This document shows positions 1 through 64,000 of a stretch of DNA of 64,000 nt, piece by piece. Source of the stretch: a phage. Position numbers and translations under genes: made by a program. How positions within the stretch are numbered: the first letter of the stretch is position 1; each line of letters opens with the position of its first letter. The DNA is taken from sequence record PV357171.2. The stretch is one strand, 5' to 3'. A model generated the notes under the pieces. It was not told where the DNA came from and ran no database searches. It saw only the letters and a list, made by a program, of their open reading frames with translations.

Positions 1-1
1 C

Positions 2-295
2 CTAACGACTGACCAATCTTTCAAGATTGCAGGTATTGAATGCGGCGTACACGGTCACAATGGCATTAACGGGAGCCGTGGCAATCCGAAACAATTTAAG
101 AAATTGGGCAAATTAAACACCGGACACACTCATACCGCCAGCATTTACGGCGGCGTTTATACCGCTGGCGTGGCTGGTAGTCTGGATATGGGTTACAACG
201 TTGGCGCGTCAAGCTGGACACAAACGCATTTAATTACCTATGCAAACGGTCAACGCACTTTGATTGACTTTAAAAACGGTAAATTCTTTGCGTAA
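2..295 (+). CDS. C-terminal part of a pre-early protein (A1-like, possible metallophosphoesterase); 5' end outside window
   Basis: Reading frame open from window edge to stop at 293-295; GHxH-like motif (GHTHT); lies upstream of dmp as in T5 pre-early region. Confidence 0.35.
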   Translation, partial: LTTDQSFKIAGIECGVHGHNGINGSRGNPKQFKKLGKLNTGHTHTASIYGGVYTAGVAGSLDMGYNVGASSWTQTHLITYANGQRTLIDFKNGKFFA

Positions 296-351
296 TTAAA
301 TTATTCCCCTAGCGGCTTGAAATATAGCCGCTATTATAGGAGCTAAATTAA

Positions 352-609
352 ATGAAAGTTACATTACCCAAAACATTGGACGAAAAAGTATTTATTTCAC
401 CGGATGAAATGGAATCTGATAAAGTTTACAGCTTCGGGCCTATCCTAGCCGCCAAAACTAATACGGATGGTATTATTTCCGTCGATTCCCGTGATAACGA
501 TATTGTTCCTTTTGATGATGATGGCGCTTTTTATGAGTGGCTAAGCGATAATAATTTACCCGTAAACGGTGAATTAACGCCATACCAGATGCAGATTATT
601 ATCAAATAA
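352..609 (+). CDS. hypothetical pre-early protein (85 aa)
   Basis: ORF track; compact spacing with neighbours. Confidence 0.4.
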   Translation: MKVTLPKTLDEKVFISPDEMESDKVYSFGPILAAKTNTDGIISVDSRDNDIVPFDDDGAFYEWLSDNNLPVNGELTPYQMQIIIK

Positions 610-647
610 ATTAAATCCATTATTAAACTAATTGGAGTTTTATAAAT

Positions 648-1040
648 ATGAAAAAGCAAAATATTCCCTTCGATCGCGCTCAGTCCTCAATTGTTCTGGT
701 TTATTCCAACGGCGAACGTTACCACGTCGAGGCTGGACACGTTATTGATGACCTATTAGATTTCAATGACGCTTTGCAGGTTACTACCTTTGCATATACG
801 CAGGGCAAACTAACCAGCCATATTAAAGCAAAAGGCGTTTATGTTGACACGGTGAAACAAGAAACGATTATCATCGACGCCGTAAAATCCGGCCTAGCCT
901 TTGCAGTTGTCGCGCCTTGCCTCGCTTGCCTTGATGATCAATTGATTAGTGCAAAGGTCTACACATGTGCGGGGATTCGTTCTAGCGTATCCGGTGAGGA
1001 TGTTAGTTTTATCGCTGATGCGTTGGCTTATGGTCTTTAA
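648..1040 (+). CDS. hypothetical pre-early protein (130 aa), possibly A2-like
   Basis: ORF track; size and position relative to A1-like and dmp; no motif recognised. Confidence 0.35.
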   Translation: MKKQNIPFDRAQSSIVLVYSNGERYHVEAGHVIDDLLDFNDALQVTTFAYTQGKLTSHIKAKGVYVDTVKQETIIIDAVKSGLAFAVVAPCLACLDDQLISAKVYTCAGIRSSVSGEDVSFIADALAYGL

Positions 1041-1120
1041 TAGTTGATTTATTATTGCCCGCTTATAAATAGCGGGTAATGCTGAATTAATCTAATCCCT
1101 TAAATGGAGAACGTAACAAA

Positions 1121-1855
1121 ATGAATCAAGTTAAAACGAATATTACCCGTAATTTCCCGCATATTTCCCGCGTCATGATTTGGGATCTTGATGGCACTAT
1201 CGTTAATTCATTCCATCGTGTCGCGCCTTGCTTTGATAGCGACGGGAATTTAAATTTAAATAAGTATAAAAATGAGGCTTGCAAACATGATTTAATAATG
1301 CAAGATACTTTATTGCCTTTGGTGGAATATATGCGCCAATGCATGAATGACGCAAATACTTTAAACATTATTTGCACCGCTCGACTGATGAGCAAATCAG
1401 ACTATTATTATTTGCGTAAACAAGGATTGCGCGGGCGTGGTGATAGTAATATCCGTGTATTTTCCCGCGATACACTGCATAAATATTTTGAGGCTGATAA
1501 GGTTAGCGAAATATACCACAGCAAAGACGCAGTTTATAAATCGTATTATTTTGAGCTATTCAAACAACTATATCCGAACGCTGATTTTACAATGATTGAT
1601 GATCATAAAGGTGTATTATCAGCGGCAGCGTCATACGGATTTAAAACGCTGGACGCGCAAGCCGTTAATGATATTCTATCAATCGGCGTGGCATTGATAG
1701 GCGGAACCTTTATTGATGAATCTCTCGATGATGATAATGATTATCAGTTCCTAGCGGACCGATTGAAATTATGTTGGGAAAGTATGACCGAGGAAGAACG
1801 CGCAGAATATAGTTGCAGCCCGCAACAATATATTGAGAAATTAAAAGTTGCGTAA
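1121..1855 (+). CDS. dmp: 5'-deoxynucleotidase, HAD superfamily (T5 Dmp-like)
   Basis: 244 aa; HAD motif I DxDGT in IWDLDGTIVNS near N-terminus; SD GGAG upstream. Confidence 0.65.
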   Translation: MNQVKTNITRNFPHISRVMIWDLDGTIVNSFHRVAPCFDSDGNLNLNKYKNEACKHDLIMQDTLLPLVEYMRQCMNDANTLNIICTARLMSKSDYYYLRKQGLRGRGDSNIRVFSRDTLHKYFEADKVSEIYHSKDAVYKSYYFELFKQLYPNADFTMIDDHKGVLSAAASYGFKTLDAQAVNDILSIGVALIGGTFIDESLDDDNDYQFLADRLKLCWESMTEEERAEYSCSPQQYIEKLKVA

Positions 1856-1870
1856 TAATTAAAGTTGAAA

Positions 1871-1905
1871 TAGTCACGGTGTGTAATGATAACATGCCGT
1901 GACTA
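1871..1905 (+). other. inverted repeat (9-bp stem TAGTCACGG/CCGTGACTA, ~17-nt loop) downstream of dmp
   Basis: Read directly from sequence; not followed by a clear U-tract. Confidence 0.5.
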
Positions 1906-2017
1906 TTAGCTTGCTAAGTACCGGGCGGTAATGAGACTCATTCTCATCTGGGGGGCCACTGCACCCACCCACGCGTACGTAATCCAAAGAATTTGGCAAA
2001 AGTCATTTTAGTGCTAA

Positions 2018-2557
2018 TTAACTGTTTAATTGGGCAACGTCTGGTATACTTCCTTTGAACATCTCCTGTATTGCAAAGTCACCATGAAATGTCCTTCTTA
2101 GTAAATTTGCATAATTTACGGCATCTTCTAATCCGCTATAGGGAAAGTACTTAGTAGTACCCCTTATCAGCCCCTGTTTATCATGTAATCTTACCATCCA
2201 CTTCTGAAGTTCTTTATGCCATGTAACATTTAGATAGCCTGATGATGCTCTTGAGATTCTGCCATTATGATTATTCTCTGTAATTGAAGCCTCTCTTAAA
2301 TTTGACCATCTATTATTTAGTTTATTCCTATCTATGTGGTCTACACATTCCTCTGGCCATCTATTCTCCATAATAACAAAAGCTACTTGATGTGCATAAG
2401 CTTTAAACCCTCGATACTTAAGCTGCCTATATCCCCTATTTAAAGTACCTGCTTCTTTACCCTTACGATTGCCTCTTTTCCAGGTAAAAACTCCGGTTTC
2501 GGGATCATAAGCAAATACTTCTTGTATTTCCTGTATGTTTAAATTATTCTTCATCAC
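2018..2557 (-). CDS. HNH homing endonuclease
   Basis: N-terminal YDPETGxFxW motif shared with three other ORFs in window; HxDxNxxNNRxxNL HNH core. Confidence 0.7.
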   Translation of the reverse strand: MMKNNLNIQEIQEVFAYDPETGVFTWKRGNRKGKEAGTLNRGYRQLKYRGFKAYAHQVAFVIMENRWPEECVDHIDRNKLNNRWSNLREASITENNHNGRISRASSGYLNVTWHKELQKWMVRLHDKQGLIRGTTKYFPYSGLEDAVNYANLLRRTFHGDFAIQEMFKGSIPDVAQLNS

Positions 2558-2789
2558 TCACCTTTGCCCGAAATCTCTTCCGCGACGCCCGAGATCCATC
2601 CGACCACTCCCGCTCAAACTCCGCACGTTTCTCGTCAAACTTCCGCTCCCTTTCCGCAATCTTCCGCTCCCTTTCCGCAATCTCCCGCGATACTTCCGCA
2701 GTATACTTACGATGCTTGTTAATAGCCGCAGTCATTCCGAAAACTCCCGCAAGTACCCCGATAATAAAAGCAATTATAATACTAAACAT
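2544..2789 (-). CDS. small membrane protein (81 aa), N-terminal TM helix then highly charged ER/K-rich tail
   Basis: Hydrophobic segment FSIIIAFIIGVLAGVFGMTAA; charged repeat REIAERERKIAERERK; overlaps neighbours (coupled chain). Confidence 0.5.
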   Translation of the reverse strand: MFSIIIAFIIGVLAGVFGMTAAINKHRKYTAEVSREIAERERKIAERERKFDEKRAEFEREWSDGSRASRKRFRAKVSDEE

Positions 2790-2976
2790 CTAATTCCCTC
2801 TCAATTTGCAGAATACGGGTACTATCACAACGTTGGAGTTCTACTAATTTTTCTAGAGCAAATTGTTGTTGTTTTACCTGAGCTTCTAGAGTTTTTAGGC
2901 GAACATACGCGTTATAAGAAACAATGAAAGTTGCCCAGACTAGTATTACTATTAGTGTAGCTACTACTTCCATCAT
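2782..2976 (-). CDS. small single-pass membrane protein (64 aa), paralog family MEW/MEV-TM-coiled coil
   Basis: TM segment VVATLIVILVWATFIV followed by coiled-coil-like tail; ATGA overlap with upstream ORF. Confidence 0.5.
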   Translation of the reverse strand: MMEVVATLIVILVWATFIVSYNAYVRLKTLEAQVKQQQFALEKLVELQRCDSTRILQIERELDV

Positions 2977-3080
2977 TTACGTTTCTCCGTTAGTAAAGTT
3001 TCAATTCTAGCTAAGTGATTATCTAAAATACATTGCCCAATAATCATAATTCCCAGTAATGAAATAATTACCCATTCCAT
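2973..3080 (-). CDS. small single-pass membrane protein (35 aa), paralog not in ORF track
   Basis: Hand translation: MEWVIISLLGIMIIGQCILDNHLARIETLLTEKRK; TAATG overlap at 5' end and ATGA overlap at 3' end; DNA-level repeat with the adjacent paralog. Confidence 0.4.
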   Translation of the reverse strand: MEWVIISLLGIMIIGQCILDNHLARIETLLTEKRK

Positions 3081-3235
3081 TATTTACGCTCCTCTAATAA
3101 AGTTTCAATTCTAGATAACCTATTACTCAACTGCATTAATTTAACCTCTACTTGGGTTACAGAGGTATCTATTACACGTAAGCCTACAAAGAGAAGTATC
3201 AGTAGGATGAATATGCCAATAATTACCCATTCCAT
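3080..3235 (-). CDS. small single-pass membrane protein (about 51 aa from internal ATG of track ORF 3080..3265)
   Basis: MEWVIIGIFILLILLFVG TM then ...RIETLLEERK tail; start ATG shares one base with upstream stop. Confidence 0.5.
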   Translation of the reverse strand: MEWVIIGIFILLILLFVGLRVIDTSVTQVEVKLMQLSNRLSRIETLLEERK

Positions 3236-3426
3236 TAAATCCACCCCGCCATAGCTGCTAACCAAAAACCTACGAAGATTAGGAATAATACAAAACCAAA
3301 TCCGTAAATATTAATCCACGCTTCGTACACTTCTCCGCGTCTGTTCTTTCTTTTGTTTGACATATCTTTCCTGCTCCTATAAATATAGTATTTGGAATAT
3401 TTTATAATTTGCGCATAGCCAACCAT
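3235..3426 (-). CDS. small membrane protein (63 aa) with basic N-terminus and C-terminal TM helix
   Basis: KRKNRRGE basic patch then GFGFVLFLIFVGFWLAAMAGWI hydrophobic C-terminus. Confidence 0.45.
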   Translation of the reverse strand: MVGYAQIIKYSKYYIYRSRKDMSNKRKNRRGEVYEAWINIYGFGFVLFLIFVGFWLAAMAGWI

Positions 3427-3539
3427 GCTCGTGATTTCCTAGAAGGGCTTTTCACTTTCTTGCATAGTGTTTTCTGCTAGTACACCATCCAAGAAATAAA
3501 AAATTTAGTTTACTTGGATGTCTTTTTGCTTTATACTAA

Positions 3540-3806
3540 TTACAAGTAATTAGATTGCTCTAGTTTAAATTTACAATCACCATATTTAAGGTCAAACTGA
3601 CTGAGATCCCACCATCCAAACTTAGTACGGAGCTGTACTACTGGAAAGCGATCTCCCTTAATACGAACTTTTTGAACCTTGAGACCGTAATGTTCTTCTC
3701 CCTCACCACCAAAAGATTTTACAAATCCAGTACAAAATGGTTTGGGAGCAGGTGCACAACCAGATAACATAACTGCGGCAACTAGTGTAATCACAAACTT
3801 TTTCAT
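3540..3806 (-). CDS. llp: lytic-conversion lipoprotein (Llp-like receptor-blocking lipoprotein)
   Basis: Signal peptide with lipobox LSGC; 88 aa; divergently transcribed from receptor-binding protein gene as in T5. Confidence 0.7.
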   Translation of the reverse strand: MKKFVITLVAAVMLSGCAPAPKPFCTGFVKSFGGEGEEHYGLKVQKVRIKGDRFPVVQLRTKFGWWDLSQFDLKYGDCKFKLEQSNYL

Positions 3807-3837
3807 ATTTATCTCTCCATTTCTAATTTATGAATAT

Positions 3838-3866
3838 ATTATAGCAAAATAGAGAGATGAAAGCAA
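3838..3866 (-). promoter_or_regulatory. sigma70-type early promoter for llp (TTGCTT-17-TATAAT on minus strand)
   Basis: Hexamers read from sequence; member of the T5 early promoter family. Confidence 0.6.
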
Positions 3867-3891
3867 ATACATTTTTATAATAGGAGATTAT

Positions 3892-5649
3892 ATGGGTTTT
3901 TTCGCTGGAAAATATAGCGATGGTAAGACCGTACTATCTTTAAATACTGAATCTGGTGGTGACATTAATCGTCACTATAGTCCAAATACCAATAGTATTT
4001 TTCATAGTGATATGCCATTTGTCCTAGTTGATGGTACTTATGAGTCTGGGTTAGGTGATGCCGGTAATGGGTTTTTTGTATGTCAGATGCCCTCTGACAT
4101 AATAAATATTAAATCCAATGACCCCGGTAGAGTTATATTAACTGCTATTGAGATTAATGGTACTCACAGAGCTTTTCTTAATGGTACTCAGAGTAAGGTG
4201 GGTCAAACTATAGTTGCCACTCAAGCAGATCCTTTTAGATCTTTTGCTAGTGTTTCCCAGACTAGTGGATTTGCATTTGGTAATAGCCTGGCATCTGGTA
4301 CATATAACTATAATCCATCTATAGGGCATGAAGAATCTATTTCTAGGAATGGTACAGGGGGTACTACCTTACATAGTACGTATCATGGTATAGTTAGGCC
4401 GGGTGCAGGAGCTCCAGTAGGTATTACTGTTGCAGAAGCTTTTGCACAGTTAGGATTCCCTACTAATAGTAGTACAGTACCTATAGATGGTAATAACCAA
4501 TATTACTGGGACCCAGGATGGATGTCTCCTTTAGGATCAGCACACAGAGGGCACGATTGGTTTTATGTTTGTAACTCTAACATACGTGGGTATGGTGGGG
4601 TAAGACAAGGTCTTCCTGGTAATGTAAATACTATGTATCATGATGGAGGTAACAGATTTGTTTGTAGGGGGTCTACAACTAATTTAGCTAACCAATCTGG
4701 TAACGCTACAATATTACAGGATTGGTATAACATAACCCCTACTAAAGTTATTTGGTATGTTCTGAATTTAAGATACTCAAATGGTGGTATGAGTATCTCT
4801 GGTAATCCTTTTACTGGTTCAGATATTCTTATATCTCCTTCTAATTTCATAATTAAAGGGGTTAGTCTTCCCAATACTGGATACAAGTTTATTAACCAGA
4901 ACGCTTTTGGTAACTTAGGTTATAGACCAGATATGGAGTATATAGGAAATAACGCAGCGTATACCGGGGTTTTTGGGGATACCACGGCAAGGTGTGAACT
5001 TGTAGGATCTAGTAATGGGGGTTTGTGGTCTCCTGTAGATTATGGAGGGGCTAAATCTCAAATTAGTATTTATAAATTCGGAGCTGGTAAGCAATGGTAT
5101 GTAAACTCTAGGGATAATACTATCGGTAATGAACACGGGGTTGTTTGGGGACCATCAGCAGTTCCATTACGACTTTTTGGTGGAAATGTAGGTAGCTCTT
5201 ACATGGGGGATGATATTACTCCCAGCTACCCGGGAACAGGGGATAGATACGTTGGTTTATCAACTATTGGGCTAGGTATACCGGGTGGCAATGCTACAGT
5301 AATTCTTACCACTGAAGTTATATCAGGTAACCTTAACTGTGCAGGTGTTCCTGCTAATACATGGAATAACGGTGTGTTTCAAGTGCAAGGAAGAAGAGCA
5401 TATAGCTATAGTAATGGAGATGCAATATTCCACCAGATTTTAACATTACCAGTAGGGTATTTAGTACCTTTTCATACTACATCTGCTTTTAGATACACAC
5501 CTAACAATGCCCTAAGTAGAAATAGTTTTATATACACTGCTAAAAATCTGGGGAATGGAAATGTAGAGTTAGGGGTAGTTATGCACGTAAGTTTAGGTAG
5601 TGCAGTTTTCCTACCGAGATTAAGAGTAACAGTTCAACGCCTTACCTAA
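3892..5649 (+). CDS. oad: receptor-binding tail protein (pb5/Oad-like)
   Basis: 585 aa; adjacent and divergent to llp; SD AGGAGA upstream; position before terminase as in T5. Confidence 0.6.
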
Positions 5650-5659
5650 AGGAGGAAAT

Positions 5660-6142
5660 ATGGCAAATGATGTATTAGTACCAGATCTTATGTCCCCTGA
5701 AGGGATGGATGTAATTGAAGCATATTTACAGTGTGGGAGTGATGTGCCTTCTGCCGCACGTAGTCTTGGAATGTCCGAAATTGCTTTTAGAGATATTATG
5801 AATCGTAGTGAAGTTAAGAACTACTTAAATGATATTTTTATGGAGAGTGGTTTCCGTAACAGAGATCGTTTATTTGGTGTTCTGGATGAAGTTATCAAGC
5901 GTAAACTAGAGGAACTAGAAGAAACTGGCATGGGTTCTGACCAAGATATTATGGATATTCTCTGGAAAGCACATAAAATGAAAATGGAAGAAATGAAAAT
6001 GATGGTAGAACTGGAGAAAGTTAAGGCAGCAGCCCGTACTCCAGCTAACCAGACCAACATCCAGAATAATATTATTGCTGGAGCTGGGGATCAAAACTAC
6101 ATGGACTTAATTACTTCCCTAGCTACTGGAGGTAAGAAGTAA
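5660..6142 (+). CDS. putative terminase small subunit
   Basis: 160 aa, HTH-like N-terminus, immediately upstream of and overlapping the large terminase start. Confidence 0.45.
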
Positions 6143-7458
6143 TGGAAGTATCAAGACCTTACGTTAATACAGTAGATGTTATTGATTTCGGAATAGATAA
6201 ACGTTTCTTTCGTCTACCTGTTTCGGGAATACTAGCACAAGAAGGTATTACACCTAATGGTCCTCAAATAGCGATTATTAATGCTCTAGAGGATCCTAGA
6301 CATCGTTTTGTAACGGCGTGTGTATCACGCCGTGTAGGTAAATCCTTCATCGCATATACTCTTGGGTTCCTAAAATTGCTGGAACCTAATGTGAAGGTGT
6401 TAGTAGTTGCTCCTAACTATTCACTGGCCAACATCGGATGGTCTCAGATTCGTGGTCTTATTAAAAAATATGGCCTACAAACTGAACGTGAGAACGCTAA
6501 AGATAAGGAAATTGAGTTAGCTAATGGTTCTCTGTTTAAACTAGCTTCCGCTGCTCAGGCTGACTCCGCAGTTGGACGTTCATATGATTTTATCATCTTT
6601 GACGAGGCGGCAATTTCCGATGTGGGTGGTGATGCCTTCAGGGTTCAGCTGCGTCCTACCCTAGATAAACCTAATTCTAAGGCTCTATTTATTTCCACCC
6701 CTCGTGGAGGTAACTGGTTTAAAGAGTTTTACGCCTACGGATTTGATGATACGTTGCCTAACTGGGTATCTATTCATGGTACATATCGTGATAACCCTCG
6801 TGCTGACCTGAATGATATAGAAGAAGCACGTCGTACGGTTAGTAAAAACTACTTCCGCCAGGAATATGAAGCTGACTTCTCTGTATTTGAAGGTCAGATT
6901 TTTGATACTTTCAATGCTATTGACCATGTTAAAGACCTTAAGGGTATGCGTCATTTCTTTAAAGATGATGAAGCATTCGAAACGTTGCTTGGTATCGACG
7001 TTGGTTATCGTGATCCTACAGCAGTTCTTACTATTAAGTATCATTACGATACGGATACTTACTATGTATTAGAAGAGTACCAGCAGGCGGAGAAAACTAC
7101 AGCTCAGCATGCTGCTTACATTCAGCACTGTATAGATCGTTATAAAGTTGATCGTATTTTTGTTGACTCCGCGGCAGCTCAGTTCCGTCAAGACTTAGCT
7201 TATGAGCATGAAATTGCATCAGCTCCAGCTAAAAAATCTGTCCTAGATGGCCTAGCATGCCTGCAAGCACTGTTCCAACAGGGTAAGATTATTGTAGATG
7301 CCTCATGCTCCTCCTTAATTCATGCACTGCAGAACTATAAGTGGGATTTCCAAGAAGGTGAAGAAAAATTATCCCGTGAAAAACCACGTCATGATGCTAA
7401 CTCTCACCTTTGTGATGCGCTGCGCTACGGAATTTACTCTATTTCCCGTGGTAAATAA
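6142..7458 (+). CDS. terminase large subunit
   Basis: 438 aa; Walker A-like VSRRVGKS, ATPase plus nuclease domain layout; length as I recall for T5 TerL. Confidence 0.85.
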   Translation: MEVSRPYVNTVDVIDFGIDKRFFRLPVSGILAQEGITPNGPQIAIINALEDPRHRFVTACVSRRVGKSFIAYTLGFLKLLEPNVKVLVVAPNYSLANIGWSQIRGLIKKYGLQTERENAKDKEIELANGSLFKLASAAQADSAVGRSYDFIIFDEAAISDVGGDAFRVQLRPTLDKPNSKALFISTPRGGNWFKEFYAYGFDDTLPNWVSIHGTYRDNPRADLNDIEEARRTVSKNYFRQEYEADFSVFEGQIFDTFNAIDHVKDLKGMRHFFKDDEAFETLLGIDVGYRDPTAVLTIKYHYDTDTYYVLEEYQQAEKTTAQHAAYIQHCIDRYKVDRIFVDSAAAQFRQDLAYEHEIASAPAKKSVLDGLACLQALFQQGKIIVDASCSSLIHALQNYKWDFQEGEEKLSREKPRHDANSHLCDALRYGIYSISRGK

Positions 7459-7467
7459 ATAAGTATA

Positions 7468-7506
7468 GGATGGGATACTACTCAGTTGGTATCCCATTCC
7501 TGCATT
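7468..7506 (+). terminator. stem-loop after terminase gene (GGGATAC...GTATCCC)
   Basis: Inverted repeat followed by T-rich tract. Confidence 0.5.
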
Positions 7507-7629
7507 TTAAAATCCCCTTTACAAATTCGATATGATTATGTATACTATATTCATTGATCGGGAGAACTTCTCCCATAATAGAACGTAAACAAGAAAAATT
7601 AATGCTCTACATGAGGTGTAGGAGATTCT

Positions 7630-8268
7630 ATGGGTCGACAAAAGCTAACAATAAAAGATATAAATACTAGATTAGCTGATCGTGGAATCCAAATTGTCGG
7701 TGAATATGTAAACCAGCGTACAAAAACAGTATTTAGATGCCAGAGAGCACACGTTTGGGAAGCAACACCACATTCTGTACTTCATATGAGGAGAGGTTGT
7801 CCACACTGCTCCAATAATACAATATCGTTAGATGAAGTTAGTAACAGAATATCTAATATAGGGTATACTCTGTTAAGCAGCTATACTAATGCTAAAACAA
7901 AACTACATCTACGTTGCAATAATGGGCATGACTGTTTCATTACCCTAGATGGATTGACTCAAGGTAAAAGATGTCCTTATTGTTCTCTTAAATGGGAAAA
8001 TGGCGGATTCCTCTATATCATGTCCTCCTGCAGAGGTACTAAAGTAGGCATAAGCTTATACCCTGAGAAGCGGCTGAACGAGGTTAAAAGAGAATCTGGA
8101 TTTTCTGACATATACTTGTTCACCGTGTATTATCTGCCGGATAGAGAGACTGCTTTAGATTTAGAGAAGGAAGTTCACAGAAAATATTATAATAAAAACT
8201 GTGGGTTTTCTAATTTTACAGGAAGTACGGAATTTTTTAATGTTGCTCCTGAAGATGCTTTCAAATAG
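7630..8268 (+). CDS. putative homing endonuclease, T5orf172/GIY-YIG-like domain with duplicated N-terminal zinc-ribbon modules
   Basis: Two repeats ending CPHC and CPYC; C-terminal GGFLYIM...GTKVGIS...R...E pattern; inserted between terminase and portal. Confidence 0.6.
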   Translation: MGRQKLTIKDINTRLADRGIQIVGEYVNQRTKTVFRCQRAHVWEATPHSVLHMRRGCPHCSNNTISLDEVSNRISNIGYTLLSSYTNAKTKLHLRCNNGHDCFITLDGLTQGKRCPYCSLKWENGGFLYIMSSCRGTKVGISLYPEKRLNEVKRESGFSDIYLFTVYYLPDRETALDLEKEVHRKYYNKNCGFSNFTGSTEFFNVAPEDAFK

Positions 8269-8494
8269 GGAAGCATTCTACAAGAAATATGAGCATGAGT
8301 TAGTTAGGGACGTGGTAACATTGTGCCAGCACCATCACCAATTATTACATAAGGTTTACACAAAAGAACCTCCTTTATTTTCTGCTAATAAGCAAAAAGT
8401 GTGGGTTCAAAAGCAGAAAGACAAATTACAGAATCCTCAAGAAAAGACACAAGTCAAGACTGAAACAAAATCAGGATTCGCAAGGTTCTTATAA
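8255..8494 (+). CDS. hypothetical small protein with His-rich HNH-like motif (LCQHHHQLLH)
   Basis: Track ORF 8201..8494, start trimmed to internal ATG; stop overlaps portal ATG (TAATG). Confidence 0.3.
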   Translation: MLSNREAFYKKYEHELVRDVVTLCQHHHQLLHKVYTKEPPLFSANKQKVWVQKQKDKLQNPQEKTQVKTETKSGFARFL

Positions 8495-9594
8495 TGGGTT
8501 TTAAAAGCTGGATTACTGAAAAGCTAAATCCGGGTCAACGTATTATAAGAGACATGGAACCAGTTAGTCATCGCACTAACCGTAAGCCTTTTACCACTGG
8601 ACAAGCCTACAGTAAAATTGAGATTCTCAATAGAACTGCTAATATGGTTATAGATAGTGCGGCGGAGTGTTCTTATACTACTCTCTTAAATGTACGACCT
8701 AATCCATTCATGGATATAAGCACATTCCGTAGACTTGTAGTCACTGACCTACTTTTTGAAGGTTGTGCATACATCTATTGGGATGGCACATCGCTTTACC
8801 ATGTCCCTGCTGCACTGATGCAAGTAGAGGCAGATGCCAATAAGTTTATCAAAAAATTTATATTTAATAACCAGATAGACTATCGCGTAGATGAGATTAT
8901 CTTTATAAAAGATAACAGTTACGTGTGTGGCACAAATTCTCAAATTTCTGGACAATCTCGCGTTGCTACTGTTATTGACTCTCTTGAGAAGCGTTCTAAG
9001 ATGCTTAACTTTAAAGAGAAATTCCTCGATAACGGAACTGTGATTGGTCTTATTCTTGAGACGGATGAAATCCTGAACAAGAAATTGCGTGAGCGTAAAC
9101 AAGAAGAATTACAACTAGATTATAATCCTAGTACTGGTCAGTCCTCTGTCCTGATAGACTTTAAGGAAGACATCGAAGGATTTAATAAATCCATCTGTCT
9201 AGCCTTTGGTGTTCCGCAAGTGCTACTTGATGGCGGTAATAATGCGAACATTCGACCAAACATCGAATTGTTCTACTATATGACTATCATTCCTATGCTG
9301 AACAAGCTGACTAGTTCTCTTACTTTCTTTTTTGGTTATAAGATTACTCCTAATACTAAGGAAGTAGCTGCATTAACACCAGATAAAGAAGCTGAGGCTA
9401 AACATTTAACCTCATTGGTTAATAATGGTATTATGACTGGTAACGAGGCTCGTTTAGAGCTGAACCTTGAACCTTTAGATGATGAGCAGATGAATAAGAT
9501 TCGTATTCCTGCTAACGTTGCTGGTTCTGCAACAGGTGTATCTGGTCAAGAAGGTGGTAGACCTCAAGGTTCCACCGAGGGAGATAAAGAATGA
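8494..9594 (+). CDS. portal protein
   Basis: 366 aa; position between terminase and prohead protease; translationally coupled to neighbours. Confidence 0.65.
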   Translation: MGFKSWITEKLNPGQRIIRDMEPVSHRTNRKPFTTGQAYSKIEILNRTANMVIDSAAECSYTTLLNVRPNPFMDISTFRRLVVTDLLFEGCAYIYWDGTSLYHVPAALMQVEADANKFIKKFIFNNQIDYRVDEIIFIKDNSYVCGTNSQISGQSRVATVIDSLEKRSKMLNFKEKFLDNGTVIGLILETDEILNKKLRERKQEELQLDYNPSTGQSSVLIDFKEDIEGFNKSICLAFGVPQVLLDGGNNANIRPNIELFYYMTIIPMLNKLTSSLTFFFGYKITPNTKEVAALTPDKEAEAKHLTSLVNNGIMTGNEARLELNLEPLDDEQMNKIRIPANVAGSATGVSGQEGGRPQGSTEGDKE

Positions 9595-10085
9595 TTGATT
9601 ATAATGGTCTAAAGACCATTTTTGGTGAAAAACTGCCAGAATCTCATATCTTCTTTGCTACGGTTGCTGCGCATAAATATGTTCCTAGCTATGCTTTTCT
9701 GCGTAGAGAACTAGGGCTTTCATCTGCGCATACTAACCGTAAAGTATGGAAGAAATTTGTAGAGGCTTATGGTGAAGCAGTTCCTCCGGCCCCACCGGCC
9801 CCACCATTAACTCTTTCTAAAGATTTAACTGCTAGCATGTCAGTTGAAGAGGGAGCAGCATTAACACTTTCTGTTACTGCAACTGGTGGTACTGGTCCAT
9901 ATACTTATGCATGGACTAAAGATGGTTCTCCTATTCCGGATGCTTCAGGAGCTACCTATACTAAACCTACAGCAGCAGCTGAGGATGCCGGCTCTTATAA
10001 AGTAACTGTAACAGATAGTAAGCAAGTAAGTAAGGATTCTACTGCATGTGCTGTGACAGTTAATCCTACTGTTCCTGGAGGCTAA
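9591..10085 (+). CDS. capsid decoration protein with C-terminal Ig-like domain (pb10-like)
   Basis: 164 aa; PPAPPAPP linker then Ig-like segment YTYAWTKDG...SYKVTVTD. Confidence 0.55.
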   Translation: MIDYNGLKTIFGEKLPESHIFFATVAAHKYVPSYAFLRRELGLSSAHTNRKVWKKFVEAYGEAVPPAPPAPPLTLSKDLTASMSVEEGAALTLSVTATGGTGPYTYAWTKDGSPIPDASGATYTKPTAAAEDAGSYKVTVTDSKQVSKDSTACAVTVNPTVPGG

Positions 10086-10088
10086 TAA

Positions 10089-10721
10089 ATGACACAAGCT
10101 GCTATTGACTATAACAAGTTAAAATCAGCACCCGTTCATTTAGATGCTTATATTAAATCTATTGATAGCGAATCCAAAGAGGGCGTTGTAAAAATCCGTG
10201 GATTCGCTAATACAATTAGTAAAGATCGCGCTGGTGATGTAATTCCTGCTTCTGCGTGGAAAACATCTAATGCACTTGCTAACTATATGAAAAACCCGAT
10301 TATTCTTTTCGGACACGATCATCGTCGTCCAATCGGCAAGTGTATTGATCTTAACCCTACTGAAATGGGTCTCGAAATCGAATGCGAGATCTATGAAAGT
10401 TCTGACCCGGCTATCTTTTCTCTAATTAAAAACGGTGTACTGAAAACTTTTAGTATCGGATTCCGCTGCCTAGATGCAGAGTGGGATGAAGCTACTGATA
10501 TATTTATTATTAAAGATTTAGAACTATACGAAGTTTCGGTAGTTTCTGTACCTTGTAATCAGGACTCAACGTTCAATCTCGCTAAGAGTATGAATGGTCA
10601 TGATTATACTGAATGGCGTAAATCTTTTACTGCAATAAGTTCTAAAGCTGTCCCAGCTCAAGAACGTAATCTTTCTGAACTAGAAAAACTTGCGATAGCT
10701 TTAGGCTACGTTAAAGAATAA
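10089..10721 (+). CDS. prohead maturation protease (HK97 family)
   Basis: 210 aa; position before major capsid gene; conserved His-containing segment FGHDHRRPIG. Confidence 0.7.
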   Translation: MTQAAIDYNKLKSAPVHLDAYIKSIDSESKEGVVKIRGFANTISKDRAGDVIPASAWKTSNALANYMKNPIILFGHDHRRPIGKCIDLNPTEMGLEIECEIYESSDPAIFSLIKNGVLKTFSIGFRCLDAEWDEATDIFIIKDLELYEVSVVSVPCNQDSTFNLAKSMNGHDYTEWRKSFTAISSKAVPAQERNLSELEKLAIALGYVKE

Positions 10722-10738
10722 CGGAGAATTATTTAAAA

Positions 10739-11296
10739 ATGACTATTGATATTAATAAGCTGAAAGAAGAACTTGGTCTGGGTGATCTGGCTAAATCTCT
10801 GGAAGGTCTGACCGCTGCTCAGAAAGCTCAGGAAGCTGAACGTATGCGTAAAGAGCAGGAAGAAAAAGAACTGGCTCGTATGAATGACTTGGTTTCTAAA
10901 GCAGTTGGCGAAGATCGTCAGAAACTGGAACAAGCTCTGGAACTGGTTAAGTCCCTGGATGAAAAATCTAAGAAGAGCGCAGAACTGTTTGCACAGACTG
11001 TAGAAAAGCAGCAGGAAACTATTGTTGGTCTCCAGGACGAAATCAAATCTCTGCTGGCAGCTCGTGAAGGGCGTTCCTTCGTCGGTGATAGTGTGGCTAA
11101 AGCACTGTACGGTACTCAAGAAAACTTTGAAGACGAAGTGGAGAAACTGGTTCTTCTGTCCTACGTGATGGAAAAAGGTGTATTTGATACCGAACATGGT
11201 CAGAGACACTTGAAAGCTGTAAACCAGTCTTCTTCTGTAGAAGTTTCTAGTGAAAGCTATGAAACTATTTTCTCCCAGCGTATCATCCGTGACTGA
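10739..11296 (+). CDS. major capsid protein, N-terminal scaffolding (delta) domain; frame terminates early
   Basis: Coiled-coil-rich 185 aa; followed in +1 frame by HK97-fold body. Confidence 0.7.
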   Translation: MTIDINKLKEELGLGDLAKSLEGLTAAQKAQEAERMRKEQEEKELARMNDLVSKAVGEDRQKLEQALELVKSLDEKSKKSAELFAQTVEKQQETIVGLQDEIKSLLAAREGRSFVGDSVAKALYGTQENFEDEVEKLVLLSYVMEKGVFDTEHGQRHLKAVNQSSSVEVSSESYETIFSQRIIRD

Positions 11297-11972
11297 GGTT
11301 AAAGGTGCTCTGACTGAAATCCACTTCAGTACTTACAAACTGGCTGCTAAGTCCTTCATTACTGATGAAACTGAAGAAGATGCAATCTTCTCCCTGCTGC
11401 CGCTGCTGCGTAAACGTCTGATTGAAGCACACGCTGTTTCTATCGAAGAAGCGTTTATGACTGGTGATGGTACTGGTAAACCTAAAGGTCTATTGACTCT
11501 TGCTAGCGAAGATGGTGCTAAAGTTACTACTGAAGCTAAAGCTGATGGTTCTGTTCTGGTAACTGCTAAGACTATCTCTAAACTGCGTCGTAAACTGGGC
11601 CGTCATGGTTTGAAACTGTCCAAACTGGTACTGATTGTATCTATGGATGCTTACTACGATCTGCTGGAAGATGAAGAATGGCAGGATGTTGCTCAAGTTG
11701 GTAATGATGCTGTTAAACTGCAGGGTCAGGTTGGTCGTATTTATGGTCTGCCGGTTGTAGTTTCTGAATACTTCCCAGCTAAAGCGGTTGATAAAGAGTT
11801 CGCAGTTATTGTTTATAAAGATAACTTCGTAATGCCACGTCAGCGTGCTGTTACTGTTGAACGTGAGCGTCAAGCTGGTAAACAGCGTGATGCATACTAC
11901 GTTACTCAGCGTGTTAACCTGCAACGTTACTTTAGTAATGGCGTTGTATCTGGTGCTTACGCTGCATCTTAA
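11250..11972 (+). CDS. major capsid protein, HK97-fold body (in +1 frame relative to delta domain)
   Basis: 240 aa; strong terminator downstream; continuation of capsid gene. Confidence 0.7.
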   Translation: MKAMKLFSPSVSSVTEVKGALTEIHFSTYKLAAKSFITDETEEDAIFSLLPLLRKRLIEAHAVSIEEAFMTGDGTGKPKGLLTLASEDGAKVTTEAKADGSVLVTAKTISKLRRKLGRHGLKLSKLVLIVSMDAYYDLLEDEEWQDVAQVGNDAVKLQGQVGRIYGLPVVVSEYFPAKAVDKEFAVIVYKDNFVMPRQRAVTVERERQAGKQRDAYYVTQRVNLQRYFSNGVVSGAYAAS

Positions 11973-11991
11973 TACAGGCTTTTCAGCCGAT

Positions 11992-12018
11992 AAGGAGAGC
12001 TTCGGCTCTCCTTTTTTA
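11992..12018 (+). terminator. rho-independent terminator after capsid gene (AAGGAGAGC-TTCG-GCTCTCCTT + T-tract)
   Basis: Perfect 9-bp stem, tetraloop, U-run. Confidence 0.8.
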
Positions 12019-12031
12019 TTGGGAAAAATAA

Positions 12032-12544
12032 ATGCAAATAATCACAGCTGAAGACTATAGATTATATGGCGGGTTAAAACGACCTGAACTAGAATCTGGA
12101 GTAGAGATGATGATTACTGCTGCCAATGCGCTGATTACTAGCCTTTTAGGTATGGATGATGCTGATGCGGTAGACCAGTTAATCAATACAAAACCTACTC
12201 GTAAAAAATACTTTTTAAGTTCTCCCTCGGCTACTTCAGTAACCAAAATGACTATTAACGACAAGGAGATAGATCCTGAACAGTATAAGTTGTATTCTGA
12301 TGGGGTTATACTTCTTAAATTTAACCCTCCAGAAGGTTATATGGACGTAGAATATACACAAGGTGGATTTAATCCAATTCCTGAAGATCTCAAACTTGCA
12401 GCATGTATGTTAGTAGATCATTGGCACAAACAGGATTATCGCCAAGCTAAAACAATTGGCGGAGAAACAGTTACTTTTAATAATACTAAGTCTGGTATTC
12501 CAGAGCATATTCGTACTATTATTGAAGTTTACAGGAGAGTATAA
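12032..12544 (+). CDS. head completion / head-tail adaptor protein (p144-like)
   Basis: 170 aa; synteny after capsid gene. Confidence 0.45.
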   Translation: MQIITAEDYRLYGGLKRPELESGVEMMITAANALITSLLGMDDADAVDQLINTKPTRKKYFLSSPSATSVTKMTINDKEIDPEQYKLYSDGVILLKFNPPEGYMDVEYTQGGFNPIPEDLKLAACMLVDHWHKQDYRQAKTIGGETVTFNNTKSGIPEHIRTIIEVYRRV

Positions 12545-13311
12545 TGTCTCTTTCTGATTTAGCTACACAAATTATTAAGGAGCAGCTAGATAATGTTGGG
12601 CGTTCCGAGAACAATAAGAATACTGTTGTATATTCTGTTGAAACAGGACTGAAAGATCCTACTAGAGATGGTACTGTTGCTCAGGTATCTTTTAAATTCT
12701 CAAAACCTGTATCCCAAGACCTCCTTAATGTTAGGACCGCTTCTATTCTAAAAGCAGTTTCTTCTAGCTTAGATCTAACAGGAGACTTAGGTGCTTTAGA
12801 AAGTCTTATTCAAGCAACCGCCGGTAAAAAATCCTCTGTAGGTAAAAAACGTTCTACTGGTAGAGTTCAAGTAAACTTTGGGGATCCTAGAGATGTAGAA
12901 GATGGATATTCTGGTGCAGTAACAGGTGCTTCTGGTCGTTTTGTATCTAATAGCAATATGAAGGTTATTCTGGAGTTGGTTGCTAAAGAATACTTAATAA
13001 AGGATATGAAAAAAGCAGGAGCTCCACTTAAATTTAGAACAGGTCGTTTTGCAAATTCTCTGAAAATTAAGGATGTTATGCTTAGAGATGCAGAGACTAG
13101 TAAAGGTGCTCCTGAACTAAACGTGACATATAAGTATATGGTACGTCCATATTCTGTATTTAATCCAGCAGTATCTACATATCGAAGATTATCTCTACGA
13201 CCTTACCCAGGCGCTAGAAACCCCCAAAAACTTATTGGTGAGGCTATAGCAAAAGCTGCAAGAGACCTGATTCACTCTAGATATAAAATCAAGGTTAATC
13301 AAGGAACCTAA
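12544..13311 (+). CDS. tail completion / neck protein (p143-like)
   Basis: 255 aa; synteny. Confidence 0.4.
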   Translation: MSLSDLATQIIKEQLDNVGRSENNKNTVVYSVETGLKDPTRDGTVAQVSFKFSKPVSQDLLNVRTASILKAVSSSLDLTGDLGALESLIQATAGKKSSVGKKRSTGRVQVNFGDPRDVEDGYSGAVTGASGRFVSNSNMKVILELVAKEYLIKDMKKAGAPLKFRTGRFANSLKIKDVMLRDAETSKGAPELNVTYKYMVRPYSVFNPAVSTYRRLSLRPYPGARNPQKLIGEAIAKAARDLIHSRYKIKVNQGT

Positions 13312-13314
13312 TAA

Positions 13315-13800
13315 ATGGATCATAGAACAAGTATTGCACAAGCTCTGGTTGACCGTATATCTAAACAGTTGGACGGTTCTCAACCCGACGAATATTTTAA
13401 TAACCTATATGGAAACGTTTCTCGTCAAACTTATAAATTTGAGGAAATACGAGAGTTTCCTTATGTGGCAGTTCATATCGGAACTGAAACTGGGCAGTAT
13501 CTTCCTTCGGGCCAACAGTGGATGTTTTTAGAACTTCCAATCCTGGTGTACGATAAAGAGAAAACAGACATTCAAGAGCAACTTGAAAAACTCGTAGCGG
13601 ATATAAAAACCGTTATTGACACAGGTGGAAATTTAGAATATACTGTTAGTAAACCTAATGGATCGACCTTCCCATGTGAGGCAACTGATATGATCATTAC
13701 ATCAGTTAGTACAGATGAGGGTCTACTGGCCCCATATGGTTTAGCAGAAATAAATGTAACAGTGAGGTATCAGCCTCCACGTAGGTCACTTCGCAGATAA
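13315..13800 (+). CDS. tail terminator protein (p142-like)
   Basis: 161 aa; immediately upstream of tail tube gene. Confidence 0.45.
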   Translation: MDHRTSIAQALVDRISKQLDGSQPDEYFNNLYGNVSRQTYKFEEIREFPYVAVHIGTETGQYLPSGQQWMFLELPILVYDKEKTDIQEQLEKLVADIKTVIDTGGNLEYTVSKPNGSTFPCEATDMIITSVSTDEGLLAPYGLAEINVTVRYQPPRRSLRR

Positions 13801-13826
13801 GTTACAGATTAGGAGAAAATAATTAA

Positions 13827-15224
13827 ATGTCTTTACAACTATTACGTAATACTCGAATCTTCGTGTCTACGGTTAAGACTGGTCATAATAAGACCAACAC
13901 GCAAGAGATTCTAGTTCAGGATGATATTTCTTGGGGTCAGGACAGTAACTCAACAGATATTACTGTTAATGAAGCTGGTCCGCGTCCAACTCGTGGTTCT
14001 AAACGTTTTAACGACTCTTTAAACGCGGCTGAGTGGAGTTTCTCTACTTATATCCTGCCATATAAAGATAAAACTACTAACAAACAGATTGTCCCTGACT
14101 ATATGTTATGGCATGCTCTTTCTAGTGGTAAAGCTCTTAACCTAGAAGGTGCTACAGGAGCACATAATAACGAAACCAATTTTATGGTTAACTTTAAAGA
14201 TAACGCGTACCACGAACTGGCAATGCTGCATATCTACATCCTGACTGACAAAGCATGGAGTTACATCGACTCTTGCCAGATCAACCAGGCAGAAGTTAAC
14301 GTTGATATTGAGGATATTGGTCGTGTAACTTGGTCAGGTAATGGTAACCAGCTTATTCCTTTGGATGAGCAACCATTTGACCCTGATACTGTAGGTATTG
14401 ATGATGAAACTTATATGACTATTCAGAGTTCTTATATCAAGAACAAGTTGACTATCCTGAAAATTAAGGATATGGATTCTGATAAGGCATATGATATCCC
14501 TATTACTGGGGGTACTTTCACCATTAATAACAATATTACGTACCTAACCCCGAATATTATGTCTCGTGTTAATATTCCAATTGGTTCTTTTACTGGTGCT
14601 TTTGAATTAACGGGTTCATTAACTGCTTATCTGAATGATAAATCTCTTGGTTCTATGGAGCTGTACAAAGATCTTATCAAGACTCTGAAGGTAGTTAACC
14701 GCTTCGAAATTGCTCTAGTACTTGGTGGTGAATACGATGAAGAACGTCCTGCTGCTATTCTGGTAGCTAAACAAGCACACGTTAATATTCCTACTATTGA
14801 AACTGATGATGTACTTGGTACTTCAGTAGAGTTTAAAGCTATTCCATCTGATCTGGATGCTGGTGATGAAGGTTACTTAGGCTTCTCTAGTAAATATACC
14901 AAAACAACTATTAATAACTTGATTGTTAATGGTGATGGTGCTACTAATGCTGTAACCGCAATTACTGTTAAATCTGCTGGTGATGCTACTACAGTAAACA
15001 ACTCGGCTACTCTTCAAATGAGTGTTGAAGTTACTCCTCCTTCCGCAAAGAATAAGGAAGTTACTTGGGCTATCACCGCCGGTGATGCAGCCACAATTGA
15101 TCCAGAATCTGGCCTATTAACTGCGGACACCACTAAAACTGGTGAAGTAACTGTAGAAGCTACTGCTAAAGATGGTTCTGGAGTTAAAGGTACTAAACAG
15201 ATTACTGTAGCAGCAGGTGGCTAA
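13827..15224 (+). CDS. tail tube protein with C-terminal Ig-like (Big_2-type) domain (pb6-like)
   Basis: 465 aa; C-terminal Ig-like segment; synteny. Confidence 0.7.
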   Translation: MSLQLLRNTRIFVSTVKTGHNKTNTQEILVQDDISWGQDSNSTDITVNEAGPRPTRGSKRFNDSLNAAEWSFSTYILPYKDKTTNKQIVPDYMLWHALSSGKALNLEGATGAHNNETNFMVNFKDNAYHELAMLHIYILTDKAWSYIDSCQINQAEVNVDIEDIGRVTWSGNGNQLIPLDEQPFDPDTVGIDDETYMTIQSSYIKNKLTILKIKDMDSDKAYDIPITGGTFTINNNITYLTPNIMSRVNIPIGSFTGAFELTGSLTAYLNDKSLGSMELYKDLIKTLKVVNRFEIALVLGGEYDEERPAAILVAKQAHVNIPTIETDDVLGTSVEFKAIPSDLDAGDEGYLGFSSKYTKTTINNLIVNGDGATNAVTAITVKSAGDATTVNNSATLQMSVEVTPPSAKNKEVTWAITAGDAATIDPESGLLTADTTKTGEVTVEATAKDGSGVKGTKQITVAAGG

Positions 15225-15228
15225 TTAA

Positions 15229-16128
15229 ATGTACTACTCTCTAATGAGAGAGTCAAAAGTTATAGTTGAGTATGATGGTAGGGCATTTCATTTTGATGCC
15301 CTATCAAACTATGATATACAGACTTCCTACGAGGAATTCAAGACTCTTCGTAGGACTGTTCATCGTAGAACTAACTATGCAGACTCTATTATAAATGCTC
15401 AAACCCCCTCTTCTATCTCTCTAGCAGTAAATTTCAGTAATACTCTTACTGAGGCTAACTTCTTTGAATGGTTAGGTTTTGATAGAAAAGGTAATACTTT
15501 CTTACTCCCGCTATATAGTAGTAATATTGAACCTATTATGTTCAATATCTATATAGTAAATAAAGATAATAACTGTGTATATTTTGAAAACTGTTATGTA
15601 TCTACAGTAGATTTTTCTTTAGATAAGAACATACCAATTCTTAATGTTGGTATTGAGTCTGGGAAATTCTCAGAAGTATCTACGTATAGAGAAGCAGCTT
15701 CTATTATACAGGGTGAAGTAATGTCTTACAGCCCAGTAATAGCTTCTACTAATGGCAGCATCTTACCCGGTCTTATTTCTGCCTCTTTATCTTTCCAGCA
15801 GCAGTGCTCCTGGAGAGAGGATAAGAGTGTTTTTGATATAAATAAAATTTATAATAATAAAAGAGCCTATGTAACTGAAATGAATGCTTCGGCAACCATT
15901 TCTCTGTACTACTTAAAACGTTTTGCAGGAGATATGGTTTATAATATAGAACCGGAGACAGATGTACCTTTAATGATAAGAAATAATAATATTTCTATAG
16001 ATTTTCCTTCAGCACGTATTACAAAACGCCTAGAGTTCTCAGATGTGTATAGAGTTGAGTGGGATATTATACCTATTGCTTCTTCAGACCCAGTGAGAAT
16101 AGATTTCTTTGGAGAAATTAAAAAATGA
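15229..16128 (+). CDS. tail tip collar protein (p140-like)
   Basis: 299 aa; synteny between tube and tape measure. Confidence 0.4.
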   Translation: MYYSLMRESKVIVEYDGRAFHFDALSNYDIQTSYEEFKTLRRTVHRRTNYADSIINAQTPSSISLAVNFSNTLTEANFFEWLGFDRKGNTFLLPLYSSNIEPIMFNIYIVNKDNNCVYFENCYVSTVDFSLDKNIPILNVGIESGKFSEVSTYREAASIIQGEVMSYSPVIASTNGSILPGLISASLSFQQQCSWREDKSVFDINKIYNNKRAYVTEMNASATISLYYLKRFAGDMVYNIEPETDVPLMIRNNNISIDFPSARITKRLEFSDVYRVEWDIIPIASSDPVRIDFFGEIKK

Positions 16129-16529
16129 TTAATTTAAAAGATATTACTCTTGATACTCGTACTATTACTCTTTCCTACCCAGGTATGCCGAACTTTAAAC
16201 TAGAACTTAACTATATGTCTCGTGCTACCTCTAAACGTGTTATTTCTTCTGCTAAACGCGATGAATGGGTTAATGGTACTTTGGTTCAGGTACAGGATGA
16301 TGATAAGTTCATTGAAGCCTTTGTTGACGCAGCTATTAAAGGTTGGACTGGTTTGACTGTAGGTGACGTTGAAAAACTGATGCTGATTGAAACAGACGCT
16401 GATCCTGCTACTGAAGTTCCATTTAGTCGTGATAATGCTGTAATGCTTATGCAGAACTCTGCTGCGTTTGATTCTTGGATCAACCAGACAGTGTTCCATT
16501 TAGACACTTTTCGTAGCTCAAAAGCGTAA
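16125..16529 (+). CDS. putative tail assembly chaperone (G-like)
   Basis: 134 aa immediately upstream of tape measure region; SD GGAG. Confidence 0.4.
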   Translation: MINLKDITLDTRTITLSYPGMPNFKLELNYMSRATSKRVISSAKRDEWVNGTLVQVQDDDKFIEAFVDAAIKGWTGLTVGDVEKLMLIETDADPATEVPFSRDNAVMLMQNSAAFDSWINQTVFHLDTFRSSKA

Positions 16530-16959
16530 AGAATTACTAGATGCTGTTGCTGACTTTGCTGATAAATGTATTAAAAGCTCAGCATCTAAAATGACTAAAC
16601 AACAATATTTAATACTTTGTGAATCAATGGGTATAGAACCTGATCCTAAGGCTATGCCTGTTGAACTTGAAGACTTTCCACCTATTGTAGCTATTAGTAT
16701 GAATATTTATAATAGTCTAGTTGACTGTTTCATACCTGGCGACTTTCCTATATTTATAGGTAAAGACAAGGCTGCTTTAGGTGTTTTATTCGATATTTAT
16801 GGGATTACTGATCCCATAGAAAAAGAATTTGTTCTACACATTATCAATATATTTGATTCTAAAGCTGTAGACGCTGCACGTAAACGTGCTGAGAAGCATA
16901 AGCCGCAAAACGGTAGAATACCTAACGTTAAGCCACATGCTAAATCTCGAGCACGGTAA
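16504..16959 (+). CDS. putative tail assembly chaperone extension (T-like), +1 frame; track ORF 16591..16959
   Basis: Frame open from 16504, overlaps end of upstream ORF by ~25 nt; no SD before ATG 16591. Confidence 0.35.
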   Translation, partial: TLFVAQKRKELLDAVADFADKCIKSSASKMTKQQYLILCESMGIEPDPKAMPVELEDFPPIVAISMNIYNSLVDCFIPGDFPIFIGKDKAALGVLFDIYGITDPIEKEFVLHIINIFDSKAVDAARKRAEKHKPQNGRIPNVKPHAKSRAR

Positions 16960-16994
16960 AAGTTTCCTCCAATGGGCGTTCCACGATGAGGCTT

Positions 16995-17027
16995 GGCTCT
17001 GGGTGATTTGCCCAGAGCCTTTTTTAT
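16995..17027 (+). terminator. stem-loop plus T-tract before tape measure gene
   Basis: GGCTCTGGG...CCCAGAGCC then TTTTTTATTGGGAAAAATAAA. Confidence 0.7.
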
Positions 17028-17042
17028 TGGGAAAAATAAAAT

Positions 17043-20000
17043 ATGACTGATAAGCTAATACGAGAATTACTAATAGACGTTAAACAGAAGGGGGCAACCC
17101 GTACTGCAAAGTCTATTGAAAACGTATCTGATGCATTAGAGAACGCTGCTGCTGCTTCTGAACTAACAAATGAACAGTTAGGTAAAATGCCCAAAACTCT
17201 ATACTCCATTGAGAGGGCAGCAGATAGAGCAGCGAAAAGTCTTACTAAAATGCAAGCTAGCAGAGGTATGCTTAGTATTACTAAATCTATTAATGATATA
17301 GGAGCTAAGTTAGATGATCTCGCTATTACAATGATTGAAGTAGCAGATAAATTAGAAATCGGATTTGATGGAGTTTCTAGATCTGTTAAAACAATGGGCA
17401 ATGATGTTGCAGCTGCAACAGAGAAAGTTCAAGATAGGCTGTATGATACTAATAGAGCCTTAGGTGGTACAGCTAGAGGTTTTAATGATACTACTGGTGC
17501 CGCTGGTAGAGCTTCTAGAGCTATCGGTAATACCTCTGGCTCAGCACGCGGTGCAACTCGTGATTTCGCGGCAATGGCTAAGATAGGGGGTGGTTTACCT
17601 ATCCTGTATGCTGCAATTGCATCTAATATATTTGTTCTTCAGTCCGCTTTTGAGGGCCTAAAAGTAGGTGATCAATTAAACAGACTGGAACATTTTGGCA
17701 CTATCGTTGGGACTATAACGGGTACACCAGTACAGACGTTAGCTCTGGCACTACAAAACGCTACTAACGGTGCTGTATCCTTTGAAGAAGCTATGAGACA
17801 AGCGTCTTCTGCTTCAGCTTATGGATTTGATAGTAAACAATTAGAACAGTTCGGACTAGTAGCCCGTCGTGCTGCTGCTGTTCTTGGTGTTGACATGACC
17901 GACGCACTTAACCGTGTAATTAAAGGCGTATCTAAGCAAGAAATAGAACTTCTAGACGAACTTGGTGTTACTATTCGCCTTAACGATGCGTATGCAAATT
18001 ATGTTAAACAGCTAAATGCTACCAGTACAGGCATTAAATATACTGTAGATAGCCTGACTACCTACCAGAGACAACAAGCATATGCAAATGAAGTTATAGC
18101 AGAATCTACTAGACGTTTCGGATACCTAGATGATGCTCTTAAGTCAACTTCTTGGGAGCTATTTGCTGCTAATGCTAACTCTGCCCTAAGAAGCCTACAA
18201 CAAAGCGCAGCAACATACTTAACCCCTGTTGTAGACACCATCAATGCTTTCTTATATCAAACTAAATCTTCTCAGATGAGGATTTCCGCAATGGCACGCA
18301 GTGCCTCTGCTAAAACCACTCCTACTGAAAATGTTACGGCTCTCATAGAAAACGCTGTAGGTGCACAAGAAGATCTAGATACTTACCTTAAAGAAAGTGA
18401 TGCTCGTGTTAAGAAAGCTCAAGAGATTAAACAGCAGTTAGATGATCTCAAGGCAAAACAAGCTGTTACTGCTCCAGTAGCTAACGCACTTACTGCTGTG
18501 GGCATTGGAGGCGATGAAAGTAATAAATTAGTAGTACAACTTACTAATGAACTGGCTCGTCAAAACCAAGAAATAGCAGAACGCGCTAAAACCGAAAAAG
18601 TTCTCAAACAAGCAGTGGAAGATACTGGGCAAGCCTTACTGCGTAATAGTAATCTAGCTAAGCAATTAGGAGCCAATATGCAGTATGCTGCCACTGCTAT
18701 TCCTGGAGAGACCGGGGTATTTAAGATTGATCCTAATAATCTTAAAGCGGCTGCAGAGGTACAGAAGAACTATGACCAGCTAAAGAAAAGCTCTAGTGAT
18801 ACTGCAAATAATATAAAAATGGCAGCTACTAACATTACCACTGCCAAAAAAGCATCAGGTGACTTAGTTAGCATTATAAAAGCAGTAGGAGATACTGCTA
18901 AGGTAACAGGGCAAAATACAGATACTCTAGTTAAAAATCTGAATCTAGGCTTTGAAAATCTAGATCAAATGAAGGCTGCGCAGAAAGGTCTATCAGAATA
19001 TGTAACTGCTATGGATAAGAATGAGCAGAATGCACTGGAAGTAGCTAAACGTAAAGACGAGGTTTATAACCAGACTAAAGACAAAGCTAAAGCGGAGGCA
19101 GCAGCTAGAGAGGTGCTACTACGTCAGCAACAGGAACAGCTCACAGCAGCAAAAGCACTACTGGCTGTTAATCCAAACGATCCAGAGGCTCTAAAGCAGG
19201 TAGCTAAGATAGAAACAGAGATTCTTAATACTAAAGCTCAGGGATTTGAGAACGCTAAGAAAACTAAAGATCTGACAGATAAAATTCTTGGTGTAGATCG
19301 TGAGATAGCTCTCCTGAATGACCGCACTATGACGAGTACTCAGTATCGTCTAGCACAATTAAGGCTAGAGCTACAATTAGAGCAGGAAAAAACGGAATTA
19401 TATTCTAAACAAGCGGATGGCCAAGCTAAAGCAGAACAGTCTAGACGTGCCCAAGCACAAATAAGTAGAGAACTGTGGGAAGCAGAGAAACAAGCTACTG
19501 CCTCGCATGTGTCAGCTCTCATGGATGCCTTAGAAGTTAACCAAACTCAGAGAAATGTCACTGGTCAATCCCAGATTCTTACTGAAAGGTTATCCATTCT
19601 GCAACAACAGCTGGAGTTGTCTAAAGGTAATACTGAAGAAGAAATTAAATATCGTAATGAGATTTATAAAACTTCAGCAGCCTTAGAACAGCTTAAAAAG
19701 CAAAGAGAGAGTCAGATGCAGCAACAGGTAGGATCTTCATTAGGTGCTGTGTACACTCCTACAACTGGTCTATCTGGGGCAGATAAAGATTTTGCTGATA
19801 TGCAGAATAAGATGGCTTCTTATGACCAGGCTATTTCTAAGCTGTCTGAGTTAAATTCCGAAGCAACAGCTGTAGGTCAAAGCCTTGGTAATTTAACTAA
19901 TGCTATGATTCATTTCTCACGGGGATCTCTAGATACTACGTCTATGATTGCGGCAGGTATGCAAGCTGTATCTTCCGTAATTCAGTATAGTACTAGCCAG

Positions 20001-20702
20001 CAGGTAAGTGCTATTGATGCAGCTATTGCAGCAGAGCAAAAACGTGATGGTAAATCCGAGGAGTCTAAAGCTAAACTCAAGAAACTGGAAGCGGAAAAGG
20101 TTAAGATCCAGCAGGATGCAGCTAAGAAGCAAATCATTATTCAGACGGCAGTAGCAGTAATGCAAGCGGCAACAGCTGTACCATACCCGTTCTCTATTCC
20201 TTTGATGGTGGCGGCAGGTTTGGCAGGTGCGTTGTCTCTTGCTCAAGCATCTTCTGCATCGAGTATGTCAAGTATTGCTGATTCTGGAGCGGATACAACA
20301 AGTTATTTAACCTTAGGAGAGCGTCAAAAGAATATAGATGTGTCCATGTCTGCTAATGCAGGTGAACTATCTTATATCCGAGGCGATAAAGGAATAGGCG
20401 GTGCTAACTCTTTCGTTCCTCGTGCTGAGGGTGGTAATATGTACCCAGGGGTTAGTTACCAAATGGGTGAACATGGTACAGAAGTAGTTACCCCTATGGT
20501 TCCTATGAAAGCTACACCTAATGATGAGCTAAAAACCTCATCTAACTCAACTTCAGGAAGACCTATCATCTTGAATATTAGTGCTATGGATGCTGCAAGT
20601 TTCAGAGAGTTTGCTTCTAGTAATAGTAGTGCTCTAAGAGACGCAGTAGAATTAGCTCTGAATGAGAACGGTGCTAGTCTGAAAACATTAGGAAATTCTT
20701 AA
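17043..20702 (+). CDS. tail tape measure protein (pb2-like)
   Basis: 1219 aa, long coiled-coil/Ala-rich, C-terminal hydrophobic segment and peptidase-like end. Confidence 0.85.
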   Translation: MTDKLIRELLIDVKQKGATRTAKSIENVSDALENAAAASELTNEQLGKMPKTLYSIERAADRAAKSLTKMQASRGMLSITKSINDIGAKLDDLAITMIEVADKLEIGFDGVSRSVKTMGNDVAAATEKVQDRLYDTNRALGGTARGFNDTTGAAGRASRAIGNTSGSARGATRDFAAMAKIGGGLPILYAAIASNIFVLQSAFEGLKVGDQLNRLEHFGTIVGTITGTPVQTLALALQNATNGAVSFEEAMRQASSASAYGFDSKQLEQFGLVARRAAAVLGVDMTDALNRVIKGVSKQEIELLDELGVTIRLNDAYANYVKQLNATSTGIKYTVDSLTTYQRQQAYANEVIAESTRRFGYLDDALKSTSWELFAANANSALRSLQQSAATYLTPVVDTINAFLYQTKSSQMRISAMARSASAKTTPTENVTALIENAVGAQEDLDTYLKESDARVKKAQEIKQQLDDLKAKQAVTAPVANALTAVGIGGDESNKLVVQLTNELARQNQEIAERAKTEKVLKQAVEDTGQALLRNSNLAKQLGANMQYAATAIPGETGVFKIDPNNLKAAAEVQKNYDQLKKSSSDTANNIKMAATNITTAKKASGDLVSIIKAVGDTAKVTGQNTDTLVKNLNLGFENLDQMKAAQKGLSEYVTAMDKNEQNALEVAKRKDEVYNQTKDKAKAEAAAREVLLRQQQEQLTAAKALLAVNPNDPEALKQVAKIETEILNTKAQGFENAKKTKDLTDKILGVDREIALLNDRTMTSTQYRLAQLRLELQLEQEKTELYSKQADGQAKAEQSRRAQAQISRELWEAEKQATASHVSALMDALEVNQTQRNVTGQSQILTERLSILQQQLELSKGNTEEEIKYRNEIYKTSAALEQLKKQRESQMQQQVGSSLGAVYTPTTGLSGADKDFADMQNKMASYDQAISKLSELNSEATAVGQSLGNLTNAMIHFSRGSLDTTSMIAAGMQAVSSVIQYSTSQQVSAIDAAIAAEQKRDGKSEESKAKLKKLEAEKVKIQQDAAKKQIIIQTAVAVMQAATAVPYPFSIPLMVAAGLAGALSLAQASSASSMSSIADSGADTTSYLTLGERQKNIDVSMSANAGELSYIRGDKGIGGANSFVPRAEGGNMYPGVSYQMGEHGTEVVTPMVPMKATPNDELKTSSNSTSGRPIILNISAMDAASFREFASSNSSALRDAVELALNENGASLKTLGNS

Positions 20703-20709
20703 AACTGGA

Positions 20710-20737
20710 GGAGGACTTTGAGTCCTCCTTTTCTTTA
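20710..20737 (+). terminator. rho-independent terminator after tape measure gene
   Basis: GGAGGACT-TTG-AGTCCTCC then T-tract. Confidence 0.75.
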
Positions 20738-20755
20738 TGGAAAAATAAAAATTTC

Positions 20756-20784
20756 TTGATAAAATTTTCTAATACTATTATAAT
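20756..20784 (+). promoter_or_regulatory. sigma70 consensus-like promoter (TTGATA-17-TATAAT) upstream of distal tail protein gene
   Basis: Hexamers and spacing read from sequence; followed by strong RBS AAAGAGGAGAAA. Confidence 0.55.
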
Positions 20785-20811
20785 ATTGTTATTAAAGAGG
20801 AGAAATTAACT

Positions 20812-21426
20812 ATGAGATTACCAGACCCATACACGAATCCAGAACTTTCAGGCTTAGGATTCGAAAGTGTTAACCTGATTGATAATGACCCAGTAATTCG
20901 TGATGAGTTACCAAATGGTAAAGTTAACGAAGTTAAGGTATCTGCTCAATACTGGGGTATAAATATTTCTTATCCAGAATTATTTCCAGATGAATATAGT
21001 GTTCTAGATGCTTTTATTCTAGAATACAAAAGGACTGGTGGTTATATAGATGTTATATTACCCCAATACGAAGCTTTTAGAGTTAGAGGTAATACTAGTC
21101 TAGTAAATATACCTGCTGGACAGAAGGGTTCTAATATAACTATGGATACAAAAGGGCTTCTTACAGGTACTCCAAAACCGGGGGATCTATTTAAGCTGTC
21201 TAGCCACCCAAAAGTATATAAAATAACATCATTTAACAAATCAGGTAATACATGGTCTATAAACTTATACCCTGATTTATTTATAACTACTACTGGAGCG
21301 GAGAAGCCAGTATTCAATGGAATACTATTTAGAACAAAACTCATGAATGGTGATGCTTTTGGATCTACACTAAATAATAACGGAACATACTCCAACATCT
21401 CATTAAATTTACGGGAAAGTCTATGA
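20812..21426 (+). CDS. distal tail protein (pb9-like)
   Basis: 204 aa between tape measure and baseplate hub. Confidence 0.6.
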   Translation: MRLPDPYTNPELSGLGFESVNLIDNDPVIRDELPNGKVNEVKVSAQYWGINISYPELFPDEYSVLDAFILEYKRTGGYIDVILPQYEAFRVRGNTSLVNIPAGQKGSNITMDTKGLLTGTPKPGDLFKLSSHPKVYKITSFNKSGNTWSINLYPDLFITTTGAEKPVFNGILFRTKLMNGDAFGSTLNNNGTYSNISLNLRESL

Positions 21427-24272
21427 AAAAAATATTAGATAGTGCTAGAAACTACTTAAAAAATAATAGCAGAATAAAAACTGCTAGTCTAATTTCTCTA
21501 GAATTACCCGGCTCTACTGGTACTAGTACTGCTTTTATTTACTTAACTGACTATTTTAGAGATGTACTATATAATGGTATTTTGTACCAGGCCGGTAAAG
21601 TTAAGTCTATTAGCACACATAAACAAAATAGAGATTTATCTATTGGCAGCCTATCTTTTACTATTACAGGTACAGCGCAGGATGAAGTACTGAAATTAGT
21701 GCAGAATGGTGTGTCTTTTTTAGATAGATTAGTATCAATTCACCAAGCAATTATTACAGAAGATGGTTCTATTTTACCTGTAGACCCAGACACAAATGGG
21801 CCTTTATTATACTTTAGAGGTAGAATTACTGGTGGAGGTATTAAGGATAATATTAGCACTTCGGGAGTTGGAACCTCCACAATTACTTGGAATTGTTCTA
21901 ACCAATTCTATGATTTTGATAGGGTTAATGGTAGATTTACTGATGATGCTTCTCATAGAGGGCTTGAAGTTGTAGCAGGGCAATTAGTTCCATCTAACGG
22001 GGCTAAAAGACTTGAGTATCAAGAAGATTATGGGTTCTTTCATGCCAATAAAAGTATCTCTATTCTAGCAAAATATCAGGTACAGGAAGAAAGATACAAG
22101 CTAAAGTCTAAGAAAAAGCTATTTGGCCTATCTAGAAGTTATAGTCTTAAAAAGTATTATGAGACTGTTACTAAAGAAGTAGATATAGATTTTAACCTTG
22201 CTGCTAAGTATCTACCAGTAGTTTATGGTGTACAGAAAATACCGGGAATACCTATTTTTGCGGATACGGAATTACACAATCCTAATATAGTTTACGTAGT
22301 ATATGCTTTTGCTGAAGGAGAGATAGACGGTTTTCTTGACTTTTCCTTTGGGGATAACCCTATGATTTGTATGGACTCTAATGATAGCTCTGCTAGAACC
22401 TGTTTCGGTGTTAAAAAAGTAGCCGGAGACACCATGCAAAGAATAGCATCAGGAACACCTTCTAGTAGTCCTTCCGTGCATGGGCAGGAGTATAAGTATA
22501 ATGATGGGAATGGTGACATAAGAATTTGGACGTATCATGGAAAACCTGACCAAACGGCTTCTGAAGTACTAGTAGATATAGCTAAAGAACGTGGGTTCTA
22601 CCTTCAGAATATGAATGGCAATGGACCGGAGTACTGGGATGCTAGGTATAAACTACTAGATACTGCATACGCAGTGGTGCGCTTCACTATTAATGAAAAT
22701 AGGACTGAGATTCCTGAAGTTAGTGCTGAAATTCAAGGTAAAAAAGTAAAAGTCTATCATTCTGATGGTAGAGTAACTGCTAATAGTACTAGTTTAAATG
22801 GTATTTGGCAAACACTTGATTACTTAACCTCTGATAGATATGGCGCTAATATTACCATTGATCAGTTCCCCCTTCAGCAATTAATACAGGAAGCAGATAT
22901 TTTAGATATTATAGATGAATCCTATCAGGTATCTTGGCAGCCATATTGGAGATACGTTGGGTGGACTGATCCACTAGCAGAAAATAGACAAATAGTACAA
23001 ATGAATACTATTCTGGATACATCTGAATCAGTATTTAAAAATGTGCAAGGTTTGTTAGAGTCCTATGGTGGGGCTATTAACAATTTATCTGGCCAGTATA
23101 GGGTTACTGTAGAAAAATACTCTAATACTCCATTAGAGATTAATTTTCTAGACACTTACGGTGATTTGGAGCTATCTGATACTACCGGTAGAAATAAATT
23201 CAACTCAGTTCAAGCATCTATTGTGGATCCCGCCCTTAGCTGGAAAACTAATTCCATTACCTTCTATAATTCCAAGTATAAGGAACAGGACAAAAACCTG
23301 GATAAAAAACTACAATTATCTTTTGCAAATATAACTAACTACTATACTGCTAGAAGTTTTGCAGACAGAGAACTTAAGAAATCTAGGTATTCTAGAACCC
23401 TCTCATTCTCTTTACCATATCAATTCATTGGTATTGAGCCTAACGATGCTATTGCATTTACATACGACCGTTACGGATGGGATAAGAAGTACTTTTTAGT
23501 AGATGAAGTAGAAAACTCTAGAGAAGGAAAGATAAATGTTACTCTACAGGAATATGGTGAAGATGTATTTATCAACTCTGATCAAGTAGATAATAGTGGT
23601 AATGATATACCAGATATTAGTAACAACGTTCTTCCTCCTAGGGATTTTAAATATACTCCTACACCCGGTGGTTTAGTTGGTTCTATAGGAAAAAATGGTG
23701 AGTTATCTTGGCTTCCAAGCTTAACTAATAACGTAGTTTATTATTCTATCGTACATTCCGGTCATGCTGAGCCTTATACTGTGCAGCAACTAGAAACAAA
23801 TCCCAATGAACGCATGATCCAAGAGATAATTGGAGAGCCTGCAGGCTTAGCGATATTTGAAATAAGAGCTGTGGATATAAACGGTAGAAGAAGTTCTCCA
23901 GTAACATTATCTATAGAACTTAACTCTGCTAAAAACCTAAGTGTAGTATCTAATTTTAGGGTAACTAATACGGCTTCCGGGGATGTAACTGAATTTGTAG
24001 GCCCAGATGTAAAACTAGCTTGGGATAGGATACCGGAAGAAGATATAATAGAAAGTATATTCTATACTCTGGAAATCTATGATTCCCAGAATAGAATGCT
24101 AAGAAGTGTACGTATTGAAAATCAGTATACTTATGACTATTTATTAATGTATAATAAGGCAGATTTTGCTCTTCATAACAGTGATGCTCTAGGAATCAAT
24201 AGAAAACTATATTTTCGTATTAGAGCAGAAGGAGATGATGGGGAACAGTCTGTGGAGTGGGCATCCATTTAA
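21423..24272 (+). CDS. baseplate hub protein (pb3-like)
   Basis: 949 aa; synteny. Confidence 0.7.
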   Translation: MKKILDSARNYLKNNSRIKTASLISLELPGSTGTSTAFIYLTDYFRDVLYNGILYQAGKVKSISTHKQNRDLSIGSLSFTITGTAQDEVLKLVQNGVSFLDRLVSIHQAIITEDGSILPVDPDTNGPLLYFRGRITGGGIKDNISTSGVGTSTITWNCSNQFYDFDRVNGRFTDDASHRGLEVVAGQLVPSNGAKRLEYQEDYGFFHANKSISILAKYQVQEERYKLKSKKKLFGLSRSYSLKKYYETVTKEVDIDFNLAAKYLPVVYGVQKIPGIPIFADTELHNPNIVYVVYAFAEGEIDGFLDFSFGDNPMICMDSNDSSARTCFGVKKVAGDTMQRIASGTPSSSPSVHGQEYKYNDGNGDIRIWTYHGKPDQTASEVLVDIAKERGFYLQNMNGNGPEYWDARYKLLDTAYAVVRFTINENRTEIPEVSAEIQGKKVKVYHSDGRVTANSTSLNGIWQTLDYLTSDRYGANITIDQFPLQQLIQEADILDIIDESYQVSWQPYWRYVGWTDPLAENRQIVQMNTILDTSESVFKNVQGLLESYGGAINNLSGQYRVTVEKYSNTPLEINFLDTYGDLELSDTTGRNKFNSVQASIVDPALSWKTNSITFYNSKYKEQDKNLDKKLQLSFANITNYYTARSFADRELKKSRYSRTLSFSLPYQFIGIEPNDAIAFTYDRYGWDKKYFLVDEVENSREGKINVTLQEYGEDVFINSDQVDNSGNDIPDISNNVLPPRDFKYTPTPGGLVGSIGKNGELSWLPSLTNNVVYYSIVHSGHAEPYTVQQLETNPNERMIQEIIGEPAGLAIFEIRAVDINGRRSSPVTLSIELNSAKNLSVVSNFRVTNTASGDVTEFVGPDVKLAWDRIPEEDIIESIFYTLEIYDSQNRMLRSVRIENQYTYDYLLMYNKADFALHNSDALGINRKLYFRIRAEGDDGEQSVEWASI

Positions 24273-26329
24273 TGATTTCGAATAATGCACCAGCCAAAAT
24301 GGTCTTAAATAGTATAATGACTGGATATACAATGGCATATGTCCAGCACTCTATATATACTGACTATGACGTTATTGGTAGATCTTTTTGGTTAAAAACA
24401 GGGGAAAGTATAGATAGACGTGATTATACTGGTATAGATACTTTCTTCGTAATGATTAATAACCTGACCCCTTCAACCTCTTACGAGATTCAAGGGGCTT
24501 TTTATGATTCTATTATAGACTCTGAGCTATTAGAGGCTAAGATCGGTATAAATTTATCTAATAAAACTACCTTTAGTACTAAGAGAAAACCTACTATTAC
24601 TGCTGCTCGATCAGAAGCAGATCCAGTAGATGTGGGTGTTGGTGCTCCAATAGTAGTTATAGAAACTACGGGAGAAGCTAGTTATTGTACTATTGAGCTA
24701 AAGAGTACTCAACCTTCAAATAGCCCGTGGGTAAAGCATTATATAGGTCCACTATCCCCCACTATTAGATTTGGTGGTGTTCCTGTTGGGGATTACAAAG
24801 TACGCATATCAGGGCAAGTTACTATGCCTGATGGTGTAACGGTAGACTCCTCTGGGTACTTTGAATTTTCCAAAGTTCTTACTGTAGAATATAACTTTGT
24901 ACCTCCTACTGCTCCTAATAACATTACCTTCAAAGCTGCAAGAATAGCGGATGGTAAAGAGAGATATGACCTTCGTGTACAGTGGGAGTGGAATAGGGGA
25001 TCTGGAGCCAATGTTCGAGAATTTGTCGTTTCTTATATAGATTCCACAGAATTTGCAAGAACTGGATGGACTAAAGCTCAAAAAATTAACGTAGGTGCTG
25101 CACAAGCGGCAACTATTATATCGTTCCCGTGGAAAATTGAGCATAAATTTAAAGTCTCCTCTATAGCGTGGGGGCCAGATGCTCAAGATGTAACAGATTC
25201 TGTAGTACAGACTTTTATACTAAATGAGGATACCCCTCTTGATAATAGTTTTGTTAATGAAACTGGTATAGAAGTAAACTATGCGTATATTAAAGGTAAG
25301 ATTAAAGATGGCTCCACGTGGAAGCAAACATTTTTAATCGATGCTACTACTGGTGCTATTAATATAGGTCTTCTAGATGCTGAAGGAAAAGCACCAATAT
25401 CTTTTGATCCGATTAAAAAGATAGTTAACGTTGATGGTAGTGTTATAACTAAAACTATCAATGCTGCTAACTTTGTAATGACCAATCTAACTGGCCAAGA
25501 TAACCCTGCAATCTATACTCAAGGTAAAACTTGGGGGGATACAAAATCTGGTATCTGGATGGGAATGGATAACACTTCTGCTAAGCCAAAGCTAGATATA
25601 GGTAATGCTACTCAGTGGATACGCTATGATGGCGATGTGCTACGTATTTCTAGTGGAGTTGTTATTGGAACTCCTAATGGTGATGTAGATATTGGTACTG
25701 GGATGCAGGGTAAGCAAACAGTATTTGTTTATAAGTTAGCAACATCTCTACCCGCTAAACCACTAGAACAAGATTATCCGCCTCCTGGTTGGTCAAAAAC
25801 TCCACCTAATCGTACAGATATGACACAAAATATCTATGCGACTACTGGTACACTTGATCCAGTTACTAACAAACTTCTTGAAGGTACTAGCTGGTCTGAT
25901 GTAGTTCAATGGAGCGGTACTGAAGGTACTATTGGTGCAGATGGTCAAAGGGGTCCTGGCATGTATTCCTTAGGTATTCCAGGTCTTGGTGGTTGGGATG
26001 ATGGGCAAGCTAATACCTTCTTCCAGAATAACTTTGGTAGTCCACCCGTTAGATATGATGTATTGACTGAGTTTAATAGTAATGCTCCGCAATCTGCATT
26101 TACTCGTCAATGGAATGGTTCCGGTTGGGTTAATCCAGCAATGGTACTGCATGGCGATATGATAGTTAACGGTACGGTAACCGCCAGTAAGATTGTAGCA
26201 AATAATGCCTTCTTATCTCAGATCGGTGTTAACGTTATTTATGATAGAAACGCTGCATTATCTGATAATCCGGAAGCCTATTACAGAATGAAGATAGACC
26301 TGCAAAACGGGTACATCCATATAAGGTAA
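24257..26329 (+). CDS. central straight fibre / tail tip protein (pb4-like)
   Basis: 690 aa; synteny. Confidence 0.6.
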   Translation: MGIHLMISNNAPAKMVLNSIMTGYTMAYVQHSIYTDYDVIGRSFWLKTGESIDRRDYTGIDTFFVMINNLTPSTSYEIQGAFYDSIIDSELLEAKIGINLSNKTTFSTKRKPTITAARSEADPVDVGVGAPIVVIETTGEASYCTIELKSTQPSNSPWVKHYIGPLSPTIRFGGVPVGDYKVRISGQVTMPDGVTVDSSGYFEFSKVLTVEYNFVPPTAPNNITFKAARIADGKERYDLRVQWEWNRGSGANVREFVVSYIDSTEFARTGWTKAQKINVGAAQAATIISFPWKIEHKFKVSSIAWGPDAQDVTDSVVQTFILNEDTPLDNSFVNETGIEVNYAYIKGKIKDGSTWKQTFLIDATTGAINIGLLDAEGKAPISFDPIKKIVNVDGSVITKTINAANFVMTNLTGQDNPAIYTQGKTWGDTKSGIWMGMDNTSAKPKLDIGNATQWIRYDGDVLRISSGVVIGTPNGDVDIGTGMQGKQTVFVYKLATSLPAKPLEQDYPPPGWSKTPPNRTDMTQNIYATTGTLDPVTNKLLEGTSWSDVVQWSGTEGTIGADGQRGPGMYSLGIPGLGGWDDGQANTFFQNNFGSPPVRYDVLTEFNSNAPQSAFTRQWNGSGWVNPAMVLHGDMIVNGTVTASKIVANNAFLSQIGVNVIYDRNAALSDNPEAYYRMKIDLQNGYIHIR

Positions 26330-26332
26330 ATA

Positions 26333-26755
26333 ATGAGTACTGAAAATAGAGTTATAGACTTAGTAATAGATGAGAAAGTACCATATGGTTTAATGATGCA
26401 GTTCTTAGATGTTGATGATAGTACTTATCCACCTACAAGTACCCCTGTTAACTTAACTGGGTATTCTCTAAGGGGTACTATAAAAAATAGCCTAGATGAG
26501 AATGCGGAGATATTGGCATCCTTTACTACTAATATTATTGATGCTGCTCAAGGGGCTGTAGCTATAAGTTTACCAGTAGAATCTGTGGAGAATATAGGAG
26601 CTAAAGCATCTAAAGATAGAGATAAATATAATCCTCGTCAGCGATTCGCAGGATACTATGATATAATTATGACTAGAGATGTTATAGGATCTGCAATTAG
26701 CTCCTTTCGTATAATGGAGGGTAAAGTATTTATCAGTGATGGGGTAACTAAATAA
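26333..26755 (+). CDS. collar protein (p132-like)
   Basis: 140 aa; synteny before L-shaped fibre gene. Confidence 0.5.
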
Positions 26756-29103
26756 TGGCAGTAACTACTAAGATTATTGTACAACAGATACTAAATATTG
26801 ATGATACTAAAGCTACTGCTAGTAAATTTCCTAGATATACAGTAACTCTTGGTAACTCTATTAGCTCTATTACTGCAAGTGAGTTAGTATCATCTATTGA
26901 GGCCGCAGCTAAGTCTGCTGCAGCTGCAAAAGACTCTGAAATAGCTGCTAAGACTTCAGAGCTTAATGCTAAGAACTCTGAACAGGAAGCTGCTATTTCT
27001 GCTGGAGCTTCTGAAGCCTCTGCCACTCAGTCCGCTACATCTGCTACTCAATCTGCAGAATCAGCGGATAGATCTGCAGAATCAGCCGCAGCAGCTAAAG
27101 TATCAGAGACTAATGCGAAAGCTAGTGAAACTAAAGCTAAAACATCCGAGACTAATGCAAAAGCCTCAGAAACTAATGCAAAGTCTAGTGAAACCAAAGC
27201 TAAAACCTCGGAAACTAATGCTAAAACTAGTGAAACCAACGCTGCTGCTTCCGCTGCTGCTGCAAAAATTAGTGAGACTAATGCTAAGACTAGTGAGACT
27301 AATGCTGCTGAGTCTGCTGCGTCTGCTGCCGATTCTAAAGGTTTTAGGGATGAAGCAGAAACATTTGCTGCACAAGCGGCTGCCTCTGCTGCGGCTGCTA
27401 AAGTATCCGAGACTAAGGCAAAAACATCAGAAACTAATGCAAAGTCTAGCGAAACTAAAGCTAAGGCTAGTGAAACAAATGCTGCTAGTTCTGCAACTTC
27501 AGCTAGTCAATCAGTAACCACTATTCAAGGTCTAAAATCTGACGTTGAGGAATTAAAATCTGATACTCAAACCATAAAGAATAGTGCTGTAACTGAGACA
27601 ACAGCTTTAAAAAATCAAGCGGCTACTTCTGCAACTAATGCTGCTGCATCTGCTACTGAAGCGGGAAAACAAGCTACTAATGCTGCTAATAGTGCTAATA
27701 GTGCTAAAACTGAGGCTGACCGTTCAAAAACTGAAGCTGATCGTGCTAAAGCTGAGGCAGATAGATCTGAAGCCGCTATTAATGATACTCCTGAGCTGCA
27801 GCCGTTACCTGATGTATGGATACCTTTTAATGACTCCTTAGATATGATTACCGGCTTCTCACCTAGCTATAAAAAGATTATAATTGGTGACGATGAAATT
27901 ACAATGCCTGGTGACAAGATTGTTAAGTTTAAACGTGCATCAACTGCGACATATATTAATAAATCCGGCGTTTTCACTGTTGCGGGAATTGATGAACCAC
28001 GTTTTGAACGTGATGGTCTGCTTATTGAGGGGCAAAGAACAAACTATATTCTTAACTCCCTTACTGTTTCTAAATGGGGTGCATCTTCGTGGTTGACAAT
28101 CTCATCAAGCGGAGTTGATAGCTTTGGTTTTACATATGGCCGATTTGATGTTCAGTCTAGTAATGTTGGAAGCACAACATCCGGTAATATTGCTGTGGCT
28201 CCTTCACCAAGAGCTTTTGACGTTACTGGTGATGAGAAGTATTGCACTATATCTTGCCGATGCAAATGTGAATCAGACATAGATATTCGATGCAGACTCC
28301 GATTTGAGAACTACGACGGGACTGCCACATCCTTCATTGGCGATGCGTACATGAATATGCAGACTTTAGATATAACAACTACAGGTGGAGCAGCAGGTAG
28401 AATTACAGCTAAAGCGGTCAAGGATAATGCTACAGGATGGATATTTTTTGAAGCGACAATAAAAGCACTAGATACCGAAAATATGATTGGTGGCCAAGTT
28501 CAGATAGCACCATCTCAAAGAGTTGGATCTTTTGCAGATGGCGATCATATTATTGTTGCAACGCCGCAATTTGAAGGTGGGGCGACTGCATCGTCATTCA
28601 TCATATCTGATACAGTTGCAGCGACAAGGGCTAGCGATATGGTGACAGTGCCAATTAAAAACAATCTTTATAGCTTACCTTTTACGGTTCTTTGTGAGGT
28701 ACATAAGAATTGGTACAAAACACCGAATGCAGCACCGCGAGTTTTTGATACTGCAGGTCATCAAACTGGAGCAGCAATCATTCTTGGATTTGGTTCTTCA
28801 ACAAATTACGATGGGTTTCCATATTGCGATATTGGTGGGTCTAACCGACGTGTTAACGAAAACGCATCGCTTGAAAAAATGGTTATGGGGATGCGTGTGA
28901 AAGAAGATCAGATGACATGTGCGATAAGTAATGGGCGTATATCTAGTGAGACAAAGACAACTTGGACTTATATTCAAAGCTCTGCAACCATTCGTATAGG
29001 TGGTCAGACAACAACAGGGCAGCGTCATTTATTCGGGCATGTCAGAAATTTTCGAGTATGGCATAAAGCATTGACTGACCGTGAATTGAAGGAGTCGGTA
29101 TGA
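26755..29103 (+). CDS. L-shaped tail fibre protein A (LtfA-like), heptad-repeat shaft and C-terminal ConA/LamG-like lectin domain
   Basis: N-terminus resembles T5 pb1; SETNAK-type repeats; C-terminal motif FGHVRNFRVWHKALTDRELKE. Confidence 0.65.
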   Translation: MAVTTKIIVQQILNIDDTKATASKFPRYTVTLGNSISSITASELVSSIEAAAKSAAAAKDSEIAAKTSELNAKNSEQEAAISAGASEASATQSATSATQSAESADRSAESAAAAKVSETNAKASETKAKTSETNAKASETNAKSSETKAKTSETNAKTSETNAAASAAAAKISETNAKTSETNAAESAASAADSKGFRDEAETFAAQAAASAAAAKVSETKAKTSETNAKSSETKAKASETNAASSATSASQSVTTIQGLKSDVEELKSDTQTIKNSAVTETTALKNQAATSATNAAASATEAGKQATNAANSANSAKTEADRSKTEADRAKAEADRSEAAINDTPELQPLPDVWIPFNDSLDMITGFSPSYKKIIIGDDEITMPGDKIVKFKRASTATYINKSGVFTVAGIDEPRFERDGLLIEGQRTNYILNSLTVSKWGASSWLTISSSGVDSFGFTYGRFDVQSSNVGSTTSGNIAVAPSPRAFDVTGDEKYCTISCRCKCESDIDIRCRLRFENYDGTATSFIGDAYMNMQTLDITTTGGAAGRITAKAVKDNATGWIFFEATIKALDTENMIGGQVQIAPSQRVGSFADGDHIIVATPQFEGGATASSFIISDTVAATRASDMVTVPIKNNLYSLPFTVLCEVHKNWYKTPNAAPRVFDTAGHQTGAAIILGFGSSTNYDGFPYCDIGGSNRRVNENASLEKMVMGMRVKEDQMTCAISNGRISSETKTTWTYIQSSATIRIGGQTTTGQRHLFGHVRNFRVWHKALTDRELKESV
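27040..27490 (+). repeat. in-frame tandem repeats (about 21 bp units, SETNAK/SETKAK) inside LtfA gene
   Basis: Visible periodicity in protein and DNA. Confidence 0.7.
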
Positions 29104-29375
29104 AAGACTTAACTATGAAATTTAAGGACAAGAAAGCATTTGAGGATTTTCTTGTGGTTATTGATTGGGAAGGTAATGAAACTTTGCAAAATCAAATAAT
29201 ACTTGATGTTATCGGATATACTTATACACAAACTGGTGGCTCAGAGGAAGAGCCCATATATACCCAGAATGGGGGATATTATGTGAACGTAAGGGTTATT
29301 GATGATTCAATTGACTTCACTCAATACAGTGATCATAGTGTTATTCTTGAACAGTCTCTTAGAGAGTGGGCATAA
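29100..29375 (+). CDS. hypothetical protein (91 aa) between the two fibre genes
   Basis: ATGA overlap with LtfA stop. Confidence 0.4.
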   Translation: MKDLTMKFKDKKAFEDFLVVIDWEGNETLQNQIILDVIGYTYTQTGGSEEEPIYTQNGGYYVNVRVIDDSIDFTQYSDHSVILEQSLREWA

Positions 29376-29493
29376 GGTTTTATAATGGTAACTAAAACAG
29401 TAATTCCTACGGATATTACAAAACTTAAAAATGAGTCACTTAATAAAAATAATAACCTGAGTGACTTAGCAGACCGTGCAGCAGCCTGGCTAA

Positions 29494-31128
29494 ATGTGCG
29501 TCCTATTGGGTCCACCCCTCTTGCGGGGGATCCTGTTGGGGGACTATGATGCCGCAACTAAACGTTGGGTAGAGAATAAGATTAACACTGGTACAGTTGG
29601 ACCCACTATGAATGGTGTTATGAACTACGGTGTTGGTGATTTCCACCTTCGAGATAGCCGTGCATACATTCAACCATACGAGGTGGTTTCTGATGGGCAG
29701 CTCCTTAATAGGGCTGACTGGCCGGAGCTTTGGTCTTACGCTCAAATGGTGGGGGCAATTAGTGATGCAAAATGGTTAGCAGATCCACATGAGAGAGGCA
29801 AATACTCAGTTGGTGATGGTCGAACAACCTTCCGTGTTCCTGATCGAAATGGTGTTCAATCTGGCTCCTTTAAAGGTCTTTTTGGACGTGGTGATAGTGG
29901 GGTAACTTCTAACCTCGGTAGAACGAATGAGTCTTCTGCTCCTAACTTAACTGCCTACTTCAGAACCGTAACTGATACGTCAATTATTGAAAATGATGCT
30001 GCAAGTGGTGCTGGATACCCATCCGAGGCATACCAAAAATATGCTCGGCTAAGCGCTATTAAAGAAGAGGCTGCACTAGAAATATACCCACGTAGATGGA
30101 ACTTTGATGCTTCTCGCCAATCTAGTGTATATGGGCGTTATGGTAATACAGATGAGATTACACCTAATAACTTCACCGGTGTATGGGTAATCCGGGCGTC
30201 TGGTGGTTTCGTTGCAGCAAATACATCTTGGAGTGTTATTAACGGCGATGCGACCAGACCAACAGACAGCACAAGAGTTGAATCAGGGAAAGTAAGCGTA
30301 GAATATAAGATTGGAACGGCTATTGAGGCGCAGGGTAAAGTCTATACTGCTGCAACAATGGGCGGGACATATTCTACCCAGCTCTCTGTTAAAAATGCCA
30401 CTACGGGTAAAGAGAAAGATATCAGCGTCACAGAAGATGGTGATCTGTGGTCTGACCGCTTTAAGGGTAGATTTGGCACCCGTATGGCTTGGAGTCAGAC
30501 CGGCTGGGTCTATGGCACATTTTCCCAAGCCAACCAAGCCATCGGTAACGACTACAGTTTCTACAGTATTCTTAGCGGCTCCCAAAGTTCAAGCTCGGGC
30601 TATAAAACTCATACCCATATTGGTCAAATCCATAATGACAATGGTTCATTTGCTGATAGCTGCTGGCATGTTGCAGGTGATGATGATAATAAATATGGTG
30701 TACGTTTAAAAATTCAGCCTAATAATAATAGTATTTATTTCTATTCTTGGTGGCCTAATGGTGCAGCAACCTATACTTTGCAATTAAATGCTATATCTGA
30801 TTCTCGCTTAAAGCATGATATTAAGGCTATAGATGCAACTAAATCCATCGAAATATTAAAAGGATTGGAATTCCAATCCTTTGTATATAATAACGATGAA
30901 AAATCTCGTATCCGACGTGGGGTTATTGCTCAGCAAGTAGAGACTATAGAACCACTTTATGTAAAAACTAGAAGATTTTATAATAATGATGGGGTAGAGC
31001 AAGAACAGAAGGAATTAGATACGACTCCAATGCTTCTTGACACTATGCATGTCGTGCAAGAACTTATAAAACGGATTGAATCTTTGGAAGAAGAACTCAA
31101 GCAATTAAGAGCAAACCTAGTGCAATAA
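29494..31128 (+). CDS. L-shaped tail fibre protein B (LtfB-like) with C-terminal intramolecular chaperone (peptidase S74-type) domain
   Basis: C-terminal SDSRLKHDIK...coiled-coil chaperone signature; start codon assignment uncertain. Confidence 0.6.
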   Translation: MCVLLGPPLLRGILLGDYDAATKRWVENKINTGTVGPTMNGVMNYGVGDFHLRDSRAYIQPYEVVSDGQLLNRADWPELWSYAQMVGAISDAKWLADPHERGKYSVGDGRTTFRVPDRNGVQSGSFKGLFGRGDSGVTSNLGRTNESSAPNLTAYFRTVTDTSIIENDAASGAGYPSEAYQKYARLSAIKEEAALEIYPRRWNFDASRQSSVYGRYGNTDEITPNNFTGVWVIRASGGFVAANTSWSVINGDATRPTDSTRVESGKVSVEYKIGTAIEAQGKVYTAATMGGTYSTQLSVKNATTGKEKDISVTEDGDLWSDRFKGRFGTRMAWSQTGWVYGTFSQANQAIGNDYSFYSILSGSQSSSSGYKTHTHIGQIHNDNGSFADSCWHVAGDDDNKYGVRLKIQPNNNSIYFYSWWPNGAATYTLQLNAISDSRLKHDIKAIDATKSIEILKGLEFQSFVYNNDEKSRIRRGVIAQQVETIEPLYVKTRRFYNNDGVEQEQKELDTTPMLLDTMHVVQELIKRIESLEEELKQLRANLVQ

Positions 31129-31136
31129 TGTAAGAA

Positions 31137-31165
31137 AACCCCAGTGGATTTTGTCCACTGGGGTT
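31137..31165. terminator. bidirectional terminator between convergent late and early modules
   Basis: AACCCCAGTGGA-TTTT-GTCCACTGGGGTT with T/A tracts on both sides. Confidence 0.75.
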
Positions 31166-31187
31166 TATTATTTATTTGATATGTAGA

Positions 31188-31634
31188 TTATTTATTTCCC
31201 GAACTTCCAAACCCGCCTTCACCACGATCAGTTTCCCCTAGTTCATCAACAATTTCAAAATTATGTGTTGAGTAGTGTGGTACTACTACCAACTGACAAA
31301 GTCTTTCAAAATTCTCCAGAGTTTGCATTTCAGAACCGTAATTATAGAGGTTCATCTTAATAGTACCACGATAGTCTGAGTCGATCACCCCTGCGGTGTT
31401 TGCGATCATCAGATGACGCTTACCTAAAGAGCTGCGAGGAACTACCAAACCGAACCAACCTCGCGGAATTTCTACCGCGACACCGGTGTCAATCATTAAG
31501 GATTTGCCTGGTGCAATAGCACGTAAATCTGCAGCAGGGTTAGTACCAAAGAATGCTCGCAGATCCATACCTGCGGCATCTTCGGAACCAATCTTAGGCA
31601 TACAATCTGGATGAGTTAATTTAATTTTAATCAT
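31188..31634 (-). CDS. dut: dUTPase
   Basis: 148 aa; motifs RSSLG and GVIDSDYRG. Confidence 0.85.
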   Translation of the reverse strand: MIKIKLTHPDCMPKIGSEDAAGMDLRAFFGTNPAADLRAIAPGKSLMIDTGVAVEIPRGWFGLVVPRSSLGKRHLMIANTAGVIDSDYRGTIKMNLYNYGSEMQTLENFERLCQLVVVPHYSTHNFEIVDELGETDRGEGGFGSSGNK

Positions 31635-32506
31635 TGTTCTGCAATCTCCAAAATATCTTTTGTAAACTTATCTAATACATCTTGACCTACAGCAGCAATA
31701 GCGTCCACACAGTAGGTAGGTAAATCAACTAAAATTAGGTTTCGATAAAGCAATTCTTCCGAAGCATTTAAATTCTGTATATATTTCTGTTTTCCAGGTA
31801 GTGGAAGCTGATCAATAATATCCAGAACGTTACCAAATTCACGAATAATATTATATCCGCGTTTTGCCCCAATACCTTCAACACCTCGGATATTATCCCC
31901 TAAATCACCCATAATTGCTTTCAGAGAGATAAACTGCTCTACATCGTCAACATTATGATGCTCGTACATATCACGAAGATGATATTCACGATGTGTTGTG
32001 AAAGAGAAGCGAGAAACTTTATCAGTTAATAAAGTATCCCAGTCACCATCGGTAGAAATTAGCCAAACATGATCATATAGATGCCCAATCAACTTAACAA
32101 TATAAGCTGCCATATCATCTGCTTCTACGCCACGAATAGTGAAGGTTGGGAATGTAGTTTCACATAGTTCGAAAGCATCTTTCAAATACTCGAAGAACTG
32201 CTCATCTAACGCTTTCTCCTCTTCCGTACGCTGAGAGTATTTCTCATCTCGATTCCCTTTATACTCAGGGAGATGCTCTAAGCGGAATGCAGACTTCCCT
32301 TTATCTCCTAAAACTATTGTAGTTCTAGCGGAATAAGATTTTGCTAGAGACTGAATAGTGGAAACATAACTTGAGGCAAATGGTTTTTTACTATTGTTAT
32401 GTTTGAAGCGAAAGCCTAAGTTAGTTCCATCGACAATCATTAGGTTACGACGGGAAGCCATTTCAGCTTCCTCTTCTTCAATAAATTTTCCCCAGGATTT
32501 ACTCAT
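31631..32506 (-). CDS. flap endonuclease / 5'-3' exonuclease (D15-like)
   Basis: 291 aa; FEN-type acidic clusters; length as for T5 D15. Confidence 0.8.
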   Translation of the reverse strand: MSKSWGKFIEEEEAEMASRRNLMIVDGTNLGFRFKHNNSKKPFASSYVSTIQSLAKSYSARTTIVLGDKGKSAFRLEHLPEYKGNRDEKYSQRTEEEKALDEQFFEYLKDAFELCETTFPTFTIRGVEADDMAAYIVKLIGHLYDHVWLISTDGDWDTLLTDKVSRFSFTTHREYHLRDMYEHHNVDDVEQFISLKAIMGDLGDNIRGVEGIGAKRGYNIIREFGNVLDIIDQLPLPGKQKYIQNLNASEELLYRNLILVDLPTYCVDAIAAVGQDVLDKFTKDILEIAEQ

Positions 32507-32988
32507 TATTTAATTAAGTCCTCAACAGATGCATGATGTAGCCACGGCTCAAATAAACCAATTACGATTTCCATGTCTTTCTTATTTAACACCATATGGG
32601 TACGACTCATTAAGTTGTCAACCATCGGGTCTGAGCTATCCAAAGCTATTAACCACTGTCCTCTGTCTTTTTTGAATATTAATGCAGGTTTGGAGTTCAT
32701 CTGCTCACCTTCACGTGAGCACTGCTGCCACCACTTCTCTAGGGTGGATTCACCAACATTAAATAAATTACTTGATAATGCGTCGTCTTTATAATGTTTT
32801 ACTTCAAAACAGTACTTACTGATTTTGCCTGTTTGTGGTGGAAGGTAGATGTCACCTTTCAGTCCGTGGCTCTGGCCAAAAGCACCAGAGCCAGGCACTC
32901 TCTCCCACTCTAGCTTTGTTCGCTCTCTAAGAATATCTCTTACTTGATACTCAGCTCTTTTTCCTTTTTCTCTACTATCTACAGCCAT
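32506..32988 (-). CDS. hypothetical protein, possible PD-(D/E)xK nuclease (D14-like)
   Basis: 160 aa; D...EVK pattern (GDIYL...FEVKH). Confidence 0.35.
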   Translation of the reverse strand: MAVDSREKGKRAEYQVRDILRERTKLEWERVPGSGAFGQSHGLKGDIYLPPQTGKISKYCFEVKHYKDDALSSNLFNVGESTLEKWWQQCSREGEQMNSKPALIFKKDRGQWLIALDSSDPMVDNLMSRTHMVLNKKDMEIVIGLFEPWLHHASVEDLIK

Positions 32989-33479
32989 TATTCCTCTGGG
33001 AAATTTAATACTGCGAAATCTCCGAAGTATTCTTTTGCTTTAATATCATAGGCTTTTGCCGCAATTTCTTCAGTTGGGTAGCTACCAATATACTCAGTTT
33101 TTCTGCTGAAAGGATTGCCAATTCTAGCGATATAGCTCCTACCATTAAAATGGACTCCTCTAACTGTATTTGGGCTAGACCTATTAGCCATATTCTGGGA
33201 TCTAGAACAGTCTCTCAGATTTTCTATTCTATTATTACTAACATCTCTATCTATATGGTCTATTTCCTTTGGCCAATAATTATTGAACATAAAAAATATC
33301 AGTCTATGAACATACTCTTGCCTCTGGAACAAAGTAACCCTTAGATACCCGGCCTTATTAGGAGTACCTGCAGGTACTCCTGCCTTCATCCTACCCCTAG
33401 TCTGCTTATTTATTAGCAGTCCATCCCTATAATTATATCTATTCCAAAGGTATTCTACAGTAACTCTTGGATCAGCCAT
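32988..33479 (-). CDS. HNH homing endonuclease with C-terminal AP2-like DNA-binding domain
   Basis: HIDRDVSNNRIENL HNH core; C-terminal ...EEIAAKAYD... AP2-like. Confidence 0.7.
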   Translation of the reverse strand: MADPRVTVEYLWNRYNYRDGLLINKQTRGRMKAGVPAGTPNKAGYLRVTLFQRQEYVHRLIFFMFNNYWPKEIDHIDRDVSNNRIENLRDCSRSQNMANRSSPNTVRGVHFNGRSYIARIGNPFSRKTEYIGSYPTEEIAAKAYDIKAKEYFGDFAVLNFPEE

Positions 33480-33482
33480 GTT

Positions 33483-35321
33483 TTATTCTAAGTAGGAAAA
33501 TCCTTCTGCATCTTTTTTGACAGTAATCTTATGGGCTAATGGATGCGTATGCCCATGAGAAACAATGATAGAATTCAGACTATCTTCCTCATTTAATAAT
33601 TCAACGAGAGTATCAAGTCCTTTCGTATCAATAAAGCTAATAACTTCGTCAAGGAACAGAAGATTAATATTAACTTTACTAATAGATGTTAACAGCATTC
33701 TAATAGCTAACAGAGTTGCTAGGTTAATTCTACTCTGCTGACCAGTAGAGCAGTTCTCCATGCTGGTACGGTTTCCGTCATTGAAGATTACTACTTGTAA
33801 TTTAGTTTCATCAAGTTCAAATCCAAGTGCGAACTTACCACCAGTCATAATAGAAAGATATTTATTAATCAATTCCTCAAATACTTTCACACTATGTTCT
33901 AGTTTATATCCTACCAGATTTTTCAATGCAGCGATCAGAATATCAAGATCAGCAACAGCTTCTGATACTCCATCCAGTTTGGACGTTATCTCAGACATTT
34001 CTGCCTCAGCTTTCTCAATCTGTTCTAATTTCGCTTTATATTTTGCATTGGCTAATTCGACATTTGCATTATGCTCTTTGGCAATTGCAACTTTAGAACG
34101 TCCATCAGCGATTTCCTGTTCTAATTGTCGGATTTGCACCTGTAGGATTTGCACATTGAGTTCTTCAAAAGAAGCGTCACTCATTGAATTTTTGAACTCG
34201 TCTCTAGCTGCTACTGCCTTATCTAAAGCATCTTTAGCTCTAGTATACACAGTGTACTCGACTTGTTCTTTCTTCAACTGCTCCAATGTAGCTTCAAGAG
34301 ATTGTTTCTCTTTAAACATAGGATCATATTCTGTTCTAGCCATATCCATTGCTTTTTGAGCAGCAGTTGTATCAAGATGCGTACCACAAGTAGGACATTC
34401 AGTATTTGAAGCCTCTTGCTTAAACTTCTGATAACGTTTCTTGACTTCTCCCGCACGTGAGGTAACAATCGTTAAGTCACGCGTAACACTTGAGATCTCT
34501 TCAGATTGGTCAGTGGGCGCAGGCAAATTTTTGAAAGGCTCGAAAGATTGTTCGGCAACTTGTACAGCTTTGTCCAAATTACGCAATTTAGTAATATTAG
34601 CCTCTTGAGACTTGGCTAATGCCGCCTTAATTTTCGATTCAGTAAGTTCTTGCGCTAATGGTTCTTCATCAAACTCGGGCACTTCTACTGGTTCTTGCAA
34701 AGTTCCCAAGTTATTCTTTCCATTAAGGATTTTCGTAATTACAGCCATTTGGCCCTGCAAATTATTTAAGGTATTTGCTATTTCTTTACGGTCAGCCTTA
34801 ATAGTTTCCGACATTTCTTTGTACTGTTCTTGGTTGAACAAGTTAACAAGAAAAGCCTTACGTGTTGCATCTGTTGCTTTTAGAAAGTCTAGATTGGAAC
34901 CCACTGATTGATAAATTAGTTTGGTGAATGTTTGGAAGTCACCGCCCATAATCTCCTCAATCCTCTTGTATGTTTGGGTTGCCGTGTGCCCACTAATATC
35001 TTCCCCATTCTTAATAAGAGTTACTTTAGCAGTTGACTTAACTACTTTATGCAATTCATACTCATCTTCATCTTTTGAGAAGTAAGCGTGCATATCATAC
35101 TCTTTTTTCGGAGAAGACCAAGAGAACAGAGCATCTTTCTTAATACCACGTGAGTTCTTATTATAGAACAGCTCTTCTATAACCGTGGCGATGGTAGATT
35201 TCCCTAGCCCATTGCCACCAATTAGTTGAGTAACTGGATTCTTATCGAAATGAATTACGATGTCCTTACCGTAAGACATAACGTTACTAAATTTTAGTGT
35301 CTTAATTGTAATCTTTGACAT
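33483..35321 (-). CDS. SbcC/Rad50-like ATPase (D13-like); start trimmed to ATG at 35321
   Basis: Walker A GGNGLGKST, long coiled coil, CxxC zinc hook, C-terminal signature/Walker B. Confidence 0.7.
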   Translation of the reverse strand: MSKITIKTLKFSNVMSYGKDIVIHFDKNPVTQLIGGNGLGKSTIATVIEELFYNKNSRGIKKDALFSWSSPKKEYDMHAYFSKDEDEYELHKVVKSTAKVTLIKNGEDISGHTATQTYKRIEEIMGGDFQTFTKLIYQSVGSNLDFLKATDATRKAFLVNLFNQEQYKEMSETIKADRKEIANTLNNLQGQMAVITKILNGKNNLGTLQEPVEVPEFDEEPLAQELTESKIKAALAKSQEANITKLRNLDKAVQVAEQSFEPFKNLPAPTDQSEEISSVTRDLTIVTSRAGEVKKRYQKFKQEASNTECPTCGTHLDTTAAQKAMDMARTEYDPMFKEKQSLEATLEQLKKEQVEYTVYTRAKDALDKAVAARDEFKNSMSDASFEELNVQILQVQIRQLEQEIADGRSKVAIAKEHNANVELANAKYKAKLEQIEKAEAEMSEITSKLDGVSEAVADLDILIAALKNLVGYKLEHSVKVFEELINKYLSIMTGGKFALGFELDETKLQVVIFNDGNRTSMENCSTGQQSRINLATLLAIRMLLTSISKVNINLLFLDEVISFIDTKGLDTLVELLNEEDSLNSIIVSHGHTHPLAHKITVKKDAEGFSYLE

Positions 35322-36279
35322 ATTTCGCAGCTCTAGCCAAGATTCTATCAATGTCGCCTTGAGATAGCTTCTCGACTTCACGAAAGTAAAGTTCAAGTTC
35401 ACCTAGCATATCAAGATCAACAAGATTTAACTTAGCATCTTTAGTAACTCGATGGTTAATCTTCTTATCTAATAAATCAGAGTCTTTGATAGACTTTAAT
35501 TGAACAACGTCACCAGTAACTTCATAGACTACACGATCATAATCACTAGGTTCCATCTCTTCACCAGCTCCGATTGTTTTACGAATCAGTTGTGGCAAAT
35601 CACCAAGTTCAATCCACTCTACTTTTAATGTATCGGTATCAATGATAAAGCAACCATTTGTACCTTTTGTGCGTTCTCTATGGAACGATGTAGTTAATGG
35701 AGACCCTGGGTAGAGGAGTCTAGTAGATCCGATAGTCTGGCTATTAGTATAAGAATGTAAATCGCCAGCAATTACAGTATCATAACAGTTGTACTTAGTT
35801 AGATCAATTTCTGGTTTTACATGTGGAGGGATTTCACCACGAACATGCGTGAAACATAGTTTTGATTCAGATGGTTTCCACTTAGACTTATGGATTTCAT
35901 CATATGGAACAATATCAAATTCAGGGGAACGATATGGTTTGGTAATTACTTCCCACTTACCACTCGTTACTTTATTAATAACTCCTGCATAATGATATAA
36001 ACATGAAATGGTTTTAGTTAACATTTCATGATTTCCAGTAAAGATTTTGCCTGGGTGGTCAAGTCTTGACATGAACTGTTCAAGCAGTTCTATTTCTTCT
36101 GACGACGGGTCGGCAACATCAAGTATATCACCACCAGCAATATGAAGATCACAGTTATGATTATGGAATATATCATTTAACCGTTCTCCTAGCATTAGGA
36201 AGCGACGCTTCTGCCATTCCTTTGGAACTTTATCTTGTCCTAGTTTGATATGATGATCAGCACTAAATAATATTCTCAT
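35302..36279 (-). CDS. SbcD/Mre11-like nuclease (D12-like)
   Basis: Metallophosphatase motifs (SADHH, GDILD, GNHE-like). Confidence 0.75.
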   Translation of the reverse strand: MRILFSADHHIKLGQDKVPKEWQKRRFLMLGERLNDIFHNHNCDLHIAGGDILDVADPSSEEIELLEQFMSRLDHPGKIFTGNHEMLTKTISCLYHYAGVINKVTSGKWEVITKPYRSPEFDIVPYDEIHKSKWKPSESKLCFTHVRGEIPPHVKPEIDLTKYNCYDTVIAGDLHSYTNSQTIGSTRLLYPGSPLTTSFHRERTKGTNGCFIIDTDTLKVEWIELGDLPQLIRKTIGAGEEMEPSDYDRVVYEVTGDVVQLKSIKDSDLLDKKINHRVTKDAKLNLVDLDMLGELELYFREVEKLSQGDIDRILARAAKYVKDYN

Positions 36280-36282
36280 TGG

Positions 36283-36306
36283 TTAAAAAGAAAGGGGCCG
36301 AAGCCC
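36283..36306 (-). terminator. stem-loop GGGGC-CGAA-GCCCC with U-tract on minus strand
   Basis: Read from sequence. Confidence 0.6.
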
Positions 36307-36315
36307 CTCTATTTA

Positions 36316-37089
36316 TTAGTCGTCCAGATCGCTTGCAGCTTCTGTGTCAATACCTTTCTGGGAGCCTGCATTGCTATTACCAGATTTGGCATCATCATCT
36401 TTATTCTCACGACCCTCCATGAAGGCTAGAATTGCTTCTTTCTGCTCTTCATAGGTAGGGACCGGATAGGTTTGTTCCAGAGAAGGAACTTTTTCGAACT
36501 TAATGATGTCGCCATCTTCGTCACACATAGCTTCACCGATCAGATCTACATCCGCAGCATATTGCTTAGATTCCGCACTGTTAGGATCTTGCAACTTAAT
36601 CTGGAACTGCATAGCAGCAATCTGCTGTACATCATACTCAGTATCGAAACCTTTACCTTTTTTCTCGATAGAAATATCAATATCAAACGGAGTTGCCAGG
36701 CTCAACTGCTTCATGATAGACTGGATGCCTTTCAGAATAGTAGCCTTGACTTCCATTACTTTCAGTTTGTTATCAGAACGGTCAATAACAAAAGCGATAT
36801 AGTTTTTCTTCGGTTTCAGCGGAACACGATTACCATCTTTATCCAGCTCTTTCTCGAAGAAGCCCATCTCATGAACCGGATCAGCTTTACCACGAACAAA
36901 GCTCTCTTTGTCACGGTTAAAACGGAGACATTCGAAAGGAGCTACGCTACCCTCTTTATTAGTCAGCCAATAGACATAACGTGGAAGAACACCAGAAACG
37001 ATACGAACACGAGTGATACCGTTGTTGAACTTCAGGAATTCGATTTTATCGTTAGAACCGCCAGTAGTTTCGCCCCAAGACTTAGCCAT
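36316..37089 (-). CDS. putative ssDNA-binding protein (acidic C-terminal tail)
   Basis: 257 aa; C-terminus ...DTEAASDLDD typical of SSB tails; position in replication module. Confidence 0.35.
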   Translation of the reverse strand: MAKSWGETTGGSNDKIEFLKFNNGITRVRIVSGVLPRYVYWLTNKEGSVAPFECLRFNRDKESFVRGKADPVHEMGFFEKELDKDGNRVPLKPKKNYIAFVIDRSDNKLKVMEVKATILKGIQSIMKQLSLATPFDIDISIEKKGKGFDTEYDVQQIAAMQFQIKLQDPNSAESKQYAADVDLIGEAMCDEDGDIIKFEKVPSLEQTYPVPTYEEQKEAILAFMEGRENKDDDAKSGNSNAGSQKGIDTEAASDLDD

Positions 37090-37366
37090 ATTTTATTTCC
37101 TCTTTAAAGATTAATTTCGATTTGTTAATTGCGATTAGTGGGTTAGTGTCGATTACTAAACGTGGTATCCATACTGGAACATATTGCATGTCCAAGCTAG
37201 GATCGTTTGTAAACTTGTATTCGGCATAATTTCGTAGACTTAAAATTCCTAGATATTCTGCCAGTTGTCTATTAGACAATTTATTTGGATTATCAACTAT
37301 CGTTGATTCATTCAAAATGAATGAGGAACCTACCAATAATTGGTGAGCATCAGGCTCTGTAAGCAT
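37082..37366 (-). CDS. hypothetical protein (94 aa)
   Basis: ORF track; no SD recognised. Confidence 0.3.
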   Translation of the reverse strand: MLTEPDAHQLLVGSSFILNESTIVDNPNKLSNRQLAEYLGILSLRNYAEYKFTNDPSLDMQYVPVWIPRLVIDTNPLIAINKSKLIFKEEIKYG

Positions 37367-37473
37367 TCTTTTGAATAGCTTAATAATTAGGTCGGAATTT
37401 CCTCTAGCTAGTAAGTATAGCTTTTCATAATCGAAGAATTTAATTTTTGTTTTCTCCTCGAATTTATGTATAT

Positions 37474-37503
37474 ATTATACTAGATTTCGAGAGAATTTAG
37501 CAA
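37474..37503 (-). promoter_or_regulatory. T5-type early promoter copy (minus strand)
   Basis: TATAAT and TTGCTA-like hexamers; conserved downstream AAATTCGAGGAGA. Confidence 0.5.
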
Positions 37504-37574
37504 CTAAAATTTTTATTTTTCTGCTTCGGACTTTCTTATCAATCCGAAACTTTCTCTCTCAAATTTATGTATAT

Positions 37575-37603
37575 ATTATACATCATTTATGAGCTGTTGC
37601 CAA
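37575..37603 (-). promoter_or_regulatory. second T5-type early promoter copy overlapping 3' end of helicase gene
   Basis: Near-duplicate of the downstream copy; followed by stem-loop at ~37517..37545. Confidence 0.4.
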
Positions 37604-38939
37604 ATGCAATTTTAGCTAATTGAACTGCTTTCTCCGGAGTCATGGTAATAGTTTTCCACCCGTTGTTACGATATACTGCCATACGTCCAGAAGCCTGTCT
37701 TAGTCCAGTACCACCTTTCATAATTAGATCTACAACAATAGGGTCGAGTTTACCCTCGACAATACGTTGAACACGTCCTGCAAGCTGTTCAATAAGAGAT
37801 TCATTATTAATAAGACTTCCCATTATTAAACAAGATAGCTCATTAAGGGAAATACCTTCAGAGAAGATACTCTGAGCTGCTGCAAGTACACAAGGTCCAC
37901 CTTTTGCTATATCTTCCTGGATTTTTAATCGGTCATCCAAGTGGGTTGCCCCTATAATTTCATATGTTGTAACACCACGCTGTGTAAGAGCTTCTAGTAC
38001 TGTTTGGATTAACTCTGTTCTATCACTTACAATGAGTACTTTATGTCCCATATTCACGTATAAATGTGCCAGGTTTATAATGGTCTCTCGATATTCAGGA
38101 TGGTTGTACACATCATTAGCACGTAACGCCCATGGTACGTTTTGGTTTCCTGATAATTCAACAGGCACGGAGTACCTATGGATTGTAGGTGCAACAGTAT
38201 TATTAACCGGCGGACTAAATATCTTATATCCAAAGAAATCTTTGAACATAACTTGTAGACCATCTTTACGTTTTAATGTTCCAGATAGTCCAATCTTATA
38301 GCGAGCACATGATATTTCTAGGAAGTTAGTGAAAGTTGTAGCCACACAATGGTGAACTTCATCAACTATAACAGTACCGAATACTTTAGAAAGATTATTC
38401 GCATGTTTATTCACTGTTTGAATATTACTGACCACAATTGGTGGATCAATATTGTATTTCCCAGAACCTATGATACCCGGTTCAAACCCAAACCATTTAC
38501 GAACTTCTGCCGCCCACATTTCACGAATAGATGTGTTAGTACAAATTACTAAAGTTTTCTGGCCAAATTTATACGCAAGTGCAAGGGCTAGGATAGTTTT
38601 ACCAAATCCAGGTTTACCATTAATAATACAGGTATCATCGCATTCTTCGTATATTGGAAGCTGATCTTCTTCACGCAGTTTGAACTTAGGTTTTGGTATA
38701 TCTACCGGAGCTAGTGTGCGTTTATCAACTAATTCGTATTTTACTCCTTTAGCATCTAGTAAGTCTAGACGTGTAATAGGAATCCACTTAATCTCTTTGG
38801 CAACAACACCACTATTCTTATACATAATAGGGTATTTACTAGTCATTGTCTCAATGTGATAAGTAGTTTGCTTACTACAATAATCCCAAAGTTCATCATC
38901 GGGCTTGAAATAGGCTTTATTAGATATAACAACCTTCAT
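37587..38939 (-). CDS. SF2 DNA helicase (D10-like)
   Basis: Walker A GKPGFGKT; DEVH box VIVDEVHH. Confidence 0.75.
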   Translation of the reverse strand: MKVVISNKAYFKPDDELWDYCSKQTTYHIETMTSKYPIMYKNSGVVAKEIKWIPITRLDLLDAKGVKYELVDKRTLAPVDIPKPKFKLREEDQLPIYEECDDTCIINGKPGFGKTILALALAYKFGQKTLVICTNTSIREMWAAEVRKWFGFEPGIIGSGKYNIDPPIVVSNIQTVNKHANNLSKVFGTVIVDEVHHCVATTFTNFLEISCARYKIGLSGTLKRKDGLQVMFKDFFGYKIFSPPVNNTVAPTIHRYSVPVELSGNQNVPWALRANDVYNHPEYRETIINLAHLYVNMGHKVLIVSDRTELIQTVLEALTQRGVTTYEIIGATHLDDRLKIQEDIAKGGPCVLAAAQSIFSEGISLNELSCLIMGSLINNESLIEQLAGRVQRIVEGKLDPIVVDLIMKGGTGLRQASGRMAVYRNNGWKTITMTPEKAVQLAKIAFGNSS

Positions 38940-39433
38940 AATTTTATTCTAAGTCTAGGAATTTCAGGCTCCTCTTGATGGACTTGATAAATAACAGGGC
39001 TATTATTTACCAGAATATAGCTTATATAAGCTGGAACATAGGATAATACAAATGGATAAGGGACTTTAGCCACATAGCATTGGTATTTTCCGTTATAAAT
39101 TCTAGCTGAATGCAAAACTTTAGAGGTGACAACATCATAGAACGTAGTTTTCTTCCAGTTAATAAGATTTCCATCAGAATCTATAAATTGGCTACGCTTT
39201 GACCCAACTAATTGAGACAACATTGATATTCTGCCCCTAATAGGATAGAGCTTGTAGGGTAATTCCTTCCGTTTCTCAAATAGAATAAGCCTACGTTGAG
39301 AAAACGTGCCAGGCAACTTCCTGTTATCTAGCACATATTTATTATACCTTGTTGTAATTACGGAATAATCACCTTCTTGCTCAATTGATACAAACGCCCG
39401 TAAAGCATATACGGGCAATTTGAAATCAAGCAC
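38936..39433 (-). CDS. hypothetical protein (165 aa)
   Basis: ORF track; coupled to polymerase gene. Confidence 0.35.
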   Translation of the reverse strand: MLDFKLPVYALRAFVSIEQEGDYSVITTRYNKYVLDNRKLPGTFSQRRLILFEKRKELPYKLYPIRGRISMLSQLVGSKRSQFIDSDGNLINWKKTTFYDVVTSKVLHSARIYNGKYQCYVAKVPYPFVLSYVPAYISYILVNNSPVIYQVHQEEPEIPRLRIKL

Positions 39434-41993
39434 CGAGAATCCTTCTCACGTTATCCAAATCTTTACATACAGCAATAAACTTATCATCCTTGTATTTGCT
39501 ATGATCTGGATGCTCTTTATCCATTGCAGCTAGTTTCTTATACTCGAATTCTGCATCAAGTAATACACCCTTGACATAACGAGTATATTCATCATCATCA
39601 ATACAAGCGATTGATGGATGCTGCTTCTTCATCTTACCACAGGAGTAGTCACGAGAACCTCCAGCCTCAGAATCAGAATCAATACCAATCGGACAGCCAG
39701 GAATACTGATACCACGGTCTTTCTGAATATTACGAATCAGGATTTCATTGTATTGGTCGATCAAATCCTCACGAACAATAGCAACTACGGAGTCATGAAC
39801 CAGCATAACAATCTTCATCTCGTGTTCTAAGCCAAGAGAAATGATCTCATTATCTGCATCTACAGCACCTAAAAGGAGACTATCAGAAGAAGCAGACTGA
39901 ATGATTGCGTTAAATCCAGAACGAATTTCTTCACCCTGAACGCCACGGTCTTCGGAGTGGATATTATGCAGACGACGTTTACGACCAAAGTGACTATAGA
40001 TAAATCCATGATTCTTGATCTGATCGTGGCACTTATCAATCCAACGCTTAAGCTGTGGGAATTGACCAAAGTAAGTCTCAATGTACTCTTTAGCATCTGC
40101 AACAGTACATTCAACAAACGGTTCCCCCGTTTTGGCTGCTTGTTCGAGCAATGCTTCGTTAACAGAATGTGCTACTTTAGCCGGGCCAGAACCGTACAAA
40201 ATACCAAAGGTAATTGCCTTAGCTGCCTGACGCAGAGCTGGGAACAGCTTCTTAACATCACGAGGTTCACATTGCAATTTAAATACCATGTGGGCGATGT
40301 TAGAGTGGAAGTCAGGGTATTTATCAGGTTCATTTCTCATGTTGATAAATACTTGTTGCATATTTCTATCACCAGATAGAACAGCAGCATAATAAACTTC
40401 CGCAGTTGTTAAGTCCCATGCGATTACACGGTATCCAGGTGGTGCAACTACACAACCCTTAATGATAGATTCATCACGAGGTAACTGTTGCAGGTTCAGT
40501 TTACCAGAAGAACTCAGACGACCAGAAGTAGTCATATGCTCATGGAAGCCAGTACGAATGCAACCATCAGCATCAATGCTCAGAAGAATCTTCTCAACGT
40601 AAGTAGAGATCAGCTTAGTCAGCTTACGAATCTCTAGTAGGGTCTTAGCAATTGGATGCTGCGTAGACAATTCGTTCAGAGCTTCTGCATCTGTAGAGTC
40701 CGCTCCAGTATCTGTCAATTTACCTGTTGGAGTTAACCCAACATAATCAAACAGAAGAACACGTAGCTGCTTAACAGAGTTTGGGTTAAACGCTTCGTTC
40801 TGGTCTTTCTCTAGCTGAACGACTTCTGGATAAGTATACAGTTTCTCACGAGCTTTATTCAGATTATGGGTTAACTGGTACTGAGCTTCTTTTAAACGAT
40901 CAATAGAAATAGGTACACCACGATCCTCAACACGTTGCAGGAACACGCAACCAGGCATTAGAACATCATAATACAGACTGCAAAGTTTTTCATTCTTCTC
41001 AATTTTTGGTAAGAAGAAGTTGTGCAAACGTATGGTGGCATCGGTATCTTTTGCAGCGTAAGGCCACATAATATCAAACGGAATTAAATCATAGGTGAAA
41101 TCTTCTTTCTTGATTTTATGTGCTTTGCAATAATCCTCCTTGAACTTATCTAGTTCAAAATCATAGTCACCCATATCGGTATACTTCATTGCTAGAGATT
41201 TCAAGCCATGAGTACCACGACGCTCATCTAGAACATAATGCTGCAACATTGTATCATGGAGCCTGCGTTCTTTATGTGCTTTATCAAAAGTAAGTCCCAG
41301 ATGGTACTTATAAAAGTGCATATCAAACTTCAGGTTGTGAAAAACAATAGTGTGGTTTTCACTATCCAGAATTTTCTGGAGATAATATACTGCAACCTCT
41401 GTGAGACAATCAGAATCGATATATACACCCTGATATTCTTGGTGAGACATAGAAACACCAAGCAGATAACCATCTCGACAGTATAGTGCTGAGGTTTCGG
41501 AGTCAAATGCTACAGGTCCGATAACCATATTATACACCATCTTGATATATTCTTCCGCCTCGTCAGGGTCAGTAATAGGACGGTAATCACCAGCTTTTGC
41601 AATCTTCTCACGACCATTGATAATATCGTGGATATTCTCTACTGTTGCATCGAAAACTGGTTTCATTTCAGGTTTAAAGTGTAACTGGGCTGGGCTGATG
41701 CTCGCAATCCAGTTAGCATATCCATTATGCTCTACACGTTTACCAGTATAGTCACCAATGCCTTTCTTACCAGCAAAGTACAGGAAAGGTTCGGCACCTA
41801 CCAGTATAACAAAATCATAATCATTCGGATCAAATGGGTTTTCCGGAGTCCCGATAGTAATATGCTTTTTGAGCAAACGACCGGATAACTTCTCATTACA
41901 CATATGGAATACATCAACTTCCTCGCCGTATAGCTGGAAATGTTTATCGTAACGAGTGTTATTTAGAGCTTTATCAACTACTGCGATTTTCAA
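39426..41993 (-). CDS. DNA polymerase, family A with 3'-5' exonuclease domain
   Basis: 855 aa; motif B-like AKAITFGILYGSG; motif C VHDS; length matches T5 polymerase as I recall. Confidence 0.9.
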   Translation of the reverse strand: MKIAVVDKALNNTRYDKHFQLYGEEVDVFHMCNEKLSGRLLKKHITIGTPENPFDPNDYDFVILVGAEPFLYFAGKKGIGDYTGKRVEHNGYANWIASISPAQLHFKPEMKPVFDATVENIHDIINGREKIAKAGDYRPITDPDEAEEYIKMVYNMVIGPVAFDSETSALYCRDGYLLGVSMSHQEYQGVYIDSDCLTEVAVYYLQKILDSENHTIVFHNLKFDMHFYKYHLGLTFDKAHKERRLHDTMLQHYVLDERRGTHGLKSLAMKYTDMGDYDFELDKFKEDYCKAHKIKKEDFTYDLIPFDIMWPYAAKDTDATIRLHNFFLPKIEKNEKLCSLYYDVLMPGCVFLQRVEDRGVPISIDRLKEAQYQLTHNLNKAREKLYTYPEVVQLEKDQNEAFNPNSVKQLRVLLFDYVGLTPTGKLTDTGADSTDAEALNELSTQHPIAKTLLEIRKLTKLISTYVEKILLSIDADGCIRTGFHEHMTTSGRLSSSGKLNLQQLPRDESIIKGCVVAPPGYRVIAWDLTTAEVYYAAVLSGDRNMQQVFINMRNEPDKYPDFHSNIAHMVFKLQCEPRDVKKLFPALRQAAKAITFGILYGSGPAKVAHSVNEALLEQAAKTGEPFVECTVADAKEYIETYFGQFPQLKRWIDKCHDQIKNHGFIYSHFGRKRRLHNIHSEDRGVQGEEIRSGFNAIIQSASSDSLLLGAVDADNEIISLGLEHEMKIVMLVHDSVVAIVREDLIDQYNEILIRNIQKDRGISIPGCPIGIDSDSEAGGSRDYSCGKMKKQHPSIACIDDDEYTRYVKGVLLDAEFEYKKLAAMDKEHPDHSKYKDDKFIAVCKDLDNVRRILGA

Positions 41994-42055
41994 ATTTAAT
42001 CTCCTCTTGGTAAGTAAGTATAACTTCAGTGTTTCTTCTCTAACTTACCAATATA

Positions 42056-42946
42056 TTATACCAAATCTTTAAGCGATTCAGCAACTAAAATTTCAATACG
42101 TTTTGCTAACATATCAATTTCATCTTTGTTTAAATCACCCGGATCTTTGCCTTCGGGCAGAAGAAAGTTAGCAACTACAGGTGTTAAACGCGTTTTTGTA
42201 CGAATTAACTTGGCCAATGCTTGTGCAGCTTTATTACCAGAAGCATCATTATCTAGTAAGATAACAACAACTTTTACACCGGCAATAATATAAGGACTGA
42301 ACTTATCTGCAATGTTATCCGAAGTAAACTGATGTGTACCAAAGCAGCAAGAAGCATAGTCTATACCATTATCCTCTAGGTTCAGCATATCAAAGATACC
42401 TTCAACTAGAATAAGAACTGGAGTATTATATCGTACAGGGAAAATCGGTGGTGAAACTTGTTTTGGTTTTACTAAGTATTTAGGAGGGGCAGAACTGTTT
42501 ATAGAACGACCCAAAAATAGGATATTGCGTCCAACAGCATCTGTGATTGGGAATACAATTCTGCCTTCCCAGTCTGCTTGATGTTGGAAAGCAAAATATT
42601 TCTTCAAGGTCTTAGAACTTATACCTCGGAAATCACCTTCGAAAAGGCAAGCAGATTCAGGAATTGCAAGATTCGTTGATCCATTCCTAATCTCTGAAAT
42701 CTTTTTACGTACTTGCGATAGTCTTGGGGACTGTCGGTACTGAGTCTCATTAAAATAATGGTAAATGCTCGGTATACCTTTACCGAAGCCACAACTCAAG
42801 CAGTGCATAATACCTGTTTCAGGATCAATACGCAAACTTGGGTGTTTATCGTCATGATCTGGATTGAGACAACAGATGAGGATGTCCCCACCTGTGTCTT
42901 TATATTCAATGCCTTTCAGATCAAGTAGTTCTGTTATTCTACTCAT
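42056..42946 (-). CDS. DNA primase (zinc-binding plus Toprim)
   Basis: CxxC...HCLSCG zinc motif; Toprim-like LVEGIFDM. Confidence 0.8.
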   Translation of the reverse strand: MSRITELLDLKGIEYKDTGGDILICCLNPDHDDKHPSLRIDPETGIMHCLSCGFGKGIPSIYHYFNETQYRQSPRLSQVRKKISEIRNGSTNLAIPESACLFEGDFRGISSKTLKKYFAFQHQADWEGRIVFPITDAVGRNILFLGRSINSSAPPKYLVKPKQVSPPIFPVRYNTPVLILVEGIFDMLNLEDNGIDYASCCFGTHQFTSDNIADKFSPYIIAGVKVVVILLDNDASGNKAAQALAKLIRTKTRLTPVVANFLLPEGKDPGDLNKDEIDMLAKRIEILVAESLKDLV

Positions 42947-44415
42947 ATATCGCTGGCCTGTTCACCTGTTGAATTTTCAGCTTTGTCTTTCTTAGCACGT
43001 TTAGGTTGAGCCGGCTTATCCTTCTCAATAGGGATAACGAACTCAGCTTCCATTTGAGATATATCTTCCATTGCTAGGTTGGTAGTGTTATCCATCTGCA
43101 GGGTTTCCCAGTTCATCTTAGGCATAAACTTCACGCTATCAGAAGAACGGGTCTTAACGAAGTCAAACATAATAGCACCTTGACCATTATCAGCTTTTGC
43201 AGCATTAAGATTAGCAGCCATGTCTGCGGAATCAAGAATCCCCTTTGACATACGTGTTCTACCATCTTGATCGATCTGGTAAGGAGCTACTCCAGCCACG
43301 TTATGTTTCTGGCAGATGGATTTGAAAGATGAACTAACAACCATCTGTTCTTTCCAGTCATACATATCAATGGTCTTTGAATCTGGAAGTCTTGTTTGGT
43401 TAATATAGTCTAGAAGAGCTACAGTAACCTTATCACCATATTTAGCAACTAGTTTATTTAATTCTACGTCAACCGTCGTAATAGACAGTTCAGGATCGTA
43501 AACGATGATCATAGGAGTGTGAAGCTCATAGCCTTCAAGGAGTTTACTTTCCATATCATAGAAGTCACTCATTTTAGCCATAGTGTATTGCTTAACGAAG
43601 TTATCGAAAAGCTCTTCACCACCATTAAACATTCTAGCCCTAGTTCTGGCTAATCTCAACAGAGCAGCACCTTCAAGAGTGTTATTACGCATTGCTAATG
43701 CAGATACTCCAGCTAACATAGCCAGATTACGTCTAAACACTTCGTGCTCTTTCATCTCAATTGAGAAATATGGAGCAATGTCTCCATTCAAATATTGCTG
43801 AACCTGTATGTTTGAACAGATAATGGATTTACCAGTACCACGCCAACCACCAAGCAGTAACGTTTCTGTGCGAGCTAAACCAATTTGAGCGTCGAACTCA
43901 TTACAAATACCAAGAGCGATTAAGTTCAGTTTGGTATCTTCTTCTCTCTGGAAAATACGCATTGTGTCTGCGTTGAATACCTTTCCAGTATTCGTTACTT
44001 TCTCTTCTAATTTTAAGTGAAGGGAGGCAACTCGGTTGAGAATTTCTCCCTGATCCAGCATTGTTAAATCTTGAAGCACGTCTGTTTCTAGAAGCTTCAG
44101 GAATAAATCCTGTGTATATTCGGCCTCTAGGACTTCAAGTGCCTGTTCCATGCTAACTTCTGGAATTTGAGTGTTAGCTAAAACGACTAGAGCTTGAGAA
44201 AGGCGGGCGTTCCTATTAGCCTCAAGCATCAGTGCGTCAATGGATGGCATTGTGTTATATTTTTTATAATAATTCTGGACGGCTTGGTAAATTGAGGAGA
44301 AAGCGTCATTAAAATGATCTTTATGCAGTTTTGAGAATGTTTCCAATGCTATTTGCTTCTGTTCGGAAGCTAGAAGCATCTTCAACACTACAGCTTGCAC
44401 GTTAAACAAGGTCAT
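42943..44415 (-). CDS. DnaB-like replicative helicase; start ambiguous (44415 ATG or 44466)
   Basis: Walker A GGWRGTGKS; RecA-like core. Confidence 0.65.
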   Translation of the reverse strand: MTLFNVQAVVLKMLLASEQKQIALETFSKLHKDHFNDAFSSIYQAVQNYYKKYNTMPSIDALMLEANRNARLSQALVVLANTQIPEVSMEQALEVLEAEYTQDLFLKLLETDVLQDLTMLDQGEILNRVASLHLKLEEKVTNTGKVFNADTMRIFQREEDTKLNLIALGICNEFDAQIGLARTETLLLGGWRGTGKSIICSNIQVQQYLNGDIAPYFSIEMKEHEVFRRNLAMLAGVSALAMRNNTLEGAALLRLARTRARMFNGGEELFDNFVKQYTMAKMSDFYDMESKLLEGYELHTPMIIVYDPELSITTVDVELNKLVAKYGDKVTVALLDYINQTRLPDSKTIDMYDWKEQMVVSSSFKSICQKHNVAGVAPYQIDQDGRTRMSKGILDSADMAANLNAAKADNGQGAIMFDFVKTRSSDSVKFMPKMNWETLQMDNTTNLAMEDISQMEAEFVIPIEKDKPAQPKRAKKDKAENSTGEQASDI

Positions 44416-44497
44416 TCTCCTTTGCACGCTTTCGTGCCTTCTAAATGCAAAAAGGGGAAGGAGCATAGCCCCCTCCCCTTAGGTTTAATTTACCAGA

Positions 44498-45265
44498 TTA
44501 TTCAGCAGCCGCAGCTTTTGCATCCAGTTTAGCACGCTTAGCGGCACCATCATAGTCCTTAGCAACCAGACCACGACGAGACAGCATAGATTTAACACCG
44601 CGCTCAGATTTACCAGTTTTCTCAGCGATCTCAGCAACAGTCATGTTAACCAGATCCAGACCTTCTAACAGATCTTCACGAGTTTTAGCACTCGAGGTTT
44701 CCTGTACCGGCATAGCGGCGATACGACCTTCACGAAGCAGACTCAGAGCTTTACCACGGATCTGCTTGATATTACGACCGAAGTGAGCAGCGATAGCTTC
44801 AATAGTAGCACCAGCAACAACCTGATTAACAAAATCAGTTTCTTCATCCGGAGTGAAGGAACGAACAGCAGCAGCTTTTTCAGTTGGTTTAACAGAAGCG
44901 GTCATTTCCAGACTCAGGATCTTACCCTGTACCTGCTTAGCACCGAACTGACCACCAGCTACAGCAGCAGCGATTTCAGCATAGGTATACTGACCAGCAT
45001 GAGCGTTCAGGAAATCAACCAGTTCAGCTTCCTGCTCAGGAGTCCACGGAGATTTCTGCACTTCGTTAGCTTTCTGTACTTCAAAACCTTCTTTACGCAG
45101 TTTAGAGCCAACAGAGCGGGCAGTAACATCTTTGCCAGTTTCAGCAGCCAGTTCAGCAGCAATAGCAGCTACTTGTTCTTGAGAGATTACAGCAACACCC
45201 AGAGCAGTGGCTTTTGCTTTCAGAGACTCGGTTACACCTTCTACGTTCCAGTTCAGTTTAGACAT
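44498..45265 (-). CDS. hypothetical DNA-binding protein (D5-like?)
   Basis: 255 aa, Ala/Lys-rich; position between helicase and ligase. Confidence 0.3.
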   Translation of the reverse strand: MSKLNWNVEGVTESLKAKATALGVAVISQEQVAAIAAELAAETGKDVTARSVGSKLRKEGFEVQKANEVQKSPWTPEQEAELVDFLNAHAGQYTYAEIAAAVAGGQFGAKQVQGKILSLEMTASVKPTEKAAAVRSFTPDEETDFVNQVVAGATIEAIAAHFGRNIKQIRGKALSLLREGRIAAMPVQETSSAKTREDLLEGLDLVNMTVAEIAEKTGKSERGVKSMLSRRGLVAKDYDGAAKRAKLDAKAAAAE

Positions 45266-46037
45266 TATTATTTTTCTCCAATAGTTCTTTAATCGACAGG
45301 ATTTCTATCCCATTCGTTTCGGCTTTCTTATAAGATGAGGAAGAACGTTTTGATTCATCCTCACAGATCAGGTATTTGACGTCTTTGGTAACGGATTTCT
45401 TAACCGTATATCCTAGACCTTCTAAATAGTTTGTTGCATCCGTTCTATTTGCAAAATCTTGCAAAGATCCGGTAATACATACCGTTATTCCGTTTGGTTG
45501 GGCTACTAGACCATCAGTGATGATGACCTCAGCTTTAGCACCTTTAATACCAGTTGTGAATTTCCACGGTAATTCGATAACATCCTTGCCTTGTGGGGAA
45601 TTTAGCCAGGCTTTATAATTTTCTCCAGCCTTGCCGTCAGCCTTCACATCATGGAAGCTAGTGCAATTTTGGGATAATTTCTTTGCTGCAACCTCTCCGA
45701 TTAGAGGGATTCCTAAAGAACCGAGAACTGAACCAAAGTCAATGTCTCCGCGAACTTTAGTATTTAATTCGCTAATTAACTTAGCGGCAACCTTGCTACC
45801 CACGGCTCTAACCAAATCTTCTTCGGTTAGGTAAAATAGTTCTGAAATCTTCGTCAGCTCCAGCTTCTCAATAGTTTTTGGACCAAAGCCCTTTAACTTC
45901 ATTTTTGAACAGAAGTTCTCAATTAACTTACTTGATTGCGCTGGACAGTTGGACTTATTCCGACAAAATAATTGTCCGTTGACAAGATCTAGCTTAGAAC
46001 CACAAGAGGGACATTGTGTTGGAATTTCGATTTTCAT
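45258..46037 (-). CDS. NAD-dependent DNA ligase, C-terminal subunit (Zn finger, HhH, BRCT)
   Basis: C4 zinc finger CPSCGS...C..NKSNC; SD AAGGAAG before ATG 46037. Confidence 0.75.
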   Translation of the reverse strand: MKIEIPTQCPSCGSKLDLVNGQLFCRNKSNCPAQSSKLIENFCSKMKLKGFGPKTIEKLELTKISELFYLTEEDLVRAVGSKVAAKLISELNTKVRGDIDFGSVLGSLGIPLIGEVAAKKLSQNCTSFHDVKADGKAGENYKAWLNSPQGKDVIELPWKFTTGIKGAKAEVIITDGLVAQPNGITVCITGSLQDFANRTDATNYLEGLGYTVKKSVTKDVKYLICEDESKRSSSSYKKAETNGIEILSIKELLEKNNNV

Positions 46038-46067
46038 CAAATTTCTTCCTTATCAATTTATATAAAT

Positions 46068-46096
46068 ATTATAGCAAGTATTTAAGCATTTAGCAA
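46068..46096 (-). promoter_or_regulatory. T5-type early promoter inside the ligase A/B spacer
   Basis: TTGCTA-17-TATAAT on minus strand. Confidence 0.55.
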
Positions 46097-46241
46097 CTAC
46101 AATTTTAACTAACTTTGCTTACCCTCGCCATAACTTTCTATCCCTCAACTGAATGATAATAGTATATACCTAAGCGGCGAAAATGTCAATAACCACTTTA
46201 TAATTCCGATATGGTAGATGGGTAGCAAAGGGTTACATATA

Positions 46242-47216
46242 TTAATCGTATACTCGCTCTACTATGCACGGGATTACACCACCAGCACGAATCACTCGAA
46301 TCTGGCAACCGATCTCTAGATCAAGAGAGTTAATATAATCAACGTTATTAAGAGTCGCTTTAACAATTGTAGCGTCATCAATAATTACCGGTTCGAAATA
46401 TCCAACAGGAGTTACTTTACCAGAAGCCCCTACCTGCCACTCAACTTTGAGAAGAGTTGTAATTTCGCCTTCTTCATCTTGTTTAATTGCATAAGCACCG
46501 CGAGGATGTTTATTCGTCCAACCTTCACGGAAGAATTTATTGTTGTCATTAATACGAACAACTTTACCATCCGTTGGATACCAGTTGAAGTAGTTTTTAA
46601 TGTTCATTACAGTGATGAAATCTTCGTTAGCCAACCAAGACATATCATCTAAATAAGAACCTGTAATACCTACAGAATCTTCTGAACACTGAATACCATA
46701 AGCTACAAAGATTAATCCACCTTCCGCAATACGTTCGATGAAATCATCTTCTTCTTTTAAGTTAATAGCACCTGAAGCGTAGTTACGTTTGTTTTCTACT
46801 TCTTTAGTGATAAGAACTTCACCCGTGATTTGAGTTGGTACTTTTTGGGAAATCTTTTTCGGGATGTTCAGCAATCTAACGTTGCTTGTGACATCATTCC
46901 CTAGAATACCATTACCACGAGTTAACGCTTGAACAAACGTTCCGTCGATGTACAACAGAGAAATTGCGCAACCGTCTAGCTTATCAGTTTCTACGTCTTC
47001 AAGAGTAGTGAAGGGGGCTTTATCACCACGATCGAAGTAAACTTTTTGTAAAGAATACATACGATACAGATGTGGGATATCACCTTTCGGGCCGATAGCA
47101 TCTTCCGCCGTTGGGAAACGTTTTAACAGACGGTCATATTCTTCATCAGATATTAAAGACATACCCTGATAATATGCTTCTTGACAGCGTTTAATAAAGT
47201 CTTTTACATTAGTCAT
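46242..47216 (-). CDS. NAD-dependent DNA ligase, N-terminal subunit (adenylation plus OB)
   Basis: KxDG adenylation motif KLDGCAISLLY; 324 aa. Confidence 0.8.
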   Translation of the reverse strand: MTNVKDFIKRCQEAYYQGMSLISDEEYDRLLKRFPTAEDAIGPKGDIPHLYRMYSLQKVYFDRGDKAPFTTLEDVETDKLDGCAISLLYIDGTFVQALTRGNGILGNDVTSNVRLLNIPKKISQKVPTQITGEVLITKEVENKRNYASGAINLKEEDDFIERIAEGGLIFVAYGIQCSEDSVGITGSYLDDMSWLANEDFITVMNIKNYFNWYPTDGKVVRINDNNKFFREGWTNKHPRGAYAIKQDEEGEITTLLKVEWQVGASGKVTPVGYFEPVIIDDATIVKATLNNVDYINSLDLEIGCQIRVIRAGGVIPCIVERVYD

Positions 47217-47489
47217 TTATTCTGCCTCATAGTACGTGGGCTGTCTAGTGGACCCGTGCCATGTATAATTTTTGCAAAGATGCAAATATGTAGTTTTTAC
47301 TAGCCTATCTGACAACGGAGAGTATATTTCAGCTGTTAATACTTCTTTTTCGTAATGAAGTGAAATCAGCTTATACCCACTTCTAGTTTTAGTATACTTT
47401 TCTCCATTAATCTTCTCCTCCCACATAAGTATAAGAGGCTGTCCGATACATGGGAAAGGTTTAAGTGTACTTATATTTATCTTTTTCAC
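47217..47489 (-). CDS. hypothetical early protein (90 aa)
   Basis: ORF track; promoter upstream. Confidence 0.4.
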   Translation of the reverse strand: MKKINISTLKPFPCIGQPLILMWEEKINGEKYTKTRSGYKLISLHYEKEVLTAEIYSPLSDRLVKTTYLHLCKNYTWHGSTRQPTYYEAE

Positions 47490-47519
47490 TTTGCAACCCT
47501 CTCATTAATTTATATAAAT

Positions 47520-47548
47520 ATTATATAACAAAACTGAGTTGAAAGCAA
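47520..47548 (-). promoter_or_regulatory. T5-type early promoter (TTGCTT-17-TATAAT)
   Basis: Read from sequence. Confidence 0.6.
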
Positions 47549-47575
47549 ATACATTTATAAAGAAAAAGCCAAGAA

Positions 47576-47884
47576 CTAGGCATTCTTGGCTTTGAGTTCT
47601 TCAGCTCGTTTCTGTACTTCATGTAAAACCTCAGATTCGCTAAGAATCTGTGTAAACGCATAGAAAAGCTGTGATGTTGTTTCTAGAGTGTAAGGAAAAG
47701 AGAAGCCAGATTTCGTTGGAAACCATTCATCATTAATATCAAGAAGCCAGTAACGAATACCCATGTATAGATTCCCACGAAATTCAGATACTGTTAATCT
47801 TACTTGTTCTCCCTCCTTCTCCCAAAGTATGATGGACTGGTCATCAACGTGTCCTTCATAGTTTTGATTTACCTGTTCGCTCAT
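47576..47884 (-). CDS. hypothetical early protein (102 aa)
   Basis: ORF track. Confidence 0.4.
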   Translation of the reverse strand: MSEQVNQNYEGHVDDQSIILWEKEGEQVRLTVSEFRGNLYMGIRYWLLDINDEWFPTKSGFSFPYTLETTSQLFYAFTQILSESEVLHEVQKRAEELKAKNA

Positions 47885-47905
47885 TTACATATCCCAAATA
47901 CACAA

Positions 47906-47926
47906 AAAGCCCCATATAGGGGCTAA
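47906..47926 (-). terminator. stem-loop GCCCC-ATATA-GGGGC plus U-tract on minus strand
   Basis: Read from sequence. Confidence 0.55.
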
Positions 47927-47934
47927 TTGGTTTC

Positions 47935-48231
47935 TTATCGGCCTACTGGAGAAGCACGATCTAACTCTGATTGGAGGCTAGTCACACGACGGACTTTCTC
48001 GACAGGAATAAAACGGAAGCTATCATTAGTGCGAGAGAAGACAAGGATTTCATCATCTTTCGCTTTACGAATACGTTCACGTTTAATACGCTCAGCTAGA
48101 TATTTATCTTGGGCTGGGTCAAATTCCATCGTACCCTGAAGGTACGTGGTTCCTTTCTGACGAAGTTTCTCGTAATGAAGATAAAACTCACCAAATTTTT
48201 CACATTGTGCGATAATTTCAGCTTTGGTCAT
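47935..48231 (-). CDS. hypothetical early protein (98 aa)
   Basis: ORF track. Confidence 0.4.
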   Translation of the reverse strand: MTKAEIIAQCEKFGEFYLHYEKLRQKGTTYLQGTMEFDPAQDKYLAERIKRERIRKAKDDEILVFSRTNDSFRFIPVEKVRRVTSLQSELDRASPVGR

Positions 48232-48267
48232 AACTGTGTTCCTTTTGTTGGTGGATTTATCTAAAAA

Positions 48268-48678
48268 TTACTTAGTGATAGCTCGGATTGCTTCTGCCAG
48301 ATGAGCAGCCGCTTTACCGGTCAGTTTGTCGATAATTGCATCATCCAGAAAATCTGGTGCTAAGCCAGCGTCAGAGAATGCTGCGCGAAGGTCGGCATGG
48401 GCTTGAGCTTTGGAGGTACGAGAACCACCGGAAGCTTTTTCTCCAGTAGATGCGCTAGATTTAGAAGTAGAACCAGCAGCTTTCTTGATATACAAACCTG
48501 CTTTAGTCAGCTTCATACGAAAACCGTTCGGAGTTACACCATTTTCCTGGGCAATTTCGCTAACAATTTCCATGCTAACACCCGGACGTTCATCCTCTGG
48601 GAATTGCTCCATACGAGCAACATATTCGGAAGACATTTTTTCAAACAGTTCATCAGTCCACTGAGTTGGAGTAGTCAT
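48268..48678 (-). CDS. hypothetical early protein (136 aa)
   Basis: ORF track; promoter at 48736..48764. Confidence 0.4.
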   Translation of the reverse strand: MTTPTQWTDELFEKMSSEYVARMEQFPEDERPGVSMEIVSEIAQENGVTPNGFRMKLTKAGLYIKKAAGSTSKSSASTGEKASGGSRTSKAQAHADLRAAFSDAGLAPDFLDDAIIDKLTGKAAAHLAEAIRAITK

Positions 48679-48735
48679 ATTTTATATTTCCTTAATTAAG
48701 AATTAAACAGAATAGTTCTTTCAAACTATGAGAAT

Positions 48736-48764
48736 ATTATATCAAGAATTATAGGATTAAGCAA
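48736..48764 (-). promoter_or_regulatory. T5-type early promoter (TTGCTT-17-TATAAT)
   Basis: Read from sequence. Confidence 0.55.
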
Positions 48765-48784
48765 CTGAAATTTTTCGGTAACTG

Positions 48785-49045
48785 CTACACATCTAGCTCA
48801 ACAATCTCCCAATCATCCGCTAGAGCTTCGTCTAGAGTTAATTCAACCTCTTCATCACTAGGCAGCAGCGTAGTATCTGAAGGCATCCACACATATTGGC
48901 GTACAGTATTGCTGTCTACATCAAATTTCAATAGTACAGTATACTCTTTATTATTTTCCCAGCTATCCCGCTGGAGATACTTTACATCTCCATCTTTAAG
49001 CAAGTCTGTTAGCTTACTCACGGCGTTTTCCTTTTTCTTTATCAA
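48785..49045 (-). CDS. hypothetical early protein (86 aa)
   Basis: ORF track. Confidence 0.35.
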   Translation of the reverse strand: MIKKKENAVSKLTDLLKDGDVKYLQRDSWENNKEYTVLLKFDVDSNTVRQYVWMPSDTTLLPSDEEVELTLDEALADDWEIVELDV

Positions 49046-49718
49046 GTTTCAGGGCAGCCTTAACAGCTTCGTTAATCAACGAAATTACTTCTTCCCGGGT
49101 CCATTTATACCCTAGAGATTTTACATCAACCCCCAGCTTTTCCAGATGTTTAACAGAGGCCAACTCGTAATTCATATAATGGACGTTCTGTTGTTTGCCT
49201 TCTGATAGGAGCCATACACGGTAACAACCAACAGGATTATCCATTGCTTTTTTGATTTCACCGATACACTGGTATCCAGGAACCCAAACAAGTTCACCAA
49301 CTGCAAATTCTTCTGCTACAGCATCATCAGGAATAATTGGAGGATTCAATGGATCTACAATATCGTTCAAACGAAGCAGAGCACCATATCGTTCCAGAAC
49401 AGATTTAACCATTGCTACAGAGCGGTAATTACGATCGGCAATTTCTTCAAAAGAATCACCAGATAAATACTGCTCAATAACGTTAGCTAACTCAATACCT
49501 TCAATGAGTGTGCCACGTTTCTTTTTCTTCATTTCGGCAACTTGAATCTGGCGGTCTTGCCATTCTTCAATCATCCTTTCCATAGTTGGATTGGATGATA
49601 CGCCGAGCATTTCACATGCTGCTTTCTTAGTACCACCGTTCTCCAGATGCTCTATAACTTTTTTAAAGACTTCATCCGGGATTTCATGGATATGTTTCTT
49701 TCTGCGAGAACCAGCCAT
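49014..49718 (-). CDS. early protein with N-terminal HTH-like region, transcribed from PN25-type promoter
   Basis: 234 aa; SD GAGAGAGGAG; first gene after promoter. Confidence 0.45.
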   Translation of the reverse strand: MAGSRRKKHIHEIPDEVFKKVIEHLENGGTKKAACEMLGVSSNPTMERMIEEWQDRQIQVAEMKKKKRGTLIEGIELANVIEQYLSGDSFEEIADRNYRSVAMVKSVLERYGALLRLNDIVDPLNPPIIPDDAVAEEFAVGELVWVPGYQCIGEIKKAMDNPVGCYRVWLLSEGKQQNVHYMNYELASVKHLEKLGVDVKSLGYKWTREEVISLINEAVKAALKLDKEKGKRRE

Positions 49719-49749
49719 ATTTAAACTCCTCTCTCAAATTTATGAATCT

Positions 49750-49778
49750 ATTATACAGAAAAATTTTCCTGAAAGCAA
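49750..49778 (-). promoter_or_regulatory. T5 PN25-type strong early promoter (TTGCTT-17-TATAAT, AT-rich UP region)
   Basis: Minus-strand sequence AAAAATTTATTTGCTTTCAGGAAAATTTTTCTGTATAATAGATTCATAAATTTGAGAGAGGAG matches the published PN25 promoter as I recall it. Confidence 0.8.
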
Positions 49779-49786
49779 ATAAATTT

Positions 49787-50245
49787 TTAATTTGGATAGA
49801 GTTCGGACTTAAAATTAGCCCTAACTTTTTTAGCCTCTTCTATAGTATTGCACTGCTGGTACTTACGAATAGATCCTTTCTGCATTAGCACACAATATTT
49901 ATCGCCCCTCATGTAGATATTAGGCTCGCCCAACTTATTGTCTTTACGCACATTAATATTGTGCATTTGCTTAGATCTATTGGAGTCTTCTAAATTCTCT
50001 ATAAAGTTGCAATCTTTAATCCTGTTTTTGTGGTCTATCTCTTCTGGTATGTACCCCTTATGATATAAGAATACCAGCTGATGCTCTCCCCAGTGCCTAC
50101 GCTTAAACCCTATTCTTATATACCCTTTATGTTTACCCCCGGCAAACTTACCTACTAGACTCTTCTGTCTTGTTTTCTTCCATTTAAGATGGCCTGTTTC
50201 AGGATCATACTCAAAAGCCTCTCTAACCTCTTCCTGTGTTATCAT
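49787..50245 (-). CDS. HNH homing endonuclease
   Basis: YDPETGHLKW N-terminal motif; EIDHKNRIKDCNFIENL HNH core. Confidence 0.7.
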   Translation of the reverse strand: MITQEEVREAFEYDPETGHLKWKKTRQKSLVGKFAGGKHKGYIRIGFKRRHWGEHQLVFLYHKGYIPEEIDHKNRIKDCNFIENLEDSNRSKQMHNINVRKDNKLGEPNIYMRGDKYCVLMQKGSIRKYQQCNTIEEAKKVRANFKSELYPN

Positions 50246-50457
50246 TTTCTTTAATCAATTCTCCTAATTCTCTATAGATTTGATCTAACTCAAAAGATAT
50301 ACGTAGTGATATGCTTTGCTTTCTCTGCTTTAGCAACCATGCGCCTATGCCATTTATGGATGCTAGTCTAGCAGGAACCACCCTACATAGCTTCTCCGAA
50401 GTATCATAAACAGGAACTTTGCGTTCTTTTACTGGAAACTTCCTTGTTTCCCATTTT

Positions 50458-53244
50458 TTATTCTTCACTGTCATTTCTAGCACCTAGCTCTGACATTGCT
50501 TCCTCGTGCATCTGACGTTCTTCCTCTGTCATGAATTTGAAAGGAATTGGCATACACTCGATTTTACAATAGGTTCTGTACCAGTCTACGATATTCTCCG
50601 TGTTCATATCTTTACCAATACCCATCATACCAAGATACATTCTAGCATATTTTGGGTTAGCACTCTGACCTGTTTTAAGGAAGAAATCTTTCTTCTTACC
50701 TTTCAGAGCTTCTATGAAAGGTTTGATAGTGACATTTGAACACTTCTTAATATCTTCCCAGAACATCTCATGCATCTTATGGAAGAATGCAGCTCGATCA
50801 TTCGGCTTATCTTTGATATATTGTTCAACATGCTCAACGGTTACATCTTTAATAGACTCCAGATGATAATAGCGAACAAGAAGTAGTTTAGCTTCATACG
50901 CATCCGCATGACGTGGAGCACAATAATCAGGAGTTGAGTGCAGAATAGCTTTGATTCGCTCTTCTGTATACTCTTTACCAGCACCTTCAATAGTTCCCCA
51001 GCTTTCACTGAAAATATCAATAGTTGCACCCTGATCAAGTAAGTAATAACGTAAAGTACTAGTATAGTTCCTAGATTCCAGCTCCCTGCGACGTGCGTAT
51101 AATTGCTGTGCTAACTCCAGCCAACCCTCATCAATATTATATTGTTCAGAACCTGCGGAGAATCCACTAGTGGATTTATCAATAAAATAATAGATATTCT
51201 GAGCACCACGGTCGCGCCTGATTGCTTGGAAACGCATGTTTGGCGCTTGATTACTGGTTCTAGTAATAACAAATACGTTATCAAAATAGTTGAAGTCAAC
51301 TCCACTCGTTACGGATGGACTACATAATAAGCAATCAATTTGTTGATCAATTAGCTCATTAGTTGTATAATCCAGAATACGTCGAATATCCACATCTGAG
51401 GTAGAGTTTGAATGGATTTCCTTAACTAACGCACCCGTATTACGACGCAGTGCCATACCCTTCTCATTCAGTTCATCCGGTCCACAGTCAGATACTAGGA
51501 TAGATTTTTCACCCATCTCTAGAGATGTCTGAAGTGCAACCCAAATACTGGATTCATCCGGGAACTCATAAGCATGAGCTTTTGATAGCATTTTACGGTG
51601 ATGATTATAGAATGCAACTGGTTTATCGAACTCAATCAAAGAACCATATGCTTCAATTGTTTCAGCACTAATATCACCATCTGATAGTATAATGATTTTT
51701 GCAGTTGCAAGAATATCACGAAGAACCTGAATACACTCACGACGTTGTTTAACAACCGGGGCGAATAATAGGTCATTCATTACTGCATCACATTCATCGA
51801 TAAAGATTGCATCAATTTGACCAATAAAACTCTTGAACTTATGCAAAGAGTGAATAGTTGTGGACATACGGTCAATAGCACCACGCTTAAAATTAAGCAT
51901 ATCTACAGACTTATCATATTGTCCTGCACTAAATTTCTTGGCATTTGAAGACACCAGTGCTCTAGTATTGGTAATTGCTAAGAAATTACCTTTAATAACT
52001 CCTGAATCCAGCCAACGAACAACAGCCGTTGTTTTACCTGTGCCTAGACTTGCTTTTACAAAAGTCATATAGCCTTCTGGTGGTACAGTATTTAATTTCA
52101 AGAAGTTGTCGGTCTCTAGTGAATTAGTTTCTAGCTTTTTAAGTGGAATACCTTTTAAAATATCCGGTATATCACGTTTAGAATTATTAACAAACGCTTT
52201 CAGAGCCTGCTTACGACCGTTGTTAAAGTAATCTTGAATATTACGACTATTATCTTTAGTTGCAATATATTCTGATAAGGCTGGACGGATTTCTTTTTCT
52301 AGCCATGCGAAGTCAACACCATCCTCTAAAGCTCTGTGATAGAGTTTAGGTATGATACGTAGGTACACTCCATCCTCAGCTTCTTCTAGTTCGCTGATAG
52401 TTTCCTCTACTTTATCAGAGGCAGCTTTTTTACCTTTAATTTGATCGAGTAAAGAGTAAAACTCCTCTTTAAACTCACCTCTAGTTGTTTCATAATCAAC
52501 TAGATTATTGGGTAAGTTTACCTTAGAACCCTTAACAAATACCAGACGTGAAGCACCCTCCGCTTTAAACGGATCTACTATACCATCATTAAATAACGGA
52601 TCTGCAAAATAATGGAGCTGTACGGAAGAGTAATAAGCTAAGTCGGCAATATCAAAGCCATACTTTTGTCTACTACTTTCGTTGATAGATGTAAATAAGA
52701 ATTTGATTTGACCCTGAGTCACTTTAATATTAGATTCTAGTATTAAGTGCATTCGGATACCTGGTTTTAGCCCGGCCGAAGACGATGCATGAGCGATAAA
52801 CCCTGCATCAAGAGGAAACATATCCTCACTAATACTATTTAACATTCTAATAATATGTCGAGCCATGCCAACAAGATCAAACTTGTTACAACCACCTGTA
52901 TCTACAATACCATCCACGTCCATTGCGATTATATGACTTGGGTTAGATACATTAAAGTTGCCCTTCTTACGTCGCACATTATTTTTAGGTGCAAGACATC
53001 GACCTCGTACCGCAACGATATGAGGGTCAGACGTTAAACGTCTCATAAGAGGAAGCATTTCTACTAGGGTTTGAGGATCAACTTCATCAATTACATCAAA
53101 CTTGAAGGGCATTGAAGCTGGTTTACCTTCAGGATGCTTTGAGGAAAATCTTTTAGCAAAAAGATAATCTTCTGCTTTAACTTCTCGCCAATTACCTGTG
53201 GCTAAATCGCGATGAAATCCTGCATGACCTTGTAGGATTGAGAA
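50458..53244 (-). CDS. putative replication initiation / origin-binding helicase-like protein; start trimmed to GTG with SD AGGAG
   Basis: Walker A GTGKT and Walker B IFIDECD in central region; ~930 aa; track ORF start (TTG 53325) lacks RBS. Confidence 0.5.
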   Translation of the reverse strand, partial: FSILQGHAGFHRDLATGNWREVKAEDYLFAKRFSSKHPEGKPASMPFKFDVIDEVDPQTLVEMLPLMRRLTSDPHIVAVRGRCLAPKNNVRRKKGNFNVSNPSHIIAMDVDGIVDTGGCNKFDLVGMARHIIRMLNSISEDMFPLDAGFIAHASSSAGLKPGIRMHLILESNIKVTQGQIKFLFTSINESSRQKYGFDIADLAYYSSVQLHYFADPLFNDGIVDPFKAEGASRLVFVKGSKVNLPNNLVDYETTRGEFKEEFYSLLDQIKGKKAASDKVEETISELEEAEDGVYLRIIPKLYHRALEDGVDFAWLEKEIRPALSEYIATKDNSRNIQDYFNNGRKQALKAFVNNSKRDIPDILKGIPLKKLETNSLETDNFLKLNTVPPEGYMTFVKASLGTGKTTAVVRWLDSGVIKGNFLAITNTRALVSSNAKKFSAGQYDKSVDMLNFKRGAIDRMSTTIHSLHKFKSFIGQIDAIFIDECDAVMNDLLFAPVVKQRRECIQVLRDILATAKIIILSDGDISAETIEAYGSLIEFDKPVAFYNHHRKMLSKAHAYEFPDESSIWVALQTSLEMGEKSILVSDCGPDELNEKGMALRRNTGALVKEIHSNSTSDVDIRRILDYTTNELIDQQIDCLLCSPSVTSGVDFNYFDNVFVITRTSNQAPNMRFQAIRRDRGAQNIYYFIDKSTSGFSAGSEQYNIDEGWLELAQQLYARRRELESRNYTSTLRYYLLDQGATIDIFSESWGTIEGAGKEYTEERIKAILHSTPDYCAPRHADAYEAKLLLVRYYHLESIKDVTVEHVEQYIKDKPNDRAAFFHKMHEMFWEDIKKCSNVTIKPFIEALKGKKKDFFLKTGQSANPKYARMYLGMMGIGKDMNTENIVDWYRTYCKIECMPIPFKFMTEEERQMHEEAMSELGARNDSEE

Positions 53245-53782
53245 CACAACAATACTCCTGTGTTGGAAATGAAATAAGTTTTCTTTAGGACTATTCAGAA
53301 AGAATAGAACAACTGTTACTGTCAATTTCTCAACAAATTAATCGCAAATACTGAAGTGGGGTGGCAACTTCCACTTTCACGCTACACTGCCGCTTCACTA
53401 TACCGCACAAATCCTTGAGGATGGCCGCTAAGCCAGATTTGCTCACCTAATGCTTCATGTACTAGCTCATACTAGATGCAGTATACCTTACGTCATCACT
53501 TCTCAGAGTTTTTCACTCTTCCCGTCTCACTTCACAACCACCTCACACTAGGTTGCTTCGAGGCCTTACCAGGGTTCCTACGGGGTGTAGATCGCTAAGT
53601 ATTCTATTAACTATTTGTTTAAAAACTAACACGTAACAGTTAAAACAACCCTTAATGGGGCAGCCTAACTGTTCCGTATCGCGGATTGTAAACAAGAAAA
53701 ATTAGCAAAATCAGTTTTTACTAATGTCTCTCAATTATGGGAATATTATACTATAAAATAATACTCCCTTGCAAATGAAATT

Positions 53783-54238
53783 TTACTGGATTGATTCCCT
53801 ACCGTATAATTGACCTCTAAACATCTTGGCCATAGAACATGCAACCTCATAGTTATCATATGTTCCTTTAACTATACGTTTACGGTTAATAGTAAATACT
53901 ACTTGCCAGTTCTTACTACCAGAAGGGTAAACATGCATTCCTTTCTTATACTTGATATTTCTTAGATTACCGGATACTGTCTGCTCTCTAAGATTTTCAA
54001 TACGATCATCACCTTTTACAGTATTCACATGATCTACTAAATCAGGTAAGTATCCGTGATGCATTAAGAAGATAGCTCTGTGTCGGAGCATAGTTCTACT
54101 CCCTAGAGAAATACGGTAATAACCATTTCCCGTTGAAACACAACATTCCTTGCCTGCATTTCTTCCTGTAGTTCTAAATAATTTTCCATCTTCATATCGG
54201 AAATTATCTAAAAGTTCCTGTTGTGTGAGCGACATCTT
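53783..54238 (-). CDS. HNH homing endonuclease; start trimmed to ATG with SD GGAGG
   Basis: DLVDHVNTVKGDDRIENL HNH core. Confidence 0.65.
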   Translation of the reverse strand, partial: KMSLTQQELLDNFRYEDGKLFRTTGRNAGKECCVSTGNGYYRISLGSRTMLRHRAIFLMHHGYLPDLVDHVNTVKGDDRIENLREQTVSGNLRNIKYKKGMHVYPSGSKNWQVVFTINRKRIVKGTYDNYEVACSMAKMFRGQLYGRESIQ

Positions 54239-54374
54239 TACCTCCAATACATATATTATTACATAATCCACCCAATTTGTCAATGACAATTTATTCATAC
54301 TGTCAATTAACTGGAAAGATTATATAATAATCCGAGCCAAAATGACTCGGTAGTCAGAGTTCAGCTAATAAAAA

Positions 54375-54767
54375 TCATTCATCATTCAGACCTGGAACAT
54401 AGATCCCAACATGGTTTAACTGTTCTTTAGCTTCTTTGAGAATATCTGGAGTGTACTCCCAAATATCATCTTCCACCTGTAAAAGATGGGGCGAACAACC
54501 ATCATCAGGCATACGACATATAGCCAAACCACGTGGATGGAACAAAGAGAAATTTAGGGCAACAATTAAACCCATAGCAGACAACTCATTCCAATCCAAT
54601 TCCCATTCCCTAGCGTAGCCTGATAGGAAAACACCAATACAGGGATCGTCTATTTGCTGCTCCGGAAAAGTGAAGGAGGCTTGTCTTACCCCCAACCAAC
54701 GTTGTAGCAGCTTCTCCGCACGCTTCACCAAACTAGGATCAATCTGACGCCAATATACTTGTTCCAT
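54375..54767 (-). CDS. hypothetical protein, member 2 of tandem paralog pair
   Basis: Shares PCIG...MGL.(V/F)ALN...LF.P motif block with 54777..55205. Confidence 0.45.
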   Translation of the reverse strand: MEQVYWRQIDPSLVKRAEKLLQRWLGVRQASFTFPEQQIDDPCIGVFLSGYAREWELDWNELSAMGLIVALNFSLFHPRGLAICRMPDDGCSPHLLQVEDDIWEYTPDILKEAKEQLNHVGIYVPGLNDE

Positions 54768-54776
54768 TCTGCCTCC

Positions 54777-55205
54777 TTAAGCAGTTAAATCTGGGATCAT
54801 ATACCCGAAACGTCGAAGTTTCTGAATCCCCTCATTTACTTCTTCCGGTGAATAAGACCAACCATAACGTTCATTAACCTGAAAACCAGGAGATTCACTA
54901 GTTTTATAGTTAACAACTAGGCGATGCTTAGCAGGCATAAACAGCTTATAATTTAACGCAAAAACTAAGCCCATTTCATCTAACTCTTTCCAGCCTACAA
55001 TCTCTTCAAGACCCTCCTCTACCTGAACAATTAAACCAATACAGGGGGCCTCATCAATATCATCTTTAAAAGCAAAGGAGATTTCATTATTCTCACACCA
55101 TATTTTCAAGGAGTTAATAGCCTCATTATACAGGCTAGCTGGGAGAGTACGCCAAAAGTTAATCAAAATTGGATTAGCTTCTTTAGAGAATACATTATTG
55201 AACAT
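54777..55205 (-). CDS. hypothetical protein, member 1 of tandem paralog pair
   Basis: See above. Confidence 0.45.
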   Translation of the reverse strand: MFNNVFSKEANPILINFWRTLPASLYNEAINSLKIWCENNEISFAFKDDIDEAPCIGLIVQVEEGLEEIVGWKELDEMGLVFALNYKLFMPAKHRLVVNYKTSESPGFQVNERYGWSYSPEEVNEGIQKLRRFGYMIPDLTA

Positions 55206-55207
55206 AT

Positions 55208-55714
55208 TTACACCTTAAATTGTTGTAAGGATTTACACATTTCAAGATCTGGGCTAAATTCTAGCATATAGCTAACAGCTTTTAAATCTTGAAGATTTAT
55301 CCCAGTCCTACCGTTGACTATAACCGTTGGATACTGATACATCATAGCACCCGCATCATCAAGCACACACCAATGTTTGAGCTTATGCTTTTCAACGAAA
55401 CGAAGAACAGAATTACCCCTAGATAATCCACCCCCCGTAAAATCCGTTGTACCAAGAAAACGATCGATAAGACCTAATCCGGTCATAATCTGAACGTTCT
55501 CCATCTCATTTCTAACAGAGAACCAAGATGATACCCCAACAATCATTATCGGAGAAGGACGAATAAAATCCTGAAAAGCCTTGAGAAGCGGTTTGAAAAC
55601 CCAGTCACTTCCAAAGAAAATCTTTTCATTATCAGGTGCATGATGGTGGGAGATGCTCGAATTGAGCACCCCATCAATATCTAGAAAAATAATTGGAGTA
55701 TTACTTATTTCCAT
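55208..55714 (-). CDS. HAD-superfamily phosphatase-like protein
   Basis: Motif I FLDIDGVLN near N-terminus; 168 aa. Confidence 0.5.
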   Translation of the reverse strand: MEISNTPIIFLDIDGVLNSSISHHHAPDNEKIFFGSDWVFKPLLKAFQDFIRPSPIMIVGVSSWFSVRNEMENVQIMTGLGLIDRFLGTTDFTGGGLSRGNSVLRFVEKHKLKHWCVLDDAGAMMYQYPTVIVNGRTGINLQDLKAVSYMLEFSPDLEMCKSLQQFKV

Positions 55715-55883
55715 TTTTGTTCCTTTCTAAGAACGTATCATACTCAACCGTATCAACATATATGACGCCATAGTCATCGGATTTATAGTCCATTTCCCAT
55801 AACTCACATCGATAGCACCAACTACCATCTGCCCATACAAATATATCATCGGGATGTGTATATACAGATTTAACTATGGACAT
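55701..55883 (-). CDS. hypothetical small protein (60 aa)
   Basis: ORF track; coupled in operon. Confidence 0.3.
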   Translation of the reverse strand: MSIVKSVYTHPDDIFVWADGSWCYRCELWEMDYKSDDYGVIYVDTVEYDTFLERNKNGNK

Positions 55884-56706
55884 ATCTGTTTACCTTGCTT
55901 CTCGACACATAAGGTCTACCCTCTAAATGAGCTTCTACACGAGCAATAAAATCAGGATCACTGAAAGCATCTACCGCACCTTTACTCCAGTAAGGGATAC
56001 CACGTTCTTCCAGCTGGTACATCTCACTACGAGTCATACCTTGATAGCCCGGTTCTGCCGCTAGGCCACTATCATAGTAGTTAACAACCATAAGTTTCGC
56101 AGCAGTCAAATTAAGAACAGGAAATAATTCCCAGTAGAAGTTAATTACTTGGTTAGAGCAACCAACCACAATGATCATATCTTGACTGGTAATACCATCA
56201 AAAACATTATACATTTCTGCGTATGCAGGAGCATGTTCTCCAAAGAAGATTACATTAGGTTTAACCCATTTATAATCATCTGGATCAATAGAATTATACC
56301 CTACATCAATAATCCGTTTATTGCTACTATTGTAGCTATCAGCTACAACAACCTCTTTTAAATATCCGTGAATGTGCAGAATGTCACTATGTGGAACACC
56401 AGCACGCTCAATAAGGTCATCAACGTTGGTAGTCAAGTTTACTACTTGACCTGGGTATTGTTTATACCATTCACCAATACGCAAATGCGCAAGATTGGGT
56501 TCAACAGTTTTTAGCTCTTCACGACGCTTGTTGTAAAACATATGGGTTTTATGATAAAAATTACCACGAAAGGCATGAATATTACATACTTCTTCTAGAT
56601 CATAATCATCCCACAATGCTTTACCACTAGCAGTATCAGTACGGAAGGCTCGTACACCACTTTCAACGCTCAAACCTGCACCGCTAATAATAATTAATCT
56701 ACGCAC
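55870..56706 (-). CDS. Sir2-family (sirtuin-like) NAD-binding protein
   Basis: GAGLSVESG...FR, TTNVDDLIERAG and HIHG motifs in sirtuin order; no zinc CxxC pairs seen. Confidence 0.6.
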   Translation of the reverse strand: MRRLIIISGAGLSVESGVRAFRTDTASGKALWDDYDLEEVCNIHAFRGNFYHKTHMFYNKRREELKTVEPNLAHLRIGEWYKQYPGQVVNLTTNVDDLIERAGVPHSDILHIHGYLKEVVVADSYNSSNKRIIDVGYNSIDPDDYKWVKPNVIFFGEHAPAYAEMYNVFDGITSQDMIIVVGCSNQVINFYWELFPVLNLTAAKLMVVNYYDSGLAAEPGYQGMTRSEMYQLEERGIPYWSKGAVDAFSDPDFIARVEAHLEGRPYVSRSKVNRYVHS

Positions 56707-56900
56707 TATACGATTCCTCGCTTAAATCCTTCGATAATATTTCGGAGTAAAATTGCTTCCTCCGGGCGTACCTTTTCTTGCTTAATAAGCATATCCAATC
56801 CAGCAATACAACTAGTTACACCAGCATTATAACCAGAGTTCCATTGCTCAATGAGCATGTTTTCTAGATTACTTTTTAGATTCTGATTCAAGAAGTCCAT
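56706..56900 (-). CDS. hypothetical small protein (64 aa)
   Basis: ORF track. Confidence 0.3.
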   Translation of the reverse strand: MDFLNQNLKSNLENMLIEQWNSGYNAGVTSCIAGLDMLIKQEKVRPEEAILLRNIIEGFKRGIV

Positions 56901-57072
56901 AAAGTCTCTCCTCTAATTCCATAATACGATTTTCATAAGAGGCACGCAACTTTTCAATTGCCAGCGCACGCACTGTAACCTCATTAGAGTTAATAGCTAA
57001 TTGGGCCAGATCTTCTGTTTCCATACGTCCGTTGTAAATTAAGCGATATTTAAGATGTTTTACGTTTTTCAT
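56869..57072 (-). CDS. hypothetical small protein (67 aa)
   Basis: ORF track. Confidence 0.3.
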   Translation of the reverse strand: MKNVKHLKYRLIYNGRMETEDLAQLAINSNEVTVRALAIEKLRASYENRIMELEERLYGLLESESKK

Positions 57073-57081
57073 TCTTGTTCC

Positions 57082-57363
57082 TTAGTTCTGTACTGTAAAT
57101 TCATTCTTATCACAGTGAGCGTAATAATACCCATACATGCGATAAATTTTCACAGCCTTAGTAGACCCCTTCGATTCTTCATAATCAATCCAGAGCCACT
57201 TGTCTTTACCTACATAATGTACCCGAAACTTCTTAACTTTCTTATCATTCCATGTTGCAACAACACGACGATAATCAAATCCACCCAACCAATCTAGAGC
57301 CTTACGTTCTTCACTAGGCCCTCCAAGATGGGAGACATCTACTTTAGGAAGCAACTCGCTCAT
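57082..57363 (-). CDS. hypothetical early protein (93 aa)
   Basis: First gene after early promoter; SD GAGAGGAG. Confidence 0.4.
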   Translation of the reverse strand: MSELLPKVDVSHLGGPSEERKALDWLGGFDYRRVVATWNDKKVKKFRVHYVGKDKWLWIDYEESKGSTKAVKIYRMYGYYYAHCDKNEFTVQN

Positions 57364-57391
57364 AGCTTTCTCCTCTCAAATTTATAAATCA

Positions 57392-57420
57392 ATTATACAT
57401 AAATTTTTGGCTGAAAGCAA
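57392..57420 (-). promoter_or_regulatory. T5-type early promoter (TTGCTT-17-TATAAT)
   Basis: Read from sequence; conserved downstream AAATTTGAGAGGAG. Confidence 0.6.
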
Positions 57421-57462
57421 ATAAAATAAAAGCCAGGTCGACTAGCAACCTGGCTGATTAGC

Positions 57463-59289
57463 TTACTTAAGATTTAAGTGTTTTACTCTACCAAGTACTT
57501 CTTTTTGTTTCCCAGAATTGAAAGGCCTACTGCCCGGGGATCCCAGGTACCCGCAAACCCTACGTGTAACCTCTATTTCTTCAGATCCACAACTCGGACA
57601 TACAAACCCACGTTCAGAGGCAACAGATTCACCCATATACCCACAGTTGAAGCACTCATCAATTGGTATATTAACACCAATATAATGACTACATTCTAGT
57701 CCCTTATCTACTACGTATTCAAGAGCTTTATGGAACTTTTTCATTTGTGGTAGTTCCACAAACGATATATTACCACCATTAGCTATTTTGGTGAAATGAG
57801 CTTCATACTCAAATTTAGTATCCGGAGCTACCTTCTCCCTTACGTCCAAATGATGACTATTAGTGAGATAGCCTTTATCTGTTAGCCAAGAATACTCAGG
57901 GAACCTACGTTCCAGTAGTTTATTAAAGCGATTACATAGAGACTCACTAGGAGTAGCATACAAGCTAAACCCAAGATTAGTCTCATTAGCTTTAACTTCG
58001 CAACGATTTTTTAGGTGAGTAAGAACTTCCTCTGTAAATTCAATACAGTCCCTATGAGTCTGCGGTAAACTAAACATTATTTGGCACATCTCATAGACCC
58101 CAATATACCCAAGAGATACAGAAGATCTACCCTCAAAAATTGGCCATACATACTCTTCCCTATCTAAACGCACACCAAAACCACCGTGCATATAAAGAAT
58201 AGGGGCTTGTTTAGCCTTCACTTTCTTAAGTCTATCCAAGAAAAAATCATGAGCTTCAAAAGCCTCATCCACATATTTGTCCAGAATATCCCAGAAATCT
58301 TCAAAAACCCCATCTGCCTCAGCAGCAACCATAGGTAGATTAATAGACACTACACCTAAATTATTGCGCCCTGCAATTTCTCCGGAGGGGATAGCAGATA
58401 AAAAGCTACGACAACCCATAGGGGCTTTAAAATCACCAGTAACAGCTATAACTTTCTCATAGCTTAAATAGTCTGGGTACATACGGGTAGCAGAACACTC
58501 AAGTGCTAGCTGTTTTATATCATAGTTAGGATCGCCTGGATTTTTATTTAACCCTTCTTTAACTGAGAATACTAGTTTAGGGAAGATAGGGGTTGACTCG
58601 GCAGCACCTAAACCTTTAATACGATTTTGGAGGATGGCTTTCTGAATCATCCTTTCCTCCCACTCCTGACCTAATCCAAAGCCAAGCGTAACAAAAGGGG
58701 TCTGCCCGTTAGAGTTAAATAATGAATTAGTTTCATACTCTAGAGCTTGGAATGCATCATAACACTCTTTTTCAGTAAGCTCAGTAGCATACACAGCAGC
58801 TTTTCTTTCATCCTTGAGCCAACGTAGCCCACGACCCAGATGTTTATTGTAAGACTTTCTGACATACGGGGCTAGAACCTCGTCGATACGATCAATAGAG
58901 GTACCACCATACTGAGCACCAGATACTTGGGCAATAATCTGAGCAGTGATTGCACATGCAGTAGTTATGGATTTAGGAGTTTCAATATTTGCATTACCGA
59001 TTTTAGTACCATTCTTCAGCATGCCCCCCAGATCTACTAAACAACAGTTGGTGTACCCTTGTGCTCTGTAGTCCATGTCATGAATGTGTATTTTACCTAG
59101 ATTATGCGCGTCTAACAGGTGTTTAGGTAATTCTTGCGATACTAAATACTTGTTAATTTCCCCAGCTAATAAGTCCCTTTGAGTATGGAACATCTCACTA
59201 GGCTTATTAGCATTATTATGTTGTAAGTCTTTATCCGCAGTTAGAGTGAGCAGACCTTTGCAATTTTCAATTAATTCATTCTCTGTCAT
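57463..59289 (-). CDS. nrdD: anaerobic ribonucleoside-triphosphate reductase (class III)
   Basis: 608 aa; C-terminal glycyl-radical motif RVCGYLG; zinc-binding Cys cluster CFNCGY...CPSCG. Confidence 0.85.
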   Translation of the reverse strand: MTENELIENCKGLLTLTADKDLQHNNANKPSEMFHTQRDLLAGEINKYLVSQELPKHLLDAHNLGKIHIHDMDYRAQGYTNCCLVDLGGMLKNGTKIGNANIETPKSITTACAITAQIIAQVSGAQYGGTSIDRIDEVLAPYVRKSYNKHLGRGLRWLKDERKAAVYATELTEKECYDAFQALEYETNSLFNSNGQTPFVTLGFGLGQEWEERMIQKAILQNRIKGLGAAESTPIFPKLVFSVKEGLNKNPGDPNYDIKQLALECSATRMYPDYLSYEKVIAVTGDFKAPMGCRSFLSAIPSGEIAGRNNLGVVSINLPMVAAEADGVFEDFWDILDKYVDEAFEAHDFFLDRLKKVKAKQAPILYMHGGFGVRLDREEYVWPIFEGRSSVSLGYIGVYEMCQIMFSLPQTHRDCIEFTEEVLTHLKNRCEVKANETNLGFSLYATPSESLCNRFNKLLERRFPEYSWLTDKGYLTNSHHLDVREKVAPDTKFEYEAHFTKIANGGNISFVELPQMKKFHKALEYVVDKGLECSHYIGVNIPIDECFNCGYMGESVASERGFVCPSCGSEEIEVTRRVCGYLGSPGSRPFNSGKQKEVLGRVKHLNLK

Positions 59290-59947
59290 TGATTATTTCC
59301 TCGATAAACCTTGCTACTATTTCTGGCTCAATACTAAAAAATTCTGTAGCACCATCAAAATCTTTGTACTGACAATTATATTCCTTAAACTGTAAATGGG
59401 CCTCTCTTTCAATACGCATAGCTTTTGATCTATCTGAAAAGCTATATTCCTTAAATATTTTTAAATCATGTATGTTAGAAGAAGTTTTAATATCTCTGAG
59501 TCTATCTTTAGTTCTGCTAGACACCCCTATTTTGGTTCCCACACTACTTATTAAAATATATACGTTAGTAGGATAATTATCCTTCTCTAATAAACATATA
59601 GGACAACCAGAATTATGATTTCTAACACTATCAAGTGTAGACTCCCATCTATGATTATTCTCACAGCTGAACATAATTTTACTCTTAGAATTGATGTATT
59701 TACCTTCCATCTTTATTCCACGAGCAGCTAAGGATTCATTTACCTCTTTAAGATCTAAAGTACGACTAGCACAATAAGGGCAACCTCTCCCACCTTTTAC
59801 ATTATCTACTCTAGCCTCCCAGATATGTCCATTAGAGCACTTAAATACAGCATTGGATTTAGCTGATATATACGTGCTTAGCATAATTATTCCTCTGGGA
59901 GCAAGTGTTAAGTTCACATCTTCTGTAGTTATTTTCTTTCTTACCAT
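59276..59947 (-). CDS. putative homing endonuclease, T5orf172/GIY-YIG-like with N-terminal zinc-ribbon repeats (paralog of 7630..8268)
   Basis: CPYC and CPIC modules; YILISSVGTKIGVS...R...E; own promoter and SD. Confidence 0.6.
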   Translation of the reverse strand: MVRKKITTEDVNLTLAPRGIIMLSTYISAKSNAVFKCSNGHIWEARVDNVKGGRGCPYCASRTLDLKEVNESLAARGIKMEGKYINSKSKIMFSCENNHRWESTLDSVRNHNSGCPICLLEKDNYPTNVYILISSVGTKIGVSSRTKDRLRDIKTSSNIHDLKIFKEYSFSDRSKAMRIEREAHLQFKEYNCQYKDFDGATEFFSIEPEIVARFIEEIINDRE

Positions 59948-59968
59948 TAAATTCTCCTTAATTCACAT

Positions 59969-59997
59969 ATTATACACAATTCCACCCCATAAGTCAA
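59969..59997 (-). promoter_or_regulatory. sigma70 promoter TTGACT-17-TATAAT for T5orf172-like gene
   Basis: Read from sequence. Confidence 0.6.
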
Positions 59998-60169
59998 CTA
60001 CATTTTTCTAATACTATTTGACTTTTGATTTTTATCAATTTTTATTGATGCTATACAGCATAATATCTTTACATATAAATAAATGATTATCTAGTATCAT
60101 ATTTTTACCTTTATAAGCAAGTAAATTTTTTACTTAAAAGCAATATCATAGGTTTATTTAAAATTATAC

Positions 60170-60198
60170 TTGCTTTTTGCTGTAAACCTTGTTATAAT
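60170..60198 (+). promoter_or_regulatory. sigma70 promoter TTGCTT-17-TATAAT upstream of phoH
   Basis: Read from sequence. Confidence 0.6.
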
Positions 60199-60265
60199 AT
60201 ATTTGTAAGTTGATAAACAAGATCTCTTTGTTGATCCTCTGTTAGAAGCGAAGTACACTATAGGA

Positions 60266-61027
60266 GTGTTATTTATGGGAAAAGCACGTCAAAAAAGAGA
60301 GAACCGCAATGGTTCAAGAAAGCGTGGCAACAAATATGAGAATAACGTAATTCAGGCTGATTTTTCTAATGATTACGCTAACCCAGTTGCTAAATCCCTA
60401 GTAGGTAAAAACCGCGAGCAAAAATCATATATCAATATGATCAAGAACAACACAGTGACTGTGGGTATCGGTGAGCCAGGTACTGGTAAAACCTTTATTC
60501 CGTCCGTTCTTGCAGCTCAGGAACTCGTAGACATTCACTCAGATATTGAGCAAGTGATTCTCGTACGTCCTAATGAACCTCTAGGTAAGTCTCTTGGTAT
60601 GCTTCCTGGTGATCTGGCGGAAAAGCTAGAGCCTTGGTTAGAGCCAATAGCTGATGGTATGAAATGGGCCATCGGCGATCATGCCTATAAGGGATATGTC
60701 GAACGTCAGAAAATTAAATTTTTGGCTGTCGAACATGCTCGTGGCAGAACTTTCAACAACTCCTATGTAATTGTCGATGAAGCTCAGAATATTTCCGTTG
60801 AGGCAATGATTTGTCTCCTAACTCGTGTAGGGCAAGACTGCCGTTTAATTATCTGCGGAGATATAGCTCAGAAAGACATTAAAGGTGACTCAGGTCTAGC
60901 ACTCCTTATGGAAGTCTATGAGAAATATGAAAATGCCCCATTCTCAATGATCGAATTGATTGATAACGTTCGTTCTGTTGAGTCTAAAGCATTCTATGAT
61001 ATTTTTAAAGATATGGGAAAGGTGTAA
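60266..61027 (+). CDS. phoH: PhoH-like ATPase
   Basis: Walker A GEPGTGKT; Walker B VIVDEAQN; 253 aa. Confidence 0.8.
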   Translation: MLFMGKARQKRENRNGSRKRGNKYENNVIQADFSNDYANPVAKSLVGKNREQKSYINMIKNNTVTVGIGEPGTGKTFIPSVLAAQELVDIHSDIEQVILVRPNEPLGKSLGMLPGDLAEKLEPWLEPIADGMKWAIGDHAYKGYVERQKIKFLAVEHARGRTFNNSYVIVDEAQNISVEAMICLLTRVGQDCRLIICGDIAQKDIKGDSGLALLMEVYEKYENAPFSMIELIDNVRSVESKAFYDIFKDMGKV

Positions 61028-61028
61028 T

Positions 61029-61271
61029 ATGGGAAACGTCGTTCATCTGAGCCGTAAAACTAAAATACATCGTACTTCACTGAGTGCTGCTAATATGATT
61101 ACACGTAAGGAAGGGGAAGAAAGTCCTAAGACAGCCCTAGCGTGGAAAATTGTAACCTCAAATCCAAATAAACCATTCAATTATAACGAGCTGAGCACCT
61201 CTATAGATATTCTATTAAAAGAAGTAGCTAGAGCTAAAGTAATTGAACAAGCTAAAAAGCTAGACTGGTAA
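61029..61271 (+). CDS. hypothetical protein (80 aa; trimmed from track ORF 60960..61271)
   Basis: ATG immediately after phoH stop. Confidence 0.3.
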   Translation: MGNVVHLSRKTKIHRTSLSAANMITRKEGEESPKTALAWKIVTSNPNKPFNYNELSTSIDILLKEVARAKVIEQAKKLDW

Positions 61272-61392
61272 TATACAGGGCCTGGGTATGAAAATACTCG
61301 GGCCTTTTCTATCAGAAAATTTTATTTGCCTAATGACAGATAATAAAGTAGAATATTCCTTAAATCCTGATAACTATAAAAAGGAAAGCCAA

Positions 61393-63723
61393 ATGAGCCA
61401 TCGCATTGAAAAAGTAATTAAACGTGACGGTACTGTAGAAGACTTTGCTCCTGAAAAACTCAATGGTTGGGCAGAGTATGGTTGCAAAACAGTTGATGTA
61501 AGTTGGTCAGCCATTACTATGGCTGCTCAAAAAACTCTGCCTAAGGGGGTTGTAGATTCCGACACTCTGATGGACGCATTAATTAAAGCTGCTGAAAGTC
61601 TTATCAAAGATAACCCAGCATACGATGTGCCAGCAAAGGAATTACGTCTTGCGCAAATGCGTAAACGCCTTTACGACTCTTTCGAACCACCTTCTCTACG
61701 CTTCTTCCATGACCATATGGTTAGCGTAGGTGCATGGGAAGACATGAGTGCATGGATTACCGATGAGCAGTTCGAAGCTCTGAATCAGGTTATCGACCAT
61801 GATCGTGACCGTCTTTTTACTAGTGGTGGACTGAAACAGTTCTTTGATAAGTATTCCCGTCGTAACATAGCCACTGGTGAAATTTATGAAACTCCGCAGT
61901 TTGCCTACATGGGTATGGCAATGGCGATGTTATCTCAACCTAACTGGACAATTCTAGATGCAATCGACCTCTACAACGCAATGTCACTCCACAAAATCAA
62001 CGTTCCTACGCCGCCACTGGTTGGTCTGCGCTCTAGTGACCGTGGATTTGCTAGTTGCTGCCTCGTGGATTCCACTGACACGTTGGATTCAATCGACACC
62101 GCCGAGCACATCGTCTTCAAAATGGTCGCAGCCAGAGCGGGAATCGGGTATCATCTTGAAAGCCGATCAATTGCTGATCCGGTGCGAAATGGGGCATTCC
62201 CGCATTCCGGAAAACTGCCATATTATCGACACATTGACCGCTCAGTAAAGGCCAATACTCAGCAAACTCGTGGTGGTTCTGCCACAGTGTCTTATCCGTA
62301 CTTCGACCCTGAAATCATTCAATTGATGCAGGTTAAGCAACAACGTGCTACAGATGAGAATAAAATCGATAAGATGGATTATTCTCTGAGCTTCAACAAT
62401 CTTTTGTTAAAACGTTATCTGAAAAATGAAGATATTACGCTAATGTCATACTTCTATGCTCCAGAAGTTCATGAAGCGTTTTATAGTGATGACGAGGCTA
62501 AATTTGAAGAAATCTATGTGGCAGCGGAGAAACGTGTGGCATCTCTTACAAAGATCGACCATGAAGGAAAAACAGTTCCAGCAGCTCCTAAAGTCTCTGC
62601 AAAAGAAATCCTAGATACTTGGCTACGTATCCGAATGGAAACAGGACGTATGTATGCCCACCACATCGGGGAATCTAATCGTCACGGTAACTTCCTTGAT
62701 CCGATCCGTATGACAAACCTTTGTGTTGAAATTACTCAGCCTACGCGCCCGTTCCACCACATTACAGAGTTGTATAAGACAAAAGAACAACTTGATCAAA
62801 TGAAGCCGGAGGATATTGGTGAAGTATCTCTGTGTAACTTAGGTGGTGTTGTACTTGGACGCATGGAATCTCTGGCTGAGTGGGAAAAAACTTGCTACAT
62901 CCTCCTGAAATTCGTTGATACAATTATTGAAATTCAGGATTACCCATTCCCAACTATGGAATATACGGCTAAGAAACGTCGTAATGTTGGTATTGGTCTG
63001 ATGAACGCAGCAGGTGCAATGGCAGCAGAAGGTCTGGCTTACGAAGGTATTGAAGCACGTAACTGGATTCATCGTGAAGCTGAAAAATTGTCCTACTTCC
63101 TGCATAAAGCCTCTGTACGTCTAGCCAAAGAGCAAGGTGCATGTGAGTGGTTTGATCGTACTAAACCATCTAAAGGAATTCTGGTAATCGACACGTACAA
63201 GAAAACTGTTGATGAACTGGTATCCGTAGGTCTAGAAATGGATTGGGAGTCTCTGCGTGCAGATATTCTGAAATACGGTATGCGTAACTCTGTTCTGACT
63301 GCGCAGATGCCGGGAGAAAGTTCTTCCGTTCTATTAGGGGTTACTAACTCTATTGAACCACCTCGTAAGATTGTATCTATCAAGGGTAGTGCAGTGAATA
63401 AAGTAATTGCAATTGCTCCAGGTGCAACCGACTGGGAAACGTTAATGAGCTATAAACTGGCTTATGATATTGATCGCACTGAGTGGATCAAGTGGAATGC
63501 CGTTTACCAAAAATTCTTGAGTCAGTCATCAAGTTTCCAGATGTATTATGATTACTCTAAATTCGAGAATGAAATCATCCCTGGCCCAGTAGTAATTCGT
63601 GATTTTATGACTGCGGTTAAGTATGGCATAAAAACCTGGTATTATGCTAACTTTAACACTGCGAATGGTGGAGGAGCTGGTGAGGAAGCAGCGGGTTGTG
63701 CTTCTGGTGGTTGCCAGTTATAA
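61393..63723 (+). CDS. nrdA: ribonucleoside-diphosphate reductase large subunit (class Ia); start trimmed to ATG with SD AAGGAAAG
   Basis: ATP-cone VIKRDGTVEDF at N-terminus; C-terminal CxxGGC-like tail GCASGGCQL; catalytic-site region NLCVEI. Confidence 0.85.
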   Translation: MSHRIEKVIKRDGTVEDFAPEKLNGWAEYGCKTVDVSWSAITMAAQKTLPKGVVDSDTLMDALIKAAESLIKDNPAYDVPAKELRLAQMRKRLYDSFEPPSLRFFHDHMVSVGAWEDMSAWITDEQFEALNQVIDHDRDRLFTSGGLKQFFDKYSRRNIATGEIYETPQFAYMGMAMAMLSQPNWTILDAIDLYNAMSLHKINVPTPPLVGLRSSDRGFASCCLVDSTDTLDSIDTAEHIVFKMVAARAGIGYHLESRSIADPVRNGAFPHSGKLPYYRHIDRSVKANTQQTRGGSATVSYPYFDPEIIQLMQVKQQRATDENKIDKMDYSLSFNNLLLKRYLKNEDITLMSYFYAPEVHEAFYSDDEAKFEEIYVAAEKRVASLTKIDHEGKTVPAAPKVSAKEILDTWLRIRMETGRMYAHHIGESNRHGNFLDPIRMTNLCVEITQPTRPFHHITELYKTKEQLDQMKPEDIGEVSLCNLGGVVLGRMESLAEWEKTCYILLKFVDTIIEIQDYPFPTMEYTAKKRRNVGIGLMNAAGAMAAEGLAYEGIEARNWIHREAEKLSYFLHKASVRLAKEQGACEWFDRTKPSKGILVIDTYKKTVDELVSVGLEMDWESLRADILKYGMRNSVLTAQMPGESSSVLLGVTNSIEPPRKIVSIKGSAVNKVIAIAPGATDWETLMSYKLAYDIDRTEWIKWNAVYQKFLSQSSSFQMYYDYSKFENEIIPGPVVIRDFMTAVKYGIKTWYYANFNTANGGGAGEEAAGCASGGCQL

Positions 63724-63732
63724 TAAAAACAA

Positions 63733-63757
63733 GGAGATCTTCGGGTCTCCTTTTTCT
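63733..63757 (+). terminator. terminator after nrdA (GGAGATC-TTCG-GGTCTCC + T-tract)
   Basis: Read from sequence. Confidence 0.7.
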
Positions 63758-63769
63758 TTGAAATTTTAC

Positions 63770-63798
63770 TTGCTAATCGCTACCTGATTTGCTATAAT
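63770..63798 (+). promoter_or_regulatory. sigma70 promoter TTGCTA-17-TATAAT
   Basis: Read from sequence. Confidence 0.6.
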
Positions 63799-63804
63799 AT
63801 CTAT

Positions 63805-64000
63805 ATGAAATTAACACAGAGTAGATTAAAAGAGCTAATCTCCTATGACCCTGAAACTGGCGAATTTACCTGGCTCCCAAGAAAAACTTTAGCAAAGCAT
63901 TTATGGAATGCTAAAGCAGGAACCTACGATAAATTAGGGTATCTTCGTATAAAAGTTGAAGGAGTTCAATATTTAGCTCATCGCCTAGCCTTCTTGTATA
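63805..64000 (+). CDS. HNH homing endonuclease, 5' part (continues beyond window)
   Basis: N-terminal SYDPETGEFTW motif shared with other HNH genes here. Confidence 0.6.
   Translation, partial: MKLTQSRLKELISYDPETGEFTWLPRKTLAKHLWNAKAGTYDKLGYLRIKVEGVQYLAHRLAFLY

Follow-up and report, generated by a model that had tools for sequence, protein, structure and literature searches.

A Tequintavirus-type lateral tail-fibre locus with separate proximal and distal fibre genes and an extra G in the distal gene

The L-shaped lateral tail fibre of phage T5 is a single polypeptide of 1396 aa, pb1 (Ltf). For the phage DNA analyzed here, a stretch of 64,000 nucleotides from sequence record PV357171.2 (henceforth the window), a preliminary description distributed such a fibre over three ORFs and likened it to the branched LtfA/LtfB fibre of DT57C. 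This raises the question of which polypeptides make up the fibre, how they would be joined and whether the genes encoding them are intact.

Identity and layout of the locus

All three ORFs are present, at 26755-29103 (782 aa), 29100-29375 (91 aa) and 29494-31128 (544 aa). Homology identifies the locus as a Tequintavirus operon for the lateral (L-shaped) tail fibre, with the allele type of IrisVonRoten (Bas32), AKFV33, phiR2-01 and SIA3lw. The view that two or more polypeptides, and not one pb1 of ~1400 aa, make up the fibre is thereby supported. The third ORF, on the other hand, does not coincide with the actual gene, which starts at the equivalent of 29385 in relatives and whose frame is broken here. 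The locus is otherwise the ordinary one of a T5-like Salmonella phage, and its arrangement has already been published: one fibre anchors, a second and separate one forms the receptor-binding tip, and a small partner protein accompanies them. We are confident of the overall explanation, which combines this identity with a two-part fibre mechanism and a distal gene broken most likely by an artefact. The features are listed below (window coordinates, strand, description).

26333..26755, +, LtfC collar protein, 140 aa (Pfam PF23926 LtfC, E 1.7e-14)
26755..29103, +, proximal lateral tail fibre protein, 782 aa (PHROG 1419, E 2e-284)
26755..27312, +, anchor plus first part of the coiled coil, residues 1-186 (homologous to the N-termini of T5 pb1 and DT57C LtfA)
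27093..27758, +, SETNAK/TSETKAK-type heptad tracts in the shaft (Tandem Repeats Finder, 21-nt period)
28045..28590, +, beta-jelly-roll, carbohydrate-binding-module-like domain, residues ~431-612 (overlaps NCBIfam 'GTA_spike_fiber')
28936..29088, +, C-terminal-most segment, residues 728-778, Laminin_G_3/ConA-like (PF13385, sub-threshold)
29100..29375, +, small conserved protein, 91 aa (start overlaps the proximal-gene stop, ATGA)
29385..29540, +, actual 5' portion of the distal fibre gene, codons 1-52 (annotated start in four relatives)
29385..29432, +, plug peptide MVTKTVIPTDITKLKN, residues 1-16 of the distal fibre (conserved N-terminus)
29538..29542, +, run of five G, +1 insertion (from alignment; relatives have four)
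29542..31128, +, remainder of the distal fibre, codons 53-580 and stop (frame of the 544-aa ORF; 72% identity to IrisVonRoten gp24)
30796..31125, +, intramolecular chaperone, Peptidase_S74 (Pfam PF13884, E 1.1e-12)
31136..31166, no strand assigned, GC-rich, terminator-like hairpin (consensus scan: 14-bp stem, then a T-rich tail)

A near-identical locus is found in Salmonella phage vB_SalS-SIA3lw (ORF41-44, PP094244; PMC12752171). DNA identity is 99.9% over 4374 nt, with 5 SNPs and 1 indel, LtfC is 100% identical to ORF41 at the amino acid level and the 782-aa protein is 99.9% identical to ORF42, whereas outside the locus SIA3lw and the window are merely 90-97% identical. Both large fibre proteins of SIA3lw, ORF42 and ORF44, were detected in virions by MS; its authors took ORF42 alone to be the Ltf and considered ORF44 an S74 protein unrelated to it (PMC12752171). 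The same three-gene layout occurs in AKFV33 (2012), whose ORF137 was detected in virions, and in phiR2-01 (2021). In IrisVonRoten, gp22, gp23 and gp24 follow ltfC in the same order and with the same spacing, and are 74%, 55% and 72% identical over their full length to the window proteins; gp22 has been described as a proximal and gp24 as a 'T-shaped' distal fibre (Humolli et al. 2025; PMC11990801).

The gene directly upstream of the proximal fibre gene encodes LtfC, a ring taking the N-termini of the lateral fibres according to the cryo-EM structure of DT57C (PMC10713586). Downstream, the terminator-like hairpin sits between the fibre operon and the convergent dUTPase gene, at a position matching that of a bidirectional terminator annotated in T5 and AKFV33.

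The proximal fibre compared with T5 and DT57C

The 782-aa protein comprises a pb1/LtfA-type anchor, a heptad shaft rich in Ala, Ser, Glu, Thr and Lys, and a C-terminal lectin/CBM-like module of ~440 aa. In line with the T5 pb1-like N-terminus proposed earlier, residues 1-186 are 54% identical to pb1 1-206 (E 3e-32); identity of the N-terminus to DT57C LtfA 1-207 (PDB 8hqz_d) is also 54%. The protein is thus predicted to anchor in the pb1/LtfA manner. The SETNAK heptad repeats are likewise confirmed, with Tandem Repeats Finder detecting arrays of period 21/42/63 in three tracts (27093-27243, 27430-27482 and 27701-27758). The claim of a C-terminal ConA/LamG-like lectin motif holds in part: the Laminin_G_3 (PF13385) match at residues 728-778 remains under the cut-off in this protein (E 0.0047, 17.5 bits versus 27.6) but recurs in 13 of 25 family members, with a best E of 8e-5. 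Modelling was of low confidence for the last 170 residues of the protein and the first 90 of the module. The homologous IrisVonRoten gp22 has a predicted C-terminal galectin-like domain (PMC11990801). A domain search found no S74 or intramolecular chaperone domain in the 782-aa protein.

T5 pb1 has in common with the window fibre, which is built from two or three polypeptides, the N-terminal ~200 residues with their KTSETNA heptads and a C-terminal S74 chaperone with the same cleavage motif. Its middle and receptor-binding parts are unrelated, consistent with the earlier expectation of host-range determinants distinct from those of T5.

The branched fibres of DT57C/DT571-2 (Golomidova et al. 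2016; Ayala et al. 2023) have the same LtfC collar and pb1-type anchor, and LtfA and LtfB alike are homologous in their distal halves to the distal body encoded in the window (collar-like region, tip and S74 chaperone). The last protein, which is fibre-related, is 47% identical to LtfA 511-1076, end to end, and 44% identical to LtfB 206-788; it falls in PHROG 6921, and the top annotated match of its FGS017 orthologue is a DT571/2 gene. Together with the LtfA-like N-terminus of the 782-aa protein, this would fit a branch of DT57C type, with the 782-aa protein as an LtfA bearing its own tip and the last protein as an LtfB attached via a phiEco32 gp14/gp15-type interface. Such a branch is nevertheless very unlikely, being largely refuted by the absence of both DT57C docking elements. 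The 782-aa protein ceases to resemble LtfA past residue ~207 and shows no counterpart of LtfA 223-471, the proposed LtfB dock (PMC4728585); it has neither this phiEco32-gp14-like dock nor LtfA's tip and S74 chaperone. The alignment to LtfB begins at residue 206, the N-terminal ~205 residues of LtfB with their 45-aa docking segment being absent from the window's last protein, and the LtfB N-terminus (MSRPLMPKSGAM...) is unrelated to MVTKTVIPTDITKLK. Moreover, no small ORF separates ltfA from ltfB in DT57C, whereas the window has one. The window distal protein rather resembles LtfA residues ~511-1076 made as a separate polypeptide with another docking peptide. The right comparator is the IrisVonRoten/AKFV33/phiR2-01 type, in which a small ORF lies between the genes for a proximal fibre and for a distal fibre whose conserved N-terminal peptide is of another kind.

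The module cassette and the small ORF

The ~440-aa module occurs on anchors of lambda-Stf, P2-gpH, T1-like, 9g-like and T5 type in more than 2500 proteins. Module and small ORF form a cassette common to T5-, T1-, 9g-, Dhillonvirus-, lambda- and P2-like phages. In the side-tail-fibre cassettes carried by E. coli prophages (lambdoid and P2-like) and by T1-like, 9g-like and Dhillonvirus phages, the module is 62-94% identical in most cases (~50% in JenP2 and 1H12), an ORF of ~92 aa follows immediately, and any distal fibre carries the same N-terminal plug. They differ in their N-terminal anchor (PF08400 for the lambda Stf type, PF12571/PF03406 for the P2 gpH type) and in their distal fibres, which measure 64 to 586 aa or are missing altogether.

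The small ORF is found right after the module in 76 of 77 loci, while a plug-bearing distal ORF lies downstream in 31 and is lacking in 46; the small ORF is thus nearly invariable and the distal fibre optional. The spacing downstream of the small ORF is 10 nt in 27 of 29 loci. Among nine cassettes drawn from six phage groups, eight retain the plug motif M-x-T-x-T-x-I-P-x-D-I-x-x-L-K. Over their first 16 residues the distal fibres are 56-100% identical, versus 24-54% or no relationship for the remainder.

The 91-aa protein, whose translation is probably coupled to that of the proximal gene, most likely acts as a dedicated assembly factor or as a small structural partner of the module. Covariation between small ORF and module is weak (rho 0.39, calculated from non-independent pairs), one pair having modules 94% identical and small ORFs merely 50% identical. 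Alternatively, and more doubtfully, the protein could be a virion-resident hinge or adaptor that joins plug to socket in the manner of T4 gp35/gp36, rather than a chaperone. The overlap of its start with the proximal stop suggests equimolar synthesis, a unit of small ORF plus distal fibre is tandemly duplicated in one lambdoid prophage, and IrisVonRoten gp23 is annotated 'tail fiber protein'. Yet the small ORF is kept in the 46 loci without a distal fibre, the bands analyzed in SIA3lw and AKFV33 did not include the small protein, its homologues in HMD-P4 and phiR2-01 (g124) are annotated as chaperone, and its predicted fold offers no functional clue.

Reading frame of the distal gene and proposed fibre assembly

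The limits of the 544-aa ORF had been taken as those of the last gene, overlooking a frameshift. In SIA3lw, FGS017, IrisVonRoten and AKFV33, the annotated distal gene begins at the position corresponding to 29385 and specifies a product of 557-581 aa. An AAGG lies 8 nt upstream of the corresponding ATG in the window, and codons 1-52 are read here as a 54-aa ORF (29385-29549) in a frame other than that of the 544-aa ORF, whose first 16 residues are out-of-frame sequence. Over its first 60 residues the distal fibre matches IrisVonRoten gp24 exactly. The window has GGGGG at 29538-29542 where all checked relatives have GGGG or GAGG. This extra G, the sole indel relative to SIA3lw across the locus, splits the distal gene and severs the conserved 16-residue N-terminus, whereas the gene is intact in IrisVonRoten and in SIA3lw, which has G4 and a 580-aa ORF44. 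As written here, the distal gene is inactivated, its docking peptide parted from the fibre body. The possibility that the two large ORFs are one gene broken by an error does not apply, since they are separate in all relatives; from the relatives' layout, the broken gene is the distal gene itself and not a joint proximal-distal gene.

The extra G is probably a sequencing or assembly error. A 25-mer containing G4 was found in 7 loci and 4 viral contigs (11 in total), as opposed to no match for its G5 counterpart among 16 loci and the viral contig collection, and homopolymers are classic spots for sequencing errors. The window's major capsid gene carries a unique out-of-frame gap of 143 bp: capsid alignments span 1307-1377 nt in the 12 best of 449 related records versus 1234 nt here, with 11 of these 12 covering the full 1377 nt and none sharing the gap. 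Such a lethal-looking lesion in an essential gene argues for sequence defects and makes an assembly error the likeliest cause of the extra G. There is also a precedent in the T5 reference genome, where the neighbouring ltfC has a known frameshift error (PMC10713586, Table 1 footnote), visible as split T5.135/T5.136. These same observations weigh against a genuine distal-fibre null making only the proximal fibre, either as a host-range variant or through loss on laboratory passage, a reading we consider possible though not probable. In its favour, all of ~40 other window genes compared are intact, suggesting that the sequence is not full of homopolymer errors. Lateral fibres are dispensable on rough hosts, and their genes mutate on passage and decay on rough laboratory hosts (PMC4728585, section 3.8); the side fibres of Ur-lambda are absent in lambda PaPa (PMC11990801). 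Module and small ORF without a distal fibre, as in the 46 viral loci (a common state in prophages) and in lambda-like 1H12, make it plausible that a proximal fibre works alone. Programmed +1 frameshifting or slippage at the G run, restoring a full-length distal fibre in a regulated or phase-variable manner, is improbable in the extreme. The break does fall within a short homopolymer, and there is a 56-nt overlap between the two frames, but a run of five G is too short for efficient slippage, no stable RNA structure was found downstream (z -0.56), and the checked relatives are in frame with G4 or GAGG and hence have no conserved frameshift signal.

Beyond the break, the distal body consists of a collar/Gp12-like region, a second receptor-binding region and a C-terminal chaperone; IrisVonRoten gp24 has been modelled with a Gp12-like RBD1, a T5-like RBD2 and an IMC (PMC11990801). 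The S74-type chaperone reported previously is well supported, as Peptidase_S74 (PF13884) matches residues 435-487 of the 544-aa ORF (nt 30796-30954) with E 1.1e-12, above the curated cut-off. The region also matches PDB 6f45, a long tail fiber distal subunit (E 7e-6). A predicted autocleavage motif, SDSRLK, starts at residue 471 of the repaired protein and aligns with T5 pb1 S1264-DARLK.

In the assembly we propose, the N-termini of three trimers of the 782-aa protein would be inserted into the LtfC collar ring, in the way solved for DT57C LtfA, and the trimers would then run as alpha-helical heptad-repeat shafts, each terminating in the ~440-aa lectin/CBM-like module. This module would probably both bind sugar itself and serve as a socket for the separate distal fibre, which, at 580 aa if intact, would dock by its conserved 16-residue N-terminal peptide. 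The distal fibre would bear two variable receptor-binding regions, and its C-terminal S74 chaperone would fold and trim it, cutting at SDSRLK. IrisVonRoten recognises E. coli O16 while the SIA3lw relative infects S. Infantis, and the window fibre diverges from IrisVonRoten at distal residues ~181-240 and ~290-420 and at module residues ~455-600. Given this divergence in the receptor-binding stretches, the glycan target should differ from that of IrisVonRoten.

Organization of the fibre locus and its closest relative

The three open reading frames (ORFs) from which the preliminary description had built a branched, DT57C-like tail fibre are all present, directly behind a gene for the collar protein LtfC:

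26333-26755: LtfC collar gene (Pfam PF23926 LtfC, E 1.7e-14), immediately upstream of the fibre genes
26755-29103: ORF of the proximal fibre protein, 782 aa, with an NCBIfam GTA_spike_fiber domain (NF048003) at residues 423-626 (E 7.7e-13, above cut-off)
29100-29375: small ORF, 91 aa
29494-31128: ORF of 544 aa

Homologues of T5 pb3, pb4 and LtfC (the tail-tip block) lie upstream of the fibre ORFs and a convergent dUTPase/flap endonuclease/D14 block lies downstream, which marks the window as the part of a Tequintavirus genome that runs from the tail tip to replication genes. Identity between the fibre locus and that of Salmonella phage vB_SalS-SIA3lw reaches 99.9%, with five substitutions and one indel, versus 90-97% over much of the window's remainder. 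The near-identity extends over ~20700-33000, with pb4, LtfC and dUTPase 100% identical at the protein level, while the tape measure protein is only 74% identical. Such a near-identical tail-tip/fibre block amid a diverged rest points to a recent exchange of the adsorption module. The feature is real but already known, being near-identical to a published locus whose architecture has been described, and is of little importance for the window itself. Downstream, a 163-aa HNH_3 homing-endonuclease ORF (32988-33479, minus strand; Pfam E 2e-14) sits between D14 and D13 (SbcC-like), genes that adjoin each other in SIA3lw and T5.

In line with the claimed pb1-like N-terminus, residues 1-186 of the 782-aa protein are 54% identical to T5 pb1 1-206 (E 3e-32). 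They are likewise 54% identical to DT57C LtfA 1-207, and phmmer against PDB retrieves 8hqz_d (E 1e-35). This N-terminus and the ltfC gene immediately upstream place the protein in the T5-type, LtfC-anchored lateral fibre family. The heptad repeats are borne out as 21-nt periodic arrays. The ConA/LamG-like C-terminus has weak support: Laminin_G_3 (PF13385) matches residues 728-778 at E 0.0047 and 17.5 bits, below the Pfam gathering score of 27.6 and over profile positions 100-150 of 151 only, a match that recurs in 13 of 25 homologues. An AlphaFold2 model of the whole C-terminal module (~440 aa) is confident for the middle domain only (residues ~431-612), which adopts a CBM-like fold. On this model, a fold-class resemblance is supported for the neighbouring domain, and the C-terminus is to be called lectin-like rather than a curated Concanavalin A-like/Laminin_G_3 member. 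For IrisVonRoten gp22, which is 74% identical, a C-terminal galectin-like domain appears in the published model (PMC11990801). A further Pfam search of the 782-aa protein gave no hit at E ≤ 0.1, S74 included, and when PDB was searched by sequence for relatives of the module and small ORF, no homologue turned up beyond the LtfA N-terminus.

Reading frame of the distal fibre gene

The claimed S74-type chaperone at the end of the downstream protein is confirmed (Pfam PF13884, E 1.1e-12, 48.5 bits versus a cut-off of 22), Peptidase_S74 being found, among the two large fibre proteins, in the distal one only. Its SDSRLK sequence (Ser-Asp-x-Arg-x-Lys motif) aligns with T5 pb1 S1264-DARLK and is the predicted cleavage site.

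The beginning of this protein, on the other hand, is not what it seemed. A 54-aa ORF (29385-29549) that resembles a fibre N-terminus overlaps, in a different frame, the first part of the 544-aa ORF; its opening, M-x-T-x-T-x-I-P-x-D-I-x-x-L-K (29385-29432), lies in a frame other than that of the remaining gene. In SIA3lw, FGS017, IrisVonRoten and AKFV33 there is one gene of 557-581 aa, starting exactly at the equivalent of 29385. Alignment locates the sole indel in the locus at 29538-29542, where the window has GGGGG and its relatives have GGGG or GAGG. Seven retrieved loci and four IMG/VR contigs contain the 25-mer with four G; the version with five has no match in either set. Moreover, a purine-rich ribosome-binding site, as judged from the sequence, precedes the ATGs at 29100 and 29385 and is absent before the ATG at 29494. 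The start at 29385 in relatives, the unique run of five G and the missing ribosome-binding site at 29494 together indicate that the 544-aa protein, put forward as a gene product, is an artefact that the break created, with 16 initial residues read out of frame and the true first 52 residues cut off. The preliminary description had also considered that the two large ORFs might be a single gene broken by a sequencing error. This is ruled out, as SIA3lw, FGS017, IrisVonRoten and AKFV33 all keep separate proximal and distal genes. Programmed frameshifting at the G-run is likewise rejected, since the relatives are in frame and no RNA structure lies downstream (z -0.56).

Whether the extra G is real was judged against the rest of the window. 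Of about 50 SIA3lw genes compared, all are intact in the window apart from those for the distal fibre and the major capsid protein, one whose N-terminus is divergent, and those lost at its ends. The capsid gene is arranged as follows:

10739-11972: major capsid gene (pb8 homologue), split into ORFs of 185 aa and 240 aa

Relative to SIA3lw, it shows a gap at ~11293/11294 of 143 bp, a length not divisible by three. The gene spans 1234 nt in the window versus 1307-1377 nt in the best 12 of 449 related records (the full 1377 nt in 11), none of which shares the gap. The break reflects a fault either in the assembly or in the genome itself. Since a phage could not survive with this capsid defect, the sequence as given holds at least one defect, and an error becomes the likeliest account of the G-run as well. 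The locus also has a precedent for sequence errors: in the T5 reference NC_005859 (L025 10056-10480), ltfC, one 140-aa gene in relatives, is annotated as the two short ORFs T5.135 and T5.136, a split put down to a frameshift error in that reference by the DT57C structure paper (PMC10713586). Alternatively, the extra G could be a real mutation producing a distal-fibre null. On rough hosts lateral fibres can be dispensed with, and they decay on passage (PMC4728585); fibre cassettes without a distal fibre are common (46 of 77 IMG/VR loci). No independent assembly encoding precisely the 782-aa or 544-aa product, which would show whether the run of five G recurs, is on record. On balance, the extra G, and with it the frameshift that is the sole unusual thing in the locus, is most likely an error. 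For annotation, the distal fibre gene should be called from 29385 with a probable frameshift error flagged at 29538-29542, not as a 544-aa protein, and the capsid gene defect should be handled in the same way.

Relationship to the DT57C and IrisVonRoten fibres

The DT57C-type branched LtfA/LtfB design was proposed for the locus, and none of its three defining features is found. The region of DT57C LtfA proposed to dock LtfB (residues 223-471, phiEco32 gp14-like; PMC4728585) is absent from the 782-aa protein, whose BLASTP alignment ends at LtfA ~226 and which has only its first ~207 residues in common with LtfA. Absent too are the phiEco32 gp15-like N-terminal ~45 residues of LtfB, whose alignment begins at residue 206; this docking segment is unrelated in sequence to the 16-residue N-terminal peptide, or plug, of the distal fibre in the window. 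Whereas both DT57C fibre proteins carry their own tip and autocleavable S74 domain, the 782-aa protein has neither tip nor chaperone. Furthermore, DT57C lacks a small ORF between ltfA and ltfB. The repaired distal protein (580 aa) instead resembles DT57C LtfA 511-1076 end to end (47% identity), with the first ~250 residues nearly identical.

By sequence, the locus is an IrisVonRoten/AKFV33-type three-gene lateral fibre cassette, not a DT57C design. IrisVonRoten (Bas32) has the same layout, with gp21 (LtfC), gp22 (796 aa), gp23 (92 aa) and gp24 (574 aa), the last three being 74%, 55% and 72% identical to the window proteins. The ATGA overlap at 29100 and the 9-nt gap before 29385 recur in IrisVonRoten (L011) and AKFV33 (L012); the proximal fibre ends in an NF048003/LamG-like module, with 67-74% identity to gp22, and the distal fibre opens with the plug motif. 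The same three genes are found in AKFV33 (2012) and phiR2-01 (2021). The BASEL-II study called gp24 "T-shaped" and assigned it an RBD1 that is Gp12-like, an RBD2 that is T5-like and an intramolecular chaperone; according to an AlphaFold-Multimer model for Bas32 it is attached to the proximal gp22 (PMC11990801). The earlier observation is partly confirmed and its interpretation partly supported.

By homology with the DT57C structure (PMC10713586), proximal trimers would be anchored in the LtfC ring and continue as a heptad-repeat shaft ending in a sugar-binding-like module. This module is predicted to bind glycan itself and would receive the distal fibre through the plug. The distal fibre would add two further variable binding regions and be matured by its own S74 domain. 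As written in the window, the distal fibre would lack the plug and could not attach.

Both large fibre proteins of SIA3lw were detected in virions by mass spectrometry; its authors described a single Ltf without LtfA/LtfB and considered ORF44 a separate S74 protein absent from BF23 (PMC12752171). Contrary to their reading, the present comparison shows ORF44 (L001 5631-7373) to be the predicted distal lateral-fibre subunit. Given a two-subunit lateral fibre in SIA3lw-type phages, host-range work on these Salmonella Infantis phages should examine the distal protein and the lectin-like module.

Module, small ORF and plug across phage groups

The proximal module has more than 2500 homologues, fused to lambda-Stf-type, P2-gpH-type and other anchors, and the full cassette also occurs in P2-like and lambdoid prophages and in T1-like, 9g-like and Dhillonvirus phages. 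Across cassettes, the distal proteins have only their first ~16 residues in common, and the plug motif is kept in eight of nine, a signature expected of a putative docking peptide. The small ORF was surveyed in 80 IMG/VR loci carrying it, with counts given over 77. It starts at most 12 nt from the module end in 76 of the 77, and is followed by a plug-bearing ORF of 64-586 aa in 31, after a gap of 10 nt in 27 of 29 viral loci; the 46 loci without a distal fibre are mostly related lambdoid prophages. It follows that the small ORF goes with the module and that the distal fibre is an optional addition. What covariation the small ORF shows with the module versus the plug/distal fibre is weak, with a single divergent cassette driving it.

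The predicted fold of the 91-aa protein is compact, of alpha/beta type, and has no informative structural neighbour; the protein's role is not addressed in the cited literature on these fibres. It may serve the proximal module, which has no chaperone, as a dedicated assembly factor, or else be a small structural partner. We tentatively entertain a universal three-part coupling of module, obligate ~91-aa companion and 16-residue plug, with the small protein as clamp or dedicated folding factor. If true, it would let unrelated receptor-binding fibres (64-586 aa) swap between T5-, T1-, 9g-, Dhillonvirus-, lambda- and P2-like phages. Common to these six groups, the cassette resembles a natural plug-and-socket interface and could serve host-range engineering if docking is verified. 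The uncharacterised small protein and this apparently universal interface form the only thread of some novelty.

An E. coli lambdoid prophage (GCA_002087735.1; L008 7187-9859) carries a tandem duplicate of small ORF plus S74 distal fibre (93 aa + 263 aa, then an identical 93 aa + 345 aa), an arrangement suggesting that recombination within the small ORF adds or exchanges distal fibres. In many lambdoid prophages (L021 and 46 of the 77 IMG/VR loci, L026-L105), a 97-aa hydrophobic ORF (MDISPLLHALCAVAAQ...), not a distal fibre, comes after module and small ORF; the same ORF follows the distal fibre in the loci L009 and L010. In the two loci whose neighbours were inspected (L021, L010), the next genes a short way on are those of the sitABCD manganese transporter. 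Finally, OR848352 and OR847733 ('Listeria phage') and MG065652 ('Campylobacter phage C11') contain this enterobacterial T5-like/9g-like fibre cassette at up to 99.7% identity, and are probably mislabelled or contaminant contigs.

Follow-up and report, generated by a model that had tools for sequence, protein, structure and literature searches.

The closest described systems are the lateral tail fibres of phages DT57C and DT571/2 and the corresponding fibre gene of Salmonella phage SIA3lw. The distal half of DT57C and DT571/2 LtfA, as well as LtfB, has in common with the gene described here a module that reads ...LSDLADRAAAWLNVRPIGSTPLAGDPVGDYDA[A/V]TKRWVENKINTGTVGPTMNGVMNYG..., with 80–85% identity over ~145–175 aa (Golomidova 2016, PMC4728585). 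The fibre proteins of these phages likewise finish in an S74-type chaperone end, and LtfC-like and LtfA-like genes lie 5′ in the fibre locus. A proposed N-terminal docking segment of DT57C LtfB, of ~45 aa, is related to gp15 of phiEco32 (PMC4728585). When Q45 of DT571/2 ltfB is mutated to an opal codon, the LtfB-dependent host and the visible lateral fibres are lost, and the phage grows normally on rough laboratory strains (PMC4728585). For SIA3lw, mass spectrometry of phage proteins separated by SDS-PAGE identified the ORF44 product, at a coverage of 46% from 20 peptides (PMC12752171).

The locus analysed here lies in a window of 64,000 nucleotides of phage sequence record PV357171.2. SIA3lw is its closest complete genome, with ~97% identity over 24 kb and 99.8% over the 2151-nt fibre region. 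ORF44 holds the same position in the locus, where SIA3lw has GGGG and one 1743-nt CDS, whereas the window has GGGGG and two ORFs. The features of the locus are as follows.

26333..26755, plus strand: LtfC-like collar protein for attachment of the L-shaped fibre, 140 aa (phrog_34807, phrog_1084)
26755..29103, plus strand: LtfA-like proximal fibre protein, 782 aa (phrog_1419; 99.9% identity to SIA3lw ORF42)
29100..29375, plus strand: conserved 91-aa ORF between the two fibre genes (phrog_1361; annotated at the same position in relatives)
29374..29377, plus strand: Shine-Dalgarno (SD) core AAGG of the true start 29385, with a spacing of 7 nt
29385..31128, plus strand: whole broken gene for the lateral tail-fibre protein, 1744 nt as deposited
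29385..29549, plus strand: 54-codon ORF, ATG at 29385-29387 and stop TGA at 29547-29549, translated as MVTKTVIPTDITKLKNESLNKNNNLSDLADRAAAWLNVRPIGSTPLAGDPVGGL and a stop
29494..31128, plus strand: 544-codon ORF that holds the remainder of the fibre gene
29538..29542, plus strand: GGGGG run with an insertion of 1 nt; bases 1 and 2 of the run belong to codon 53 of the intact gene
31136..31166, plus strand: strong terminator-like hairpin just 3′ of the fibre stop, 14 pairs and then a T-rich tail

Our comparison makes it very probable that 29385..31128 is one T5-like (Tequintavirus) lateral tail-fibre gene that falls into two frames only due to an extra G. A sequence-only reading of the same DNA had noticed that the ATG at 29385 opens a 54-codon frame overlapping the ATG at 29494; both coordinates are reproduced, with an overlap of 56 nt between the two ORFs. 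It had also described 29494 as a start that lacks an SD and follows an in-frame stop, and this description holds. The 29494 ATG lies in the +1 frame relative to the 29385 ORF with an in-frame TAA (29491-29493) immediately 5′, and its anti-SD score of −1.5 equals the median of all 1127 plus-strand ATGs. The 29385 start has an anti-SD duplex of −4.4 kcal/mol, which is in the top 12% of all window ATGs and inside the range of real gene starts (median −6.0).

The two ORFs fit together as pieces of a single coding sequence. The 54-codon ORF consists of codons 1-52 of the fibre gene, two out-of-frame codons (G, L) and TGA, and its residues 1-52 are the same (52/52) as those that open the unbroken 580-aa protein of SIA3lw. 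Conversely, codons 1-16 of the 544-codon ORF (MCVLLGPPLLRGILLG) are an off-frame reading of fibre codons 37-52, and the authentic frame is back at GAC 29542-29544, which encodes residue Asp53 in the uninterrupted fibre protein. The C-terminal end of the 54-codon ORF (...PLAGDPVG/GL and the stop, the slash marking the junction) and the +1 frame that follows (...G/DYDAATKRWVENKI...) are the halves of one conserved fibre motif. Off-frame ORFs of ~54 codons are numerous in the window ORF list and the size of this one is in itself unremarkable; it is distinguished from chance ORFs because of its homology, not its length, and in a profile search the 54-aa peptide alone matches phrog_6921 positions 153-203 (E 2.8e-9). 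Ribosomes that initiate at ATG 29385 with the AAGG core would read 52 correct codons, be thrown out of frame by the extra G and terminate two codons on, yielding a 54-aa peptide. The 54-codon ORF is a fragment of the broken gene, not a biological feature in its own right, and holds nothing novel. Similarly, ATG 29494 is not a genuine start, only the first ATG after the stop in frame with the remaining 528 codons.

The sequence-only reading had suggested aligning the fibre-start region with related phages, and this alignment locates the break. At 29538-29542, where the window has GGGGG, four bases are present in 18/18 aligned relatives, in the versions GGGG, GAGG, GGAG, GGCG, AGTG or AATG in the nucleotide alignments, and full-length DNA matches to the fibre region are one base shorter than the query. 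Deletion of one G gives a single ORF of 1743 nt and 580 aa with zero internal stops, whose product is identical to SIA3lw ORF44 (WVL05981.1) at 578 of 580 residues. The fibre N-terminus displaced by an indel, one of two explanations that the sequence-only reading had offered, is therefore what the alignment bears out, in the form of a 1-nt insertion in the G-run. Annotation should accordingly give one frameshifted 580-aa tail-fibre gene from 29385, flagged as a pseudogene or corrected, and not a 54-aa hypothetical protein followed by a 544-aa fibre protein from 29494.

Profile and structure-derived sequences show the same continuity. Residues 3-577 of the repaired protein match phrog_6921 positions 153-737 of 738 in one unbroken stretch (E 1.2e-183), so that membership in this family is found with a match that continues across the junction. 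The orthologue in FGS017 is annotated as phrog 6921, with KM979355_p107, which is DT571/2 ltfB, as its top match. A Peptidase_S74 chaperone domain (PF13884) is present C-terminally at repaired residues 471-523 (E 9.8e-13; 48.6 bits against a cut-off of 22), consistent with a C-terminal intramolecular chaperone. The repaired protein also aligns to DT57C LtfA residues 526-1073 in the deposited sequence of PDB 8hqz chain d, which reads ...PLAGDPVGDYDAVTKRW... uninterrupted. Moreover, ...PLAGDPVGDYDA... is continuous in the deposited DT57C LtfA, DT571/2 LtfA and DT571/2 LtfB, and the fibre module is in a single frame in both DT571/2 LtfA (~residues 530-684) and LtfB (~185-327).

The position of the gene agrees with its sequence. 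It lies 3′ of the ltfC-like and ltfA-like genes and 5′ of a convergent dUTPase gene, with the 31136..31166 hairpin between fibre and dUTPase genes, and the N-terminus of the 782-aa LtfA-like protein matches the tail-attachment part of DT57C LtfA (residues 1-236, E 1.1e-35). By sequence, locus position and S74 domain, the gene is assigned to the T5-like lateral tail-fibre family; a place of its product in the virion has indirect support from the mass-spectrometric identification of the 578/580-identical SIA3lw protein. The earlier label 'LtfB-like' stands as far as locus position and PHROG family are concerned, but ~150-185 N-terminal residues of the DT571/2-type LtfB are absent and the conserved module is also common to the distal half of DT57C and DT571/2 LtfA. 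The first 152 positions of the phrog_6921 profile have no counterpart in the repaired protein, similarity to DT571/2 LtfB starts only at LtfB residue 185, and comparison with DT571/2 LtfB and phrog_6921 finds no counterpart of the ~45-aa N-terminal docking segment of the DT57C type. Judged by its sequence, the fibre protein does not strictly count as an LtfB of the DT57C type, as that proposed docking segment is what it lacks. The placement of the module differs as well: it sits at the extreme N-terminus of a separate 580-aa protein here, in contrast to residue ~530 of LtfA and ~185 of LtfB. The central receptor-binding part is divergent from that of DT57C and DT571/2, and a 91-aa ORF lies between the two fibre genes here.

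This 91-aa ORF (29100-29375) has zero Pfam matches and is always found between two fibre genes in this T5-like group; it may be a fibre assembly or adaptor factor. Its exact product is not on record in a protein look-up. A promoter scan around the junction returned a site count no higher than in shuffled sequence.

Relatives were compared for the two-ORF arrangement. SIA3lw, FGS017, IrisVonRoten, Es2, EC100, T5_ev219, JLBYU40, phA11 and L6jm each have one long CDS that begins precisely at the counterpart of 29385. A tblastn census with the N-terminal 110 residues of the repaired protein as query identified 242 phage records, and in a 60-row sample spread over these matches every row spanning residues 52/53 is unbroken, with the exception of VSe12. 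The VSe12 fibre gene (MN022787.1) is split by a +C of its own, which lies in a run of Cs at codon 45, 24 nt 5′ of the junction in the window; it leaves a 64-aa N-terminal ORF and a CDS annotated as 'tail fiber protein' that starts at the same internal ATG, and further breaks lie downstream. The fibre gene of OR896837.1 has a −1 indel at codon 82 with noisy base changes around it. Both homologous genes are thus also deposited split (within our locus extracts, VSe12 L029 2201-3930 and OR896837.1 L017 301-911), by causes independent of the extra G in the window. Since the three records are broken at three different sites, the two-ORF architecture is not conserved, which is decisive against a programmed frameshift, a phase-variable tract and a genuine small gene. 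Exact searches of IMG/VR and metagenome contigs gave 0 matches to the 5-G junction and 4 and 3, respectively, to the 4-G version. A scan of GTDB genomes gave 0 matches to the 5-G junction, but the 4-G control also gave 0. A large protein and contig collection has no record of the 54-aa product or of the 544-aa product. Codons 44-53 form a GC-rich homopolymer cluster (CCCC..GGGGG..GGGG) in a genome of 39% GC, and this cluster may be a hotspot for errors or slippage mutations.

The origin of the extra G has to be considered together with other defects of the record, which affect the major capsid and portal genes.

10739..11296 (185 aa) and 11250..11972 (240 aa): major capsid gene split into different frames by a 143-nt deletion at 11293/11294
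8494..9594: portal gene, 366 aa instead of 405, with in-frame blocks of 60 and 57 nt missing at 8679/8680 and 9155/9156

The 143-nt capsid deletion is absent from all three complete genomes compared. Among the records covering the capsid region, the best 25 of 547 all span ~143 nt more than the query, and the same ~143 nt would be expected in each of the 547 that cover most of it. If real, the deletion would be lethal, and it is probably an assembly or sequence defect. A viable phage cannot carry a frameshifted capsid gene; therefore, the record contains assembly or sequence defects. The 60-nt and 57-nt portal blocks are present in >400 relatives, and the exact 366-aa portal product is not on record in a protein look-up. 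Salmonella phage SP3 (MG387042.1, 'partial genome') is the only relative with near-identical portal deletions, of 59 and 56 nt with breakpoints 1 nt off, and its capsid gene has a 71-nt deletion that overlaps the one in the window but is different. TCTAGA palindromes or short repeats border the missing blocks, which are located inside predicted hairpins. This pattern suggests a systematic technical cause, for example template jumping in amplification or assembler mis-joins. Taken together, the private frame-breaking capsid deletion and the two portal deletions indicate that the record is not a faithful viable genome, a warning that it needs re-assembly before gene-level conclusions are drawn.

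With these defects in the same record, an artefact is a priori more probable for the extra G as well, and we give about an even chance to an error in the deposited or assembled sequence, slightly likelier than a real mutation. The insertion site is a homopolymer and the remainder of the fibre gene is without decay, both of which count toward an error. In a comparison of ~60 SIA3lw proteins and three complete genomes, only the fibre and major capsid genes are frame-broken. Several observations argue against an error. The window has 894 homopolymer runs of at least 4 bases and one frame-breaking homopolymer indel in ~60 comparable genes, so the data are not generally prone to homopolymer errors. 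The other defects of the record belong to another class of error, namely large deletions. Furthermore, the affected gene is among the few structural genes that are dispensable in the laboratory, where a real mutation would survive (PMC4728585). In the case of an error, the phage itself would produce the normal 580-aa fibre.

Somewhat short of an even chance, though still a serious contender, is a genuine slippage mutation from G4 to G5 that became fixed in the phage stock, with the fibre truncated after residue 52 and lost. The engineered opal mutant at codon 45 of ltfB is viable and shows this class of gene to be dispensable on laboratory strains (PMC4728585). Its second fibre protein is cut at codon 45 and that of the window at codon 53, which is nearly equivalent and makes this mutant the nearest model of the phenotype that a real extra G would give, but the Q45 opal codon was introduced on purpose, and into another LtfB, one of the DT57C type. 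By analogy with this mutant, the phage would be a natural lateral-fibre mutant growing on rough or permissive hosts. Hosts with the O-antigen recognised by the fibre would be lost, and visible lateral fibres might vanish altogether. That the extra G is the sole frame-breaking homopolymer indel among the 894 runs and ~60 comparable genes favours this explanation, and VSe12 and OR896837.1, with independent frame-breaking indels in the first 250 nt of the gene, fit recurrent loss in propagation, although these two breaks may themselves be sequencing errors. Against a real mutation, the record has defects with which no phage would be viable (143 nt lost from the capsid gene, 60 and 57 nt from the portal gene), and the fibre gene shows zero secondary mutations, as its 578/580 identical residues indicate. 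Should the insertion be real, the phage would make little functional fibre or none and would be without its second host-range fibre, which is relevant to host-range predictions and to therapeutic or biocontrol use. The practical value of the finding lies in annotation and quality control.

Far less probable than either origin is that the five Gs are functional, as a recoding site (+1 frameshift at GGG-G or transcriptional slippage) or as a phase-variable tract. By its sequence, GGG_G would let tRNA-Gly pair perfectly again after slipping by +1, and hypermutable poly-G tracts, as known from Campylobacter phages, count for a phase-variable tract. However, the four bases of relatives are often not a homopolymer (GAGG, AGTG, AATG, GGAG, GGCG), the 5-G junction is found in none of the collections searched, and other broken records break elsewhere. 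A tract of 5 bases is also far below the length of known slippage or contingency tracts. Stimulators of the prfB type for +1 shifting comprise a slow or stop codon in the A site and an SD-like element ~3 nt upstream. At the junction, the A site holds GGA, the shift site is free of stop and rare codons, and the stop comes two codons downstream. The phage-borne tRNA-Gly(tcc) of SIA3lw would read the following GGA, and the upstream SD-like GGGGG is 8 nt away as compared to 3 nt in prfB. A programmed frameshift or slippage site was rejected, with neither the two-frame architecture nor the slippery sequence conserved and with a recognised +1 stimulator and a long run both absent. Similarly, a prfB-like +1 frameshift at CUA-UGA or GGG-GGA is ruled out by sequence context and non-conservation, and a poly-G contingency tract was set aside for a run that is short, is not kept as a homopolymer and has 5 bases only in the window. 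It is very unlikely that the five Gs are real and that a little full-length fibre would arise via a +1 slip of tRNA-Gly on GGG_G or polymerase slippage, in a leaky knock-down with codons 44-53 as an on/off hotspot for a dispensable host-range fibre, a situation that could, if true, explain the VSe12 break 24 nt away.

The least probable explanation, and the other that the sequence-only reading had offered, is that the 54-codon ORF is a small-protein gene of its own, with the fibre truly starting at the SD-less ATG 29494: both ORFs do exist and the VSe12 fibre CDS is annotated from the equivalent ATG, but intact relatives all begin the long fibre CDS at their counterpart of ATG 29385, the peptide is the fibre N-terminus itself, the 16 codons after 29494 are conserved codons read off frame, the SD strength of that ATG is that of a random one, and VSe12, the only other record with a small N-terminal ORF, owes its split to its own separate +C insertion, so that the candidate, whose ORF with its own stop is not conserved in relatives, is already refuted by comparison.

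The preferred reading, one fibre gene interrupted by an extra G, concerns a short part of the window, and differences from SIA3lw are also seen elsewhere. On the minus strand, at 32988-33479, a 163-aa HNH endonuclease ORF (Pfam HNH_3, E 2.3e-14) lies between D14-like and SbcC-like genes at a site where SIA3lw is without this sequence and the window has 484 nt extra; it is probably a homing endonuclease. On the plus strand, at 7630-8268, part of the SIA3lw nicking-endonuclease region (~220 nt there, ~700 nt in the window) has given way to a 212-aa ORF whose domains are T5orf172/MUG113, CapR-homology and treble-clef zinc-finger; this ORF is probably another mobile endonuclease-type gene. In the A-run at 16115-16125, just 5′ of ATG 16125, the window has AAAAAA where SIA3lw and FGS017 have AAAAA; the longer run changes how the 300-aa tail gene upstream ends (its two final codons and its stop), and HMD-P4 does not show the difference at this position. 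Finally, the NrdD (anaerobic ribonucleotide reductase) region at 57466-60081 is ~60% identical to SIA3lw at the amino acid level, compared to 95-100% for its neighbours, and is ~580 nt longer in the window, which suggests an exchanged allele or an inserted element.

Follow-up and report, generated by a model that had tools for sequence, protein, structure and literature searches.

Between the helicase gene and the gene that follows it in the phage sequence record PV357171.2, two almost identical units of DNA lie about 100 bp apart with a hairpin between them, and the question is what this arrangement represents. The stretch analysed, called the window below, comprises 64,000 nucleotides and belongs to a T5-like phage (Tequintavirus), with ca 98% identity to T5-like phages. 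Its intergenic region at this locus is identical to that of T5, base for base, and the 321-nt stretch around the repeat contains a single difference, located in the helicase coding part. The comparison covered ca 35 genomes, with 400+ T5-like genomes available. The features needed for the analysis of the repeat are the following:

37587..38939, minus strand: D10-type SF2 helicase gene (ResIII and Helicase_C in Pfam, phrog_16, T5 D10), with its TAA at 37589-37587
37568..37603, minus strand: predicted promoter P31A, with -35 TTGGCA (37603-37598), a 17-nt spacer, -10 TATAAT (37580-37575), ATATAC and the predicted +1 A at 37568; 11/12 consensus
37558..37588, minus strand: upstream repeat copy, in P31A (-10, discriminator and initial transcribed sequence), ATAAATTTGAG
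37504..37522, minus strand: A/T-rich tract AGAAAAATAAAAATTTTAG, directly 5' of the P31B -35, in UP-element position
37467..37503, minus strand: predicted promoter P31B, with -35 TTGCTA (37503-37498), an 18-nt spacer, -10 TATAAT (37479-37474), ATATAC and the predicted +1 A at 37467; 10/12 consensus
37457..37487, minus strand: downstream repeat copy, in P31B (-10, discriminator and initial transcribed sequence), ATAAATTCGAG
36316..37089, minus strand: D11, putative single-strand DNA-binding protein (phrog_1607, E = 1.9e-105; T5 annotation)
36291..36310, minus strand: predicted intrinsic terminator 3' of D11, AGAGGGGCTTCGGCCCCTTT then CTTTTT (scan call; a putative rho-independent terminator in T5)

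The direct repeat (37457-37487 and 37558-37588, minus strand) is 31 nt long, with 87% identity and a start-to-start distance of 101, and the two copies are the same throughout a 20-nt core, which on the minus strand reads GTATAATATATACATAAATT. The near-identical tandem units described in the first-pass annotation are thus real, and so are their minus-strand -10 elements, since TATAAT is present in both copies, each with a good -35 at the right distance. In both cases, the -35 hexamer is near TTGACA/TTGCTT and the -10 is TATAAT, with a spacing of 17 ± 1 bp. Each 31-nt unit is composed of the -10 box, a 6-nt discriminator and a conserved initial transcribed sequence, corresponding to the first ca 11-13 transcribed bases, where the +1 of P31A was assigned by register with P-N25 (6-bp discriminator, PMC12464699). 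The upstream copy had also been described as overlapping the 3' end of the helicase gene. The repeat unit itself does so by 2 nt only; what lies inside the gene, encoded in its last codons, is the -35 of P31A together with the part upstream of it.

A promoter scan of 36200-39600 returned 18 promoter-like sites, compared to 12 expected, with P31A and P31B being two of the top three scores and the top two on the gene strand in these 3.4 kb. The A/T-rich character of the region and the many weak sites in this simple scan could be taken to indicate that the repeat is a chance or low-complexity coincidence without promoter function. However, the two copies match exactly over 20 nt at a distance of 101 bp, and the window contains the 19-mer TATAATATATACATAAATT, with <=3 mismatches allowed, 6 times, always on the minus strand, vs 0.17 expected. 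The sites are furthermore kept across genera and annotated as promoters in T5, and the probability of a coincidence is practically negligible.

The same element is found in T5, where the flanking genes are also the same, namely D10, T5.125 and D11. At this site, the T5 RefSeq record NC_005859 has the features P31A (75467-75541) and P31B (75568-75642), next to which come T5.125, D11 and the terminator, and in the Bf23 record a promoter is predicted at the P31B position too. The tandem promoters are thus already known as features of the T5 reference record, and the repeated unit corresponds to a conserved core of T5 promoters that has long been known, such that the repeat finding in itself is of little weight, being a rediscovery of annotated T5 promoters. 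The T5 record offers no transcript evidence, makes no mention of the hairpin and places the T5.125 start at an internal ATG, and its P31A and P31B features may be predictions themselves. For P31A/P31B, the searchable literature yielded neither primer-extension nor TSS-sequencing data, and searches for TSS or RNA-seq evidence on T5.125 and for TSS maps of T5-like phages likewise gave nothing relevant. We assign a probability of roughly 0.85 to the reading that the two 31-nt units are the cores of tandem co-directional E. coli sigma-70 promoters, T5 P31A and P31B, with predicted starts 101 bp apart. That both fire in vivo, and at exactly these +1 positions, is what we infer from the sequence.

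The proposal of tandem co-directional promoters is supported not only by the identity to P31A/P31B, but also by an architecture in common with the remaining annotated T5 promoters of the window. In the T5-family promoters, the transcribed region ATAAATT(T)GAGAG is conserved besides the hexamers, and the aligned module copies have AAAATT..TTGCTn-17/18-TATAAT-N6-ATAAATT(T)GAGAG in common. The copies in the window include the sites annotated in T5 as P-N25, P-N26 and P-K28a, and every copy is on the minus strand, 5' of minus-strand ORFs, in agreement with the T5 gene map. A second annotated tandem pair exists in T5, P-K28b/a, the members of which are 93 bp apart. The two copies considered here both read TATAAT-ATATAC-ATAAATT(T/C)GAG, matching the T5-type pattern of a 6-nt A/T-rich discriminator and the transcribed region ATAAATTTGAGAG. 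Judged by eye and unscored, both also have an A/T-rich UP-like region at ca -40 to -60, AGAAAAATAAAAATTTTAG in P31B and AGCTAAAATTGCA in P31A, and the AAAATT...TTGCT arrangement of the P31B upstream tract recurs at other T5 promoters. For comparison, the experimentally studied sigma-70 promoter N25 (TTGctt/17/TATAAT) has a 6-bp discriminator, and its UP element, of the canonical kind, is centred at -49 (PMC12464699). Another option considered was AAGTCCGAA as an upstream element common to P31B and P-N25; it was dropped, as there are only two copies, the N25 one is in a coding region, and the count is compatible with chance.

The common discriminator motif of proven T5 early promoters is ATATT (PMC7472727), from which the ATATAC of P31A and P31B deviates by one mismatch, and this counts against the two as typical early promoters. 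ATATAC is found at no other promoter in the window, a restriction that suggests a local duplication or gene conversion. The insertion of a homing endonuclease was also considered as the cause of the duplication and was rejected, because in IrmaTschudi and related Epseptimavirus the helicase 3' end is where the HNH gene sits, 5' of P31A rather than between the two copies.

EPS7, phiR201, Serratia Slocum and Proteus PL1 also have a pair of promoters, ca 100 bp apart, in the interval from the helicase to the T5.125 homologue; in Sugarlandvirus there are three, and in the Vibrio phages the two promoters flank a 132-aa gene. The P31A -35 sequence persists even in genomes whose helicase 3' end was displaced by a homing endonuclease gene, and there it has ceased to be coding sequence. 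In phiR201, Sugarlandvirus and Slocum, the second TATAAT is only 1-4 nt 5' of the start codon, which means that its transcript could not carry that codon, and this makes for a weaker case for the second promoter always serving T5.125. The comparison with relatives, suggested as a check in the first-pass annotation, is favourable to the tandem promoters, which are kept in several Demerecviridae genera, and lends no support to a regulatory RNA, the stem of which varies little and has no compensatory changes.

The Vibrio phages also bring up the possibility that P31A is an orphan promoter, that its 101-nt leader is a relic standing in place of the small gene between the promoters of other Demerecviridae, and that the tandem arrangement only adds transcription. 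The first promoter of pVp-1 and Chester overlaps the stop codon of the helicase, exactly as P31A does, and drives the 132-aa gene (phrog_25412), with the second promoter preceding the T5.125 homologue, and the differing number of modules between the genera points in the same direction. The event could, however, be a gene gain in the Vibrio phages or a loss elsewhere, and the leader does not behave as a decaying sequence. Between the window and an EPS7-like phage, the 74-nt stretch from the P31A -10 to the A-tract has 0/74 differences, whereas the helicase differs by 10.9% and the P31B spacer at 11/28 positions (P ~2e-4), and the spacer is kept at ca 80-100 nt in all enterobacterial genera examined. 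We consider the relic explanation to be unlikely.

A further question is where the gene behind the two promoters starts. Two further features are needed here:

37082..37444, minus strand: T5.125 homologue (phrog_4258), probably 120 aa from ATT 37444-37442; in databases 37082-37366 only, 94 aa, from ATG
37454..37459, minus strand: Shine-Dalgarno sequence GAGGAG, in the P31B conserved transcribed region, 9 nt 5' of the ATT, invariant in the window and in 22/22 T5-clade loci

The downstream gene had been described as starting without an SD. This is true only of ATG 37366, which is probably the wrong start, as ATT 37444 sits 9 nt after GAGGAG, and the apparent lack would then be due to a start-site error in the T5.125 annotation. 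The proposed start is 26 codons 5' of the annotated ATG, and the codon at that position is ATG in 8 loci, among them those of Epseptimavirus and Sugarlandvirus, and ATT in the window, T5, Bf23 and 22/22 further T5-clade loci. When the frame is read from ATT 37444, residues 1-120 fall on positions 1-120 of the 120-position phrog_4258 profile with E = 3.6e-62. The N-terminal 26 residues are kept in EPS7, phiR201 and Spivey, and the match to the homologues of Proteus, Serratia and Vibrio phages begins at residue 1 or 4. Within the ATT clade, the extension shows 5 distinct synonymous vs 1 non-synonymous changes and 0 frameshifts (naive binomial P = 0.005, from six substitutions only), and between T5 and EPS7 there are 15 nt differences in codons 2-26, yet 21/25 residues are identical.

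On the basis of these sequence comparisons, it is fairly probable that translation of T5.125 starts at the non-canonical AUU at 37444 and not at the annotated internal ATG, and the start appears to be misannotated across the T5 clade in the records examined. Records from 132 contigs contain exactly the 94-aa short form, while the 120-aa form was absent from the sequence collection searched and the probable AUU start was in no record checked. A single NCBI record, the name of which is that of a TPA E. coli entry, labels the same ORF "partial" and includes the extension. A conserved AUU start, if used, would provide, in a model phage, a rare example of non-canonical initiation that is accessible to experiment.

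Initiation at AUU is rare, and phages of the T5 clade could in fact start the protein at the internal ATG 37366.

The sequence between the two promoters contains one more feature:

37523..37550, minus strand: hairpin in the P31A-specific leader, at ca +19 to +46 of the predicted P31A transcript, with arms 37550-37541/37532-37523 and loop 37540-37533

A hairpin lacking a U-tract had been noted between the copies, and it is indeed there, longer than described. In RNA of the sense strand, the stem comprises 10 pairs, two of them G-U (GUUUCGGAUU / AGUCCGAAGC), and the loop 8 nt, and because of the two G-U pairs the full stem can form only in that strand. The free energy is -14 kcal/mol, compared to -2.6 ± 1.6 for shuffles (z = -7.2). 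There is no U-tract after it, AGAAAAAUAAAAAUUUU being the sequence that follows, and the terminator scan gave no call there. The hairpin is not a terminator.

The hairpin is identical in T5 and an EPS7-like phage, and also in phiR201, bar the outermost pairs. In all three, the loop is as conserved as the stem. Across 8 distinct sequences, the stem pairs vary little: no pair is changed on both sides, 3 changes on one side preserve the pairing, and 4 cells are unpaired, that of phiR201 possibly as an alignment effect. Pair-breaking changes occur in three isolates. Further away, the Sugarlandvirus spacer has a hairpin with the same 3' arm and a different 5' arm and loop, Proteus PL1 has a different 16-bp stem, and the Slocum spacer has no significant structure (z = -1.25).

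The suggestion in the first-pass annotation that P31A might produce a short regulatory RNA can be assessed on this basis. Such a non-coding RNA would have its 3' end at the hairpin or just beyond it, created either by termination or by RNase E cutting within the A/U tract, and would be distinct from the P31B mRNA. The hairpin is very stable for its composition, its full stem is confined to the sense RNA, the leader is unchanged between T5 and EPS7-like phages, hairpins are found also in the Sugarlandvirus and PL1 spacers, and the A/U-rich single strand after the stem in our view resembles an RNase E substrate. Against this stand the missing U-tract and terminator call, the lack of compensatory changes together with the 4 unpaired cells, and the unstructured Slocum spacer. 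The search in Rfam 15 gave no family match (E <= 10); the best hits had 14-19 bits vs gathering values of 48-100, with E >= 0.29. The conservation 3' of the stem is, moreover, accounted for by the UP-like element and the -35 of P31B. A short regulatory RNA is thus very unlikely, and this part of the earlier proposal is not supported.

The fact that the loop is as conserved as the stem fits better with sequence recognition than with a pure RNA structure. The hairpin and A-tract could act as DNA, in the form of an upstream activating or repressing site for P31B or P31A that is bound by the alpha-CTD of RNA polymerase and/or a phage early-to-late switch protein, with the palindrome being either incidental or the protein site. 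The 26-mer GAAAGTCCGAAGCAGAAAAATAAAAA, located at ca -68 to -43 of P31B, is identical in T5 and Sugarlandvirus, the flanking proteins of which are only 67% identical, and judging from the coordinates the hairpin DNA would lie between the expected polymerase footprints at both promoters. However, the half-site spacing of the palindrome goes from 12 nt to 3 nt in Sugarlandvirus, which is hard to square with a dimeric DNA-binding protein, and the window has no second copy of the element. The 9-mer in common with the P-N25 upstream region is inside coding sequence and compatible with chance (5/100 shuffles). We regard a DNA site as quite unlikely.

Other roles of the leader were also tried and dropped. 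A small ORF follows GAGAGAG (TTG-ATA-AGA-AAG-TCC-GAA-GCA-GAA-AAA-TAA, 9 aa), the frame and length of which are not preserved in EPS7, Sugarlandvirus, Slocum and PL1. Sequestration of the SD in long transcripts only was considered because UUCUCUCGAA paired with the SD in an initial fold; once sequence further downstream was added, the unpaired probability of the SD/start in T5 is 0.61 in the long vs 0.61 in the short transcript, and the values are inconsistent among the other clades. A conserved helix that would close the P31A transcribed region onto the P31B spacer has z = -3.6 in T5 and PL1 and is not significant in EPS7-like phages, phiR201, Sugarlandvirus and Slocum; pairing nearly as strong is obtained with a spacer from an unrelated T5 promoter (-10.8 vs -11.7 kcal/mol).

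The hairpin could instead be a leader structure that affects the stability or processing of the long mRNA, which we put forward only tentatively. In another reading, the P31A leader would be a cis-acting RNA operator of T5.125-D11, made up of the invariant hairpin and a long, A/U-rich and mostly unstructured tract leading into the RBS, possibly with D11 autoregulation as for T4 gene 32, and acting in concert with an IF3-sensitive AUU start that is fixed in the sampled T5-clade genomes. This reading is highly improbable; if true, the two promoters would give one regulated and one unregulated mRNA for the same genes. The conserved leader is of relevance to T5 promoter engineering and to expression studies of the putative ssDNA-binding protein.

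With P31A and P31B as tandem promoters, the following picture can be proposed. Located at the end of the pol-T5.123-D10 helicase block, they would add strong starts for the two-gene unit T5.125-D11, and their transcripts would end at the predicted terminator at 36310-36291. D11 is plausibly required in larger amounts than the upstream enzymes. The 3' half of the inter-promoter sequence would provide the A/T-rich UP-like element and the -35 of P31B, and the P31B repeat copy would supply the GAGGAG ribosome-binding site for T5.125. The stable hairpin in the 5' half would be present only in the longer P31A transcripts and in read-through transcripts. Graded expression from the two promoters, as the first-pass annotation proposed, is a reasonable expectation.

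Tandem promoters are well known from other systems, such as E. coli rrn P1-P2, at a distance of ca 120 bp, and, in phage T7, the early promoters A1-A2-A3 and phi1.1A/phi1.1B. The likeness is that the promoters are co-directional and ca 100 bp apart, serve one unit, and have an extra leader from the upstream one and an A/T-rich element at the downstream one. There is, however, no sequence relation to these pairs, and differential regulation (rrn) or origin function (T7 phi1.1A/B) has no support here. With intrinsic terminators and attenuators, the hairpin, the stem of which has 10 bp, shares a stable G+C-containing stem-loop early in the transcript; it differs in that the stem is followed by AGAAAAAUAAAAA, with no U run 0-2 nt after it. 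The E. coli genes infC and pcnB are AUU-initiated, and an AUU behind a strong SD is an IF3-sensitive configuration. ATT 37444, if used, would be a non-canonical AUU behind a strong SD, as in infC and pcnB, although no autoregulatory logic is known for T5.125.

The closest relatives are found within T5. P-N25, P-N26 and P-K28a/b, strong T5 sigma-70 promoters of the Bujard-laboratory promoter set, have in common with P31A and P31B the -35 TTGCTn, a 17-18 nt spacer, TATAAT, a 6-nt A/T-rich discriminator, an A/T-rich upstream region, and the transcribed sequence ATAAATTTGAGAGAG. The P-K28b/a pair differs in that no comparable hairpin is present between its members (z = -1.0). The agreement extends into the transcript, as the first 15 transcribed bases of P31A match those of the N25 copy in the window.

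The window differs from the T5 RefSeq NC_005859 by 1 base over the 321 nt around the finding, this difference lying within the helicase coding part, and the alignment shows no difference in the intergenic region. With a 1.2-kb query covering the finding, 442 phage records matched (best ca 98%), all of them T5-like Demerecviridae. The relevant features, in gene order, are:

39426-41993, minus strand, DNA polymerase
between DNA polymerase and D10 helicase, minus strand, ORF of 165 aa
37587-38939, minus strand, D10 SF2 helicase (ResIII and Helicase_C)
37558-37588, minus strand, repeat copy carrying the P31A −10
37457-37487, minus strand, repeat copy carrying the P31B −10
between D10 helicase and D11, minus strand, T5.125 homologue; probable extended ORF 37082-37444, with ATT at 37442-37444, 26 codons upstream of the ATG annotated in the T5 clade
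36316-37089, minus strand, D11 (phrog_1607, annotated as single-strand DNA-binding protein)
36310-36291, minus strand, terminator after D11

The first-pass annotation described two near-identical units carrying −10 elements and read them as tandem promoters. The repeat finder indeed gives two 31-nt copies, 87% identical, with a spacing of 101 and an exact 20-mer as their common core. TATAAT is present in both, each with a good −35 element (TTGGCA at 17 nt for P31A, TTGCTA at 18 nt for P31B), and the hexamers score 11/12 and 10/12, respectively, against the consensus. These are the top two gene-strand promoter sites across the scanned 3.4 kb. In the T5 RefSeq, exactly these sites are features, the promoters P31A and P31B; T5.125, D11 and a putative terminator come after them. 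In the Bf23 record, an early promoter is predicted where P31B lies. The tandem-promoter reading is thus correct, yet already annotated in the T5 reference, and the interest is limited to two by-products: the leader, whose conservation is unusual, and the AUU codon as the probable start of T5.125. As for the proposed overlap with the helicase gene, the repeat unit itself shares just two stop-codon bases with it, while the −35 and upstream part of P31A do lie inside the gene.

Two strong tandem sigma-70 promoters would add to the transcription that T5.125-D11 receives by read-through from the pol-D10 block, and this unit would end at the terminator after D11. The rationale may be that a putative ssDNA-binding protein is in higher demand than the upstream enzymes.

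The gene downstream of P31B was said to lack an SD at its start, which is annotated at ATG 37366 to give 94 aa. This absence reflects a probable mis-annotation; GAGGAG inside the P31B repeat copy is the SD. The frame is open upstream to 37477; with 37444 as its start, the ORF aligns with positions 1-120 of the 120-position phrog_4258 profile (E = 3.6e-62). The full protein of 117-120 aa is annotated in EPS7, Spivey, Slocum, PL1 and Chester, and tblastn matches in distant phages begin at residue 1-4. At the homologous start position there is ATG in 8 loci (including Epseptimavirus and Sugarlandvirus) and ATT in the window and 22/22 T5-clade loci, all of the latter with an invariant GAGGAG 9 nt before the ATT. 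In the ATT clade, 5 distinct synonymous changes, 1 non-synonymous change and 0 frameshifts are seen in the 78-nt extension (naive binomial P = 0.005). In databases the exact 94-aa form is widespread; the 120-aa T5-clade form is absent from a collection of 15 billion proteins, and in one record, named as a TPA E. coli entry from NCBI, the ORF includes the extension and is labelled "partial". We consider AUU to be the probable start of T5.125, at roughly two chances in three. In the predicted long and short transcripts, codons 3-5 (UUCUUCGA) are base-paired to the SD region UCGAGGAG (37462-37432, minus strand), and the AUU codon sits in a 15-nt loop; this modelled pairing is a possible translational feature.

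The stem-loop without a U-tract described between the promoters is present and stronger than described. In the sense-strand RNA it has ten pairs, including two G-U, and an 8-nt loop (−14 kcal mol−1, z = −7.2). No U-tract follows it, the terminator scan makes no call there, and an Rfam search matched nothing, which leaves the suggested short regulatory RNA, as a terminated product, unsupported. Differences between the window and one EPS7-like phage are distributed as follows:

helicase, 10.9%
P31A −10 to the end of the A-tract, 0/74
P31B −35/−10 spacer region, 11/28
D11, 12.9%

At the background rate, 0/74 has P ~2e-4. By this comparison the leader between the promoters is unusually conserved, and we conclude that the 3′ half of the conserved island is constrained as a putative P31B upstream element and −35 region. 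Sugarlandvirus has the 26-mer GAAAGTCCGAAGCAGAAAAATAAAAA unchanged; its hairpin, with a different 5′ arm, has a stem of 7 bp and a loop of 3 nt. In PL1 the inter-promoter spacer contains a 16-bp hairpin that is unrelated (z = −6.5), and in Slocum it contains no notable one (z = −1.25). Across the stem pairs of 8 distinct variants (T5, EPS7 and phiR201), no change is compensatory; 3 one-sided changes preserve the pair, and 4 cells are unpaired. In the leader specific to P31A, the presence of a hairpin is probably favoured, and it may have a function.

Several other options were considered and rejected: a leader peptide, which is not conserved; SD masking in long transcripts alone, as long and short ones do not differ in T5; and a conserved closing helix, which reaches significance in T5 and PL1 alone. 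The 9-mer AAGTCCGAA has just two copies in the window (37525-37533 and 49802-49810, both minus strand), ca 60 nt upstream of the start sites of the strong promoters P31B and P-N25. As an element common to the two it was also rejected, being compatible with chance: its count is reached in 5/100 shuffles, and the N25 copy lies within a coding region.

The comparison with relatives proposed in the first-pass annotation finds the promoter layout in EPS7-like phages, phiR201, Sugarlandvirus, Slocum, PL1 and Vibrio phages; the tandem layout goes back further than the near-identity of its copies. Both promoters and the hairpin seen in the window are found in EPS7-like phages. Two complete promoters are present in Proteus phage PL1, and phiR201 and Serratia phage Slocum have two, ca 90-100 bp apart. 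Sugarlandvirus has three; in Spivey (L008 1340-1562) the promoter-like modules have TATAAT at 1365, 1457 and 1557 (spacing 92 and 100 bp), with the conserved hairpin between the second and third. After the last TATAAT in phiR201, Sugarlandvirus and Slocum, 25-28 nt of transcribed region and the SD are missing, and the start codon of the T5.125 homologue (ATG or TTG) lies 1-4 nt past it:

L008 1557-1569, Spivey, last TATAAT to start codon
L006 1072-1081, phiR201, the same
L039 693-703, Slocum, the same

A transcript from the last promoter could therefore not carry the start codon in these phages, and no good SD for the homologue is visible at the three loci. In the Vibrio phages pVp-1 and Chester, the first promoter overlaps the helicase stop, like in T5, and a 132-aa gene (phrog_25412; L041 245-643 and L042 233-643, respectively) lies between the first and second promoters; it was either lost in enterobacterial lineages or inserted between tandem promoters. 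Some Epseptimavirus have the last helicase codons replaced by a homing endonuclease gene of the HNH type, inserted at the D10 helicase 3′ end (Escherichia phage IrmaTschudi, L003 770-1300; also L030 and L035). The P31A −35/−10 is intact downstream of it, and the retention of a −35 sequence that is no longer coding supports the promoter role.

A 19-mer of the repeat occurs, with ≤3 mismatches, 6 times in the 64 kb, all on the minus strand (0.17 expected). The aligned motif copies, three of which are the T5 features P-N25, P-N26 and P-K28a, have in common an A/T-rich upstream region, TTGCTn, 17-18 nt, TATAAT, a 6-nt A/T-rich discriminator and ATAAATT(T)GAGAG. N25, a sigma-70 promoter that has been studied intensively, has TTGctt/17/TATAAT, an UP element and a 6-bp discriminator (PMC12464699), and Klimuk et al. 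describe an ATATT discriminator common to T5 early promoters (PMC7472727). The "30-bp unit" is thus the conserved core of the T5 promoters plus the initial transcribed sequence. The first 15 transcribed bases of P31A match those of the window's N25 copy. The discriminator ATATAC is found in P31A and P31B alone among promoters in the window, which points to gene conversion between the two or to a local duplication. T5 has another annotated tandem pair, P-K28b/P-K28a, 93 bp apart and located upstream of ligB (46068-46189, minus strand):

46189-46184 (TTGACA) and 46166-46161 (TATACT), minus strand, P-K28b
46073-46068 (TATAAT), minus strand, P-K28a

In contrast to the spacer of this pair, which is without a notable hairpin (z = −1.0), the one between P31A and P31B contains a hairpin.

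Follow-up and report, generated by a model that had tools for sequence, protein, structure and literature searches.

The ligase locus of the window, i.e. of the whole 64 000-nucleotide stretch that was analysed (PV357171.2), very probably encodes the standard two-subunit NAD+-dependent DNA ligase of the Demerecviridae; this identification is read from sequence, and ligase activity is predicted on the same grounds. The window comes from a T5-like phage of that family (Tequintavirus type). Two separate ligase ORFs, ligA and ligB (Table 1), had been proposed by an earlier sequence-only reading; both were confirmed by the ORF listing and by domain matches, and the spacer between them, previously put at about 200 bp, measures 204 nt. 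The two-gene ligase is already known. It is real but ordinary, because it has been annotated since the T5 genome of 2005 and the two-chain structure of a relative has been solved. The split ligase of T5 was reported in 2005 and its subunits are termed A and B in the literature; the GenBank gene names are ligA/ligB (subunits A and B). Matches of 80–99% DNA identity over 80% or more of the region were found in 430 phage records, which are annotated as ligA/ligB or as subunits A/B. A ligB-like gene is present in 902 phage records, and each half forms its own PHROGs family (phrog_3359 for ligA, phrog_3498 for ligB).

Table 1. Features of the ligase locus and its surroundings (positions in the window)
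Feature	Position	Strand	Description
Upstream early-type promoter, likely T5P35 counterpart	47520..47548	-	TTGCTT-17-TATAAT, ATATT discriminator, T5-type leader; found by eye
orf90	47217..47489	-	90 aa, abuts the ligA start codon; phrog_35018, E = 9e-49
ligA	46242..47216	-	324 aa; domain Ia, nucleotidyltransferase (adenylation) domain, OB fold; Pfam, NCBIfam, PHROGs and PDB matches
Intergenic spacer	46038..46241	-	204 nt; six stops in frame with ligA/ligB; no structured RNA
Promoter, T5P36 equivalent	46161..46189	-	TTGACA-17-TATACT, 11/12
Promoter, T5P37 equivalent	46068..46096	-	TTGCTA-17-TGcTATAAT, 10/12, extended -10
ligB	45258..46037	-	259 aa from ATG; C4 zinc finger, HhH region, BRCT domain; Pfam, NCBIfam, PHROGs and PDB matches
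D5-like DNA-binding/transcription regulator	44498..45265	-	phrog_323 ('transcriptional regulator, D5-like'), E = 1.5e-71; D5 in the annotation of relatives
Terminator-like hairpin and T run	44452..44480	-	Strong; 13 pairs, 8 G-C; closes the ligB-D5 unit

The ligA product matches DNA_ligase_aden (PF01653, E = 3e-23) and, over residues 253–322, DNA_ligase_OB (PF03120, E = 2.9e-22), which places an OB fold after the nucleotidyltransferase (NTase) domain; residues 1–324 align with positions 1–325 of the 325 in phrog_3359 (E = 6e-168). The first 60 residues gave no separate Pfam match; domain Ia is recognized by the NCBIfam LigA model NF005932, whose match begins with position 10 of the model aligned to residue 8, and the segment YYqgmsLISDeEYDrLL aligns with YYvladpEISDAEYDRLL of Thermus filiformis (a weak local alignment by itself). 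The KxDG motif (motif I) previously noticed in this product is KLDG, its lysine (K79) being aligned with that of K115-L-D-G in Escherichia coli LigA. In motif IV an arginine (R221) stands where E. coli has K290, and arginine is also found in the PR1 orthologue; the chemistry of LigA may therefore differ in detail. LigA would be the subunit that carries out the chemistry, reacting with NAD+ to give ligase-AMP, with NMN bound by domain Ia, the part of LigA enzymes that determines NAD+ specificity, and the adenylyl group carried on K79.

The program-made ORF list carries the second ORF as far as a TTG (46040); ligB more probably starts at the ATG at 46037, because a Shine-Dalgarno sequence (AAGGAAG) lies 7 nt upstream of it and the PDB chain 9HU3_B also begins with MKIQIPT. 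The zinc-finger cysteines (C9, C12, C25 and C31) align with those of the E. coli zinc finger and the HhH region aligns with 2OWO as far as residue 529. In Pfam, the BRCT match (35 bits) exceeds its cut-off of 21.3 bits, while the HHH_2 match (24.4 bits) is slightly below the cut-off of 27 bits; against phrog_3498, residues 1–258 align with positions 1–255 of 256 (E = 1.3e-136). The zinc finger, HhH region and BRCT domain of LigB would complete the clamp around nicked DNA, as in single-chain LigA.

Model NF005932 is tiled almost completely by the two proteins, ligA covering positions 10–385 and ligB positions 395–661 with about 9 positions missing, and the cut is therefore located in the linker between the OB fold and the zinc finger. 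Each half alone falls below the NCBIfam equivalog cut-offs. When ligA and ligB were concatenated, the alignment ran contiguously over the junction both with E. coli LigA (2OWO; query 213–446 to residues 282–529) and with 1V9P. The tiling and the alignments to bacterial LigA bear out the OB/zinc-finger boundary at which the sequence-only reading had placed the cut. All domains of the LigA family are present, but the usual bacterial architecture of a single polypeptide is not, since the window has two ORFs with 204 nt between them.

A pair of this kind is found in PDB entries 9HU3 and 9I5I, in which chain A, 'DNA ligase (NAD(+))', and chain B, 'DNA ligase subunit B', were co-deposited. Over full lengths, chain A of 9HU3 matches ligA (E = 5e-104) and chain B matches ligB (E = 4e-80); 244 of the 248 residues of chain B could be aligned, at 100% identity, with the protein of Providencia phage vB_PreS_PR1/PSTCR5. 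Full-text searches of a literature library found no paper describing 9HU3, so that it is the deposition, together with homology, that speaks for a functional heterodimer. We infer that LigA and LigB associate non-covalently, in a stoichiometry that is likewise presumptive, and that they act like one LigA; when the phage replicates, the pair would seal nicks and join Okazaki fragments.

A single polypeptide might nevertheless be restored by a group I or group II intron, an intein, translational bypass or readthrough, or the split might be a sequencing artefact or a sign of a pseudogene. ligA and ligB do lie in the same reading frame in the window (1179 nt between start codons), but the spacer holds six in-frame stop codons, which speak against an intein or readthrough, and its length varies (202 nt in T5, 204 nt here and 64–1359 nt in relatives), so that the shared frame is not conserved. 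An Rfam search over 45000..47600 gave noise only and no intron match even at E values up to 10, and the spacer folds no better than shuffled sequences (z = −0.71). No Hint/intein domain was found with Pfam, and the termini at the split coincide with domain edges in both ligase proteins. For bypass, the GAT codon beside the ligB ATG that could serve as a 'landing' codon is out of frame (judged by eye). As to an assembly artefact or chance, the 430 records cited above stand against either; the split is seen again in hundreds of independent genomes, and the PDB entry of the orthologue consists of two separate chains. Rejoining, or an artefact, is thus extremely improbable, and rejoining into one polypeptide is refuted as far as this type of analysis allows. 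The two-gene claim survives the explanations that had been named as able to overturn it (intron, intein and assembly artefact), each of which was looked for and none found.

The place of the split is invariant. Across the 86 loci checked, with identities as low as 38%, ligA always ends at query residue ~318–324 and ligB starts at residue 1–6, with gaps of 64–1359 nt between the two genes. This distribution would fit an old gene fission in the OB-to-zinc-finger linker of a compact phage ligase, presumably a change from one gene to two, which became fixed in all sampled Demerecviridae. Unsplit forms would have survived in more distant metagenomic T5-like phages, where ligases of 555–586 amino acids with 38–44% identity were found (P0039, P0040, P0054 and others). 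Their gene order matches (PC4-like, ligase, D5-like, DnaB, primase, PolA) and the adjacent D5-like genes are 37–43% identical to D5 of the window. P0039 and P0040 gave no match when searched in IMG/VR; the contigs were located by exact match. The unsplit ligases share with the pair in the window the compact catalytic half, the neighbours and the coupling of D5 to the ligase 3′ end; they differ in being a single ORF, whose linker of 18–32 amino acids takes the place of the stop codon, 204 nt and start codon of the window. A neighbour-joining tree of split and unsplit ligases is star-like, with both forms interleaved, and is uninformative on the polarity of fission and fusion; one fission, several fissions or re-fusions would all fit it.

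The replication-module order ligA, ligB, D5, DnaB-like helicase is found in the window, with a 507-aa ORF (42943..44466) in the position where relatives annotate a replicative or DnaB-like helicase. The D5 ATG overlaps the ligB stop codon (ATGTCTAA), and ligB and D5 are therefore read as one unit. The promoter upstream of orf90 was missed by the promoter scan because its -35 hexamer matches at only 3 of 6 positions; it lies just downstream of a terminator-like hairpin (47593..47565), and T5P35 is equivalently placed in AY587007. This early promoter would read orf90 and ligA, no terminator following ligA.

Within the spacer, two tandem sigma-70 promoters were recognized by consensus, the one at 46161..46189 being the stronger. 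The T5 record AY587007 labels T5P36 and T5P37 'putative early promoters' in its ligA–ligB spacer, to which the spacer of the window is nearly identical. The promoter at 46068..46096 bears the ATATT discriminator that PMC7472727 describes for the early promoters of T5. The sequence-only reading was right to call it a T5-type early promoter (it is the equivalent of T5P37) and wrong to treat it as single, having missed the stronger one. In a comparison of spacers across T5-like phages, a promoter matching at least 10 of 12 consensus positions within 110 nt of ligB was present in 41 of the 51 distinct spacers, compared with 4.6% of shuffled spacers. The promoter directly 5′ of ligB is conserved in relatives at 38–100% identity and the tandem pair from enterobacterial to Vibrio members; the hexamers of 46161..46189 are kept both in a relative of 70% identity and in Vibrio Demerecviridae. 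If used, the two promoters would give rise to additional transcripts, limited to ligB and the D5 gene translationally coupled to it and ending at 44480..44452.

It is conceivable, though doubtful, that regulatory or functional uncoupling is what maintains the split, with the promoter at the split site over-expressing LigB and D5 relative to LigA and LigB having a role of its own, e.g. nick binding or partner recruitment via the BRCT domain. The conservation of the ligB-proximal promoter and of the tandem pair would agree with this, as would the translational coupling of ligB and D5 and the separate evolution of ligA and ligB as modules (DNA identity to T5 is 73–82% in the central part of ligA and 95–100% in the spacer, ligB and D5). 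However, strong promoters are common in T5 intergenic regions, at least 37 being numbered in AY587007 and four (T5P34–T5P37) lying in the 5 kb examined; the ligB-proximal promoter may serve D5 only, and the unsplit relatives do without an intergenic promoter at the ligase split site. We regard it as quite unlikely that the split is a maintained regulatory design, in which the linker promoter gives LigB and D5 higher expression and LigB could act apart from LigA, for example by occupying site-specific nicks in T5 DNA or by drawing in partners through its BRCT domain. Were this true, the unsplit relatives with a consensus promoter in their linker DNA (L097 and L088) would represent an intermediate stage. 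Such promoter-like sites were found in the linker DNA of 2 out of 10 unsplit genes (12/12 in L097, 10/12 in L088); equally good sites occur elsewhere in these genes and the enrichment is not significant.

The spacer had also been suggested to be the scar of a mobile insertion. For the window this is unsupported: its spacer consists essentially of promoters and a ribosome-binding site and is nearly identical in T5. More generally, a free-standing homing endonuclease gene could have entered the linker, made the split and later been lost, an origin that we consider unlikely. The case for it comes from Salmonella phage SP3 (L031) and vB_Sen_SG_WM_RUS_R2, in which a 218-aa GIY-YIG ORF lies exactly between ligA and ligB (Pfam E = 1e-5; 26 bits, cut-off 22.6 bits). 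The last ~12 codons of this ORF (ending in PSTISEL and the stop) fall in DNA common to endonuclease-free spacers, including that of the window (~46233..46198), but these ~35 nt shared at its 3′ end are ambiguous as a remnant; no ORF or endonuclease gene was found in the spacer of the window, whose 204 nt hold no fitting endonuclease-like coding remnant. Sought as a test of whether this C-terminal tail is intrinsic to the enzyme, homologues of the SP3 gene were found in only 3 phage records even at an E value of 0.01, with no PHROG match, whereas the split is present in all 902 records with a ligB-like gene; this insertion is therefore recent and secondary. Moreover, the GIY-YIG gene is placed upstream of intact promoters, and the spacers of distant relatives (64–118 nt) are just a promoter and a ribosome-binding site. 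Other genes have entered the spacers of Vibrio relatives, but Pfam and PHROGs identified these as DprA-like (phrog_768) or gave no assignment, so that they were rejected as endonucleases. A mobile-insertion origin of the split is conceivable though unlikely, being neither shown nor refuted, with the SP3-type gene occupying the same spacer.

As a discovery the locus carries little weight, since the T5 record and the literature already contain the split, the names of the subunits and the promoters of the spacer, and the PDB contains the two chains of an orthologue. What is added to the known system is the invariant split point, the promoter at the cut, the unsplit relatives in the same gene order and the occasional endonuclease gene in the spacer, which might be of use in studies of phage gene fission and of the continued co-adaptation of the halves.

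Other phage 'genes in pieces' are reportedly associated with free-standing homing endonucleases, namely Aeh1 nrdA with mobE and T4 genes 39/60 with mobA. There, too, two neighbouring genes encode the parts of an essential enzyme of DNA metabolism, which reassemble as proteins, and SP3 likewise has a GIY-YIG gene between its ligase halves; in contrast, the window and nearly all its relatives have promoters in the spacer and no endonuclease. With the single-chain bacterial enzymes (E. coli 2OWO and T. filiformis 1V9P; 25–40% identity) the ligase of the window shares the domain order (Ia, NTase, OB, Zn, HhH, BRCT), the KxDG lysine, the C4 zinc finger and the motif V lysine. It differs from them in consisting of two polypeptides, in lacking ~90 residues overall, for the most part in the NTase domain, and in the lysine to arginine change of motif IV. 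The ligase of Providencia phage vB_PreS_PR1 (9HU3/9I5I) has orthologous A and B chains of 339 and 248 amino acids; its sequence is substantially diverged from that of the window, with small insertions in chain A and a shorter stretch before the BRCT domain in chain B. Bacteriophage T5 (dnlj1/dnlj2; AAU05253/AAU05254; AY587007) has the same gene pair, order, split point, spacer and promoters (T5P36/T5P37), with D5 downstream, and protein identity to the window is 98% for ligB and 87% for ligA. The window differs from T5 in its ligA, a diverged allele with 73–82% DNA identity to T5 in the central part of the gene, in a spacer that is 2 nt longer and in the 90-aa ORF before ligA, which is absent from T5 ATCC 11303-B5 (AY587007) and present in T5_ev212.

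The sequence-only reading had assigned an NAD-dependent DNA ligase to two genes cut exactly at the boundary between the OB and zinc-finger domains. Its coordinates, domain assignment and boundary are borne out by the domain matches and because the two products tile the NCBIfam LigA model NF005932 (664 positions; LigA covers 10-385 and LigB 395-661), while concatenated LigA+LigB is aligned by phmmer, unbroken over the junction, to E. coli LigA (2OWO, residues 282-529) and to T. filiformis LigA (1V9P). These alignments place the cut a few residues ahead of the first cysteine of the zinc finger (CxxC...CxxxxxC) that forms the N-terminus of the 259-aa LigB. Each half has its own PHROGs family, matched end to end. 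K79 of the KLDG motif corresponds to K115, the active-site lysine of E. coli, and the motif V lysine is retained; the motif IV lysine (E. coli K290) is replaced by arginine (R221). An arginine also occupies this position in the PR1 orthologue (the two-chain ligase of Providencia phage vB_PreS_PR1; PDB 9HU3) and, judged by eye, in an unsplit relative, P0039.

Features of the ligase locus and of genes found in longer ligA-ligB spacers
Feature	Coordinates	Strand	Remarks
Terminator-like hairpin	47593..47565	minus	First element of the 44.4-47.6 kb series
Promoter upstream of orf90-ligA	47548..47520	minus	Read by eye; ATATT discriminator present
orf90, 90 aa	47217..47489	minus	phrog_35018; abuts ligA start
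ligA, 324 aa	46242..47216	minus	NAD-ligase adenylation and OB domain matches
ligA/ligB gap (spacer), 204 nt	46038..46241	minus	
Spacer promoter 1	46189..46161	minus	TTGACA-17-TATACT, 11/12; consensus scan
Spacer promoter 2	46096..46068	minus	TTGCTA-17-TATAAT with TG, 10/12; consensus scan; ATATT discriminator
ligB, 259 aa counted from ATG	45258..46037	minus	HhH and BRCT matches; zinc finger
D5, 255-aa ORF	44498..45265	minus	8-nt overlap with ligB
Strong terminator-like hairpin	44480..44452	minus	After D5
GIY-YIG endonuclease-like ORF, 218 aa	L031 5184..5840 (SP3, MG387042)		Overlaps ligA stop; annotated 'hypothetical protein'
Gap genes in Vibrio/related Demerecviridae	L003 2469..3427; L004 2469..3448; L034 4641..5844; L037 5071..5903		

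The two-gene ligase is thus real and correctly described, and it is already known: the T5 genome paper had reported the split, ligase subunits A and B are listed in PMC3632103 and PMC4319617, and the region matches 473 phage records, 430 of them with coverage of at least 80% and an identity of 80-99%. What is added here is a second spacer promoter, the finding that the cut and a promoter located there are both conserved throughout the family, and the existence of syntenic unsplit relatives.

The small gene preceding ligA, orf90, has no counterpart in T5 ATCC 11303-B5, where T5P35 lies directly before dnlj1, and phage oldekolle carries an additional 66-aa ORF at the same site; this position is variable for small genes. 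DNA identity to T5 and to another compared locus (L007) is only 73-82% in central ligA (46417..47116) and 92-100%, mostly at least 95%, from the ligA 3' end through the spacer, ligB and D5 (44498..46416). Judged from these identities, a mosaic boundary lies inside ligA, pairing a diverged catalytic-subunit allele with a near-T5 ligB.

An intron or intein restoring a single polypeptide, named in the sequence-only reading as what would overturn it, was not found. Both possibilities, as well as readthrough and bypass, were rejected because six stops interrupt the ligA/ligB frame within the spacer, an Rfam search of it gave no match even with E allowed up to 10, its folding is no stronger than that of shuffled sequence (z = -0.71), neither protein contains an intein domain, and both end or begin at a domain edge.

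Promoters were sought by a consensus scan of the minus strand. The early promoter previously proposed in the spacer (promoter 2) was recovered, but promoter 1 had been missed. T5 record AY587007 annotates dnlj1, dnlj2 and, within the spacer, two 'putative early promoters' (T5P36 and T5P37); the window and T5 spacers differ by one substitution and a 2-nt indel. The ATATT discriminator is reported to be common to T5 early promoters (PMC7472727). No terminator-like site was found between ligA and the two spacer promoters. Downstream of promoter 1 (46105..46160, minus strand) come a conserved leader, ATTATCATTCAGTTGAGGGA, that contains a Shine-Dalgarno-like GAGGGA and, after it, an 8-codon mini-ORF (ATG at 46131; MARVSKVS, stop); the leader is kept in Klebsiella and Vibrio relatives, the mini-ORF ATG is not. 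This segment resembles a promoter-plus-leader unit that lacks a gene of its own.

The comparison of spacers across T5-like phages that had been suggested was run over 86 loci drawn from GenBank phages and 80 IMG/VR contigs, the most diverged ligB among them having 38% identity. Every one of the 86 is cut at the same place, with the end of ligA at query residue about 318-324, the start of ligB at residue 1-6 and a spacer of 64 to 1359 nt. The promoter at the cut is also conserved, a sigma-70 match of at least 10/12 being present within 110 nt of ligB in 41 of 51 distinct spacers versus 4.6% of shuffled ones; in the remaining ten, where the match is weaker, TTGnnn-17-(TG)nTATAAT is still visible by eye. 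The tandem pair is retained in Vibrio members. By tblastn against the phage collection, Demerecviridae of the enterobacterial, Pectobacterium, Providencia and Vibrio groups have the two-piece ligase; the phage ligases next in similarity, those of jumbo phages at 25-29% identity, are encoded in one piece.

It had further been suggested that the spacer is the scar of a mobile insertion. That it is accessible to homing endonucleases follows from the GIY-YIG ORF of Salmonella phage SP3 and of phage vB_Sen_SG_WM_RUS_R2, which immediately follows the ligA stop codon region, has both intact promoters downstream and belongs to no PHROG family. However, this insertion must be secondary, since it is found in 3 phage records, against about 900 that have the split. 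Its last ~12 codons are sequence common to endonuclease-free spacers, including window ~46233..46198; more parsimoniously, the gene would have inserted beside pre-existing spacer sequence, the shared codons being less readily explained as a remnant of deletion. In Vibrio and related Demerecviridae the gap is occupied by a DprA-like gene (phrog_768, E about 1e-48), accompanied by one or two small unknown ORFs, and there too the tandem promoters remain directly before ligB. Because the shortest spacers, in distant relatives, hold a promoter and a ribosome-binding site and nothing else, an endonuclease origin of the split is possible but unsupported.

An exhaustive HMMER search with LigA returned, amid stand-alone halves, single-chain proteins of 555-586 aa (38-44% identity). 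Gene order on their metagenomic contigs (L087-L098) is that of T5 (PC4-like regulator, ligase, D5-like gene, DnaB, primase, PolA), with D5-like genes 37-43% identical to window D5. In one of them, L087, two genes for NAD+ salvage, NAMPT and PRPP-synthetase-like, lie a few kb ahead of the ligase. The OB-to-cysteine linker measures 18-32 aa in these relatives, about 22 aa in E. coli (counted from the phmmer alignment) and 8+8 residues in the window; the simplest reading is that a compact ancestral phage ligase underwent fission within its linker. In a crude NJ tree split and unsplit forms are interleaved, and the number of events is not countable from it. Promoter-like sites occur in the linker-coding DNA of two unsplit genes (L097, a perfect 12/12 sigma-70 match at nt 893-921 of the ligase gene; L088, 10/12 with TG at 6741..6770). 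Linker enrichment was rejected as not significant, equally good sites occurring elsewhere in these AT-rich genes (e.g. the NTase domain of L098); the linker sites may be due to chance.

From consensus matches, conservation and the T5 annotation, we infer that the upstream promoter would transcribe orf90-ligA and, with no terminator, continue into ligB, the two spacer promoters adding transcripts of ligB and D5 only, as far as the terminator after D5. LigA would react with NAD+ to adenylate itself and would catalyse sealing; LigB would contribute the BRCT domain and a DNA clamp formed by its zinc finger and HhH region. The two would assemble non-covalently into the equivalent of one LigA, a model supported by the co-deposition of the PR1 orthologue chains (PDB 9HU3/9I5I), for which a literature search found no describing publication. 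Chain B of these entries is 100% identical to Providencia phage vB_PreS_PR1/PSTCR5 over the aligned 244 of 248 residues. Window LigA is matched by the 339-aa 'DNA ligase (NAD(+))' chain at E 5e-104, and window LigB by the 248-aa 'DNA ligase subunit B' chain at E 4e-80.
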